A stretch of DNA of 64,000 nt from NCBI GenBank assembly GCA_009103225.1, contig RHPI01002619.1, positions 1 through 64,000 of the forward strand. The letters run 5' to 3'. This document shows, one piece after another, positions 1 to 64,000 of the stretch (its first letter is position 1; each line of letters starts with the position of its first letter). Position numbers and translations under genes: made by a program. Origin of the DNA: Chlorokybus atmophyticus. Its lineage: Eukaryota; Plantae; Mesostigma and Chlorokybus algae. The notes beneath the pieces were generated by a model. The model searched no databases. It worked only from the letters and a program-made list of their open reading frames with translations, and was not told the DNA's origin.

Positions 1-7
1 TTCACCA

Positions 8-3000
8 TTGCAAGTGATCTTTATCAAGTCTGCTACCAATCACGGCACTCCGACATTAGCTACATTTGATGGTCACTCAGTGCCATTCAAATGGAGATTT
101 AAGAGTCAACTTATGGGTACACCATGTACAGCATTGATTGATACTGGTGCAAACCATAATTTTGTTGAACATGCTTGGGTGAAACGTAATAACATTCCTT
201 TCACACCAGTCACGTCATATGTACGTGCTGCTGGTTCCACTCTCAATGCAATGGGAGAGGTAAAAGGGCGTTTTGTTATTAATGGCCATATAACCCGACC
301 AGCCTTCATCGTGGTGGATATTGGTATCCCCGGGGTGGATGTTGTTTTAGGGGAACAATGGCACACTGAAGCAGGTTTACAATTAGACTCTCGAGCCAAT
401 ACGTGCACCCTTCGTAAAGGGAAACGTAGGATGACTTTAACAGCATCTGTACTCGCACGTATACCACGCGATAATGTTCCGCTCCTCTCTGCCATGCAAT
501 TGAAACGTTGCATGCGTAAACGTGAGGAAGTATACTTACTGCACTTACGACAGGTGGAAACACCTGCTGAACAGGCTATCAGTGACCCTGTGGTGCAGTC
601 ACTTACGGAACAATACGCAGATGTATTTCAGGATGAACTCCCAGAGTTGCCTCCCGATCGAAACATACATCATACCATTCCGTTAGAGGAGGGGGCGAAG
701 CCACCTTGGCGGCCTACATACAGGCTAAGTCCCTTAGAACACGCGGAGATGGAAAAACAGCTCAAAAAGTTATTGGCCAAAGGTTTAATAACAAAGAGCA
801 TATCTCCTTTTTGTGCACCAATTTTGTTTGTGCCCAAACAGAATGGCAAGCTACGCATGTGTATTGACTACCGTGCGTTGAACAAGGTCACTGTGAAAAA
901 CAGATACCCTTTGCCTCGGATTGATGATTTGTTTGATAAGCTGTCAGGTGCAACAGTGTTCAGCACGCTGGATTTGACCAGTGGTTATCATCAACTCAAA
1001 ATCCACCCGTCAGATATACAAAAAACTGCATTTCGCACCCCACTAGGACACTTTGAGTATAAAGTGTTACCATTTGGGTTAACAAATGCACCGGCTACAT
1101 TTCAGACAGCAATGAACGCGGTATTTGCTGATGAATTGTACAAGTTTGTACTGGTATATCTAGACGACATTATTGTGTTCAGCAAAACTCGGGAGGACCA
1201 CCACAAACATGTGGAATTGGTTCTAGCTAAATTACGCGAACACAAATTCTATGCCAACCTGTCCAAATGCAACTTTGCAAAGGATGATTCACCCTTTTTA
1301 GGGCATGTGATTGGCAAAGAAGGATTGAAACCAGGTCCTCAAAAGGTGTGTGCGGTAAAGGATTGGCCACCACCCAAGGATGTACATCAGTTACGTGCTT
1401 TCTTGGGGCTAGCCAATTATTTCCGCAAGTTCATGCGAGCATATTCTGGCATGGCAAATCCTTTAACATCTTTACTAAGAAAAGATGTTAAATTTGTGTG
1501 GACGGAGGCACACGCGGTTGCTTTTACACGCATTAAAGATGCATTAACACAAGCCCCTGTGTTAGCCTTCCCCGACCACACCAATCCTTTTGTGGTGATC
1601 AGTGATGCTTCCACCATTGGGTGTGGGGCAGTCCTTCTACAGGATGACAGACTATGTGCATATGAAAGCAGAAAGTTCATTCCTGCTGAACGAAATTACA
1701 CAACCACTGAGCAGGAATTGCTCGGGGTGGTGCACGCGCTGCGCACATGGCGTTGCTACTTGGAAGGGGTGGAGTTTTCAGTGATTACTGATCACAACCC
1801 GCTCACATTCTTTCATACGCAACAAAATCTGTCGAGGCGGCAAGCTAGGTGGAATGAATTCATTTCTCGTTTCACTTTCACTTGGCAATACCGTCCGGGT
1901 CGCACCAATGTGGCGGATCCACTCAGTCGCAGCCCTGCTCTTTTGGCACTTACGCGCTCTCGAAGTACGCGTAATGTACAGCAGCCTGAAGATCCTTTCT
2001 TAAAAGAAGTGTCCACAGGTTATAACTTAGATGATTGGTTTAGCAGTCAAACCAATCTGCAACAGCTTACTGCTGTTAGCAATCTGTGGTATAAAGGGGA
2101 GCAGTTGGCAATTCCCAACTCGGGCGACTTGCGTAAGCAATGCTTACTTTCAGTGCATGACCCGCCGTATGCTGGGCATTTGGGGAAACACAAAACACTC
2201 AAATCTGCGCAACAGTTATACCGGTGGCCGTCAATGTCAGCTGACGTGGATCAATATGTTCGCACATGTGACGTGTGTCAACGTAATAAGCCACTACGAC
2301 AAGAACAAGCGGGATTGCTTAAACCATTGGCAATTCCAGAACAAAAGTGGGATAGTGTCAGTATGGATTTGATTACTGACCTACCTGAAACAGCAGCTAA
2401 ATACACTGCTATTGTGGTTTTTGTCGACCGTTTGACTAACATGGTGCATTTTGCCCCGTGTTGCACAACTGTAAGTGCACGGGACTTGGCACACTTATTT
2501 GTGTCCACGGTCTTTCGCGTTCACGGTATACCGCGTGAACTTGTCACAGATCCTCGTTTTGTCTCCAAGTTTTGGCGAGAAGTCTGTGAATTGTTGGGGG
2601 TAAAACAAAGCATGTCGACTGCTTTCCACCCGCAAACGGACGGTCAAACTGAGCGAGCAAATCAAATACTGGAAGAAATGCTTCGCCACTATGTGGCTCC
2701 TAATCATGCTGATTGGGACAGGTACTTGCCAATGGCAGAGTTCGCTGTGAACAACGCGTGGCAAGAAAGTGTAAAGGAAACCCCATTTTTCTTAAATTAT
2801 GGGATTCGCCCAAACACACCAGCGTCATTGCGTGTACCTCGCAATGCCCTGACTGTGCCAGCGGCAAAGGAATTTGCCACTAATATGCAAGAAAATTTGG
2901 CTCGAGCCAAGCTGTGTCTGTCAGAAGCACAGGACAGGCAAAAAGCTTATGCTGATACACATCGAAAAATGGCCACTTTCGATGTCAGCGATAAAGTTTT

Positions 3001-3406
3001 GCTTAATGCAAAAAACATAACCATCAAAGGTACGGGTGCTCGCAAGTTGCTGCCCCGATGGTTAGGTCCTTTCTCTATCACTGATAGAGTTGGTACGCAC
3101 GCTTATCGACTGCAATTGCCCCCAAGTGTGCGTATACACAACGTGTTCCATGTGAACTTGTTGAAACCTTACCGCTCAGACGGTAGAACACAGCCTCCAC
3201 CACCGCCAGTTGAGGTGGACAGCGAGCTCGAATACGAGGTGGAAGCTATATTGAACCATAAGCTAAATGGTCGAGGACGCGCAACTCGCTATTTGGTGAA
3301 ATGGAAAGGGTATGGCCCGGAACATAACAGTTGGGAGCCCGACAGGCATCTTACGCACTGCCGCGAGTTGCTTCGAGCTTATTGGGATTCATGTCCTGTC
3401 CCATAA
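8..3406 (+). mobile_element. Ty3/gypsy (chromovirus) LTR retrotransposon pol ORF: protease, RT, RNase H, integrase, chromodomain; 5' part lies outside the window
   Basis: Protease ALIDTGA; RT motifs LRMCIDYRALN, LPFGL and YLDDII; RNase H SDAS, EQELLGVV, TDH, ADPLSR; integrase HHCC (HDPPYAGH...CDVC), SMDLITDLP, HPQTDGQTER, GPF; C-terminal chromodomain EYEVEAIL...YLVKWKGYGPEHNSWEP. The frame is open back to the window start. Confidence 0.97.
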
Positions 3407-3539
3407 ACTGTGGGCTTGGGTTTATGACAGACTGGCAGTGCAGTTTTATTACCACCCTGTCATTTCCTGCTATCTCACTGGTTACAATTACTCGAAATCA
3501 AGTCTGATCAACTTGAGTTCAACGAGGACGTTAAAAACC

Positions 3540-4051
3540 TAAGTGGGGGGGAATGTAACGGGAGCAATAATAATAGGGGTATTATTGCTACATAAATAAC
3601 ACATTTTGTATGAATAAGTATTTAAATATGCTTATTTATACCTCTTTTCTACGGTTCCTCGCTTATTAAACGCTATGATGCTTTATCATAGCTTAAATAA
3701 GTCCCAATGGGTGTAGAACCGCTTATTCAAGCCTATTTAATGTCACATTTGATATAATGTGATGACTATCTCGTTAGGTACCTTATCGATATGTACCTTA
3801 TCTGAGCTGTGATTGGCTCACGCTAGATTTCCTAACTACCCTATCTGTACGGTTGATATCTAGTTGTGAGTTAATTATCGAGAGGTATATAGTTGATATA
3901 CTCTTGATATAAAAGGTCACATCAATCTGATGTGGGAACTTTCAGTTCTCTGCTCAGTGGCGGCCACGCCGTTGAAAGGCTTGTCATAGGCGGTGTGGGT
4001 GTTGGGGTAGAGGATTAAAGGGGCATCATCGGCGACGGTGGTGCTGTTACA
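3540..4051 (+). mobile_element. Polypurine tract (about 3540-3553) and candidate 3' LTR (3554-4051) of the gypsy element
   Basis: AAGTGGGGGGGAA is followed directly by TGTAAC at 3554. The inverse terminus GTTACA ends at 4051. TATAAAAG at 3908 is followed by an Inr-like TCAGTT. The right end is unverified because the 5' LTR is outside the window. Confidence 0.55.
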
Positions 4052-4554
4052 GCAGTTGCAGACTCTCAGTAAGAGAGTCTATCAAAACAAAAGCTTTGAG
4101 CCACTCTGGTTAAAGACGCTTGCACCTCCACCATCATCCCCGTCTTAACTAGCTTTTATTTGTTTCTCAACAAATACTTTGTGCACGCATTGTTTGCTTT
4201 TATTTGTTTTCTCGCAATTGTACGTGCATTGCCCCCCTTCTCCTCTCACTTTACTGCATATTGTGGCATATCGCTTGCATGCTTAGCTGGGCTGCATATC
4301 ATTTATGTAATTGAGATGCAGCCTAGCAGGCGTGGCATAAACAATTAAAAAACAAAAAGCATGAGCCTACTGTAGCTAATGTGCATAATAGCAATAATTT
4401 AATGAACAGCCCAAACTGAGCCACATCACAAATTGAACAATAAGGCTATGTGGTTGACAAAGTTTCATAATGTTTAGCATGCGGAATTCGTGGTGATTGA
4501 ATATGTTGTGCACATCATACTTCAGGTGAAGTAGCAATATCAAGCAAAATGCAT

Positions 4555-4848
4555 GCCGAACACAGATTGTGACGATTTTTAAATGGTAAAGTGCCAAAAA
4601 ATTGGGATATATCACATTGCATTAAAATTCAATAAAACAAAATTACAGAGCTCAACTATTAGCATGTTACAGTTTCAATAGGGTTCATAGCTTGTAACAT
4701 CCGCCGAACACAGATTGTGACGATTTTTAATGGTAAAGTGCCAAAAAATTGGGATATATCACATTGCACTAAAATTCAATAAAATAACATTACAGAGCTC
4801 AACTATTAGCATGTTACAGTTTCAATAGGGTTCATAGCTTGTAACATC
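4555..4848. repeat. Tandem duplication with a 148-bp period (4555-4701 and 4703-4848), AT-rich
   Basis: Two near-identical copies of gccgaacacagattgtgacg...gggttcatagcttgtaacatc with a few substitutions or indels. Confidence 0.92.
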
Positions 4849-5496
4849 TCACAACGCAAAAGTTGCTTTGTGATCATAGTTGATAATGTTTGCAGCATCA
4901 TAAAAGCATGTTGTGGTTTTTGCAGCATAAGCACAGTGTTGTAACGTTTTTCAACTGCTTACCACACACCACAACTACTTCAACATGTACCAATATATAT
5001 CAATCTTTTGCTTAAGGTCAATGGAGGTGTTGATATTGTCATGATGAGAGTTGTCGAGGCCGATTTTTGGAGTAATTACTTTCGTTATAGGCAATTGCGC
5101 TATTTTCATATTTACTTTAAGATAATGACACATTTTGATGTCATTGCTCGTTTGAACCAATGCATATAAACTTAATTAAGTCTACACACATGCATTTATA
5201 CAAGGTATATCTATAATAGCAAATACTTAAATAACTTAATTTGTAATATATGACTCAACGGTAGCTACTGTCCATGTCGTACCGGGTGCACGTTGAGCTG
5301 CTCAGCCTAAGCAATGTGTTGTAGCATTTTAGTATTTGATTATTTTGCATGTTGCACAGTACGCATGCCGCAATACGCAATACATCCTGCTCGCCGAGCT
5401 GGTATCGTTGGTCACGAGACGCTTAAAGTTGGTGGTGCCTCATGACTAACATTACGCCCGCATGTGGCTGTAATATGATGTTAAAACAGGTCCCAT

Positions 5497-5547
5497 TGCT
5501 TCAATTGCAACGAACGTGGCCACTTAGCATGTGACTATAGCAAACCT
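5497..5547 (+). pseudogene. Degenerate gag-type CCHC zinc-knuckle remnant
   Basis: Translates CFNCNERGHLACDYSKP (CX2CX4HX4C with the last Cys as Tyr, TGT to TAT). In-frame stops just upstream. Confidence 0.5.
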
Positions 5548-7424
5548 TGTGCGAACATAGCCCAATAATGCGCTTAGATTAATACTATGCAGTGGAGCAG
5601 GTAAACCAGCAGGCGTGACAATGAAAAAAGCGGTCCTCACGCCATACTTTAAGGTGCAATCTTGCAATACAGTAGAATGCCGCATTCCACAATGTTGTGT
5701 AAGTCACCTGCGTTGGAAATCTTTCTACCTAAGGGCTTTGCTGCTGTTGGTGTCTGTATGCCTGCGACTTTATTAATGATTCAATCATTTCCTTGGGTAA
5801 TGCTTCAAGTATGTAACGCAAGCCCAAATAGTATACGTACCAGTGCTTGCGCTCGTCGCAAATGTGGCGGCGAGCGCTAGCATTTGATCGTTAAGTTTGC
5901 CCAGTGCCAAGTATTGCGACCTCAATTAATTCAAGTGCCGTACTTGGCACGACATAGTAATATTGCTTTTTAGTAAACAATTAATTCAATACATGCGATT
6001 ACTGTAATTGTTAAGTCAAAAATAACGCAATCCGAGGGTCATTTGTACAAAATCATTAATAAATCCAACTGAAAGACGTATGTTGTAAACATTGAAATGT
6101 ACAGGTTTTGCTTGTGACAATAATGCTTCAAAAAGTGAACAACGCAGCCGTATAGATTGGTCACATGCTATAAATCTCAAATTACGTGGAGATGTGTACC
6201 TGTTGGGTCAACTTTGAGTTGATATTTTGAAAGTATACAAATTAAGTCAGCTATACTATTGATGAAGTCATATTGAATAACAAGAACGCATCAAAAGATT
6301 TATCAGAGAATGACGACGTGAGCCAATAGTTTGGCTGCAAGCCAACTTGCGCATAAGGGATATGTTGATGCAAGGACCAAGTCAATAAAACTGGATTCAA
6401 CGGTCAACAATGCAATTCAACAATTGAACCATGGCATGCATCTCTAATCATTGAATACATCTACAATGGATGTCAGTTTAGCTAATCGAACGGCACAAGC
6501 AATCAAGGAATTTCTGCGTGTGCAACATTGGCGCCTTAACCATTGCCATGGCAGTAAAAGTCGCTTCCATAGGTGGAGCCACACGCCATGTATAATTCCC
6601 ATAACCACACATGTGACAACATGTCAACTCTATGATGCATCCACATGCCTATGCAAGCAATGTTTGATCTGAAACTTTTTGGACACTTATGCCAAACTAC
6701 AAATGCTAAATTCTTTACGTATATTGAGATGATGTGTCAACTACTCATCTGTGTAAACAACATCATTATTGCAGTGTTTGCCCCTGTTCATTAATGCAGT
6801 GATGATCAACCGGCTCTTCCCCTGCATTACTATGGTGTCATTGCTCTATACATAAACGTGTTTAACATGAAAACAACTCATATAAGAGTTGCGTAAAGCA
6901 AACTTAGTGCTGATTGCCGGTGCTTGTCTCGCGCAATTGCTGGTTAGTAATCGCGGCAATTTTCAACAACGGTGCCATCCACGCCCAAGTGGGTGGGCAT
7001 TTTAACACAATCGCCACTTTACTAGTTGGTCAACCTGGATTGCATGAAAACCGGCACAATCGGTTGCAAACAATACAGGATGTGTGCACATACGGAAGCA
7101 GTAGCAATCAATGCACAGTCATGATGTATGTACGTACCCCCGTAGGCAATGGACTGATACATACTGGTTGCATACAGCTGCAACTCAGTTGAATTTGGCC
7201 ACAAACGCACAATTGGCCAAGTAAACAACCTACCTGGCATTGCAATCACAATCCTGGACATCAGCGAAGATGCATCAACAGCAACGTCGTGCTGTTAACC
7301 TGCCTTGGCAGGTTAACAGTGCAGCAGCCAATAACCCACAATGTCTCCAGCTCATATACAATCAGCTACTCATACTCACTATACATTGTCAAACCAGCAA
7401 TGTCAACAGGGAGGGAAAAGCGCA

Positions 7425-10400
7425 TTAGGGAGCCTGCGACAGCCCTAATGCCGAGCGTCTGTCTGAAGCGTTGGTGTCTGCATTGACCGCTGCAGGCGGG
7501 TTGCTCGACATACCCAGGGAGCTGCCTGCAGGCCTGTTTGGTGATGCGCTAGCAGAAGCAGGCATGTGGCCTGCCTGGGACCCCTCAGAGGCACTACCAG
7601 GACGCGGTGCAGGGTTCCCTGCCGACGATGTCACCTGCATGCCTGAAGGTGTTGGCATACCTGCACCGAAGAGCTTTGTTATGAGTGAATAACACAAGCA
7701 ACGAAGCCAAAACACAACACACAAGTCTCAGCTGCTCTGAGCTTAACCCTGCATTTACCTCGATTGCCACCTGGACGACCACCTGTGTGCGGAGGAGATG
7801 CGGATCCTGACCCAGGATTTGCGGGAAACTGTAGTGACGGCATGGTAGGCGGGGAGCCATACAGAGGTCGACCCAGCGAATGGCTAGGTACTGCTCGTAG
7901 GTTGGCATGAGGAAATGCGCCCTGCCCTGACTTGCCGCTGGCATCAAAGGAGGCACCTGTATTCTTGCCAGCGGGGGAATTGCCCATAGACAACCTGCCT
8001 GTCAAAGCACTTGCACTTGCAGAATGCGCCGGGCTTGACGATTGCATTGCCCAACTCCCTGGGTTGTATGTGGGTAGTCCAGCTGGCTGACCTTGGCTGA
8101 AGTGAGACATCAACGGGCGTGCTGCTGATTCAGCTGGGGGCTGGGAAGAGGGGGCTTGAAACTTCTTCTGCGAACCTCCTTGCAGAGAGCTGTTAGCTTG
8201 ATGCAGCTGGTGGCGAGCACCAGCAGAGGCTAGCTGTGTGTAGCCACCTTGCCTGCTCAAAGCTTCCGGCAACCGAAGCCCAGAAGGCAGATGTGAAGGA
8301 AGGTTACCAACTGCATTCATCCTGTCTGGGGTGCCTGCGCCTAGAGTAGGAGCAGCAAACGGGGTTTGTGTAGTAGGTCTGAGCTTTGCATTGGTTGAAG
8401 AACCTCCAACAGCAGAAGCAGACCGGCCTGGTGCGTTGTTTCTACTGGTGTGTAGTGGGCCTGCATCCTTCGGTGCTAGAGAAGGTGAAGTGCGTCCATG
8501 TGCTGCATTGTTTCCGTCAGCATCAGGCCTTGCATTCCGCCCGTTCGCATTATCTGCAAGGGCACTGCTTCCAGACCTAGAAATGCCAATGGCCAGGCCA
8601 GGATAGGACGCAAAGTGCTGCTGTGCTTGTCCCTGACCATGCTGCTGTGCATCTGTCTGTAGCGAATGTTGTGCCCCCTGCTGGGATGACGAAGACTGCC
8701 CTGGCATTGCGGTAGGTTGCTGATGAGTCGGCTGCTGAGGGGGCTGCTGCTGCTGCTGCTGCTGCTGCAGGTGTTGCTGCTGCTGCTGGAAATGCTGCTG
8801 CTGCTGCTGCTGCTGCGATGAGTGCTGCTGTTGCTGCTGCTGGGCCTGCTGCTGCTGCTGCTGAACTTGCTGCAACTGGTGTTGATGCTGGTGAGAGGAT
8901 GGCTGCTGTGGCGCCGGCTGTTGAGCCATGTGCATTTGGCCTTGCCCCTGCTGTTGCGGGGGCGCCTGTTGTCCCTGCGCCTGTGCCTGCTGTGGTTGCT
9001 GCTGCGGTTGTTGCTGCTGCTGCTGCACAGATGGATGTTGAGAGGCCGCCGAGGGTTGAAAACTGGGTTGACCGTGAGGTGCCGAGGCGGTACCTGATCT
9101 AAACTGCTGAGGGGGATGCTGGTGCTCCGCATGCGATGAAATGGCAGGCGCCCCTGCCGCAACCTCCAATTGCGGTTGCGGCTTTGGTTGCAATGCAGGG
9201 AGCTGGGATGGCTGCTGCTGCGCAGGCTGTGGTTGCTGGTGTGCGGGGGACTGCGAATGCATTGCAGCTGGGAAGGAAGCAGATGCTGCACGCTGATGTT
9301 GCTGTTGCGCGGCAAGCGTTATTGGTTGCGAAGACTGCTTCTGCACCCGCTGCGTAGGCTGCTGTGCCTGAGACTGCTTCTGCGAGGCAGGAGCGCCCTG
9401 CTGCCTTGCGTCATGCCTCTGCGGAGTAGTCAACTGAGAGGACTGCTGGGCCGGCTGCTGCAGCGCTGTTTGTAGAACCTGTTGCGCCTGTTGCTGAGCC
9501 TGCTGGTGTTGCTGCACCTGCTGCTGCAGATACTGTTGCTGTGCTTGTTGCTGCGCATGCTGCTGCTGCAAAACGAATTGCTGATGCCTTAGCTGCTGAT
9601 GCTGCTGCTGTTGGAGCTGCAGCTGCTGCTGCAGTTGCTTGCGCTTGGCCGCTGTATCCAACCGCTGAGTACCAGTGCGTCCAGTTGGGGCCTCCCCACC
9701 TTCTGTGTGTTTATTCTGCGTGCGTCCTGAACCAGAGACGGCCGCGCTGGAGGTGGGCGCAGTTTCTGCACCAGTGGAAGCATGCCTGCTTGCAGCCGTA
9801 TGTGGGCCGGATGCTGAAGGAAGAGCACCAAGGTGGCCCTGGTACTGTCCATGCGGTAAGCCCGCAACTAGGCCCGGCGTGGCAGGTGTACCTTCCATCG
9901 TACGTGAATGCGCACCTTCACCGTCAGGCCTCTGTAGCGCCGGCTGCGAAACATGGTGCGGCTGACTGTGCTGCATATGCGACAGCGTGGAGGGTTGCGG
10001 TGGTTGCTGGCGCAGTGACTGCTGCAAACTTTGCGATGAATGCTGCGCTGGCTGCTGTGGGTGGGCAGAAGACTTGGGAGGCGCCTGCTGGGTTTGCTGT
10101 GCGGACGCTGTCTGATGCTGCGGAACAGAGGACGGCTGTTGCCCAGCTTGGGACTGTTGCCTCTGTGCCTGTGGCGTTGCCTGCATTTGCGACGGCAATG
10201 GAGCTGGCGGCTGCACGGCTGCTTGTGTGGCGGGTGATTGTGGATGCGGACCAGAGGGGGACATATGTGGGATGAGATGGGGATGAAGAGCACCTCCATA
10301 GAATGGTGGTCCAAAGAACTGCGCAGCCTGCAAGTGGGAAGGACTAGTCAGTCCTGATGGAAGGATAGAGTGGTAGCACAGAGCAAGGAATCTGCTTGGC

Positions 10401-13400
10401 ATACCTGTTGCGTTGCCAGATGCGGCGGTGGGGCAGCACCATACGGAGTATGGCCAAACCGCCCCGGTGGAAAAGAGAAAGGTGGGAATCCACCCTGTTG
10501 TATCATGGCCAGTGACTGCAGCTGCTGAGCGTACTGAGCCTGTACCTGCGCACTTGATGCATTCGCTTGAGTGGCTGCGGCTGCACTAGCTGCCGCGGAT
10601 TGTGCTTGAGAACCACCTGTAGCAGCTGAGGTAGGAGGCTGGAACAGGAACGCAGCTCCCTTGGGTGGACCAGATTGCTTCTGTGGTGGCTCCCACGCAC
10701 TGGCCTCTTTGGGAGCTTCTGCGGTGGCGGCCACAGCTGGTGGAATCATCACAGGGGCAGTACCAGCTGCTGATGGGTTCGATGTCGCGGACGCACCAAC
10801 GCCACTGCGGTCATCTGGGAGAGGCGATGCGCCCACAGGCCTAAGGTGCCCCACACTTGTTTCTGGTTGCGAAGACTGTGCTGGAAACAACGAGTCCCCT
10901 GGGGCCATGGGAATGCTGAGGTTGTAGCCTCCAGGTGGGCGGTAAAGGTTGCTGATGGCACCGCCATACTGCTGATACACTTGATGGCGGGACATCTGCT
11001 GGTACTGATCAATCAGCCTTGCAATATAAACATGAGTGGCACAGCGCTTGAATGGCTGCCGAAGTTGGCCAAGGAATGAAGGTGGAACCGGCTGCAGACA
11101 CACAAACGAATGGTTACAACAAGGCATACGTTGGTAGTGCACAAGTACAAGAGCAACTTACAGGTGTTGATGCTCCGCTCTGGTCATCTCGTGCAGCTTG
11201 CCCAACAGGCCAGGGCATAGGCAGCAGCCCGCCAGTGCTGCTATAATACCTGTTGTCAAAAGCTCAGTTGTCATGACCTGGTAATAGATATCAAGTACTT
11301 GCGACTCTTGGAGTAAACTGCGAACTAAATGTTGATGTTGCTCTGAGATTTTTCTTACCCTAAAGGCGGCGGTAAAGCTCCTGGCCATCCCGGCAGAGGA
11401 AGCGACATCTGCACTCCTCCTTGCGCTGCAGCCCCCGACATGGAATTGCCATTTGCGCCAGCAGATGAACCTGTTGACCAATGAAACACGTCATGCAGCT
11501 GATGCAGGATGGACACTAGCACCGCAAGCGCTCATGCGTGCAGCATCATTGTTCAACTTGTCGTTAGCAAGACAGTAGCCGGTACGCATTCGCGGCGAAT
11601 GCGCACCGGGTCTACCGGGCATTATCAGTATGCCATGTAATGACGATACCTAATCTTTGGTTGGATCGCGTCTCACCCTTGACGCCTTTGCGGCTCTGCC
11701 CTTCACGCTTGACCTCAACTCCTGATCCAGGCCAGCGCTCGTCTTTTGGTTGGGATGCCAGATCCGTCTGCCAGTGGCACTTGTCAGCGCAAATGTTGCG
11801 CATGTCCAGCATGACACTAGCATCCAAGCAACCCGCTTACCGCTGCACCCTCTACTGCTTCAGCTCGTGATGATGACATCCTGGGCGCAGAAAACATGGA
11901 GGACGAGGTGCCAACTGCGCCACTGCCAGGCAAAGCTGTCCTGCCACTTGTTGCAGCTGCTGGCTGCCGCAACTGCATGTACAACTGGTCAACCAGCTGT
12001 CACTGCTACTCATGCAATGACATAGGCTATCGCATCTATCAAACGACTTACCAAGAACTCAACATTGAACTTCCCGGATGCTCCCTTCTCTGCAGATGGA
12101 GGCACTGGCATCTGCTGAGACCTGCAACGCATGAACCCAACTTTGCATCATGGCTCAGGCAAATAAGGCAGGCGCAGCCAGCATGCGAACACTCCAGTTG
12201 GTGCATAGCTGGATGGCAATCATCCAAAGCTTACGGACACAAAACATAAGCAAAACACATGCCTGCGTTTGCCCAGCTCCAGAAGTGTGGTTGCATCTGC
12301 TCCAGCAGGATACCCCGCTGTCACTCCACCACCCATAGCAAACCCTGAGGCTGCGCCAGCTGCGCTGACACCAATATCTGCATGTGGCAAGGCACTAGCC
12401 TGGGCACCAAGCGATGCTGATGCTGCAGAAGCAGCTGCGCCTCCTTTATTTCTGTCACTCGCCCCAGAGGACTTTCGCTGTGGCGACTGATGCTTAACAA
12501 GCTGGGAAGGTAGTTTGCCCACAGTCACAGACTCTGGTGCCCGCGGTATCTCACCAGGCTCCAGTTTATGCACCGATGCCAATGTCGCAGCCACAGTTGC
12601 ACTTGGGGTTCGACGAAGGGCGACAGCAGAGGCAGCACCTGCTTGTTCTGCTTTGACCGCAGTGCCAGGAGCCACAGCCATACTCGCCAATCCTTCATCT
12701 TTGATGCGAGGACGCTGCCGTTTCCTGCTCTTGACTGGCAAAGCTGCATACACCCCAATAACCATTAGCTAAACCAAACCAACGCACTGCCTGCTGATGG
12801 TTAATTGACTGAATTATACAGCACAATGCAGACTTGTTGCACAACCCGCAAATCCATATCCAACCCTCGGAGCAACTTCTCAATGACGCCGTCAGGGACT
12901 AGTACTCACCTGCAACTGTAGACCCAGTAGTCCCTTGAGCAGCTGCCAGAGGTGGAGCTGCCAATGCAGATGCAGGTGCTGGCGCACCAACTTTGGCACT
13001 TGACGCTGGTGCTGCAGCAACCGGTGCAGCAGGCAAGGCACAAACTGGCCCGGCGATAGGGCCTGGTGCCGTGCCCGCTGATGTTGGGCAGGGCACAGCG
13101 CCTCCCGCAGGAGCTGGCCCATCCTCAATCTTCTTGGCGGCCTCTCCAATCATGTTGGCCAAATCGAACAATGCCTCGGCCACTTCCGCTTCGCAATCAG
13201 TTGGTGGCTAGCACAGTTCACACATTTCGTCATCATCAAACCAACAACACGAAGACGTTAATACAGAACGCTTACTACTGCAAGTGTGTAGCATACCTGC
13301 AAGCCTTCATCGGAAGGAGTTTTCCGCACCAATGCTTTCGCAAGTTTTGCGCGCGGTTTGGCAACTGCGGGCTGCACGCCAAAACATGTTACAACTAAGG

Positions 13401-15406
13401 CCACACAACACGCCACTTGCAAAAAGGAAAACGCAGCTTACCGCCCCTGAAGACTGCCGCCCAGAATGTTGGACATTTCTTTCTCGTTTCACTGTTGGTG
13501 CACTTGGACTCAGCTGCCGTTGTTCCGTTGCAGAAGTTGACTCAGCACGCCTCAAAGCTGTAATACAACCGCCAATGTAATCATGCCTCAATGCCACCCG
13601 CATTGTCCAAAGCACACATAACGCAACCCCAAAAAGCGTCATAATAATCTATGCTGCACAAAGACGAACAGCAACGCCAAGCTCACGCCAACCAACCTGC
13701 TGCAGGACGATGGGCGCCAGAACGCGCTTTCCTTGGTACAGCAGGCAGGTCAGATGGTCGTTCCTCATCTTCATTCTACAAACAAGCCAGGGAATTCACA
13801 TAAACATGCACACTAAGCTGACCAACAGTGCTACAGTTGCATAGACCCTGCACCGAATAGTACCTTGACCTTTAGCAATGGTTTGCGATGGAGATTGGAT
13901 GCAGAGGATGGGTGCGCAGAATCAGAGTTGCCCTCTGACTCACTTTCCCCCGCGGACTCCTCTGACTGGTCAGAATAATCCAACCTAGCTGCCATGTCTA
14001 GCTGCTTCTTTCGCTTCTTTCCTGGCAGCATGTAGGCTGCAGGTGATGTCTTCTCAGACTTCAACCTATCCCGCGGTCTTTTGGTAGGATGCAAGTCGTT
14101 GAACCCGTCTGCTAGCTCGTCACTCGCCTCACCTGCCATGGAAAGAAATGGCAAAACTATGATTGCTAAGTGACAGCCATACAACCATTGTAGAAACAGC
14201 TATGGGGTGCAGACAGCAAGAATGCGCGGCAACTGCACTACATGGCAGAATGCAACATTGAGCAGTCAACCACATGCCAATGCACGCCTTGAGAGCAACG
14301 ACAGCACCTATGGCTGCCCGCTGGTAATCTCTGCTAACCACGTGCATACTTGTATTTACTAGCGCCCAGGCACATGCGTGCAGACCCAACACAACCATGG
14401 TGCTGATGACACAGCATGAGCACACATTTTTGACGATCAGCAAACCAACCAGAGCGTGTGTCACCCAGTGCCTGCCCATCCCCGACACAATGCTCCAGCC
14501 AGATACCACTGCGACGTTTACACATACAAATACAAACTCCCCTTCACCAGCCAGTCAACCACCACATCACATCCCACCTAAATGTGCTTACCAGGTTCAG
14601 AATATCACCACATAAACCAGTTCACCAACATGTGAATGGTTAACTTGCTTGCCTTGTAACATTGAGCTGTTATAGAGCACACATCACAATCACAATGCAG
14701 TGAATATGAACCAAAGTAAATGGCTCACGCATTTTCAGTCGCACTCCCACTTCAGGTGACTTAGGACAAGTGCTGCGACAAACGAGGAAGAAGTGGCGTA
14801 TGTAGTCGTTATTCAAAGCCAACAACATTTCCTCCACCACGACACTGCCAAAGACAGAACTGACAACTGCTACTGGTGACAACGACTAAACTGATCGCCA
14901 ACCACGGCCTGCCAAACGACACGGACAATCCCCGCAACACGGCCCATGTGACGCTGTTGCTCGCAATGTGCGTTGCACTGCAACTTTAAATCGACATGTC
15001 ACTTTCTTTTCTGGTACATCACACCATGCCGAACTGCTGCAGTTTTGCCTTAGCCATGCGACAGCGTTAAATGCCACCCACTCAACCCCGCCGATGCAGG
15101 CTGGACACCTGCCAACCTCCTTGACTTCTTGTCGTGGTGCACTGTAGCAAGTGTAAAGCACAGAGCAACCAGCACGCTCTAGGCAAAGACAGCTGCAAGC
15201 CCTGCACCCCGAGCTTCACGAGGCGTGAGGCTGGCGACATCCTCCTCGAAGGAAGCCCCAAACCAGCTTGCGCAGTGCAACACATCCACTCAAATCAGTG
15301 TTAGAACCTGCTGCTCACCAGACTCCTTATTGTTGGCTGAACGGGGACGCCGCAGGCCGGTGCTGCCGCCTCGGCCTCTCCTGGCCTCCACCCTGCCCCG
15401 CTCCAT
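7425..15406 (-). CDS. TIC: TIME FOR COFFEE (TIC)-like nuclear clock-associated protein, multi-exon, with large Q/P/S-rich low-complexity region
   Basis: Spliced model keeps phase over the exons checked: 15406-15319 (MERGRVEARR...), 14132-13864, 13775-13697, 13557-13442, further exons, 11091-10405, 10327 to about 7760, and a last exon ending at TAA 7425. TIC-type motifs occur in the expected order: VPRKARS (13719-13739), EAEVAEALFDL, KSRKRQRPRIKDE, KRCATHVYIARLI (from 11049), MIQQGGFPPFSFP. Confidence 0.8.
8740..9640 (-). repeat. CAG/CAA-rich polyglutamine tracts inside the TIC-like CDS
   Basis: Dense (ctg/ttg)n runs on the + strand at about 8745-8880, 8990-9030 and 9500-9640 give Q-runs in the 7679-10402 frame. 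Confidence 0.9.
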
Positions 15407-17365
15407 GTGTGGGGCACTGCCACGGTCGCCAGCCCAGAAACGCCTCGCTCTCCGCTCGCCTCCGAGCAGCAGCAGCCTGATCACGGCCCCACTACGGTAC
15501 GGCCAATGCCGGCTCTGCGTGCACCCACGAGCCACAAGGCCTGTGCAAGCGCCGCAAGATCCTCATACTGCCTGCTTGAAGCCTCACAGTGGAGAGCGAA
15601 CCCGCCTCCTGGCAACTCTACCAGCACCTCCTGTACACTCTCAGGCACACATATTCACACACGCACACAGGTGCAGGCCAGAACTAGCAACCTGCCAGCG
15701 GCGGCAGCAGTGGCTGCTGACGGTCTCGGCAGCTGCCTACCCAAGCAAGCTGTTCTATTCTACACCGCCAACGCTTCTAGCAAAAGCAAGCACGACTTGT
15801 TGAACAACGACTTGAACGACAACAACGACACCGCCGGCGGCGGCGACGAGCTGCCTGCCGACGTAGGTCTAATTGCCACACCACACTGCAGCTCAATCCC
15901 CCCTCTCCCACACCCCAAACTGACACCACCCAAAAGCATCGAATAAACAAAGTCTTTTTTCCCCCCGCACACTGGGCAATGGGCTTCGCCAATGCAACAC
16001 CAAGTCCGAGCGGGCCATAAAAGTCTCACATCATTGCGAGGTGAAAGTGCTGCGGGGCCGCGGGAGCAATTGTCGGCCAATCGCGGCGGCCCAGCGGAGC
16101 AGAACGGAAGTTAATGTTGAGAAGGGTTGCTATGAGAGTTTTGAAAGTCCGCAACAAGCATGCCGCGCCAGACCTTGCTTGGAGCGTTTGCCGGCCGCAA
16201 GCGCACCCAATACGGCCATGCAGCAAAAGTTTTACTTCGTGTGGCCGGGCCACCTATACTTTGATAACCTAATTACGCAAACAACGACAAGACGGGTGCA
16301 GACGGTGTTTCTGCCTGCCTGCTACCCGCCGCTAGGATTGCCTGTGCAGGGGCAATGTTCCTTGCTTAAGGTCCAACAGCTCCTGTAAGACCCAATGCAG
16401 CTGGTGCGTCACCGCTTGCATGACTGCAGTTGTGCAATCATTGTCTTGGCCCAACTGCCCAACGCAGCCGACTCTGCAGCCGCCTTAACGCCCTTTGGCT
16501 CCTGCAAGACCCGCGCGGACTTTGTCGAAAGTCCCGCGCGAAGCGCGAGAGCGAGATCCTGGCTGCGGTACACCGTGCTGCCTGCTTGATGGGAGCAAAA
16601 CGCGCGGGAATGCATGCGGCGGGTACGACGCACAGCAAATATTGACTCGGCTCTAGCAGTTGCCTCAATGCCACCCGTTCATGCCAGGACGACAGATACC
16701 CATGCAGCAATACGCAGTTACCTTTTAACTGTCATCCGTGCGACCGGGAGGCATGAAGGGATTCTTATCAGCAGCAGGTCACTGCCGGCCGACTCGTAGG
16801 GCGGGTGCGCGACGCGCGACTGGACTTGATTTATCCAACGGCGAGGGTGGGATTGATCTGTTCAAATGACGGCTGACAAGAGCGGAGAGGCCGATGCAGG
16901 AATCTCCTCACCTGCGGGGTAATCATCCGTCGACCGGCCAAAGCCGCAGTGACGTCAACAACGCCAGAGAATCGCTCGATCTCGGTCCCGGGGATTTGAG
17001 TACCTAAGCTGACCGGTGACGGACACTGTAAGACCGAATTACAGTAGGCCGCCGTCGGTGACGACCCGGACTTCTTTCGCTTGGTGCGCAAGGCACGCAC
17101 GCAGATGCTGACGTGACACGCACTTGAGCGTGGCCCGGACGCGAAAAGCGCACCCCTAGGCCTGCGCTTTGTTCATTTCCTTCGGCTGCGCTCAATAGGC
17201 TGGCGTGTGCACGCGCATTGGCGCGGCTCAACCAGACAGGGCTCAGGACTAGAGTTGTGTGCTGTGGCACGCACAATACGCTTGCCACATGTATCCCGAA
17301 TAGGGCTTGTGCGGAGCGAGCATTGCGGTGGGCTGCTGGTCGGGGCAAGGGTGGTGGTGGTGGTT

Positions 17366-18096
17366 ATGGCGTCGCTGGTGAGCGATGGGTATGGCTCGGA
17401 CGCTAGCGATGCGGACGAGGCTGCTGTGGTGGCTGACAGGGAGACGGACGCAGCCCCCACCGCCGCCGTTGATGCGCAGGCGCGGGCCGTTGTCCGTAGC
17501 GCCAGCGAAGGCGCAGCACAAGCGGTAAGGTTGCGTCATTGATGTTGTGTGACACATATTTCTCGGGCCGTTGCCCAAGCTACGCTCTTTCAATCTGCTG
17601 TAGGCATTGATTGAGAGAGCGTAGCCTTGCACGCTCAGGTGTCAGAGCGCAGCAGCGTGCATGCGAGAGTTGTGGAGAGGCTGCCGGGTGCAGCTGAGTT
17701 GCTAGGAGACGCATTCCCCAATGCATCGCAAAGCACATCATTAAGTACAGCGCTGAAGAGGACACCACCGCCTAGTGGAAACGGCAGTGCAGCGGCTGCA
17801 AACAAGCAGCCCCGCCGCCTGCTGCAAACCGCCGCCGCAAGCGGAGCACGCAGCGACTTGGTCCCTCCGCAGTTGAGAGGAAGGTTGGTGCTAATTGTAT
17901 GCAGCTATTGGAATGGCATCTATGCAGATTCTCACTGATGCAAAGTGTGTTGCTGTCAATGCACGAACATGGTTGCTGAGCTCTGTACATACAGAGCTTT
18001 TAGCAATGTGTCGTGGTGCTCCTCAGGAGTAACGTGTCCACAGAAGACCTCGACCGGCTATTTGTGCGCCGACGGCAACAGCAACAGAGTGGATAG
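17366..18096 (+). CDS. Small conserved plant-type protein of unknown function, 3 exons
   Basis: Exons 17366-17524, 17639-17883 and 18027-18096 with GT-AG introns in phase. The C-terminus LVPPQLRGRSNVSTEDLDRLFV resembles a motif I recall from uncharacterised land-plant proteins. Confidence 0.75.
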
Positions 18097-20038
18097 CGGA
18101 AGCTTGCAGAAGGGCAAACGCCAGCAATGTGTTTCTCTGTTACTTCACGCTACAGAGTCATCGTATGCTTGGCTATCCACAGAATCCGTCGTCAGTGTCC
18201 TTTGTTGTTGCTAGGTACGAAGCATTCGCACCAATTTTACTGTGTACTCTTCATGAGTTTGTGGCATTGAAGCTGAGTATACGTTCACAAAGCATGTAAA
18301 TAGTAATGTGGGTTGTTTACCCGCTGTCTATGTAGACACCAGCTCCCGGCATGCGCTATGCACTGGCGCATACTGAATTGAGTGATTGCCATCATGTTGC
18401 TGATATCATCATGTCTTACCTGTGGAAACTTTTGTATATCACCAATGTCAAGAAGCACGTAGCTGGCAAGCTGCGCTGGTCGCATATTTATTGAAACCAA
18501 TCTAAGCAATCTCTATGACATGGGCTTTGCATGTGGGTTGCAACTATATACCTCAGAACACATTGGCAATCGAAAATGACTGTGCCATTACGCAGGTTAC
18601 TCCATCACAACCGTAGACATCAACATTCATTGGTTGAAAAGAAGTTGCAATTTAATAAGCTCGATAACTGGAGCGGCATGGTCGGTTGCTGTTGGTTTGC
18701 TCCCTTCCTGATGTTACATTTGACGTGCACAAGGTCGTCATGTTAAAGCTGGATGACCACTCCAGCAACCCAAGCCCAACTAAGCAATGGTGACACACTT
18801 TACAACAATGTAACTATGCTCGCAATGCACGTTAGCATGCATCAATTGCAATGTGCAGGGCTCACGTCAAGAGCACCACCACGACTGATATTGTAATCAT
18901 GGGGGCAGGTCGAGGTGGTGGCCAACCCGGAATTGCGCACGCGGCTTGAATCGCTCTATTAAAGCCACGCCCTGGGCCTGCTGTGCGCAAGCAATCCGCT
19001 GCATGTACATGAATATAAACTATGACATATGGGTCGTATCATGTAATCCCATATGCTGGACAATGGGACGCGTCGCGCAGTTGGTGATGAGCGTGGCATG
19101 AAGGGCCCAGTGTGTCAAACGTCTTGCTGCTGCAGGGATTTATTTTTCTCCATGCGCGTGGTTGCTATATTAACAACACTTGGCCAACTCAACTGCACAT
19201 GCTCCTCCCCCAGGCTAAGTGATGCACATGACACCTGCATTGCTTCTATATAATACAAATGCATGCGATGCTTTGCATTTGCAATCATGTTGCAATGTGC
19301 ACAAGCATCCAAGCTATGTAAGTGCTCAGCTAGCTCGTGCATTAATGTGCACCGCACATTAATGCGCACAAGCAATGGCATAATGTCTTTCAACTGGTTG
19401 CCTGCCTACCTACCTTTATGCCCCCTTGCATACACACATAGCACAAAGCTAGAGTTTATCACGGGTAGGGCACGTAGTATAAAGAGTTAAGCGGGGCTTG
19501 GGGTGCAGATGAACATGTGCCTGACTGCGTACTCTCCCGTGACGGAGGAGGGCGCGGTGCTAGTGGCAGGCGCATAGTGTCCAGCTGCTTAACGTCGTAT
19601 TGTGTGACATGTGATGTGTGATGTGTTAGCACATAACGACGGGATATATGATTGAAATCGCTCGAGTACAAAATGGACAACGAAACTGTCAAGCACAAGG
19701 TGATGTATGCGTTTATCTGATAAGCTATGCCACACATGCGCAAACATAAACAACATTAGAGTGCTAGCAGCAAACTCAAGTGTAGACAAGAAGCAAAATG
19801 CAAACCATGTGCAGCACAAACACACGGCAAGAATGCTGAGGAACGGGGGCCAAGGTAGTGCTATACAAGTTAGTAGAGAGTAACATATACAAACCACATG
19901 ACTTAGGACTAGAGACACTAGATCCTCAAGCAGCGAGCAGCAGACATGAAGCGGCAGCCGTTCAACAACCTGCAGAGACAGATGCACATGCTGATGCATT
20001 TCCACACCCAAACCAAGCCAACAAGCAATCAAATATAT

Positions 20039-20190
20039 CACCATATACACCAGAGGGCTGGCTAGCGCCCTGATACACAAAAAAGTGCAAGCATTGGCAG
20101 CGGGGGCGGCGTGGACTGACTGGCCACGACGATGATGACACAGCAACAGGACATGCATGTGTTGGCAATGGACTACCCGCGTGGCAGCCG
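20039..20190 (+). repeat. Diverged dispersed repeat, copy 1 (homologous to about 41036-41200)
   Basis: caccatatacaccagagggctggctag versus caccatgtacacaagagggctggccag (24/27 identical), then collinear gatgacacagc/gacgacacagc and ctacccgcgtggcagccg/ctacctgcgtggcagacg. Confidence 0.6.
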
Positions 20191-21040
20191 TCGTCAGCAC
20201 CGCGGCTCAAGGCATGGTTGGTAGTATGCTTGACACATTCCTGCACTGCAATTGAGCGTCGATGGAGTCTGCCTACGTCTTTAAATGCTAAGTAGATCAG
20301 TGTTGCATACGTTACGCATTGCATGCCATATACGATGCATACCTTCAGCATATAACATGCAATGGCTGGTGGATACAAAGTGATCGCCAGTGCGACCAGT
20401 TTACGTCACAGACAGAATCTGCGTTATGAACATCTATCGGTGTGCAGCTATAATTTAAGCTGCACATCAATTGGCTTGAAGAGATTTTACTCTCAGTGCT
20501 GATGCAACTTCAGATGTTCAATTCGGCATCATGGGCTAAAGTAGTTGATAACAGCACTGCTGAAAAGACATGACGCCCACATAACATTACTAATGCTTCA
20601 GAGCCCCTGATGATAGCTTCAGTGCATATGACATCTTTAGCCAGCGTGTCTCCAAACGCAAGTTGCACCATTTGGCTTGCGTAACGTGCACGAACTATTA
20701 TTGGCCACCTTCCTCCATTCTGCTCGAAGTCTGCGCTGGTCATTGGGCGCTCAAAGACTGACCATAGGAATGGTTAGGAACACACCTGCATACCGGTGTT
20801 TGTCATGACTTCCGTACAGCACTGCCGACAATCACCATCCCATTGCAGGGCGCCGTAAGTGAGGACCTGAACATGTGCACCAAGCATGGTCAACGGTTAT
20901 GTAGAGTAGAGTGAAGCAGAGTTGCAACAAATACAAGAATGCATGTAATGCATTTATGCAACCCACCTCAGACTGGTGATGGACTGTGCTGGGTTATGAA
21001 GTTGCTAAGTAAGGTGCTACAGCTGCCGCGACAGAAGTGC

Positions 21041-24000
21041 TCAGCCGGTCATTGGAATGACGTCAGCGCTCAGCTGTCGCAGAAAGCGCAGCTTCAAAGT
21101 TGCTATGTAGGCGCTGCGCACACTTGATGGATTGTGCTGGTTGATCGCAGGGTGCTGCAGCTGGCAGGCATAGAGCAGACAGTCAAATCCGCACATTCAA
21201 GTAACAGTTTCGTAGAACTAGTAAGCTTACCAATTGAATCAACTGCTGCACCCTGGACTCATGTTTGGCCTGGGAATGTAAATGAACCAGGAGCTCAAGC
21301 AATGGCATCTCCCAGACATATGGAAAATACCGCGCATCGAGACCAAAAACTTCCTCCTGACAGCAGTAAAGAGAAACCACTCAGTCATACCATATACATG
21401 GTAACGCAAGACACTGTTTGATGAGGCCACCGAAATCAATTTGCAGACCTGGATCAACGGGTACGCCAACGAGTAGCCTGGCGGGTTGAGAAATTGACAC
21501 AGGCATGCTGCGGGAAGCACCGCGCCAATCACACTGCACGCGTGCACCATGCGCCGCACCACCCATGGTGTGAAGATATCTGTGGCTGAGGCCAGTGCTG
21601 CAGTACTTCGCCCGCTGTAGTTGCCCAGCGCAGCAGCCCCCGCTCGCAAGTACATCTGCAATATGCCACAAGTGCACAGATGTCACACGTGGATTGCATG
21701 ACATGCGAACAACCAGCACGCAAGCAGGACAATCTCTCATAGCAGTAGCACCTGTCCACAAGCAGGAGCACAGTTACCTGTAATGCTTCAAGATGATGGT
21801 CGTCTTCAAAAGCCAAATCCGCCAAGCCCTGCATAATATATCAGTGATACTGGCACATGTACCGCAGAATCTCAATTCTGAGACAGAGGGCGCACCTGTA
21901 GCCATCGGTAGTCCTGGACTACCCCCTCTGTAACAACAGAGTGGCGTAGTAGCAGACCAAACAAGTTGCGCACGCTGGATGGTGACAACTCTGATGGTTC
22001 AGCCTCATTGCCGGCAATCAAAGCAGCAAGACTACCATATCGGTCCACTGCAATGGCATAACCCGAATGGCCTGCTAAATGGCTGTTGTTCAACCAGCCA
22101 GCGACCAGAGCAATCAAAGCATGTCGCGCTTTGGGAGAGGACATGCCGCACATCAGTGGCACCTTATCTGAGCGGTCAGTCATAGCGGATTGAGCGCTGC
22201 TGGTTTTCTTCGCACATGTCATCATGAGCACTTTATTCAGCAGCTGACTCGCATGTTGCCGGATGTGGTGCTTGTCCTGCCGCTGCTGAGTGGTGAGTTG
22301 CACAGTTGCGTCATAATCAAAGCTGACTTTGAGCAGCTCAGCGAGCAGCTGCCAATACACAGAGTAGTAGTCAACACTGGCCAATCGCAGATGGAGCTAT
22401 GAGTGCGTGCACGCATGCATTAACGCTGCATACACCGTGACTGCACACCTGTGCAAGAAGCAACTCCTCTTGACAAGGATGCCCGGTGTCGTTGTAATCT
22501 GGGTGGTCGGAGATGTCACTGCAAGCTTTTGCGAGCACCGGCCATGCCTCGCAATCAATCAGCCAGCAGACAGTCTGGAGGACATGTGCAGAAGTGGCTT
22601 CTACTATGAGCTCGCCAATGAGGTCTTGCACATTGCCTGGTGGTACTTTGCTCTGCCGCAGCTGCGATAGCTGACTGTCTGCATTGCTGGGATCCATAGT
22701 GGCAACAGTAGCGAAGAGCCGTGTCGAGTCTTGCAGTCCAAGCTTCTCATCCAGCAACCCGCGAGCAACTACTCTTGCTGCAATAACGCCGCGCTCCTCC
22801 ACTTCAGCTTGACTGGCTGCCTGCCGCAATCGCCCTGGAGATGATGCTCTCACAACAGCCATCTTTCGCGCAACTAAACTGGTTTCTATGTCTTTTGGCA
22901 GCAGGTTGCGCTGTGTGACGGGTTGGCTTGCAACACCTTTGAAATCTGCAGCCAGCTGGAGTCCCAGCTGTAAATCTGCTTCGCTGACAAGGCCATAAGC
23001 TCGTGCCATCTGCCAGCACCACATCTGGCAATGGGCAGCGCAAACTCCTCGCACATATGTCAGCAACTTGTTTGCTGTCTCAGCACCACATGCAAAACTA
23101 GCAGTAGTACTGCATGGTGGTTCAGGCGCTGAGACTGCAGCGGGCCAGACCGTACTGCGGTGCAGGGCAGCATAAACAGCTTTGAACAGCCACTCCACAG
23201 TCACCTTGTCAGCCATCCATGGCAAAGCTCGAGATTGCAACCCTGTTGCCTCAACACTTTTTATTACACAGCAAACAGCATTCAGTGCAGCTATCTGCAT
23301 GCGCACAGCAACCAGCCTGTCATTGATCTCCAGGGCCTGTCTGTAAACGGAAGTCAACTCATGCTTCTGGTTGTCTTCAAGAAGCGTGCTCAGGACTACT
23401 TCCCCATCACAGCAATGACGGGCCTTTTCAATGCGCCATAACAACAATTGATCGGTGTTGGAAGCGTCAAATTGCAGGTCTTTTGAGAGAGCAGCTGCAC
23501 ATGCTTCAACCATCCCTTGTGCTTTTTGTTGAGCGCTGGTGGCATGATTTATGGGCGAAGCGCTGCGCAATTGTTCCAGGGCAGCTGCAAACTGGTGCCG
23601 ATGGAAAAGGTACTCGCCCAAGTCGAGATGAATCAAAGACACATACTCTGGTTGAAGCATCTCAACAGTAGGCGGCGCGCTTTCATTAAAGTGTGCAGCA
23701 AGCTTCAACGCGAGAGCAGCAGCAGCTTGCAAGTTGTCAGCACTCCTTGCCGCAGCTGCAGGGATGGCTTCAAGCAACTGCTGGTCTGCTGCACTAGTGT
23801 AAAAGTTCTCCTCGGTCAATGTAGGTAGTGTTATTTGCGGAGACGGGCCAGGAGCTCCATTTGTCTGAGAGGCACCTATCTGCGCAAGAGATTGGACACA
23901 ACCGTCGAGTGCTGCTTGCTTCAAAAACGACACAGCAGCTGACTCCTCTTCCCGCAATGGCAAGTGAGGTCTTTGCAATGCCTTTGCAACACCTTCATGT

Positions 24001-24903
24001 GCCTCCACAACTGCGGCAGCATACTCAACATGGCTACATCTTCACAATCTGCTCCAAGCAGCGTGCTCAACAAGTTGCAACTGACCTGCAGCACACTCCT
24101 CGTCCTTCTTGGCTGATGCTGCAACACGCAGCGCTGCACGTAGCTGCCACCGATGCAGGTCGCACATTCTCCTCGCGCGGTCATGTGGCGCTTGCGTGAC
24201 CAACAGCTCCAGCAGCATTCTGTAAGGTGCAGCCATAAGCACTTGCAGATTACGTTCGCAGGCATTGCAAGATGACGTTTGCAACACACCATAGTTTATG
24301 TGAAGATGCAACAGCATCAGCAGAACACCGAACCGCCGTGCATGTTGGTAATCTGCACTTCCCGCTTGTACGCATGCAAGATGAGGTTTGCGATGCAGTT
24401 GCAAGGGGCTATGCATGGTCATGTGCTAACCTTCACCTCTGCAGGCGAGGCGGCAAGATGGTCTCAACTGTTTCGAGCGACAAGTCCAGCTCAGAGGCAA
24501 TCTTAGCAGCAAAACCCTGCAGCAGCTTCGCGCGTCGACTCGCTGCGGGCGCAGCAGCATCAGGTTTACCTGCCGCAGCTTGCAGGGCATCGCTCAACTG
24601 CGCCGGCGGCTTGCTGGCCTGCTGCAGTTCCGCTGGCTTTACTGCGACAGCAGGTGCGTTGGTGGCTGCTGCCGTGGGCGTGGGCTGAGCCGCACGCTGC
24701 ACGAGGGATTGCTCTAGAAGCGTCGACAGAAGCTCGCCAGCTATGGCATTGGAGCTGCTTCCTGCCGCCTTTAGCGCTGCAATGTGCTCGTCCAGCTTCG
24801 CCGGCGACACCAAGAAGTCTATCCAAACGTTCGGCCCAAGCGTGGACTGCTGCTTGCTGCTGGCTGCTGCTGGGGCAGCCGAGATGACAGGCATGCTGGC
24901 CAT
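21041..24903 (-). CDS. INTS8: Integrator complex subunit 8 homolog, multi-exon
   Basis: N-terminus WIDFLVSPAKLDEHI...LLEQ...RRAKLLQGFAAKIASEL...ETILP parallels the animal INTS8 N-terminus (WFEFLL...LEKHL...FLEQ...LKLLALKVAAHL). C-terminal exons MYLRAGA...VVRRMVHAC...AACLCQFL...YSLAYPLIQ, YFPYVWEMPLLELLVHLH and INQHNPSSVR...KLRFLRQL match the INTS8 C-terminus. Stop TGA at 21041-21043. Confidence 0.88.
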
Positions 24904-25384
24904 TGATCAGCGATTCAGGCACCAACCAGCATGTCGTTTCAAGCTGTTGTTGACAAAGCAAACCGCCTCAAAGCGCAAAACACAGCAACAGCACCCCAAT
25001 GCTGCTGCATGGCGCCTGTACGACTTACTCGCCGCAATGCATGAATTAATTGCTGCTGAGCAGCTCCGCCACGACGTTGCTGTCGTTTCAGCACTGTTGG
25101 CTGCCAACCAAGCTGTGCGAAGCACTTCGTAACAATTACAATGCCGCCAAACCAAAGCACACATGCACAAGCAGCGTCCGAGCACGCAAGCGCAATAGCT
25201 AACGTGCGGGTAAGTGTAATTCAAACAGCGACTACCGCACCAAGTTGCGCCCGGCTTTCGTGTACGTTATGCAAATGGGACAAGCACGTTTGCTGATGAC
25301 GTTTGCCACGTGTGCTTCTGAGGGGAGGCGGGCGTGCTGGGTGGCGGCGGCGGTGATCTGAAGTTGTGCGTCGGGCGGGGGAGC

Positions 25385-26764
25385 ATGAATTGTGAGGTTA
25401 TCTCACTAAAGGAGCTGGTGAGAAGTTTTCCATGCCATTTGACTGTTGGATCTGTGCTCGGGTAAACCAGGAATGCGCATGAGGCGCTGCAGAAGACTCT
25501 GCCACTCACTGTTACATATCCACAGGAGGTGGAGTTCTACCAGATTCGGGAGGTGTTGCGATGTAAGCGCTCCACCTGCTCAGAGCTTTAGAAATGAGCG
25601 TGCTAAACACAACCTTGTTTTGCGTTGATGATGGCCTTCTGTGCCGGTTGAAGGGCGATGATTAATGTCATACAATCCAATCTTGCCACTTCCTTTATTT
25701 CCCGCATAGTACGTACCAGCCTATCTGTAAACTTGTTGCCTTGGGTTGTCCCCTGCAGGCATTCTGCACACAATACTATTTCACAGAGCCCTTGGGTTGG
25801 TCAAGCCGCGAGACGTCGACTCTGAGCTGTTCGACATAACATACGTACAGCTTGCTTCCTGCCTCTGTTGACCTGTTGTCTTCAATGGCAGCGGCATTCT
25901 TTGTGATTGAGAGCAAATCGCAGGTTCACTGTGGTGATCCTGCATTGGACAAAACGCTTGAGGAGAAGATTGACTTGTTCTGCAACTGGGTGGAGCGTCA
26001 ACCAGGGAAGCCGTACAAGTCTGGACAGGTGAACTTGTCGCGAAAAAGCGCAGGGAATTCATGTATGCTGCGATTTGTGTGCAGGGCGCATCATACTTGC
26101 TTGTTGTTGACAGATCAACCTGTCCTTTTATGAGAAAAGGCACAAGCACATCTGGTTTGGCACCAAGGAGCAGCGCTTGTACTGGGAGCAATGGTGCGTG
26201 CATCTGTCCGTGGTGCAGCCAGGCTCGTATGACACCGACGCAGGTAGAGTGCAAGCATGCTCAGGTTCATCAACTTTGCTTCATAAACCTTTGCTTACAG
26301 CTTCAAATGCATTTTACAAGTGACATTGTGTCTTGTGCTGTCTATCCATCTTGTCAGAACGCACAAGGCGTCACAAGGCTCTCGAAGAAGCTTTGAGCGA
26401 TGTGCTGCTGCAAATCTTGCGTGTCGCCAATGACAAACGCGAGCACATCCCGCCAGTGGTTTCACCGGAGGTGGCCACATTTCCGTACGAACTGACCATC
26501 CCAAGGTGAGATTCCGATGAGAGCAATGGCGTGGGCACAGGCTTACCAGAACACAAACACATCATGCCGGTGCTGAACACGGACACATGAGCGACCCATG
26601 TACAGTCCAAAATCACTCAGATGGGTCGTTGCTCGTGTAATGCAGTCTTTGTGATGCATTGATGCTAACGGTACCTTCTGACTGGCAGTGCGTCAGACTC
26701 TTCTTTTGGCATGGACATGTTCAAGCGGATGCTGCAAACACAACCGCCTGCCATGCTCAACTGA
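25385..26764 (+). CDS. ATG101: Autophagy-related protein 101 (HORMA domain), multi-exon
   Basis: Spliced peptide MNCEVISLKEL-EVEFYQIREVLR-CILHTILFHRALGLVKPRDVDSELFDITY-VHCGD...EEKIDLFCNWVE...LSFYEK...WF...RLYWEQW...HIPPV...FPYELTIP-...FGMDMFKRML, closely resembling plant ATG101. Confidence 0.95.
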
Positions 26765-27890
26765 CGTGAGCCAAGATCATTTCACTCGTCTGTTCTTTAC
26801 AGTAACAACTGTACAGTCTGTACATAAAAAAGAACTGCAGCTAGTTCTTGCACACGCATGTGCATTATTGCTGCAGTTGCATTGTACATAACAAGCCACG
26901 TCTGCAGAATCGGCACATGCGTGGTTGGTGCTTATTGACCTGACACTTGACATGGTGGTTGCAATGCATCTGGCACTGTAACTGTAGCATGCACGGCCCT
27001 GTTAGTATATATTAAGCAAAAAGATGCAAACGAGAGTGAGAATGCACATGCATGGTTAGTATACATTTTCCAATAGTGTCCGCATGTTTGATGGCTTGTG
27101 TCGGCAGGATGGACACATGACCAGAGCAAAAGGGATAACAACTCATGTCAGGTGATCACGCCCGTGACCACCTATGCCTCTCCCGTTACCATCGCTGACC
27201 AGCCAGGTAAGGGCATGGAACTTCATCTTACACACACACACACACACACACATGCATGTGTAGTTGCCTAGTTGAGCGGGAGTTGGTGCCCACCCCACTA
27301 GCCATGCATAGCAATGCAAAAGACAAAGTCACAAGTGAAAGTACATGGGGAGCAGCGAAGTCTGCCCGTATCATCAAAATAGGCGCACACAACCACGACA
27401 TGCACCGCCGCAGAGGGCGTTTCCGTGCATGCCGTACATGCATGCATGTGTGTACTGACAAAACCCTAAGACGGCAGCTGACAAGACGGCAGTAGGAGGC
27501 TTGGGTGAAGCGGGAAGGGGAGTCCGTTGAGTCCTGCTGCTGATGTAGCCGCTGCTGCTGCAAGAAGGCCGCTGACCAAGGCGCATGCGCAGGTGATGAC
27601 GCGCGCATGCATGCATGCATGTCTAATGGGTATGGGCAGTAGAGAAGGTAGATAGCAGCTAGGTTAGCAGCCCGGTTAATGAGAGTGCTTCATAGTATGG
27701 TGAGTAGACTGCTCATGCATGTGTGTATCACACTCTCATGCATGCCACAATCCTTGCATTCTATTTGTTTACACACACACACACACACACGCACGCACAC
27801 ACTTCACACACAATCAAGAATGGACAAATGTTCTGAACCTAAACATCTAGCAGTGGTGTTGCAAGGAAATTGCAGCCCAAGCGGTGGAGG

Positions 27891-29899
27891 TCACAATGAT
27901 GACAACAACCGCACAACCCTATCTTGAGCGCTTGGGCTGCAAGCAACAGCCTCTGTGAGCAATGCCTGTTGCAGAGAAAAGAACAAAACGCTGGTTGCAA
28001 CTGGTCACTCACCTGAATAGAAACCCTCCGTGTGGAGCATTTTCCAGCCATAGAACTTGTGCATGGGTGGGTTCCAAATGCCTGCGGTACACGGGGCAAG
28101 TCCAAGATGTTACGAAACAACAGTGTTGGCATGAGCTTGCCTGTTCTCTGGGAAATTAATTCTGTTGTTACACGGTAATAAGCTTGAGACTCCATTGAGT
28201 GAATGGCTTACTTGCGAATCAATGCGGCGGGGACAATATCGTCCTTGCCAGAGAGCAGGACTGCCACTTTTTCAGGCATTTCTTCGGGCCACATCTGTAG
28301 GCCCCACCACCAGAAGTTTCTGCAAAGGGACTCGGCAATGTGCAGCTCGCGTGAGCAGAAGTACCACCTCACGAAGTCCAACCAATACATTGGTCCCGGC
28401 GTAGGCGCCTTGTACACGAAGTTGTAGCACACATCCGGCAAACACAACAGGAAACAGACTGGATCCAAAAGTGCGACCCTCTCCACTGAACCTACGGATT
28501 GATAGCCAGGTTCATGCGAGTTCACAGCAGTACTGTTGCTGATAAGAGGCATGACAACAGCACGCAACACTCACCTGGGTACCGTTTGTGCAGTCGAGTC
28601 ACTACAAATGTGCCGTATGAGTGCGCAATGTAGCATGCTTTGTGCAGTTGGTGGCGCTGTCGAATGATTTCTAGAGAGTCTACAATGTCTTCGACGGACG
28701 CTTGCGCCCATGTGATGCGCATGGCTATGTGTGGGAGTTCCACAATGACTGACGGCTGCAACGAGACAAGGTGAGACAGAGTGGTGCTGGCATGCAAGCA
28801 ACACAGTCAACCATGGCAACAATGCACACCTGCTGTGGTGGACACAGCTTGTCAAGGAAGCTGAGGTATGGCGCAAGTCCGACACCAATGCCATGCACAA
28901 AGATGCGAGGCTCTCGTATGCTGTCTGCCACCATGGCTGTTTGCATTGATGGAGGTCGATACCAATAACCAACGCAACCAGCATGCAACTTCCTGTGACA
29001 AGCAATGTCGATCAGCTTTCTCAGCTTTACAAGTATGCGATGCACGCGAGCGAGACAGAATAGAATTGAGATTGCTCAAGGCAAATAACATGCAGTTAAC
29101 ATGAATAGTCAACATAACAATGCAATGCAGGATAACAGTGTGTGAGTGGCCAACGCACTCACCTGTAGCCCCACGCCTGCAGAACCAGTCCTGTCAAAAA
29201 GGCTACACTGTGCGACCATAGGAAAATGATAACGGGTCGTGGAAGAACATTCAGCTCCTCTCTTGTGTGTGCCATGTATGTCAATCTGGGGTTGTAACCT
29301 TCCGGAAACTTTATTTGCCACTCGGATTCAATCTGTTCAATGAACCACGTCAGTTGTTCACGCTCCTGTGTTGAGAGTTCTTCCATGGAGCTGTTGAAGA
29401 AGCCGTGCGCGATCAGCTCAAACACGTTGTCTCGCTGGACATCTTTGAAGTCAGCTCCCAGAAACCAGTATTGGATAAATGCATGTATGTCTAACACCTC
29501 CCTGGACAAAGCCACTGTAAGTTACTTTGTGACATGCCGGTGGCGATGTTGCTGGACACAATATGTCAACCATTCAAGTCAACTCACTTCAACTTCAGGA
29601 TGCGTTGCAATACAATATGTCGGTCTGGGAAGTCAATAGCAGGTTGACTTCGTAGCTCTTCAGCACGTCGTTTCCTTAAAACAAAATATACAAGATGCAA
29701 CACCTGTTGGAAACACATAAAACAAGCTGTAACTCAATACACCATCTTCGGTTAGTGCGTGAGGTTGCAAAAGTAACTACACATAAGTATAAACTGGCAG
29801 TACCTCTAAGCAAGCCCACAATGCTGCCGCCCCAATAAATGCTTGCAGCTTCCATACCAATAGCACCGCCGCCACAGCAGGTGCACCAAACAACACCAT
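27891..29899 (-). CDS. Alpha/beta-hydrolase fold protein with an N-terminal hydrophobic segment, multi-exon; start codon uncertain
   Basis: IFVHGIGVGLAPY; nucleophile elbow AHSYGT; VALLDPVCF; LSGKDDIVP (acid); APHGGFLF (His). The last exon reads SPSAQDRVVRLLSSL followed by a stop at 27891. Confidence 0.8.
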
Positions 29900-31604
29900 C
29901 GTTAGAAGTATCCTGCCATGATGCAGCTGTGTTTTACAATACACCAAAACCGACGCAACAGAGAATTAGGGCAACTGGTTAGCTGAGATATAGGCTCTGG
30001 GTATAGCTTGCAGGTGTGGTTTGGGCTAACATTGTTGGATTGAGCGCTAGGTGTCTTTTTGACTAGCCTACTACTCTTCTCGACTATCCCACAGTTCTGC
30101 ACCCGGGGGAGGNATCACCATTTGCCAAGCTCCTCCAACAAGTTTGATGCTCGACTGTGTGTTGGGGGGGAGGGGGGGCTGTGCATGCTAGTGACTTCAT
30201 CTGACTGGACAACAGATCGGCTGTGAAGAATATTGTTCATGCTTTTATGGCAGGGGACAAGGCAATCATGCTTGACCAGAGCTTGGCGTCACTGATATAC
30301 ACAGCATGAGTACATCAGTGACATCAGGCTTGTTGAGGTACCACTTGAAAACATGGCGTTCACATATTGCACATGCACTAATGGCATCAATTACTTGGTC
30401 GTGGCTCGTCTGTATCAACACTCCTTCAAGAAACGGAAAAAGGTTGATCAAGTGAACTGTGTTATCCCTGTCACTGTCAGCCGACTGCTACAGTGGTCGA
30501 AATCCGCCATCGCAGTGCCTTGATTGAAAAGCAACCACCCAAAACTGGTACAAGACCGACTGATTGTACGTGAACTGACACTGCGTATTGTAGTAATACG
30601 CAGTGTCTGTTCAACTCTCTCAGCTCTACTGAGCGATGTACTACAGGTGCATGTCACGCAAGATGACGGGGCAGTGTCGTACACTTTACCTACTGTAAGC
30701 AGCACGCACAATTGTGTTCTGACAATTGTTTCTTACAGCTTTTGGCACAGCTGCTTACAATCTGTCGCTGTGCCAAGGTGAAGGCCCTCCCCCACTGCTG
30801 ACGCCCTTGCTGTCGCCACGGCCGCCGCCGCCGCCAGATCGAACAGGCCTCTCCGTCACCACAGGCTCTTGGAGGGAGGCCATGACGGCGGCGGCGCGAG
30901 TGCGGCCGCCTGCGGCGGCGGTCCTGAGGAGGCTGCTAGCGCTCCACATGGCTCCTCCACCCCAACCCCTAGTTGCTGTTCCAATACCAACAAGACCCCT
31001 GCAAGGTGCACCAGGCCACGCTGCTGCTGTTAATGATGGTGCTGCTGCAAGTTGCGTGCTCAGCCTGCTCGCAAGGAGCAAGTGCTTGGTGCGGCCCCAG
31101 GCTTGCACCGTAGCTCTCACCAGAAGCCTCTGCGGCGTACCAACCCCAGCATGCCCGACCAACCTCACCACCACCAGCATACTACAGGCATAATTACCAC
31201 CGCCGCCGCCGCCGCTCTAAACCGCGTACGCGATATAACGGTGATCAATTTTCTTTGCACGCTTAACGCCGCGCCCGCTCAGCTGTCCGCACACGTTACA
31301 AACACACAAATTCTCTCCCGCCTTGCACCCCAAACGGTCAGCTTTGCACTTGTTTAGGCACCTAAATTGCGCTGCACATGAGTCGCACAAACTTTCTGAG
31401 GCTTTAACAGCGCCCGGTATATGCCACGTGGCTGGTTGCTGCGCAAGCTGCCAGTTTGGCCTGATCTCGTTGATCACCTCGTCCATGAGTACTGCCGGTA
31501 CGGTACAGCACTTGGTTGTTGTCGTTTCGTACTTTGCTGTACAAAGTGTACCTCTGCGTGCTTACGTGGTCCGCGTACGGTCCTGTCTCGCTTGGTTTCT
31601 CGGA

Positions 31605-31770
31605 ATTATACTACTTTGCACACGATGAACGATTTACATTCCTTTTGTTTCAAACAATTATCCTACCTACAGTCCAACTTTGGCAAGAACACCTAAGCCC
31701 TACGATCATACGCGTTCATCGTTATAAGTATGATTTACACGATGAACAACTGCGAATGCATTGAACATTC
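31605..31770. repeat. Split direct repeat B, terminal copy
   Basis: attatactactttgcacacg...gcattgaacattc, identical to 32207-32372. Confidence 0.95.
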
Positions 31771-32008
31771 GGGATGTACCGACGGTGGCTAGCAATGAAG
31801 CGAAATGCCGTCGATGTAACAACGTAATTGCACGGTCAGCAGCACGCCATTGACGCAACCCGGATCCTATTCAACCGAGACGAATGCATTTAGAATCACG
31901 ATCCATTTATCTCGTTCCTGAGCATGAGCATGAACTTGAAAGCGCAATCGAGACGAGGCGCATAGTTCTTGTGAAGCGCGGCGGCGCATCAGGGTGGGGC
32001 GGGAAGGG

Positions 32009-32372
32009 CGAATTTTCGCCGTCGCCAGCAGCGTCGCCAACAACGCCGCCGCTGAGGTGACGGCCTCAACTGCTCTGTTGCTTGACACGTGTGTGTCAAG
32101 CAACAGAGGCAAACCCTAACTTAAACTATACGTATTAATCACTTACTTATTAATTTGTTAAACGAAAAACTCGCCGGCCAATAGTTGAAGCCGACGAGTA
32201 ATGCCCATTATACTACTTTGCACACGATGAACGATTTACATTCCTTTTGTTTCAAACAATTATCCTACCTACAGTCCAACTTTGGCAAGAACACCTAAGC
32301 CCTACGATCATACGCGTTCATCGTTATAAGTATGATTTACACGATGAACAACTGCGAATGCATTGAACATTC
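32009..32372. repeat. Internal fused A+B repeat junction (A 32009-32207, B 32207-32372)
   Basis: The A copy runs directly into the B copy, sharing one A at 32207. Confidence 0.95.
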
Positions 32373-32438
32373 TACCTCCCCCTCCCAAGCATATATCAGT
32401 AGGGACGAGTTGTAGGTGTAGAGCCTGGTGTATTTGTA

Positions 32439-33788
32439 TTGCCAAAGTTGCAAATCAAGATAGTTTTGTTTGGTTGCCTGACACAGTGTTTGATCCTTGC
32501 GCAGAGTGCTGCGCGCAGTCGTCTGACAATGTGTGTGATCGTTGTGCAGATGGACTTCGCACAGCGCTTGCAACATACCGCTGATGCACAACGCACCGCA
32601 CGCGCGACTGTGCGTCCACAGCAAGTAATGGGGTGTAATCTGCGAGAGCGAGCAGCAGCAGCGCTTTTGGAAGTAGAGCGCATCAGTCGTGAAGCTGTAT
32701 CTGATGGCACTCGCGACCAACGCGATCGCGTCTGGCAAGAGTTTGCCAACTACCTGCAACATCCTGAGCTCAACATTGCCGTCGCCAACGTCACCCCAGC
32801 TATTGTCACAAGCTACCTTGCTGGGCACTGGACCGACACACACATCGGCAAAGCTCGCAGGCTCGACCGCCATGGTCATCGCATGATCGCCAGCACCACA
32901 CTAGACAATGTGATCTCACATCTCACATGCTCCTTCAGACTTCTAGGGCGCATCAGCCCATGGGACAGCGACACATCCACAGGGAACCCGCTTCTGTCCA
33001 TAGACGTGCGCGAGTTCCGTCAAGGATATGCAAAGATTGCTGCTCGGCAAGGAGTTCAACCTATTCCTGCTGTGCCATTGGCAATTGATGACATGCGAAC
33101 GCTTATCGCATACTTCCAACACCAGCTGTTTACCATACCTCAGCAACTGACAGTCACACATGATAAGGCTGTGCTCTGGCGCGACTATGCACTTTGCCTA
33201 TACCTATGGTGCACATGGCAACGGGGTGGTGAAGGTGCGCGTTTACAGATGCACGAGATACAAGCGGCAGGTTCTGGGTTGACGGCCACTGTAACACATC
33301 TCAAGAATTACAGCACTGGAGGTGCACCCACTATACCAGTGCGCAGCAGTGGTTTGCCTGTGGAGTTCTCTGAAGTGCTCTATGCCTATTTGACCTACTG
33401 TCGCGGGAGCTGCTTTGCCATCACCGCTGGTCCTCTATTTCGGCCTGTTGCGAAGAATAGGTTGAAGTGGGAAGAACATAGCATGTCTGGTAACTGTGCA
33501 TACCATGCAATTGCGCGCTGCTGCAAGGCATGTGGCATATATAGGCCGCACCTGGGGTTGCACTCTTTCAGACGTGGTGCCGCTCAGAGCGCCTTCCGCT
33601 GTGGCGTTACTCTGGAAGAAATACAAGCTCAAGGCACATGGAGAAGTTCTGTTATCATGCACCGTTACCTACACGAAAGGTGCGCTTACCCAATGCACAA
33701 AAGCACAAATGTATGGGTAGCGTCCAGGGTTGATGCTGTTTTCGGGTACTCGAGCACCACGTTCAAACCATTCGGGCCGTGGGCCTAA
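32439..33788 (+). CDS. Tyrosine recombinase of the DIRS element, antisense to gag/pol; likely start ATG 32550
   Basis: Catalytic set R (CTWQRGGEG), K (HLKNY), HxxR (LHSFRRGAA), W (QGTWRS) and Y (MHRY). Uninterrupted ORF. Confidence 0.93.
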   Translation: MPKLQIKIVLFGCLTQCLILAQSAARSRLTMCVIVVQMDFAQRLQHTADAQRTARATVRPQQVMGCNLRERAAAALLEVERISREAVSDGTRDQRDRVWQEFANYLQHPELNIAVANVTPAIVTSYLAGHWTDTHIGKARRLDRHGHRMIASTTLDNVISHLTCSFRLLGRISPWDSDTSTGNPLLSIDVREFRQGYAKIAARQGVQPIPAVPLAIDDMRTLIAYFQHQLFTIPQQLTVTHDKAVLWRDYALCLYLWCTWQRGGEGARLQMHEIQAAGSGLTATVTHLKNYSTGGAPTIPVRSSGLPVEFSEVLYAYLTYCRGSCFAITAGPLFRPVAKNRLKWEEHSMSGNCAYHAIARCCKACGIYRPHLGLHSFRRGAAQSAFRCGVTLEEIQAQGTWRSSVIMHRYLHERCAYPMHKSTNVWVASRVDAVFGYSSTTFKPFGPWA

Positions 33789-35927
33789 TCTCTCATAATA
33801 AGTGAATTGCCAGTTGCGGAACACTGGCCACCACACAGCAGAGTGCCATTCAGGCACCAACACCACAGCTGGCAGCTGGTAATATTGCAATAATGCTATG
33901 GCTTCATGCAGGAGGGCCAATGGCGGGTGACACCAAACAAAGCCGCCCCCTAAGCGTTGAAGAACATCGCGCCAGTTTGTAGTAAGAGCATTGCCCAAAC
34001 TTCCAGGCATGTGTATGTAACTCAAATAAGCAGGTGCTTTGCTGTTCCAATCAGCTGCAAAACAATCCAAAATTGGGTGTCCAACACGTTGTTGTACAAG
34101 CGCGGTTGCGTCTGCGGTCAGGGCCCAATCTCCTCTGTCAGTAAATTTAGATAATGCATCCGCATCACGCAGCTCATCACGTGAGCGCCACACACATGTC
34201 AGCGCAATATCACGCTCCCAGCACAAAGACCACAATTGATGTAAAGCTTGTAGGATATGAGGCTCAGAAGCAGACAGCTTGTTGAGCATTTGAATCGCTG
34301 GTTGACAATCGCCAATAATGCGCACTGTACAGTGCTGAAGATCGTGCGTGCGTGCTACTTCAGTAAATGCTTGGACATAAGCGAGTGCCTCTTTGATGGC
34401 CGAAGGCAGCGACATATGCTCAGGCTGAAAGTTGCCTGCCATGCGAGGCCAAGGACCTGTCGCCCCCCAACCAATGGTACCCGAAGCATCCACGTGCAGC
34501 TCAAGCAGTACGGGGGGCTTCCACCAAGCGTTGCCATTGTAAGTCTGCAAGCCAGCCGCAGTCCACTCATAGAAGTGTCTGAAGGCGTTCGTATCACTCA
34601 CAGTATCGTCCCATGCATCAGCAACCAACGCTAAACGCATCAGCTGGCGAGCATAAATGCTTGCAGGTGCAAAAGCTAGTCTTAGCGCAATCAATTTGCC
34701 AGCAATGCGTGCCAGATGACGCTTGGTCAATATAGGAGCTTCTGCTAACTCTTTCATCAGCTGCAATAGCTTGGTCAGCTTGCTTGCAGGAATAGCAAAA
34801 GAGCCTGCCACAGTGTCCACCAGCAGACCCAACATCTGTACCACCTGCTCCGGCCACAACTGGCTTTTCTTCACAGAAATATATATTCCAAGCACCTTAA
34901 ACAGACGCAATACGCGGCGAATGCGCCAGCACAAATGCCAACGATTGGAATGGCTGAAGTGCATGTCATCAATATAGGAAAGGCATGGAAAGCTCATAGC
35001 CCGTAAAGGCGTGAAGATAGTGGACATCAAGTTCGTAAACAGCCAGCATGCTTGACTCAGGCCAAATGGCAGCACATTCCACCTGTATGTGACTCCAGCA
35101 AATCGCAAAGCCAAGTAAGGCTTGCTGTCCTCATGAATGGGCACATGATGATAACCCGACTTCAAGTCCGCTGTTACTTGCCAAAAGTGGCGCTTTGTGT
35201 ACAGCAATATATCGCGCAACCTCTCATAGTTGAAGGGAATGTGGCGCAAAAAGAGGTTGATATACCTCAGGTCCATAATGAGTCGCAAACGTTTTTCCTG
35301 CTCAACCACTCCTATGCCAGTGACCACTGCCGCGCTGTGCGCATTAACTACAGAGATTGCTCCTGTTGTCACCAAATTTGCCAACTCACTGACAACGTAT
35401 TCGCGATGTATAGAAGCGGACTTGCGATTTCGAAACACAACTGGTGTTGGGGAATTGCGTGACAGCATAATTGTAATATCCTCAACAGCAAAGCCTTCGG
35501 CCTGTAACAATGCATGTACTTCTTCCCACTTGCGTCTATCCGATGCTTGAGTGCCGACCCATTGTAAGCGATACCCGTAACGCAACCAGTCAAGCACAAA
35601 TGTCTTCTTGCTTTGCATCGTCAAGTGAAACCATGTGGTCCATGCTGCGAGCTTCTGCTGCAAAGAGGCTGCCACAAAATTTTCCGCATTAAGAGTTTCG
35701 GTGTGTAGCTGCTCTGCCCATTGGGTTGCTGAGCTAGGATGCTCTTCAAAGCCTGTTGACACTTGTGACAACTCCGCATATACTGAACGAATGTCCTCTT
35801 GTTGCTGTGCAATAGGTAAGCTCGCAACAGTGTGTGGCACTTGTGTAATAACATCAGTGTGCTCCTCTGGTGGGGACAAAGGGTCCACTGCCAAAGCTGG
35901 CATTGCAGGATCCCACTCTGCTTGCAT
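33669..35927 (-). CDS. DIRS pol: reverse transcriptase, RNase H and C-terminal adenine-methyltransferase-like domain; frame open upstream to 36086
   Basis: RT KRLRLIMDLRYIN, TADLKSGYHHV, LPFGLS, YIDDM; RNase H HVDAS, IKEALA, GDCQ, ADALSK; MT-like LDCFAADWNSK...WCHPPL...LVPEW...WWP. Uninterrupted ORF. Confidence 0.95.
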   Translation of the reverse strand: MQAEWDPAMPALAVDPLSPPEEHTDVITQVPHTVASLPIAQQQEDIRSVYAELSQVSTGFEEHPSSATQWAEQLHTETLNAENFVAASLQQKLAAWTTWFHLTMQSKKTFVLDWLRYGYRLQWVGTQASDRRKWEEVHALLQAEGFAVEDITIMLSRNSPTPVVFRNRKSASIHREYVVSELANLVTTGAISVVNAHSAAVVTGIGVVEQEKRLRLIMDLRYINLFLRHIPFNYERLRDILLYTKRHFWQVTADLKSGYHHVPIHEDSKPYLALRFAGVTYRWNVLPFGLSQACWLFTNLMSTIFTPLRAMSFPCLSYIDDMHFSHSNRWHLCWRIRRVLRLFKVLGIYISVKKSQLWPEQVVQMLGLLVDTVAGSFAIPASKLTKLLQLMKELAEAPILTKRHLARIAGKLIALRLAFAPASIYARQLMRLALVADAWDDTVSDTNAFRHFYEWTAAGLQTYNGNAWWKPPVLLELHVDASGTIGWGATGPWPRMAGNFQPEHMSLPSAIKEALAYVQAFTEVARTHDLQHCTVRIIGDCQPAIQMLNKLSASEPHILQALHQLWSLCWERDIALTCVWRSRDELRDADALSKFTDRGDWALTADATALVQQRVGHPILDCFAADWNSKAPAYLSYIHMPGSLGNALTTNWRDVLQRLGGGFVWCHPPLALLHEAIALLQYYQLPAVVLVPEWHSAVWWPVFRNWQFTYYERLGPRPEWFERGARVPENSINPGRYPYICAFVHWVSAPFV

Positions 35928-36280
35928 GCAATCATCCTCAAGAATGGCACTAATAGCGACGAGTTCTTCAGATGTGCTATGTCTGCGCACATGCCAATCA
36001 ATTAAGCTATACCAGAAGTGACTATTGGCCTTTCGTATGCGAAATAACCCTGTCAAGTAACATACAGCTGTGTGTATCATACACACATGCCATTGTCAGC
36101 CATGAACAGCTGCACTTCAAGTACACTATAATACATCATCCAAACATGCATACATGCGCAGTTGCGCGCATACATGCATACATGCGCGCTTGCGCCAGCT
36201 ATGATACACACCAGCACCTGTCGACATCTTCTGCTATTGCACTGTAGCTACTCGGCAGCTGTACTGGCAGCATGACTTAC

Positions 36281-37895
36281 TGCTGCAATGCTAGGCGTGG
36301 CTGCTCTTGCACGGGGACATAGTATGCCAGCGCTTCCTGGTGAGCGGGCGCAGCCTGTTGATTGTTGTAGCCGCCTCCGCGACCGTAACCACCACGACCA
36401 CCGCGGCCGTAGCCACCACGACCGCGTCCACGCTGGAACTGGGTGCTCCCCTCTTCTGTAACGGAGCGCCTGTAGGCGCACAATTGCATCAATGGTCTAA
36501 CGTGAAGCAAACCTTAAGTAGAACTCACAGGTATGCACCGTGCCCATTGCAGCTGGTTGTTCAATGCAATAGTAACAGCACATGTGCTGTGCACCAACAC
36601 ATGAACAAGTGCTGTGCACTGCTTGACATATATATGGGAGTGGACACAGGCGCACATGGCACCATTGACATGGTGTTGCAACTGATGTTGTATGCACACA
36701 TTGTGCGCATTATCAAATACAACGGGTGCGTGAAGCACCATGCTATCTGACAGCAACTGTGGTGCACGCTGCATGTATTATGCACACATTGTGCCATTGT
36801 TGAACAGGCGCGCATTGCACCATTACAACAGATAGCAGCTGCTGAGCATGCTGCATGCACACATTGTGCATGTTCATAAGCAGGTGCGCATTGCACCATG
36901 ACACAAACAGCAGTTGCTGAGCATACTGCACGCACACATTGTGCGACTGTTAAGCAAAGTGCATGTGTGCATGTCAGCGCATTGCATGTTTGGTGTTACA
37001 ACTCTCACAAGCAACAGACTTACTGAGGGACAGAAGTCTTTGCCTTTTGCATGGCTGCTTTGCCCTGGAAGCTGTTGGCGAGCTTGGTGAGGCGCCGAAT
37101 CACCTTGGCTTCCTTGTGTTTGCGGTTGATGCGGGCGTCGTTGATGATACCTCGAGCCCCGGTCGCAAAAGCTGCTGCAAAGTCCACGCTACCGTGCACG
37201 TGCGTGAGCAGCATCTGATACAGATATGACACCAACTGCGCAACTGGCGGACCTGTGAAGAGGGCACGGCCAATCGCCTCGAAGCAAGCCTGCACACCAG
37301 TCGAGACCTTGCGCGTGCGGTACTCCTCCCACAAGGCATATGTCTCTGATTGCTTGGACAGGCGCTTGATGAAGCTGATGTGCTTGATGTATTTCGTATG
37401 CCTATCTCCAGAGTCGGAGCTGTCCGTATCAGAGCTAGATGATGACGAGGAGGTGGATGACGAGGACGACGTGCGTCTCTTCTTGTGCACCTTCTTCTTC
37501 CTCTTGAACCTCTTCTTTTTGTTGTCCTCCTCCTCCTCCGAGGTGGATGACAATTCCACTCTACTACGCTGACGTCGCGGAACCGTGGGCAGCTTTAGCT
37601 TGGCAGCTTGCTCTGGCTCTGCAGCGTTTTCCAGCGTCACCTCTGGCTCTGGCTCTGGCTCTGGCTCTGCGTCGGCCGCATGTGACTTTGGCGGCACAGG
37701 CTGAGCCGTACGCCTAGCTACCGGCGCAGCAGGCTGCGTGGCCTTCCGCGCTGCTCGCCGCTGCTTGGCCGCGCTGGCCTGCCCCTCATCACCGGCCGGT
37801 GATGCGGCCTGCTTGCCTGGCTGCGCAGCTCCAGCAGCCGGCTTCTTTCGGCCGCGCTGCCCGCCAGCAGCCACAGCCCGCCCCTTCGGCGGCAT
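36281..37895 (-). CDS. DIRS gag-like ORF, spliced (exons 37895-37024 and 36469-36281; 3' end beyond this unresolved)
   Basis: ATG 37895 (MPPKGR...) lies 30 nt inside repeat A. Basic and Ser-rich protein. A phase-2 GTAAGT donor at 37023 joins in frame to the CAG acceptor at 36470, adding an RGG-rich exon. A second GTAAGT donor is at 36280. Confidence 0.72.
36690..36950. repeat. Degenerate 75-bp tandem repeat inside the gag intron
   Basis: gcacacattgtgc recurs at 36782, 36857 and 36932 (period 75) with conserved gcattgcaccat and gctgagcat; a looser copy is near 36694. Confidence 0.8.
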
Positions 37896-37924
37896 CTCTC
37901 TCTCTCCTCTCCCCAAACTTTCGC

Positions 37925-38123
37925 CGAATTTTCGCCGTCGCCAGCAGCGTCGCCAACAACGCCGCCGCTGAGGTGACGGCCTCAACTGCTCTGTTGCTTG
38001 ACACGTGTGTGTCAAGCAACAGAGGCAAACCCTAACTTAAACTATACGTATTAATCACTTACTTATTAATTTGTTAAACGAAAAACTCGCCGGCCAATAG
38101 TTGAAGCCGACGAGTAATGCCCA
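37925..38123. repeat. Split direct repeat A, terminal copy (5' end of the element)
   Basis: Identical to 32009-32207. Confidence 0.95.
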
Positions 38124-38270
38124 GTCCTGGACAAGTGATGCGTGGTTCGGTTCGACCTGTTTGGGACCTTCCTCTGAACCTGTTCCAAACCTGTCGTGAC
38201 GGTACCACCGACGGGTGGACTAGGCTTTGCCATGGCAAACTCAGCGCACTACATTGCGGTCATTGTCGCC

Positions 38271-40546
38271 ATGGCTGGGCTTCTCGCTCGCATAGGGGCG
38301 GGCGTCCTGCGCCGCAGCGCTGCTGTGGCGCCTCAGACTCGGTACGCTTCTGGAACAGCACAAGCGCTGGTTTACCACAAGTATGGCGATCCTGAGAAAG
38401 TGCTCCGGTATGTGGACAGGCTGATGCTGCGAACTCACAGCTGGTCTCTTATCGCTGTGCTTGAACGCATGCGTAACCACTTAGGATCCTGTCGTATGCA
38501 ACGCGCTGTGCATGCGATTGACAGGCATGCATTGGCAAGTGTCGCATTGCCGTCGCATGCAACGCACACGTCATGCTGTAGTGCATTGCACGCATCGAGC
38601 TGCTCCTGGGGTTCCACTGCCTTTGTTCCTATCATGCATTATAAGTGTGCTTACAACAAGATTCCTTTGCCTTGTGGGTGACAGCAAGGCCTTGTTGGTG
38701 AGTGCTTACACATGTATTGGGCGATGTACGAGATGGCATTACCAGTGCAAACGTTGATGGTGTTACTACTCTTCACATGCGGTCGTGGTCATGGTCATTT
38801 GTTTCTATCCTTGACACATGCACTGACTCACTCTTGCTCACATGAACGACCTGCCCAGGCTGGACGAGCAACCACTGCAAGCTCCGCAATCTGGCGAAGT
38901 GTCTCTGCAGATGCTTGCCGCATCGATGAACCCTGCTGACTTCAACACGATTCAAGGTATAATTTGTTGCTTCAGCTGCAAGTCACCTCAATTATAAGCG
39001 CAATGAAACGGGTTGAGCTTGGTTGGCTGAAGCAAAAGTTGCTTCATTCCTGCATGTAGGAACATATGGCATCAAGTCTTCACTGCCAGCTATTGGTGGC
39101 ATGGAAGGAGTCGCTAAGGTTTCGGAGGTTGGGTCTGGTGTCAAGGGCTTGAAGGTTAACGACTGGGTCATTCCCGCAGCACCTGGCTTTGGCACGTCTT
39201 GGTATCTTGTGTCTGCACTATTTGCATGCCATTGCTGACTCCACTAACTTCGTCAGGAACATGGCGAACAGCTGGGGTTGCATTTGAATCCGCTCTCCTC
39301 AAAATATCCTCCAATGTCCCTGTTGAAGTTGCTGCCACTGTTGCAGTCAACCCCTGCACAGCACTGCGCATGCTGACTGACTTTGTGTTGCTCAAAGCAG
39401 GTTAGTTGTACTGTTTTTGCCGTTAATGCCATTTCAGCCGAGTACATAAATCTTGCTGTTGACACGCAGCAACATCATGCAGGCGACGTTGTCTTGCAAA
39501 ATGGCGCCAACAGTGCTGTTGGTCAAGCAGTCATTCAGATTGCAAAAGACAAGGGTGTGAAGACCATCAACATTGTACGCGAAAGGTGAACATAATCACT
39601 TGTTGTGGCTGGGCAGTTGCTTGTTGTGGTCCACTGAAATCGAGTGCGCGGTCATTCGCAGACCCAATCTGGCTGATACTGTGGAGTGGTTGAAAGCACT
39701 TGGCGGAGATGTCGTTGTCACGGACAAGTACTCTACATCGCATGAGATGCAAAGGTTGCTGGTAAGTTAGCCTACCGCAATCTCCTGCTATGGGATTTGT
39801 CTGTGCCCTCGCACCAACACGTTGCAGAAGCCCTACAGTCACTCAGGGTTATCTTACATGTCTTACATAAAACAGGGTGTTGTGTGTGTTGCTTTCTCAT
39901 GCCTTCTGTTCTGTTCAGAGCGACCTTCCCAAGCCAAAACTGGCACTTAATTGCGTTGGAGGCATTGGTGCTCGCAACATATCACGATTGCTAGAGTATG
40001 TAGCTAATTGATGCATGCGCATGCAGGCGGGGTTGTTTCTCTGCCAGTGCAAGCGTATTGTGTGGTCTCTAATCTAAGCCTGGCTTTTTCTGCAGCCAAG
40101 GTGGTGTACTTGTAACATATGGTGGCATGTCCCGAGAACCTGTGATGATTCCAACATCGTACTTCATCTTCAAGGTACGCAGCTTCACACATTTTGGTAG
40201 CCTTCAAGAGTTGTGGTTGTCTGCAGTGGTGTTATGTTTTAAAAATACCCAACATTCAAAACCAGGACATTTCCGCGCGTGGCTTCTGGGTCTCCAATTG
40301 GTTAACGCAACACTCCACATCAGAACGACTGGACATGATTAACACAGTGCTGAAGATGGCCGAAGCTGGAAAGTTCACGTTGCAGTGAGTCCTGTGTACT
40401 TGCAAAATTGCGCCCAGCTGACGCATGGTTGCTAACAAGCTTGTGGTTGCAGAACTGAAACCGTCCCATTCAAGGATTACAAAAAAGCCCTGCAAAAAGC
40501 TCGCGCACCCTTCAGCAGTAAAAAGCAGATTATCTCGTTCCAATAG
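38271..40546 (+). CDS. MECR: Mitochondrial trans-2-enoyl-ACP/CoA reductase (MDR family), multi-exon
   Basis: [93 protein letters not shown]. Arg-rich N-terminal presequence. An alternative in-frame ATG is at 38232. Confidence 0.93.
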
Positions 40547-41035
40547 CCGGCAGTGAGGGCGTTGATGCGCATACTGCAGTACATGTGCTATTGCTGGTGT
40601 GCTGCTGGACTCCCACTGGTCATCACCATTTGCCAAGCTCCTCCAACAAGTTTGATGCTCGACTGTGTGTTGCAGCAGCATACAGTGGAGCTTCAAGCTT
40701 GCTGTTGGGAGGTAGCTGGCAGCCTTGTCAAATTTAGAAAGGCCAGCTGCGTGTCACGGGCCGCCATGCAGACCTTGCTCCTACACTCGTCGTCGTATAT
40801 GGCTGTTTTGCTTGGATGGTTGTTGTGTAGCATTGCTTTTTGCCCCGTCTGCGGTTTGTGCACTGCAGATTGAACGCAATGGTGGATGCTTCTATACGCA
40901 GCTGGTACGGATTCTCTAAAACCCGTGTAGTTTATCTCTGCGATAAGCTGTGCTGCACATGGGCAATCATGCGCACATGCATCAAAACCAGGTCAGAAAG
41001 GCAACAGATTGTGTACTGAGTGGGCAGCTACGTGT

Positions 41036-41200
41036 CACCATGTACACAAGAGGGCTGGCCAGGGGTCTAATGCAACTTAGTGCAGGCAGCAGCGGCAGGG
41101 GTGGCATTACTAACGTACGACGACAACCATAGCGACAATGACGACACAGCTGCAGGATGTGCAGGTGATGACGCTGGAGCACTACCTGCGTGGCAGACGC
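41036..41200 (+). repeat. Diverged dispersed repeat, copy 2 (homologous to about 20039-20190)
   Basis: Same collinear matches as copy 1. Confidence 0.6.
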
Positions 41201-41771
41201 CATGTACTGTTCTCTGCCACACGAGACCACCCATTTACAGCATGCTGACGATGGCTATAACTGCATCCGCGCCGTTCACGCCATGGACTACATGGTTACC
41301 ACAATCCCCCAGGCGATGGTGGGGACGTAGAGGTCATTGAGGCTTTGCGGCAACATGGCCTGCTACCCTTGTGTGACACAATGCTAACTGTGTGTGAGTG
41401 GCGCGGAGTACTAGGCACTACAACTGCATTTGACAATGCTGCACGCGCAGATAGTTCTCAGCCAGACTGTGGTGTGTAACATCACAACAAAGACTGGTGT
41501 ATGCCTTGAATGCAGGTGGAATGCAACAATGACTAAGTACCTTGCCAACATGACTTGCCCAGCCGCTGGACCTGTACCCATAGCTTGCATATGAAACAAT
41601 ATTCAAGGTATACTTAACAACCAACCATCTCCAAGCCCGTAATCCTCGGTTTTCTGTTGCTGTTCAAGTGTATGCACACGTGTGCACATAAATGTATGTA
41701 ACCCTTGTATGCCCCTGTACAACCAACTCATGGCATTGAGTCGATCGTATCAAGACAAGCTGCTTGGTGCA

Positions 41772-43699
41772 TCATGTACTCTTCTCTGTTTGAGCAGGAG
41801 CAATGGACTTCTTTACTTTACTCTCTTTTTTCACAAATACGGCTCTATCTAGGAAGGGGCACATCCCATCTGGGCGTACCTGTGGCCGACCATTGGCCGC
41901 ACAGTGTGGGCAGCTGTGGAAAAACATAAGGTGATCAGGGCAATCAGCAAGTAAGCAAGGCCGTGCAAATGACAAGCGCACTATACCTGCGACCATGCCT
42001 TATGAGCAGCACGTGGAGATCGTACTTGAGATGATCAGGCACCCTTTGATTGAGGTGTTCATATGTAGCATTGCGGTCGGCAGTTTGAGGTACCCAGCCT
42101 AATGCTCGCGTTATCCGGTACACATGCGTATCAACGGGGAACTCGTCTCGCAGTAGGCAAAACATCAGCACGCACGCAACCTGCGAAATAGTCAACAACA
42201 CTGCAACTGACTTGTTTGGATCGTACATGCAGTCAGACAATGCGAGCTTCACAGTTTCTTGCTAAGCGGGCCTCCAGAAAGTGAAACAAGAAAGCAAACT
42301 TACTGTTTTTGGACCAACACCCGGAAACCTTGAAAGCTCCTGTTTGATTTCATCATTGCTGAGCTCGCGGAGGTAGTCCATGCTGAGCTTGCCCCTGGTT
42401 CTTTGAAGTTCTTGCAGGATATGTTGCATGCGCTTTGCTTTTGTCTGCGCGAGAAGCGTCAGCAAATAGAGCTGATTGCGTGCCGTGAAGTGCGTGGATG
42501 TACATGCAAACCAAGACACACCTCGGCTAAGCCTCCGCAGCGAATAGCATCAGCGACGACCTTGATATCCGCGTGCAGCATGGTCTGCCAAGCTGGAAAC
42601 TGCTGCCGCAAGGACCTGTATGCTTTTGTTGAGTTCGCTCCAGTAGTGTTCTGGCTAAGAATAGTCCTGAACAGTGCATCCAGAGGGTCCGGCACCGCCC
42701 CGCAATTGCCACTCCGCTCATTGTGCTTCGGCTCCTTTGGGATAGCACGTGGGGCATTGGCTGTGTACACAAGCCATAAACCTTTAAATGCGAATGCCTG
42801 CAAGCACGCGCATATGCGTGCATAGCACCACTGCAGCACAAGAACATGAGAACCAAGACAGCCTAAGCTGAACACCTCTTACCAGCTCCGCGAGGCCAGC
42901 CATGCAACTTGGCAAGCGCTGCAGTCGCCTCCCAGCATTCTTCAGCAGTAGGTCGCAAACACTCCGGGAACGGTCCAGTGTAAGGCCTTGCTTCTGCTAG
43001 ATGGGTCAGGCCAGTGGCAGCGCCGTCTTCAGCCACAACCGCTGGTGTTGCGTCTTCTGCAGTAAGGGAGTCAGTGGAAGCTCGTGGTTTGGCAAGAACA
43101 ATTGTCACTTGATTGTTGGTGTGTTTAAGACCGAAACCAGTGTTAGTAAAGCCAGATAGCCATAACGCGCGGAAAACTACTCATGCAGGTCAGAGCTCAT
43201 CAACAGCAGCTCGACATATCAGCTCACCGTAACTTGGAGCTATAGTGGCCATTGCAGGCGGTTGAGTAACATGCACTGCTCAACCGAGACAAACGACCCA
43301 CTCAACATGACTATCATAGTCAAACTGCTAAGCCCAGTTGATCAACCAACGGACCTGCGACGCACCAGCCTTGACACGGACAAGCGTTGCAGCTGGACCG
43401 GCCTTGGCACGTCCTCTACTCCTCGTCGCTTTGGCAATCTCAGGAACATGCGCAACATCACCGGTCTCCTCCTTCACCTCCTGCTTAACCTTCACCTCAT
43501 GCTTCACCGGGGCGTCCTTGCCATGCATGACACCTGCTTCTTCCTGCTTAAGCTTAGCCCTGACCGACCGCCAAGTGCCTGTGAGCTTAGTAGACGTGGA
43601 CGGAGGCAAGGCCAAAGCTGGGACAGCCAGCTTGCGCTTCGCCATGCTAACGTCCGTCACGCCGACGGCGACAGCGGCGGCGACCGCCTTGCGCAGCAT
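41772..43699 (-). CDS. Endonuclease III-like HhH-GPD DNA glycosylase, multi-exon
   Basis: LDALFRTILSQNTT, AIRCGGLA, HhH LSRFPGVGPKTVACVLMF, FPVDTHVYRI, LHVLLIRHGR, then CPHC...CPF. Lys/Glu-rich N-terminus. Confidence 0.9.
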
Positions 43700-43870
43700 G
43701 TTGCCATATTGAACTTCTGCTGGCGCACGTCATTAGCAGAAGCCAACTTAAAGAAGCGACACTACTGTTCTGAGCATGGAAGCCGTTTCGCGTATATTGG
43801 CTTCCGGCAACCAGTTCGCTGCTAGGATGCTTAGCGGTGGATTGTGTTACCGTCGTGGTGGTTGTGTAGC

Positions 43871-45565
43871 ATGGCGGCGTCTAGCATGGCAGCGGTGTGC
43901 TTGGCGTCTCCTGTAGTGTCACCACTGAGGGCGCCTCGCCGTTCATCGACACAGCAGCCTCGCCGCTGCGCCGGCGGCGCCGTCGTCCGATGCTCAGGTA
44001 GTGGTACCCATGTCGCTCTCTGAAAGGGTTTCCGCGTTGCTTCACTTGGGGGACGCTGGCGCAGCTGTCTAGTTGGGCTGAGCACAGTGTTGGCATCTCA
44101 TGAGAACAGTTACATGTTGTCAGCATTGGTCACTAGTGCTAGGTGACTGCAAGCGAGCTCGGTCATGGTCATGGTCATGGTTTGGTCAGGGTCAAGTTCC
44201 GTATAGCCTGCTAGCCGGCGTTGGTGTTGGTTGTGATGCAGTTGTGGACTCAGGATTGTGGTTGTGTTGCGAGTTGTGAGCTCTGCCGCTTGTGAGAGTA
44301 TCGCAGTTGTTTGTCCCGCGAGGATGCAAACAGTGCAGTTGGTCAGCAAAACCGCTGCTAAACACGCAGACCTTGTCGTGGCAAATGCGACTGACTTCAT
44401 GACATTTAATGTGCATGCGAGAAGTAATCAATGGAAATCCCTATCTCTCAGGCAGCACGTTGGTCAAGGCCGTACATGCAGTACATATGCTGATAGTATG
44501 CTCTCTTGCTGCATGCGGATGATGGTCTGGTTGCACTTTGGACGCAGCAATTGAGTTCATTGACTCGACATTGACTTGACAGTTCTCAACCTGCAAGTAG
44601 CTGGTGTGCAATCTGCAAGTTGCTGATGTGCAATCTTATTGGTGCTGACTCCCAATTGCTGCAGCTCAGCAGCAGGAGCCTGCACGGACTGAAGATGCAG
44701 GTTTTCTGAGAACCGCCGGTGGCATTGCTTGCGGAGTGGCATTGGCCTTGAGCTTGTCTGCTGTGCCGGCTATGGCTGCCAACACAGGTAGTGCCGCAAT
44801 CTTCTGTCGCACTGAGGTGCAACCACAACTGCATGCACACCAGTCATGCGGCTGTGCAGTAAACGTCCAGTGCGTGAGGACATAAGAAGGAAGACTATGT
44901 GAGACTGAACAACATGTTCAACAGGCGGTGTGAGGCTGCCGCCTTTGTCCAACGACCCCAACAGGTGTGAGCGCGCCTTCACTGGCAACACCATTGGCCA
45001 GGCGAATGCTGTGTCCGACAAGATTCTGGACTTGCGCAAGTGCAACTATGCAAACAACAAGTCAGATCTGGCTGGCAAAACCCTGTCCGGTGCCTTGATG
45101 GTAGACGCAACGTTTGAAGGCGCCAATTTGACAGAGACGGTGCTGACCAAGGCCTATGCTGCCAATGCCAACTTCAAAAGTAAGCTTACGAGAAACTCTT
45201 GTGCAATGAGGATGGCCTGGCAGACAAGGTAATGCCGGTGTGTCTCCCGCAGAAACCAATTTCACCAATGCTGTCGTGGATCGTGTTGCTTTTGATGGCT
45301 CCGACATGAGGGGAGCAATCTTCAAGAACACCGTGCTTTCTGGAGCTACGTTTGACAATGCCAACATGCAGGGTGCAAGCTTTGAAGATGTAAGTGCAAT
45401 TTGCAAGGGAGACTTTGTGCCATATCGTGCAACATTGCATTGTCAGCAACCTGCCCAACATGTTGTTTCTGGCAGGCTTTGCTGGGATTTCAAGATGCTC
45501 TGAAGCTCTGCAGAAATACATCCCTAGACCAGGAAGCTCGGGAACAAATTGGCTGCCGCCAGTGA
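43871..45565 (+). CDS. TL17: Thylakoid lumenal 17.4 kDa pentapeptide-repeat protein, multi-exon
   Basis: Bipartite transit peptide (MAASSMAAV...VVRCS; ...ALALSLSAVPAMA), then RLPPLSNDPNRCERAFTGNTIGQANAVSDKILDLRKC, pentapeptide repeats (ATFEGANLTETVL, NFTNAVVDRVAF) and C-terminal LC...IGC. Confidence 0.9.
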
Positions 45566-47618
45566 AAGGCGTCTATCCAGATTGCAATTGTGGACAAGTG
45601 TTGAGCAGACTACGACCAATATTGCTTTGTGTTTGGCCATGGCAGTTTATGTATTGTATCTGCAATTTTGGGATGGTGCTAGGATCGCACTGACCTAGCT
45701 ACATTCTTGTCTTGCGCGTAAGTTGCAGTGCACCATGCACAACAGTTGCTCGCTCTGAAGATGAACGCCTCATTTATCAGTAGTACATATTTGTTTCTGC
45801 CCAGCATGAGCTAGCATGCCTTGCAGACCTGTGTACGCCATTGCTTTGCAGTATTCTCTGCTGCATGACATGTACAGGATATGCTGCCAGTAGTTGTAGA
45901 CATGCATGACATCACTCACAGCATGTTAAACAGCACGCAAGCACATTGTAGCACAACTATTCACACTGTTTGTTCCAACCCTGACTACACTACACTAGTC
46001 TCGACCTGCCCGTTAGACAGGCATACATGCGTATTGGTAATGCATTACCTGCCCACACGGGCTCTGTTATTTGGCGTTGACAACGGCAGCTACAGCAGCA
46101 GCAAGGATGACGACTCCCTCCCGCCTGCTCTTCCTTCCCGCCACCAGCTCAGCTCTGCGCAGCAGCTGCTGCTGCGCAGTCGTCTCTTGTCAACCTAACC
46201 CTCGCAGTGCCAACGTCAGCACTGCACCGCAGGGCCTGTACGTGGCGGTTAGGCAGGTGGTCGGTGGGGTTGGGTGGTGGGGTTGAATGGGTATGTCCTT
46301 CGCACGGGCACTCTGCGTCACAGGCAGTTTGCTCCCCGCGCAATTCACTATGCACCAGCTGGCGTGGCGTGCGCTGATGTGTATGTGGTGGTTGCTGTTG
46401 TGCGCCGGTGTGTGCATGACTGTGCATGCGCGACCGTGCATGCGATTGTTGCTGTGTAGCGGCTGTGCAGGATGTTAGTGTTCAAGTTCTGTGAGGGGAG
46501 GGTGGTGACGCGCGCTGTTTGCGGTAGTGCTAGGGTGACATGTATGCTTCGTAAAGGCTAACGTTGGTGTTGTGCGCAAGTTGTTGGTAGGCAGGGATGG
46601 TGTGTATCTTGCAAGCACGAGCTTTGCCCCACTATGCCACGTCTTGTGGCTTTGTGTACAGGTGAGGTGGCGTGAACAATGCTCTATCATGGCGTGTAGT
46701 GGTGGTCAAAGGTCAGAGCAGAGGCCCCATCTGGTTGACAGTCCACCTGTAATTGGTTTCATGTTGTATTGGTGATTATGGGCAGATAACTAATGCATTG
46801 AGCTGCGTGTGGTGCACGTGCCACTGCATTTCAGTCGCACGCAAGCCCGTTTGCGGCCACAGTGATGCCACCAAATATGGGCAGTCTTAGCGATATCTTA
46901 GCGATCTTGGAGCAAGGCGCCGCGGCGGTGGCCGCAGTGCCGGGATGGGGTCGTGTACCGCAAGGCCCTCCCACTATTGAGGCAGACGCCGCGCTTGCTA
47001 AAGATGACAGGGTGTACGTGTTTGGTTGTGTGTTGAGTGTGTATGTTGAGCAGGTATGTATGGTGGCAGCACTGACATTGAACGCTTGTATGTCGATATC
47101 AATAGAGGTTGAATATCGGCGCCCATGTCTGGTGGTAGTAGTAGTGGAGCTGCATAGATGTCTGGGTTGTGTTGATGGTGGGAGAAGGTGTAGCTGCTCT
47201 GCACGCGTTGAACCAGTCCATTAGACACTATCATATTGTTGTCAATTTCAACCGACTGAAGCCTTTCGCAAACTGGCGGTTTCCTGTGAGCAAACCACCA
47301 GTTGCCCCGCGGTAAACTTGCAGTTTAGTTATAAGCATTCTGGTTACCCGCTCAACGGCAAGTTTAGCGGGGATTGGCACCACAAAAAGTTTTCGGTCGG
47401 TTGAAGTCAGCAATACCATGCCATCCACAGTATGTACACGGTGTCCATGCCCACCACAATGCCACACAACTACGGCCACGCAACAGCGCCACACTCAGCA
47501 CAACATCTAGGCCACGCCTGCTGGTATCGGGATTGGGCCAGCTCGTGCAGCTGTTGCTTATGCTTCCTTCGGAGACTATTTCCGGTTGTGTCTGAAAGGT
47601 ATAGGCATTCCAAAATGC

Positions 47619-48026
<408 letters not shown>

Positions 48027-48326
48027 GTATCTCGCAGACTGTTGTCCTTGACCAGTCTATGTTCATGGGCGTTCAGTTCCACCTGTGCTGTCCAGGCACA
48101 TGGATGTGCTGTAATGATGCTGCATCTGTGATGTGCTGCAATCAATCTGCGGCAGCTATTACAACCATGCACAGTTGTTAATGCAGTAACTTGAATCCAA
48201 AACCAAATCTGTCGACGGTGGACATGTGGGAGAAACACCAGGTGTATGTATCATAATAGAGTTGCGCTGTGCTACTTACAATATCCACAGTATTGCAGAC
48301 ATACAGCGCCAGCTGTGCCTGCAGGC

Positions 48327-49433
48327 TCAACGGCCCTTCTTGGTAGGGGGATCCTTGCGCAGGTTGACATTACCAACTGCACCTTGCTTCTTGTCAACTT
48401 GGTCTGCAGCAACACAACAATAAGCCAAGCAGAATCTGTACAGCAACAAACGCCAAATTGCAATGCATATATAACGTGCAGCAGGACTGAAAGCAATGTT
48501 AGGCAGCACTTACTGAGTTTGCCAAGACCATTGCAGGTCGGGCACACCAGCTCCTTGCCCCTGCTCTGAGAGTTTGCCTGCAAGTAGCATGTAGTGAGAA
48601 ACCACGCTATACGACACAGGGACAAGCAAATATCTAGCAGCCTCTACCCAGAGAATGGCCATTGTCAACCATCACTTACCGAGAGAACACCAGAGCTGCC
48701 AGCACGGATGAAACCGGCACCGTCGCATTCTGGGCAACTGGAATATGGACACAACGACGGAAGGTCAAGATCTGGGCAGCAGCAGCAAGGCTAGGCAGTC
48801 ATATTGAACAGGCAGCTCCCAGCCACTTCTCCCTACCACGTCGCCTTCGCCTTCCACTCAACAAAAGGCACCACGCCAACCCTACAGCTGCCTCTCTGCC
48901 CAACGGGCATCAACCACCTCCCTTCACCATCCCATCAACTCCTCCGACACCACCCGCCAAGGGTTGCTGGCTGACAAACTTTCTTACTAACAGTACGCTC
49001 GGGGAAATGAACTGGACACATTGTTCAAACAGGTACCCACCAGCATGCAACCCGAGTGATGTGCTCTTGACCGAACAGCAGTGACAGGCACAGTGACCCA
49101 ATGCTTGTACACTGACCTCCTAACTACGCTCACCCAGGACGTCTGCAAGAAACACACCTGTGCGTCATAGCTGGCAATGCAAGTGCGTCACGGCTGCAAG
49201 CGCACTCACGTGTCCTTGCGGAGGTAGAAAATGGGAATGGCGCTGCCAATGACGCCGATGGCCAGGGCGCCGGCAATGAGGAAGTTAGTTCCGCCGACGA
49301 CGTCGCCGGCGGCCATGCGCACACCGCCCTTGCATCGGGGCACGCAGAGCAGCTGCGCCCTCGCCTGCTTCTCCGCTGACCTCAATGGCAGCACCGGCGC
49401 TCCCAACCCGCACACCGCCGCCACCGCCGCCAT
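48327..49433 (-). CDS. Plastid DnaJ-type zinc-finger (CXXCXGXG) protein with one hydrophobic helix, 4 exons
   Basis: Transit peptide, FLIAGALAIGVIGSAIPIFYLRKDT spliced to CPECDGAGFIR (exon near 48750-48690), then ELVCPTCNGLGKL (near 48570-48510) and QVDKK...KKGR with stop at 48327. Confidence 0.88.
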
Positions 49434-49861
49434 CGCTGCGTATACCAGTAACAACCTCTACAGCAACGCCGCTGCTAACCACCAAAATGAAGGCTATGCA
49501 GCGGGTGGTTTTGCACTTTTGCAGTTTTGTTTGGGGGATTCCAGAATTGCTTTCCGCGTTTTGGGGCACCAACTGCAAAATTAGATCAGAGGAGGCCGCC
49601 AGGAGCTGTCGGATGTGCTGACAGGCTCCGGCTGGACGGTTGGATTGAGCATGCTGACGTAGATACGAACGCCCTCAACGTGTTGGAGATGCTAATGGAT
49701 AAGAAGGGTGACGTGGCCGCTCAGTGAGCCTCTGTAAAACTCCGATGGCTACACATAAATGCGACATGGGTTATCATATTGTGAGTAGTTAAGGTAAACC
49801 CCTGGTCGACATTGGTAACTAGCGTTGCGGCTGATTGGGCGGGGCGACTGGGCCGGCATTA

Positions 49862-52800
49862 GGGGAAAACGCCCTAACTTCGGAGGTTTTTAAGGTTTCG
49901 GGCTACTAACTTTTGCTATGTAACTCTTTCGGCGGTGATGTATGTGGGTTTTCGATAGTTTCAAATGTAAGCTACACAGCGGTTATTTTTTAAACATTGT
50001 TCGGCGTGGTGAACCGGCAGATATGCCGCGCCAAAGTAGGGTTGTTTTGGGGTTGCTGAAAAGTGAATGTTGCCCTAACTTCGAAAGTACCTATTAGTCT
50101 GCCATCGCGCTGACATGCACTTTTCGACTGTGTGATGGGTGTAAAGCTGCGGTGGGGTGGTGATGTCTGTTGCAAGCCAATATCAGCATGGTGTAGGCGG
50201 AGCTGACAGCATGTTGATGTGCAGCCGTTTGGCTGCAGCTAAATCTGAGCGGTGGGGTGCGGCCGCCTCTTGACGCCAAGATGGCAATTGCTGTGTTGAT
50301 TGTGTAAGCGGGCGAGAGCGGCGCCGCCGCCGGCGGCGTGCATGCTTAAAGACAGGGCGCAGAGTGTGCATGATGAGCGCTGTGCATACAACAGCATTAG
50401 TCCAAGGTGATTGTGCTCATTTTGCTTGCTCTGCATGCTCTAAACTGCGTTCTGTATGTGCAAGTCTGTTTGTGTACACTCTGTGCCCGCGTGTGCATGC
50501 ATAATCTTATCTTGCGCACATGCATGCATAGTAGAGGTAGCGTAGCAAGTTTAGTTGTTGTCAACCGTTTCTTACGTACATGGGCCTAGTGCTATACATG
50601 GCTAGTCTAAGTCTGTGTGTTGCTATTGTAGCTCGCCTCTTTGCTCGCAAGCGAGTGCCGGCCTCTCTCGCTGCGGGGTGAGGTGAGGCAATGGTTGGCG
50701 TAATTTTCGGCTACGTCTGCGAAAAGATCCCCTTGTAAGTTTGTCGCACAACACAGGGTCCAATACATAACGGCACAGGTTGGTGGTGGCCTCTGCGGCA
50801 GTCTTCTTCCTCTACTGCTTCTCAAGGTGCTGGGCCTCCTCCTGCGAAGCCTTCTGTCTGGCTGCCTCTTGCTGCTTGTCTTGTTTCCTTGCCAGCCTCT
50901 CATCTTTCCCTGCTTGTTCCAGTCTCTTCTTGGCCAAGCTAGCAGCCTTCTTAGCTGCTTGCGAGGCTGCCTTATCTGTAGCTGCGAACTTGGCAGCCTC
51001 TGCTTTATCTGCCTTCTCTTTTGCTCGTCTCCGTTTTGCTTGCCTCCTTCTCTGCATCTTGCTCCACTAACATAGCGTGTAGCTCCTCGCTGGTGAGGAG
51101 GTGCGCGGTTTTCACTCCTCTCCTTCTCTTGAAAGGAGCTTCTATATGCCGGTTGAAGTCTCACCCTCGGCCTCTGGGTTGTCACCATCGGCCTGAACCT
51201 CAGCGTCCATGGCTTCCAGCAACGCTCCCAAGTTGCCTACTGAAAGCACATGAGGCAGGTACTTGTCGACGCAGTGTTTGTTGAGGGGCCAAAGTCCGCA
51301 TGCATGGAAGCCGTTCATGCCGTGGAAAGGAGTGAGTCCTCCGTGGAATGGTTCCACGAGCATGCCCAAGAATTCCTTGCGAGTGAGGTGATAGTTGTAG
51401 CGTGTTCTTTGTCTCTTCTTGAATTCCGGACGATAAACCTCTTTGAAGGGGTGAAAGCATGACACGTCCAGCACTTGCAGACGATGTGTTGTATGGGGAG
51501 GCAGTATAAGGATGTGCAGCCCATGGTCTTTGGCAAAAGAGATGATGGCGGCGCTGTAGCGATTAATGTGACCATCAATGACAAGCAGAGCATGGTTGGA
51601 AGGCAAGACACCTCAGGGGATCATCATGATGTGTTGCACCAGCATCTTCACCCGCTCCTCGAAGATTTCAGTGGTCACCCAGGCATTCTTTTATGCTTTG
51701 AACTTGGCACCCCACATCATGAAACTGTCAACATCGTCGTTCAATCTCTGGCCTTTCACAATGACGAGGGGTGGGAAGGCATAACCTACTTCAGTCACGG
51801 CGCACATAAAGGTAACATGCTCCCTACTCGTAGTTGTAGCTGCTTGTGCCCATTTGGAACCACTGGGCACACAACATGCATTAGCAAATTGTTGACATAC
51901 ATTTGCAAGTTGCAACACCACACACTCACCTTGCTACTATGACCCTTTAGTTTTGCATGGCGGTTACCAATACCCGATATCGGGTATCGGGTTCCATCGT
52001 GACCTCGTTCGCGGAGCTGATGCGGTCTGGGCCTACTCCAATGGTGTTCACCACCTCCTCCAGCAGCTGGAAGTAATGTTCAACTACAAGTCTGCTCAGC
52101 CCATGCCTCCTAGAGCAATCAAGAGGTTCTACCTTCCTAGAACCTAACCTCTGCCTTGCTTGGAAGGCATCATAGCACTTCTTGCCAGGTACGGCATTCT
52201 TCAAGGACTTGGCACGCTCATCCTTGCACAGTCGTTTGCCAACTTGCATGCATATCTCCGTTCAAGTCAGCCCTTCCCACTTGATTACGTACACGCACAA
52301 ACTCAGCAAGGTCGGCCTCCTCTTCAGCACTGAGGAGAGTAGGTGCACCAGGTCCTCTGCACATGCACAGTTCATCAACCACACATACACATCAGCTTGA
52401 GATTGCAACTAACAGTGCCTGTTACCTGTAGTTGTCAAGCCTCTCAAGATGGGTGCAGAAGTCCCACAGAATGCTGTATGGAATGTCCAACTCGGCGAGG
52501 GCAGTACTGACATCCATGCAATGAGACTTGATAACACCTACAACTCTGCTGACGTGTTGCAGGTTGTCTTGATGCCTCAGGTAGTTGCTTCTGTCATTAG
52601 GCCTACGGGGGGTCTTAGCTTTCACTCGCTGACTGCCCTGCAAATACACACACAAGGTGCAACATGGGTGACACGGGTGGTTTGAGTAAGAGACCATTAT
52701 GATGACAATGGTTTGCAAAAGCAATGCACACCCACCCGTGGCCCTTTGCTTCTAGGCGTAAGTTGAGGTGGAGGTACAGGTATGGAAGTTGCAGCGCTCA

Positions 52801-53464
52801 CCCTTAAACATTCCTTAAATCAACTGCTGCTGGACGACTGCTCTTGCCGCTTGCCTGCTGCTAACACACACACAAGCACATTGCAATGCAACACTAGTTG
52901 CATAACAACTTGCACAACTTGCCCCCCACTCACACCCAAACTGAACTCTGAGTGCCTCTGCAAGTTGCAATGCAAGTTGTTGAGGCATTGCCCACTTTCA
53001 AACATACAAACAAGCTAGCACAAGGCGCCAAACCAATTTACAAACCCCATGGCCATATCACACTTTTTCAAAGTATCACTCAAACGTTACGCGACACCCA
53101 CTTCACCCTAAGTTTTTAACTTTTGCAATATCGCATCATATTATATGAAACTTGTTAAATAAAATAAGCATAAAAAGAGCTTTGGACTGCACCTATCTGC
53201 ACTTAATTCACACAATTACAGCCAAAGTTATGATCAGACATAGTTTACCCATCATATACATGGTGCATTGCACCCATGCTTGAAAATGTAATTTTGGCGC
53301 CATACCAGACCGTTCGCGAAGGTTGTTAGCTCCTTAGAATCGTCCTAGTACCTACTCTACTACCTATAAGTCTCAAGCCAATCGGGCTTGACTTGCGCCT
53401 TCCAGCTAGCTGAATCACCCTATCTCTGAAATTAGGGGCAACTCCGAAGTTAGGGCGTTTACCC
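49862..53464 (-). mobile_element. Decayed pogo/Fot1-type (Tc1-mariner superfamily) DNA transposon with imperfect TIRs
   Basis: Left TA|GGGGAAAACGCCCTAACTTCGGAG versus right reverse complement GGGTAAACGCCCTAACTTCGGAG. Transposase pieces on the - strand: HTH-like ALAELDIPYSILWD, PTLLSAEEEADL, REHVTFMCAV...PPLVIVKG, LLVIDGH, LPPHTTHRLQVLDVSCF, HLLTSEEL. Frameshifts are present and the first catalytic Asp region is degenerate. Confidence 0.85.
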
Positions 53465-55059
53465 TTGGGCATACAAAACACATCACACGCGCATCGCACC
53501 AGGGTCAAGGGCCATTATTATTGATGGCCCATCAGTGGCCATCACACACGGCACCCGCAACTGCTAAGCTGCGTGGTATGCGCTACTCGCCTGCCTGTCA
53601 TTGGCTAGGCGGCGACTATCAGCTATCGTTCGTTCGTTCTTGTCACAAACAATCTCGATCGTTCAAAGCACATTCCCACGTTATGCAACTGCGCTTTTCC
53701 CGCGAACAAAGCATGTTATAATGGTCATGACATGTTTTGTAATGGACAGCCGGCTCCTCGCGACTTTGCTATTTATGCCAAATAGCTTTTATTGTCGCCG
53801 TAAAAACGGCCTAAATGGTAACAAAGGGCTAGTGGACCGAAACCCTGAGTGGACGAAAGTCACCGTTGGTAGATTTACTATCACAACCGATTGACTGTCA
53901 TGGCAGGCAGGAACCGCGCTGATACCTCATAGCGACCGCGGCGTGCATGTCGGCGCGTGAGTACCACACTTACGTATCAGTCAGGTTGCCAGACGCCTTC
54001 CGCGCAGGCAAAGCTTATGCCGGCCTGATCAGCAGTGGCAAGCGTAAAGCCTCCTGTGTTGCGCTATTGGGCAGCATAGGTTAATGTAGTTATACGGTGT
54101 TGAGGTGTTTATTAGCAGCGTTGAGGTGGTTGTAGTCGCGACTGTGTTCGACAATGAATGATGCATGGTCGACGCTGATTGATCAGCGTCGATACAGCTT
54201 AAACTCTGTCGGCTTTGCGCTGCCGATCAGCGGTTTGACCGCGCCGTTTATGCGTGCACATCGTTTGGTCACCCGTTGTTACTGATGTTAAAACGGTGGT
54301 CACCGCTGTGGATAAACAGTTGCGACGGCACGTATTATGAATGGGCTTGATTTCCGCACCAACTTGCACGGCATTATCATACTACCGCGCGGTATACAAT
54401 TTATACACTTTTGATTGCGATATTCTTGTGTACTATATGATATAATTTTTTTGAGGATAGTATACAAGAATCCATATACAGATATAGTCAAGACCATGTT
54501 CGCATATGGATTTAACAGTCATGTATACCACTTTTGCTTAATAATATATATATATATATGCAACACACTTGAAATGTGTACGTAAATTTTATAGATAGTA
54601 AGATATAAAGAAATACAATGTGCAATGTTTAGTATGTGACTTATCATGTAATCACAACACATGAAAACCATTTTATATAAGATATACACACTGCCGAGCA
54701 ACGACTAACACAAACGACTTCATACACTGGTCTACACTGGTCGTTGACGCCACACAGCTGATTAACACCCGTTAACGCACGACGGTCAGAGGGGAACAGC
54801 GCCGACAAAAGGCGGCGAACGCGCGAAGAACACAGGTGACGATCAGAGGTGTTTACATTCGGTTCACGGTCTATCTCCGTCGCAAGACTCTTTCGGAGCC
54901 GTCCATCTAGTGCAATGTCAGAGCACCTGCATAAGCAAAAGGCGTCTGGCGTCCTGACTGGTATGGGGCGGCAAGGAGTCACCGCCATATCATGCTTAAT
55001 AATACGATCTTACCATTGCAAGTACGGTAGTGCGTTGGAGCTCTGGCAGGCAAGCAGCA

Positions 55060-55092
<33 letters not shown>

Positions 55093-55369
55093 GGTGGAGG
55101 CAAGCCAGGGCGTCAAGGTTAGGATGGCGGCAATAGCGGGGTTGCGAGCTGCTGAATGCTTGTTATTGAGCTTCCACTACACGTTTTTGACATCGCTGCC
55201 TTGACCACTCGTCGTGCCATTAGGAAGGCCGGGGCGGCTAGGCCAAAAGCGGGCGGCGACGGGTGGGACCTCGCTCGCAGCTGGGTGTTGTGTTATACAA
55301 CGTAGGATGTCGTGTGTTTGCTTATTGGTGAGCACAGGCCCTGTAATGCGTGCGATTGCAAGCATGCAC

Positions 55370-57010
55370 AAACACGCGCGCGCGCGCGCGCACACGCACA
55401 CACACATGCGCGCGCGCGCGCGCACCCACCCCATTCATGCAGCCAGCGCATGTGCACACATGTGTAGTGCAGGCAGCGCACCTATGTAGGTAGAAAACGA
55501 ACTTGCATGCTTGCGTAGTGTAGGTGATGCATATATGAGCAGGTGCACGCACATGAGCTTACTCTTATATACGCGTGCGCATGCATTCTGGATGCATGTG
55601 CAAGCTTTACGTACACATGCAGGTGTGCATACTTATGTGCATCCGAGCATGTGTATATGAGCATACCGCATGTGCGCAACCCAGTATATGTGTGTGCAAG
55701 AAAGTTCATATGCCGACATTGTGGGTTAATTGGACTGATGTAGTTGCTGAGGATGCTGTTGTGCAACTTGTATGCATTGTCTTCACATAGAAACAAATAT
55801 ACACACACATGTACATCAAATCCTTAAAGCAGAACCTCACGCGAACACATCAATGTCACTGACACATGCAGATCGACGCACACACTTGCACATCACATAA
55901 ACACAAAGGCACACGCAAGCAAAACATGCGCTCGCGTACACACAGCCACACCGACACACGCACATGCAAAGCTGAAGAGACACTTGTAATATGTTATTGA
56001 CAAATACTTGCTTTCATCCCTTGAGAGTGTTGGCCATTGGAGCATATTGTATACCTTAATATAAATGCATGCGCACGACATCCCGCTCCCCCCCCCCCCC
56101 CCCCCCCCCCCNNNNNNNNNNNNNNNNNNNNNNNNNNNNNNNNNNNNNNNNNNNNNNNNNNNNNNNNNNNNNNNNNNNNNNNNNNNNNNNNNNNNNNNNN
56201 NNNCCCCCCCCCCCCCCCCCCCCCCCCCCTTTCTTGCGGCCTTAACGTTACTGAGTGTGTACGTGTGTGCTTATACCTGTATATACACATCTCTCATAGG
56301 TTTACATTCTGATGTGTGTGCAGCTTAAGTCGAATTGCACACACACGCGCAAGCGGTGCGGAAAGTGATAGACTATGCCTGCATGCTAAGCTAACAGGGT
56401 AAGGGCTGTAGTGTAGGCAGGTAGCTAGCGTGTGTACATAGCCCGGTGGATACATATAATTGATGATCTGGCGTGTAATATGTGGCTGATGCATGTATGT
56501 TGTGTGAGTCACAGCCACGGCATTGCATATATTCTACACACACACACACACACACACGCATGCGCGCGCGCGCGCCTGCTTGCACGCGCGCGCACACACA
56601 CACATATACACATACATATGCACACACACACATATGTATATATATATGTATGGAAGTACATGCGTGTATGTATATACATATGTATATGTATATGTATATG
56701 CATATATGCATGTGTATATGCATACATGCATATGTGTGTATATGTACATATGAAAATTATTTTTCAGTATAAGTATATACGACCATAAGACCATAAGACC
56801 ATAAGACCATATATAAGTATGTACGTAAATATATGCACATACGTAATTATAAATACATATATACATAAAAATATACATATATACACACATACACACACAT
56901 ATATATATATGCAAATATATGCATATAACAATATGTATCTTATTGTCATACTTTATATATATCTATATCTATATCTATATATATATGCAAGCGTATGCAT
57001 TAAAAAACAT
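55370..57010. repeat. Low-complexity block: (CG)n/(CA)n/(TA)n microsatellites, a poly-C run interrupted by an N gap (56112-56203), and a short (CCATAAGA)n array near 56782-56812
   Basis: Directly visible. Confidence 0.9.
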
Positions 57011-57059
57011 GTATTGTATTGTCATACTTCATCATTGCAAAATGGATACATGCAACATG

Positions 57060-57090
57060 TACGTCACAATTGACGTAACTCAATTGACGC
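57060..57090. promoter_or_regulatory. Cluster of three TGACG half-sites (as-1/TGA-bZIP-like) about 500 bp upstream of the subtilase ATG
   Basis: tacgtca (reverse), tgacgtaa and tgacgc within 30 bp. Spacing is 14 rather than the canonical 12. Function is not shown. Confidence 0.2.
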
Positions 57091-57591
57091 CAACCATGAA
57101 GGCCTAGACCTACACCTAATACCGGTAGTTAAACGGGCATTCGCTGGTGCACTGATTGCCAATTAGCAGCTGACTGGGACACTCATTGAGCTGGTTGTCA
57201 GTCAGTGTCAGGTGCCTTGGTCAGTGCATATTGCACTGATCAAGTCAGCTGACAACGAGGACGGCTAACTATCACGTGATCAATGCACATCCGGCCAAAG
57301 CTTTTTGGGCGCAACTGGCTTACGTGGCATTATGACATCAAGCTCTAAGTTGTTCCGTGGTTATCTTTACTAAGTTCGAATTAAGCTACACAGAGCAACA
57401 GTATCCAACCCATGGCGAAAGCACTCCGGTGGGGTCACGTGATCCCGCGTCTGGAAAGGGCACGCAAGCTAAGCAGCCATCCCAGCAAGACGGCGGCGGC
57501 GGCGGCGATGAGGGAGTTGCCACGGATGCTGTCCTGCCACACGAGCAGCATTGAGGTAGATTGCTAGGAATTCTCCCACACCTGCCCCAAA

Positions 57592-64000
<6,409 letters not shown>

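Follow-up and report, generated by a model that had tools for sequence, protein, structure and literature searches.

One element, 6.5 kb long and on the minus strand, occupies positions 31605-38123 of the window, which is the whole stretch of 64,000 nucleotides of Chlorokybus atmophyticus DNA that we analyzed. It is very likely a structurally complete PAT-like (DIRS-order) tyrosine-recombinase retrotransposon, one of a clade in the green lineage that encodes its recombinase on the antisense strand. We established its anatomy, its domains and catalytic residues, the absence of a target-site duplication, and its clade membership directly. Our scan of the window for repeats and open reading frames (ORFs) found no visible damage to the element, and an earlier sequence-only reading had likewise described gag, pol, and tyrosine recombinase (YR) frames without lesions; all three are open. 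In the element's own orientation, the parts are A1, an ORF in the gag position, a non-coding gap of 0.9 kb, pol, the YR gene on the opposite strand, the B1-A2 junction, a spacer of 238 bp, and B2:

37925-38123, minus strand: A1, the 5' terminal repeat (199 bp), 100% identical to A2 by repeat search, blastn, and a script
37989-38024, strandless: 36-nt palindrome in A1, with perfect 16-nt arms and a 4-nt centre
37895 (ATG) to 37020 (stop), minus strand: ORF1 in the gag position, an open frame of 291 aa from the ATG
36087-37019, minus strand: non-coding gap between ORF1 and pol, with stops in all sense frames
33669-36086, minus strand: pol, 805 aa from a GTG at 36086 (first ATG at 36080), assigned by Pfam and alignment
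32529 (ATG) to 33788 (stop), plus strand: YR, 419 aa, antisense to pol, matching Phage_integrase in Pfam (E = 8e-6)
32207-32372, minus strand: B1, internal repeat (166 bp), 100% identical to B2
32009-32207, minus strand: A2, internal repeat (199 bp), adjoining B1
31771-32008, minus strand: spacer S between A2 and B2 (GC 0.54), with no similarity to the element or window by blastn
31605-31770, minus strand: B2, the 3' terminal repeat (166 bp), from the repeat search and a script

The repeats are arranged as A1...B1-A2...B2, with the junction at 32207, which is the split direct repeat layout of PAT-like elements. We found no terminal inverted repeats by repeat search (the sole inverted repeat is the palindrome inside A), so the inverted terminal repeats and internal complementary region of DIRS1-like elements are not present. 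Both repeat pairs had appeared free of differences by eye, and blastn and a script showed that they are identical strings. B1 and A2 share one T at 32207, and by analogy with related elements their junction is presumably the template for the B-A "circle junction." Published DIRS comparisons suggest a trinucleotide crossover; the crossover overlap of a single nucleotide (T) in this element is a point against our preferred explanation.

A1 ends 30 nt before the ATG of ORF1 and is presumed to be the promoter and 5' leader. Its RNA folds much better than shuffled sequences do (z = -5.6). The palindrome has a second copy in A2 (32073-32108), and these two are its only matches in the window, as compared to 0 expected. 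B1 contains three copies of GTTCATCGT, two direct and one inverted, and this 9-mer is confined to the B copies (6 matches versus 0.24 expected). B1 also has two TGTAA motifs, at B positions 32 and 133. The GTTCATCGT copies are candidate recombinase-binding motifs.

An enoyl-reductase-like gene lies next to the element, which is inserted about 110 bp upstream of that gene's start codon. We found neither a target-site duplication nor a repeat in the flanks: they have a single ambiguous T in common, and flank-to-flank similarity is no better than for shuffled sequences. Could the split repeats instead be an artefact, from repeat copies that were collapsed or duplicated during assembly? Both pairs are perfectly identical, and some short-read metagenome relatives of the element self-close with k-mer-sized overlaps, which shows how assemblers behave at such repeats. 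Nevertheless, we consider an artefact very improbable: the arrangement exactly matches the published PAT layout, the spacer is unique, the flanks on both sides (including the host gene) are unique as well, and collapse is not expected to leave an ordered B-A junction beside intact ORFs.

By blastn, the spacer has no match elsewhere in the element or in the window; the sequence-only reading had called it unique. A deleted copy of the internal region is ruled out as its origin, as blastn found no similarity. A different origin would be a composite, in which a one-junction circle (A-internal-B) recombined into a resident non-autonomous A-S-B element of 603 bp, via homology in A or via the recombinase. 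The outcome, A-I-B-A-S-B, would be two elements in tandem. This fits with the uniqueness of S and its lack of relationship to the internal region (blastn), and in canonical descriptions of B1-A2-B2 the spacer is short or lacking. Also, the A2-30 bp-B2 module of Trypanosoma cruzi is found independently as SIRE (PMC6681497), and the two B-A junctions, with 365 bp of perfect direct identity, are a substrate for exchange. But every split-repeat family has A1...B1-A2...B2 as its standard integrated form, which does not call for any special event, and blastn found no solo A-S-B unit in the window. Furthermore, in Kangaroo an entire gene lies between A2 and B2 (PMC4157794), which makes a long spacer normal for the PAT group. 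We therefore think a composite origin is quite unlikely, and we treat the locus as a single PAT-like element.

This copy is probably recent, and it is plausible that the element is young and potentially active. As a clock, identity between the two members of a repeat pair is weaker in split-repeat elements than LTR identity is. Within the window, blastn found no other copies or solo repeats.

The gag label is purely positional, because ORF1 has no detectable relative: neither Pfam, word search, nor the atlas gave a homolog, and BLASTP found no similarity to the ORFs of the metagenome relative L017. So, the gag frame of the earlier reading stands as an open frame, and its identity as gag rests on position. 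The first 120 amino acids are basic and of low complexity, and the C-terminal half is all-helical. ORF1 has a single cysteine and no zinc-knuckle match in Pfam, which is as in Kangaroo-type Gag. The AF2 model was unusable (pLDDT of 54).

The gap that follows has no Pfam domains in its short ORFs and contains a degenerate 75-bp tandem repeat (36780-36944). Tandem repeats between ORF1 and pol are present in the window, L017, and L033/L034 and are absent from L032, so we rejected them as a feature of the clade. ORF1 and pol lie in the same reading frame. That pol is cut off from ORF1 by 0.9 kb full of stops is another point against our preferred explanation.

Pol contains the reverse transcriptase (RT), RNase H, and Dam-like methyltransferase (MT) domains that characterize the PAT-like superfamily. 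The RT spans amino acids 286-421 (RVT_1 in Pfam, E = 1.7e-17) and has the motif YIDD. We aligned pol with 9 relatives over amino acids ~60-800 (about 740 amino acids), and the invariant columns include the catalytic residues. The RT residues D307 and Y-I-D373-D374 are conserved among the relatives, as are the acidic residues of RNase H (D533, E566, D593, and D643), and the N-terminal region is conserved as well. The MT domain (amino acids 651-755) matches Dam with E = 4e-4, which is below Pfam's cutoff. Because the region is present and conserved, the element does not share the lack of MT that marks Ngaro and VIPER. Motif IV of the MT is HPP instead of the FPP of the relatives, so the element's methyltransferase may be inactive.

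Dam domains have been exchanged between DIRS and LTR elements, according to a 2026 preprint (10.64898/2026.05.21.726589), which would be compatible with a Ty3/gypsy-type LTR element that has permuted split LTRs and acquired a recombinase. We consider this extremely improbable. Pfam found no DDE integrase, protease, chromodomain, or any further domain in the element's ORFs; DIRS-type RT-RH-MT proteins align with pol along its entire length; and gypsy-type proteins appear in the word search only at E = 1e-5 to 1e-7. A YR and no DDE integrase is what is found in PAT-like elements and the DIRS order.

The plus strand encodes the YR and the minus strand encodes pol, so the recombinase is inverted, as in Kangaroo. 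The YR has the full R-K-H-R-Y set (R232, K259, H345, R348, and Y380), and all five residues are invariant in the YR alignment. A profile built from this alignment matches Cre over its full length (E = 2.6e-25). The codon for the catalytic tyrosine is at 33666-33668 and the overlap with the 3' end of pol is at 33669-33788, so only the unconserved tail of the YR (39 amino acids) overlaps pol. Together, the repeat layout, the domains, and the strands agree with the original description: the element is of the DIRS order, its split direct repeats (A...BA...B) are of the PAT type, and its recombinase is inverted.

Iyer and Aravind reportedly described, in 2012, ALOG-type DIRS elements whose YR has an N-terminal ALOG DNA-binding domain. 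We rejected a link to ALOG: there was no match to PF04852 at E up to 10 in the element's YR or in 13 related YRs, and no ALOG chains were among the PDB profile matches of the YR. An ALOG-bearing neighbor in the atlas is a lead only. The element is not of the ALOG type, that is, it is not the sought source of the plant ALOG transcription factors. We also found no Rfam families across 31000-38700, no match to the element in a phage DNA collection, and no relative in a scan of viral contigs.

Pol belongs to a large family of DIRS/PAT pol proteins, with 835 relatives at E < 1e-30. Its identity to any relative, over its length, is at most about 34%. In trees from both FastTree and IQ-TREE, it forms a clade with proteins from Klebsormidium nitens (GAQ84615.1) and Pleodorina starrii (GLC46806.1; 26% identity), with 100% local or SH-aLRT support; in these trees, the P. 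starrii and K. nitens proteins are the only proxies for the named PAT references (Pat1, Kangaroo, and TOC3). The element has a long branch, and its grouping with the Klebsormidium set has only 91% SH-aLRT support under a mixture model.

An inverted YR downstream of pol is also found in metagenome relatives (L014, L017, and L033/L034). Of these, the tree includes L014 and L017, and both fall on the element's side. On this side, the YR is inverted in all three of the other readable loci (two of which are near-identical). On the other, non-green side, which we labelled by YR orientation alone, the YR is co-oriented with pol at all of the loci that have one (at least 40). Together, the Klebsormidium protein, the metagenome loci with inverted YRs, and this element indicate, from sequence comparison, that the antisense recombinase is a feature of the clade and not an oddity of Volvox. 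In two cases (L017, and L014 with L032), the assembly of the metagenome relatives gave a closed unit about 6.6 kb long. Their ends overlap by 123 bp (L017) and 127 bp (L014/L032), which we did not count as A repeats because they might be k-mer closure by the assembler.

This kind of element is already known. Split direct repeats are the defining feature of the PAT superfamily, in which the YR may be inverted (PMC3266345); an inverted YR is found in Kangaroo and in a PAT form from Daphnia pulex (PMC4157794). The suggestion of an undescribed system thus fails, as split repeats with an inverted YR were already published for PAT, Kangaroo, and Daphnia (PMC3266345, PMC4157794). Also, earlier work reports DIRS and Ngaro elements from two streptophyte algae, K. 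nitens and C. braunii (bioRxiv 10.1101/835561). What we describe is a new and very divergent member from Chlorokybus, an early-branching streptophyte alga.

Kangaroo from Volvox carteri, which we compared by its description, also resides in a green alga and combines split direct repeats with an RT-RH-MT pol; its YR is inverted, as the sequence-only reading noted, and its Gag lacks a zinc finger (PMC4157794, PMC3266345). In addition, a protein from another volvocine, P. starrii, is in the element's fully supported pol clade. In contrast to our element, Kangaroo's internal repeats lie between MT and YR, and its YR lies between A2 and B2 (PMC4157794). In the Chlorokybus element, B1-A2 (32009-32372) lies beyond the start of the YR (32529), with only 238 bp from A2 to B2. 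The hosts are on opposite sides of the chlorophyte/streptophyte split, and Chlorokybus is outside the Chlorophyceae, so this is indeed a different algal lineage.

The order of the parts is shared with the "novel" PAT from D. pulex (Szitenberg et al. 2014, Fig. 1G), again compared by description: its YR is inverted, and the internal repeats directly precede its 3' terminal repeat (PMC4157794). But its host is an animal, and it was placed beside Pat1-like elements, with the inversion read as homoplasy (PMC4157794). TOC3 and the PAT-like DIRS of Chlamydomonas and relatives are PAT elements of green algae, too; they have split repeats and an MT domain, and their Gag lacks a zinc finger (PMC4157794, PMC8226300), but TOC3's recombinase is co-oriented with pol. 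VIPER/SIRE from T. cruzi has the pattern A1...B1-A2-B2, in which the members of each pair are 100% identical and A2 is separated from B2 by a short unique spacer; its A2-spacer-B2 module is also free-standing, as SIRE (PMC6681497). Unlike our element, it lacks an MT and is found in a kinetoplastid, its YR is co-oriented, and its spacer is just ~30 bp long. [quoted passage not shown] Retrotransposition of DIRS-1 requires this internal junction (PMC7192593).

From the published DIRS/PAT model, we infer the element's cycle, including its transcripts, the circle, the recombination site, and any current activity. A sense RNA, starting in A1 and ending in B2, would encode both ORF1 and the polyprotein with RT, RNase H, and MT. 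A second transcript, antisense and with its start in the S/A2/B1 region, would supply the Cre-like recombinase. In the cDNA made by reverse transcription, the ends would be incomplete and would be rebuilt on the internal B1-A2 junction, after which the circle would be closed. The recombinase would then cross the circle's B|A junction with a chromosomal site and leave no target-site duplication. The element does not reveal a new mechanism.

More speculatively, the PAT elements with an antisense YR might be one old green-plant lineage, inherited from before the chlorophyte/streptophyte split, with this element as its deepest streptophyte member. By acting on the two perfect B-A junctions, the recombinase might split the replication circle into two, one of full length and the other an A-S-B minicircle of 603 bp, which could seed a SIRE-like non-autonomous family, and the palindrome in A might serve both of the divergent transcription units. 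We think this scenario is unlikely as a whole.

In early streptophyte algae, such elements were so far known only as percentages in repeat tables. The Chlorokybus element is a complete and apparently functional reference copy of a YR retrotransposon from one of the earliest-branching streptophyte algae. With its perfect junctions, candidate binding motifs, and intact Cre-like enzyme, it is a clean substrate for testing the still hypothetical circle-and-junction model of split-repeat elements.

The window element reads, along the minus strand, as A1, ORF1 (the ORF at the gag position), a gap, pol, an antisense tyrosine recombinase (YR), the B1-A2 junction, a spacer, and B2, where A and B are the split direct repeats.

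Features of the window element and of the adjacent host gene
37925-38123 and 32009-32207, minus strand: repeats A1 and A2, 199 bp each
32207-32372 and 31605-31770, minus strand: repeats B1 and B2, 166 bp each
37895 (ATG) to 37020 (stop), minus strand: ORF1, 291 aa, beginning 30 nt past A1
Between ORF1 and pol, minus strand: 0.9-kb gap with stops in all sense frames and no Pfam domain
36780-36944: degenerate 75-bp tandem repeat within this gap
36086-33669, minus strand: pol, 805 aa, first ATG at 36080
32529 (ATG) to 33788 (stop), plus strand: YR, 419 aa, antisense to pol
38196-39600, plus strand: exons of a medium-chain dehydrogenase/enoyl-reductase-like gene, with Pfam ADH_N in the exon at 39023-39238

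The A...BA...B pattern described in the sequence-only reading is base-exact: by repeat search, blastn, and string comparison, the two copies of A are identical and so are the two copies of B, as that reading had judged by eye. A2 and B1 share a single T at 32207. The spacer between A2 and B2 (31771-32008, 238 bp) was called unique, and blastn found no match to it elsewhere in the element or the window. Within the 64-kb window, blastn also found no further copy or solo repeat of the element. The three frames (gag-position, pol, and YR) are open, as claimed, and the recombinase is indeed inverted, with YR on the plus strand and pol on the minus strand.

Pol matches Pfam's RVT_1 (E = 1.7e-17) and has a sub-threshold match to Dam. 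Its alignment with nine relatives spans from about residue 60 to the last residues. The reverse transcriptase residues D307 and Y-I-D373-D374, as well as D533, E566, D593, and D643 of RNase H, lie in invariant or nearly invariant columns. Motif IV of the Dam-like methyltransferase domain (MT) is HPP instead of the FPP of the relatives, so catalysis by this domain is doubtful. The relatives' pol proteins begin at a methionine shortly before the same conserved "DP" stretch, so a separate pol ORF is normal for this group; a spliced ORF1-pol fusion is conceivable. Because there is no integrase and pol is DIRS-type from end to end, we excluded a gypsy-type element with permuted LTRs.

YR's R232, K259, H345, R348, and Y380 are invariant among 14 aligned DIRS-type recombinases, and a profile of this alignment matches Cre across both domains (E = 2.6e-25). 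The codon for the catalytic tyrosine (33666-33668) directly abuts the pol stop codon, so the 120-bp convergent overlap touches only the unconserved tail of YR. Neither this recombinase nor the 13 related ones have a match to the ALOG domain, which rules out an ALOG-type DIRS element. Iyer and Aravind (PMC3537659) remarked that no complete element of that type is known in streptophytes.

ORF1 lacks a zinc knuckle and is not similar to the upstream ORFs of L017, a metagenome locus with a relative of the element. It has no Pfam family, homolog, or atlas neighbor, and its single-sequence AF2 model is too poor for use (pLDDT 54), so "gag" is a label by position only. ORF1 (37020-37895) and pol (33669-36095), both on the minus strand, are in a common reading frame with 927 bp between them. 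Degenerate tandem repeats of 75-100 bp also occur after the first ORF and ahead of pol in two metagenome loci, L017 (792-1084) and L033 (4269-4616), and are absent from a third, L032.

The flanks show no target-site duplication, only one ambiguous T common to both sides, and their similarity to each other is no better than that of shuffles. The repeat search found no inverted terminal repeats in the element. As RNA, A folds far better than shuffled sequences (z = -5.6), and it includes a 36-nt palindrome, its 16-nt arms perfect, that is present only in the two A copies. In B, GTTCATCGT occurs three times, twice directly and once inverted, and the inverted copy lies about 17 nt from the B-A junction. 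This 9-mer is absent from the window outside of B (6 matches, versus 0.24 expected). TGTAA occurs twice in B, and the second of these motifs is 29 nt ahead of the end of B. There were no matches to Rfam families. The palindrome and fold of A, the GTTCATCGT copies, and the TGTAA motifs are candidate recombinase-binding, promoter, or polyadenylation signals.

Replication of the window element would follow the published DIRS/split-repeat model, with transcripts, a circle, and a crossover site that we infer. Everything that the model requires of the structure is present: the internal B-A junction is perfect, the Cre-like enzyme is intact, and the ends are duplication-free. Chief among the alternatives is recombination of a one-junction circle into a resident A-S-B element (S being the spacer), which would give two tandem elements. 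An assembly artifact is unlikely, as the spacer is unique and so are the flanks, which include a host gene. Under the split-repeat model, the internal junction would template only the end portions that are missing from the RNA, so the perfect identity of A1/A2 and B1/B2 speaks less strongly for a young age than identical LTRs would. A recent copy is still favored by the 365 bp without a difference and by the three open frames. The element's 5' end and the likely ATG of the dehydrogenase gene (around 38232) lie head to head at a distance of only about 110 bp, so the insertion is within this gene's promoter or 5' UTR.

A word search found only seven relatives of pol (at best 31% identity) and three of YR (26-28% identity). 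An exhaustive search with pol found 20,688 proteins with E ≤ 0.001, 835 of them with E < 1e-30, and the best full-length identities were 30-34%. The highest identity (44%) was to P0017, a 304-aa RT fragment from the C. atmophyticus gene model Chrsp66S07209, which points to another divergent DIRS-type family, or more than one, in Chlorokybus. Named relatives of pol include GAQ84615.1 from Klebsormidium nitens and GLC46806.1 from Pleodorina starrii. We built trees with FastTree (150 and 118 rows) and with IQ-TREE (52 rows; LG+C20, SH-aLRT). In all of them, the pol family parts into two sides with 100% support, and the window's pol, on a long branch, is on the same side as Klebsormidium and Pleodorina. 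Support for its grouping with the Klebsormidium set is 96-99% in FastTree and drops to 91% with the mixture model.

A scan of metagenomes yielded 80 loci, and we searched these for recombinases, using an HMM made from the window's YR and its relatives. In L014, L017, and the near-identical L033/L034, the recombinase is downstream of pol and on the opposite strand. Of these, L014 and L017 are on the window's side of the tree; L033/L034 were left out because their pol ORFs are too short. On the other side, over 40 loci have a co-oriented recombinase. The antisense recombinase thus looks like a feature of the clade, though on the window's side this is based on no more than three distinct loci in addition to the window. 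L017, and L014 joined with L032, form self-closing units of about 6.6 kb. The overlaps (1-123 with 6604-6726 in L017; 5037-5163 of L014 with 19-145 of L032) are k-mer sized. Tandem copies or circular DNA would give such closure, as would k-mer closure across an internal B-A junction, so it is no more than consistent with a junction of this kind. Just before its self-closing point, L017 has an inverted pair (6560-6591) whose 13-nt arms flank a 6-nt spacer, a geometry like that of Cre/lox-type core sites.

DIRS and Ngaro elements are on record in K. nitens and C. braunii and are reported to be missing in Penium and land plants (bioRxiv 10.1101/835561). We found no description of DIRS-type elements from Chlorokybus in the literature that we searched. 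In VIPER, a unique stretch also lies between A2 and B2, and the A2-spacer-B2 module occurs free as SIRE (PMC6681497). Split direct repeats are the defining trait of PAT elements (Pat1-like, TOC, and Kangaroo), whose recombinase may be inverted (PMC3266345). According to Szitenberg et al. (PMC4157794), Kangaroo has an inverted YR, a Gag without a zinc finger, and internal repeats between MT and YR; the window element is like it in orientation and host group but departs from it in one defining character. A "novel" PAT form from Daphnia pulex, in which the YR is inverted and the internal repeats closely precede the 3' repeat (PMC4157794), has the same layout as the window element. The sequence-only reading therefore assigned the element to the correct class, but the system is not an undescribed one, as split repeats with an inverted YR were already published (PMC3266345, PMC4157794). 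The window element is of a known PAT/DIRS type, and it is highly divergent and new as a member.
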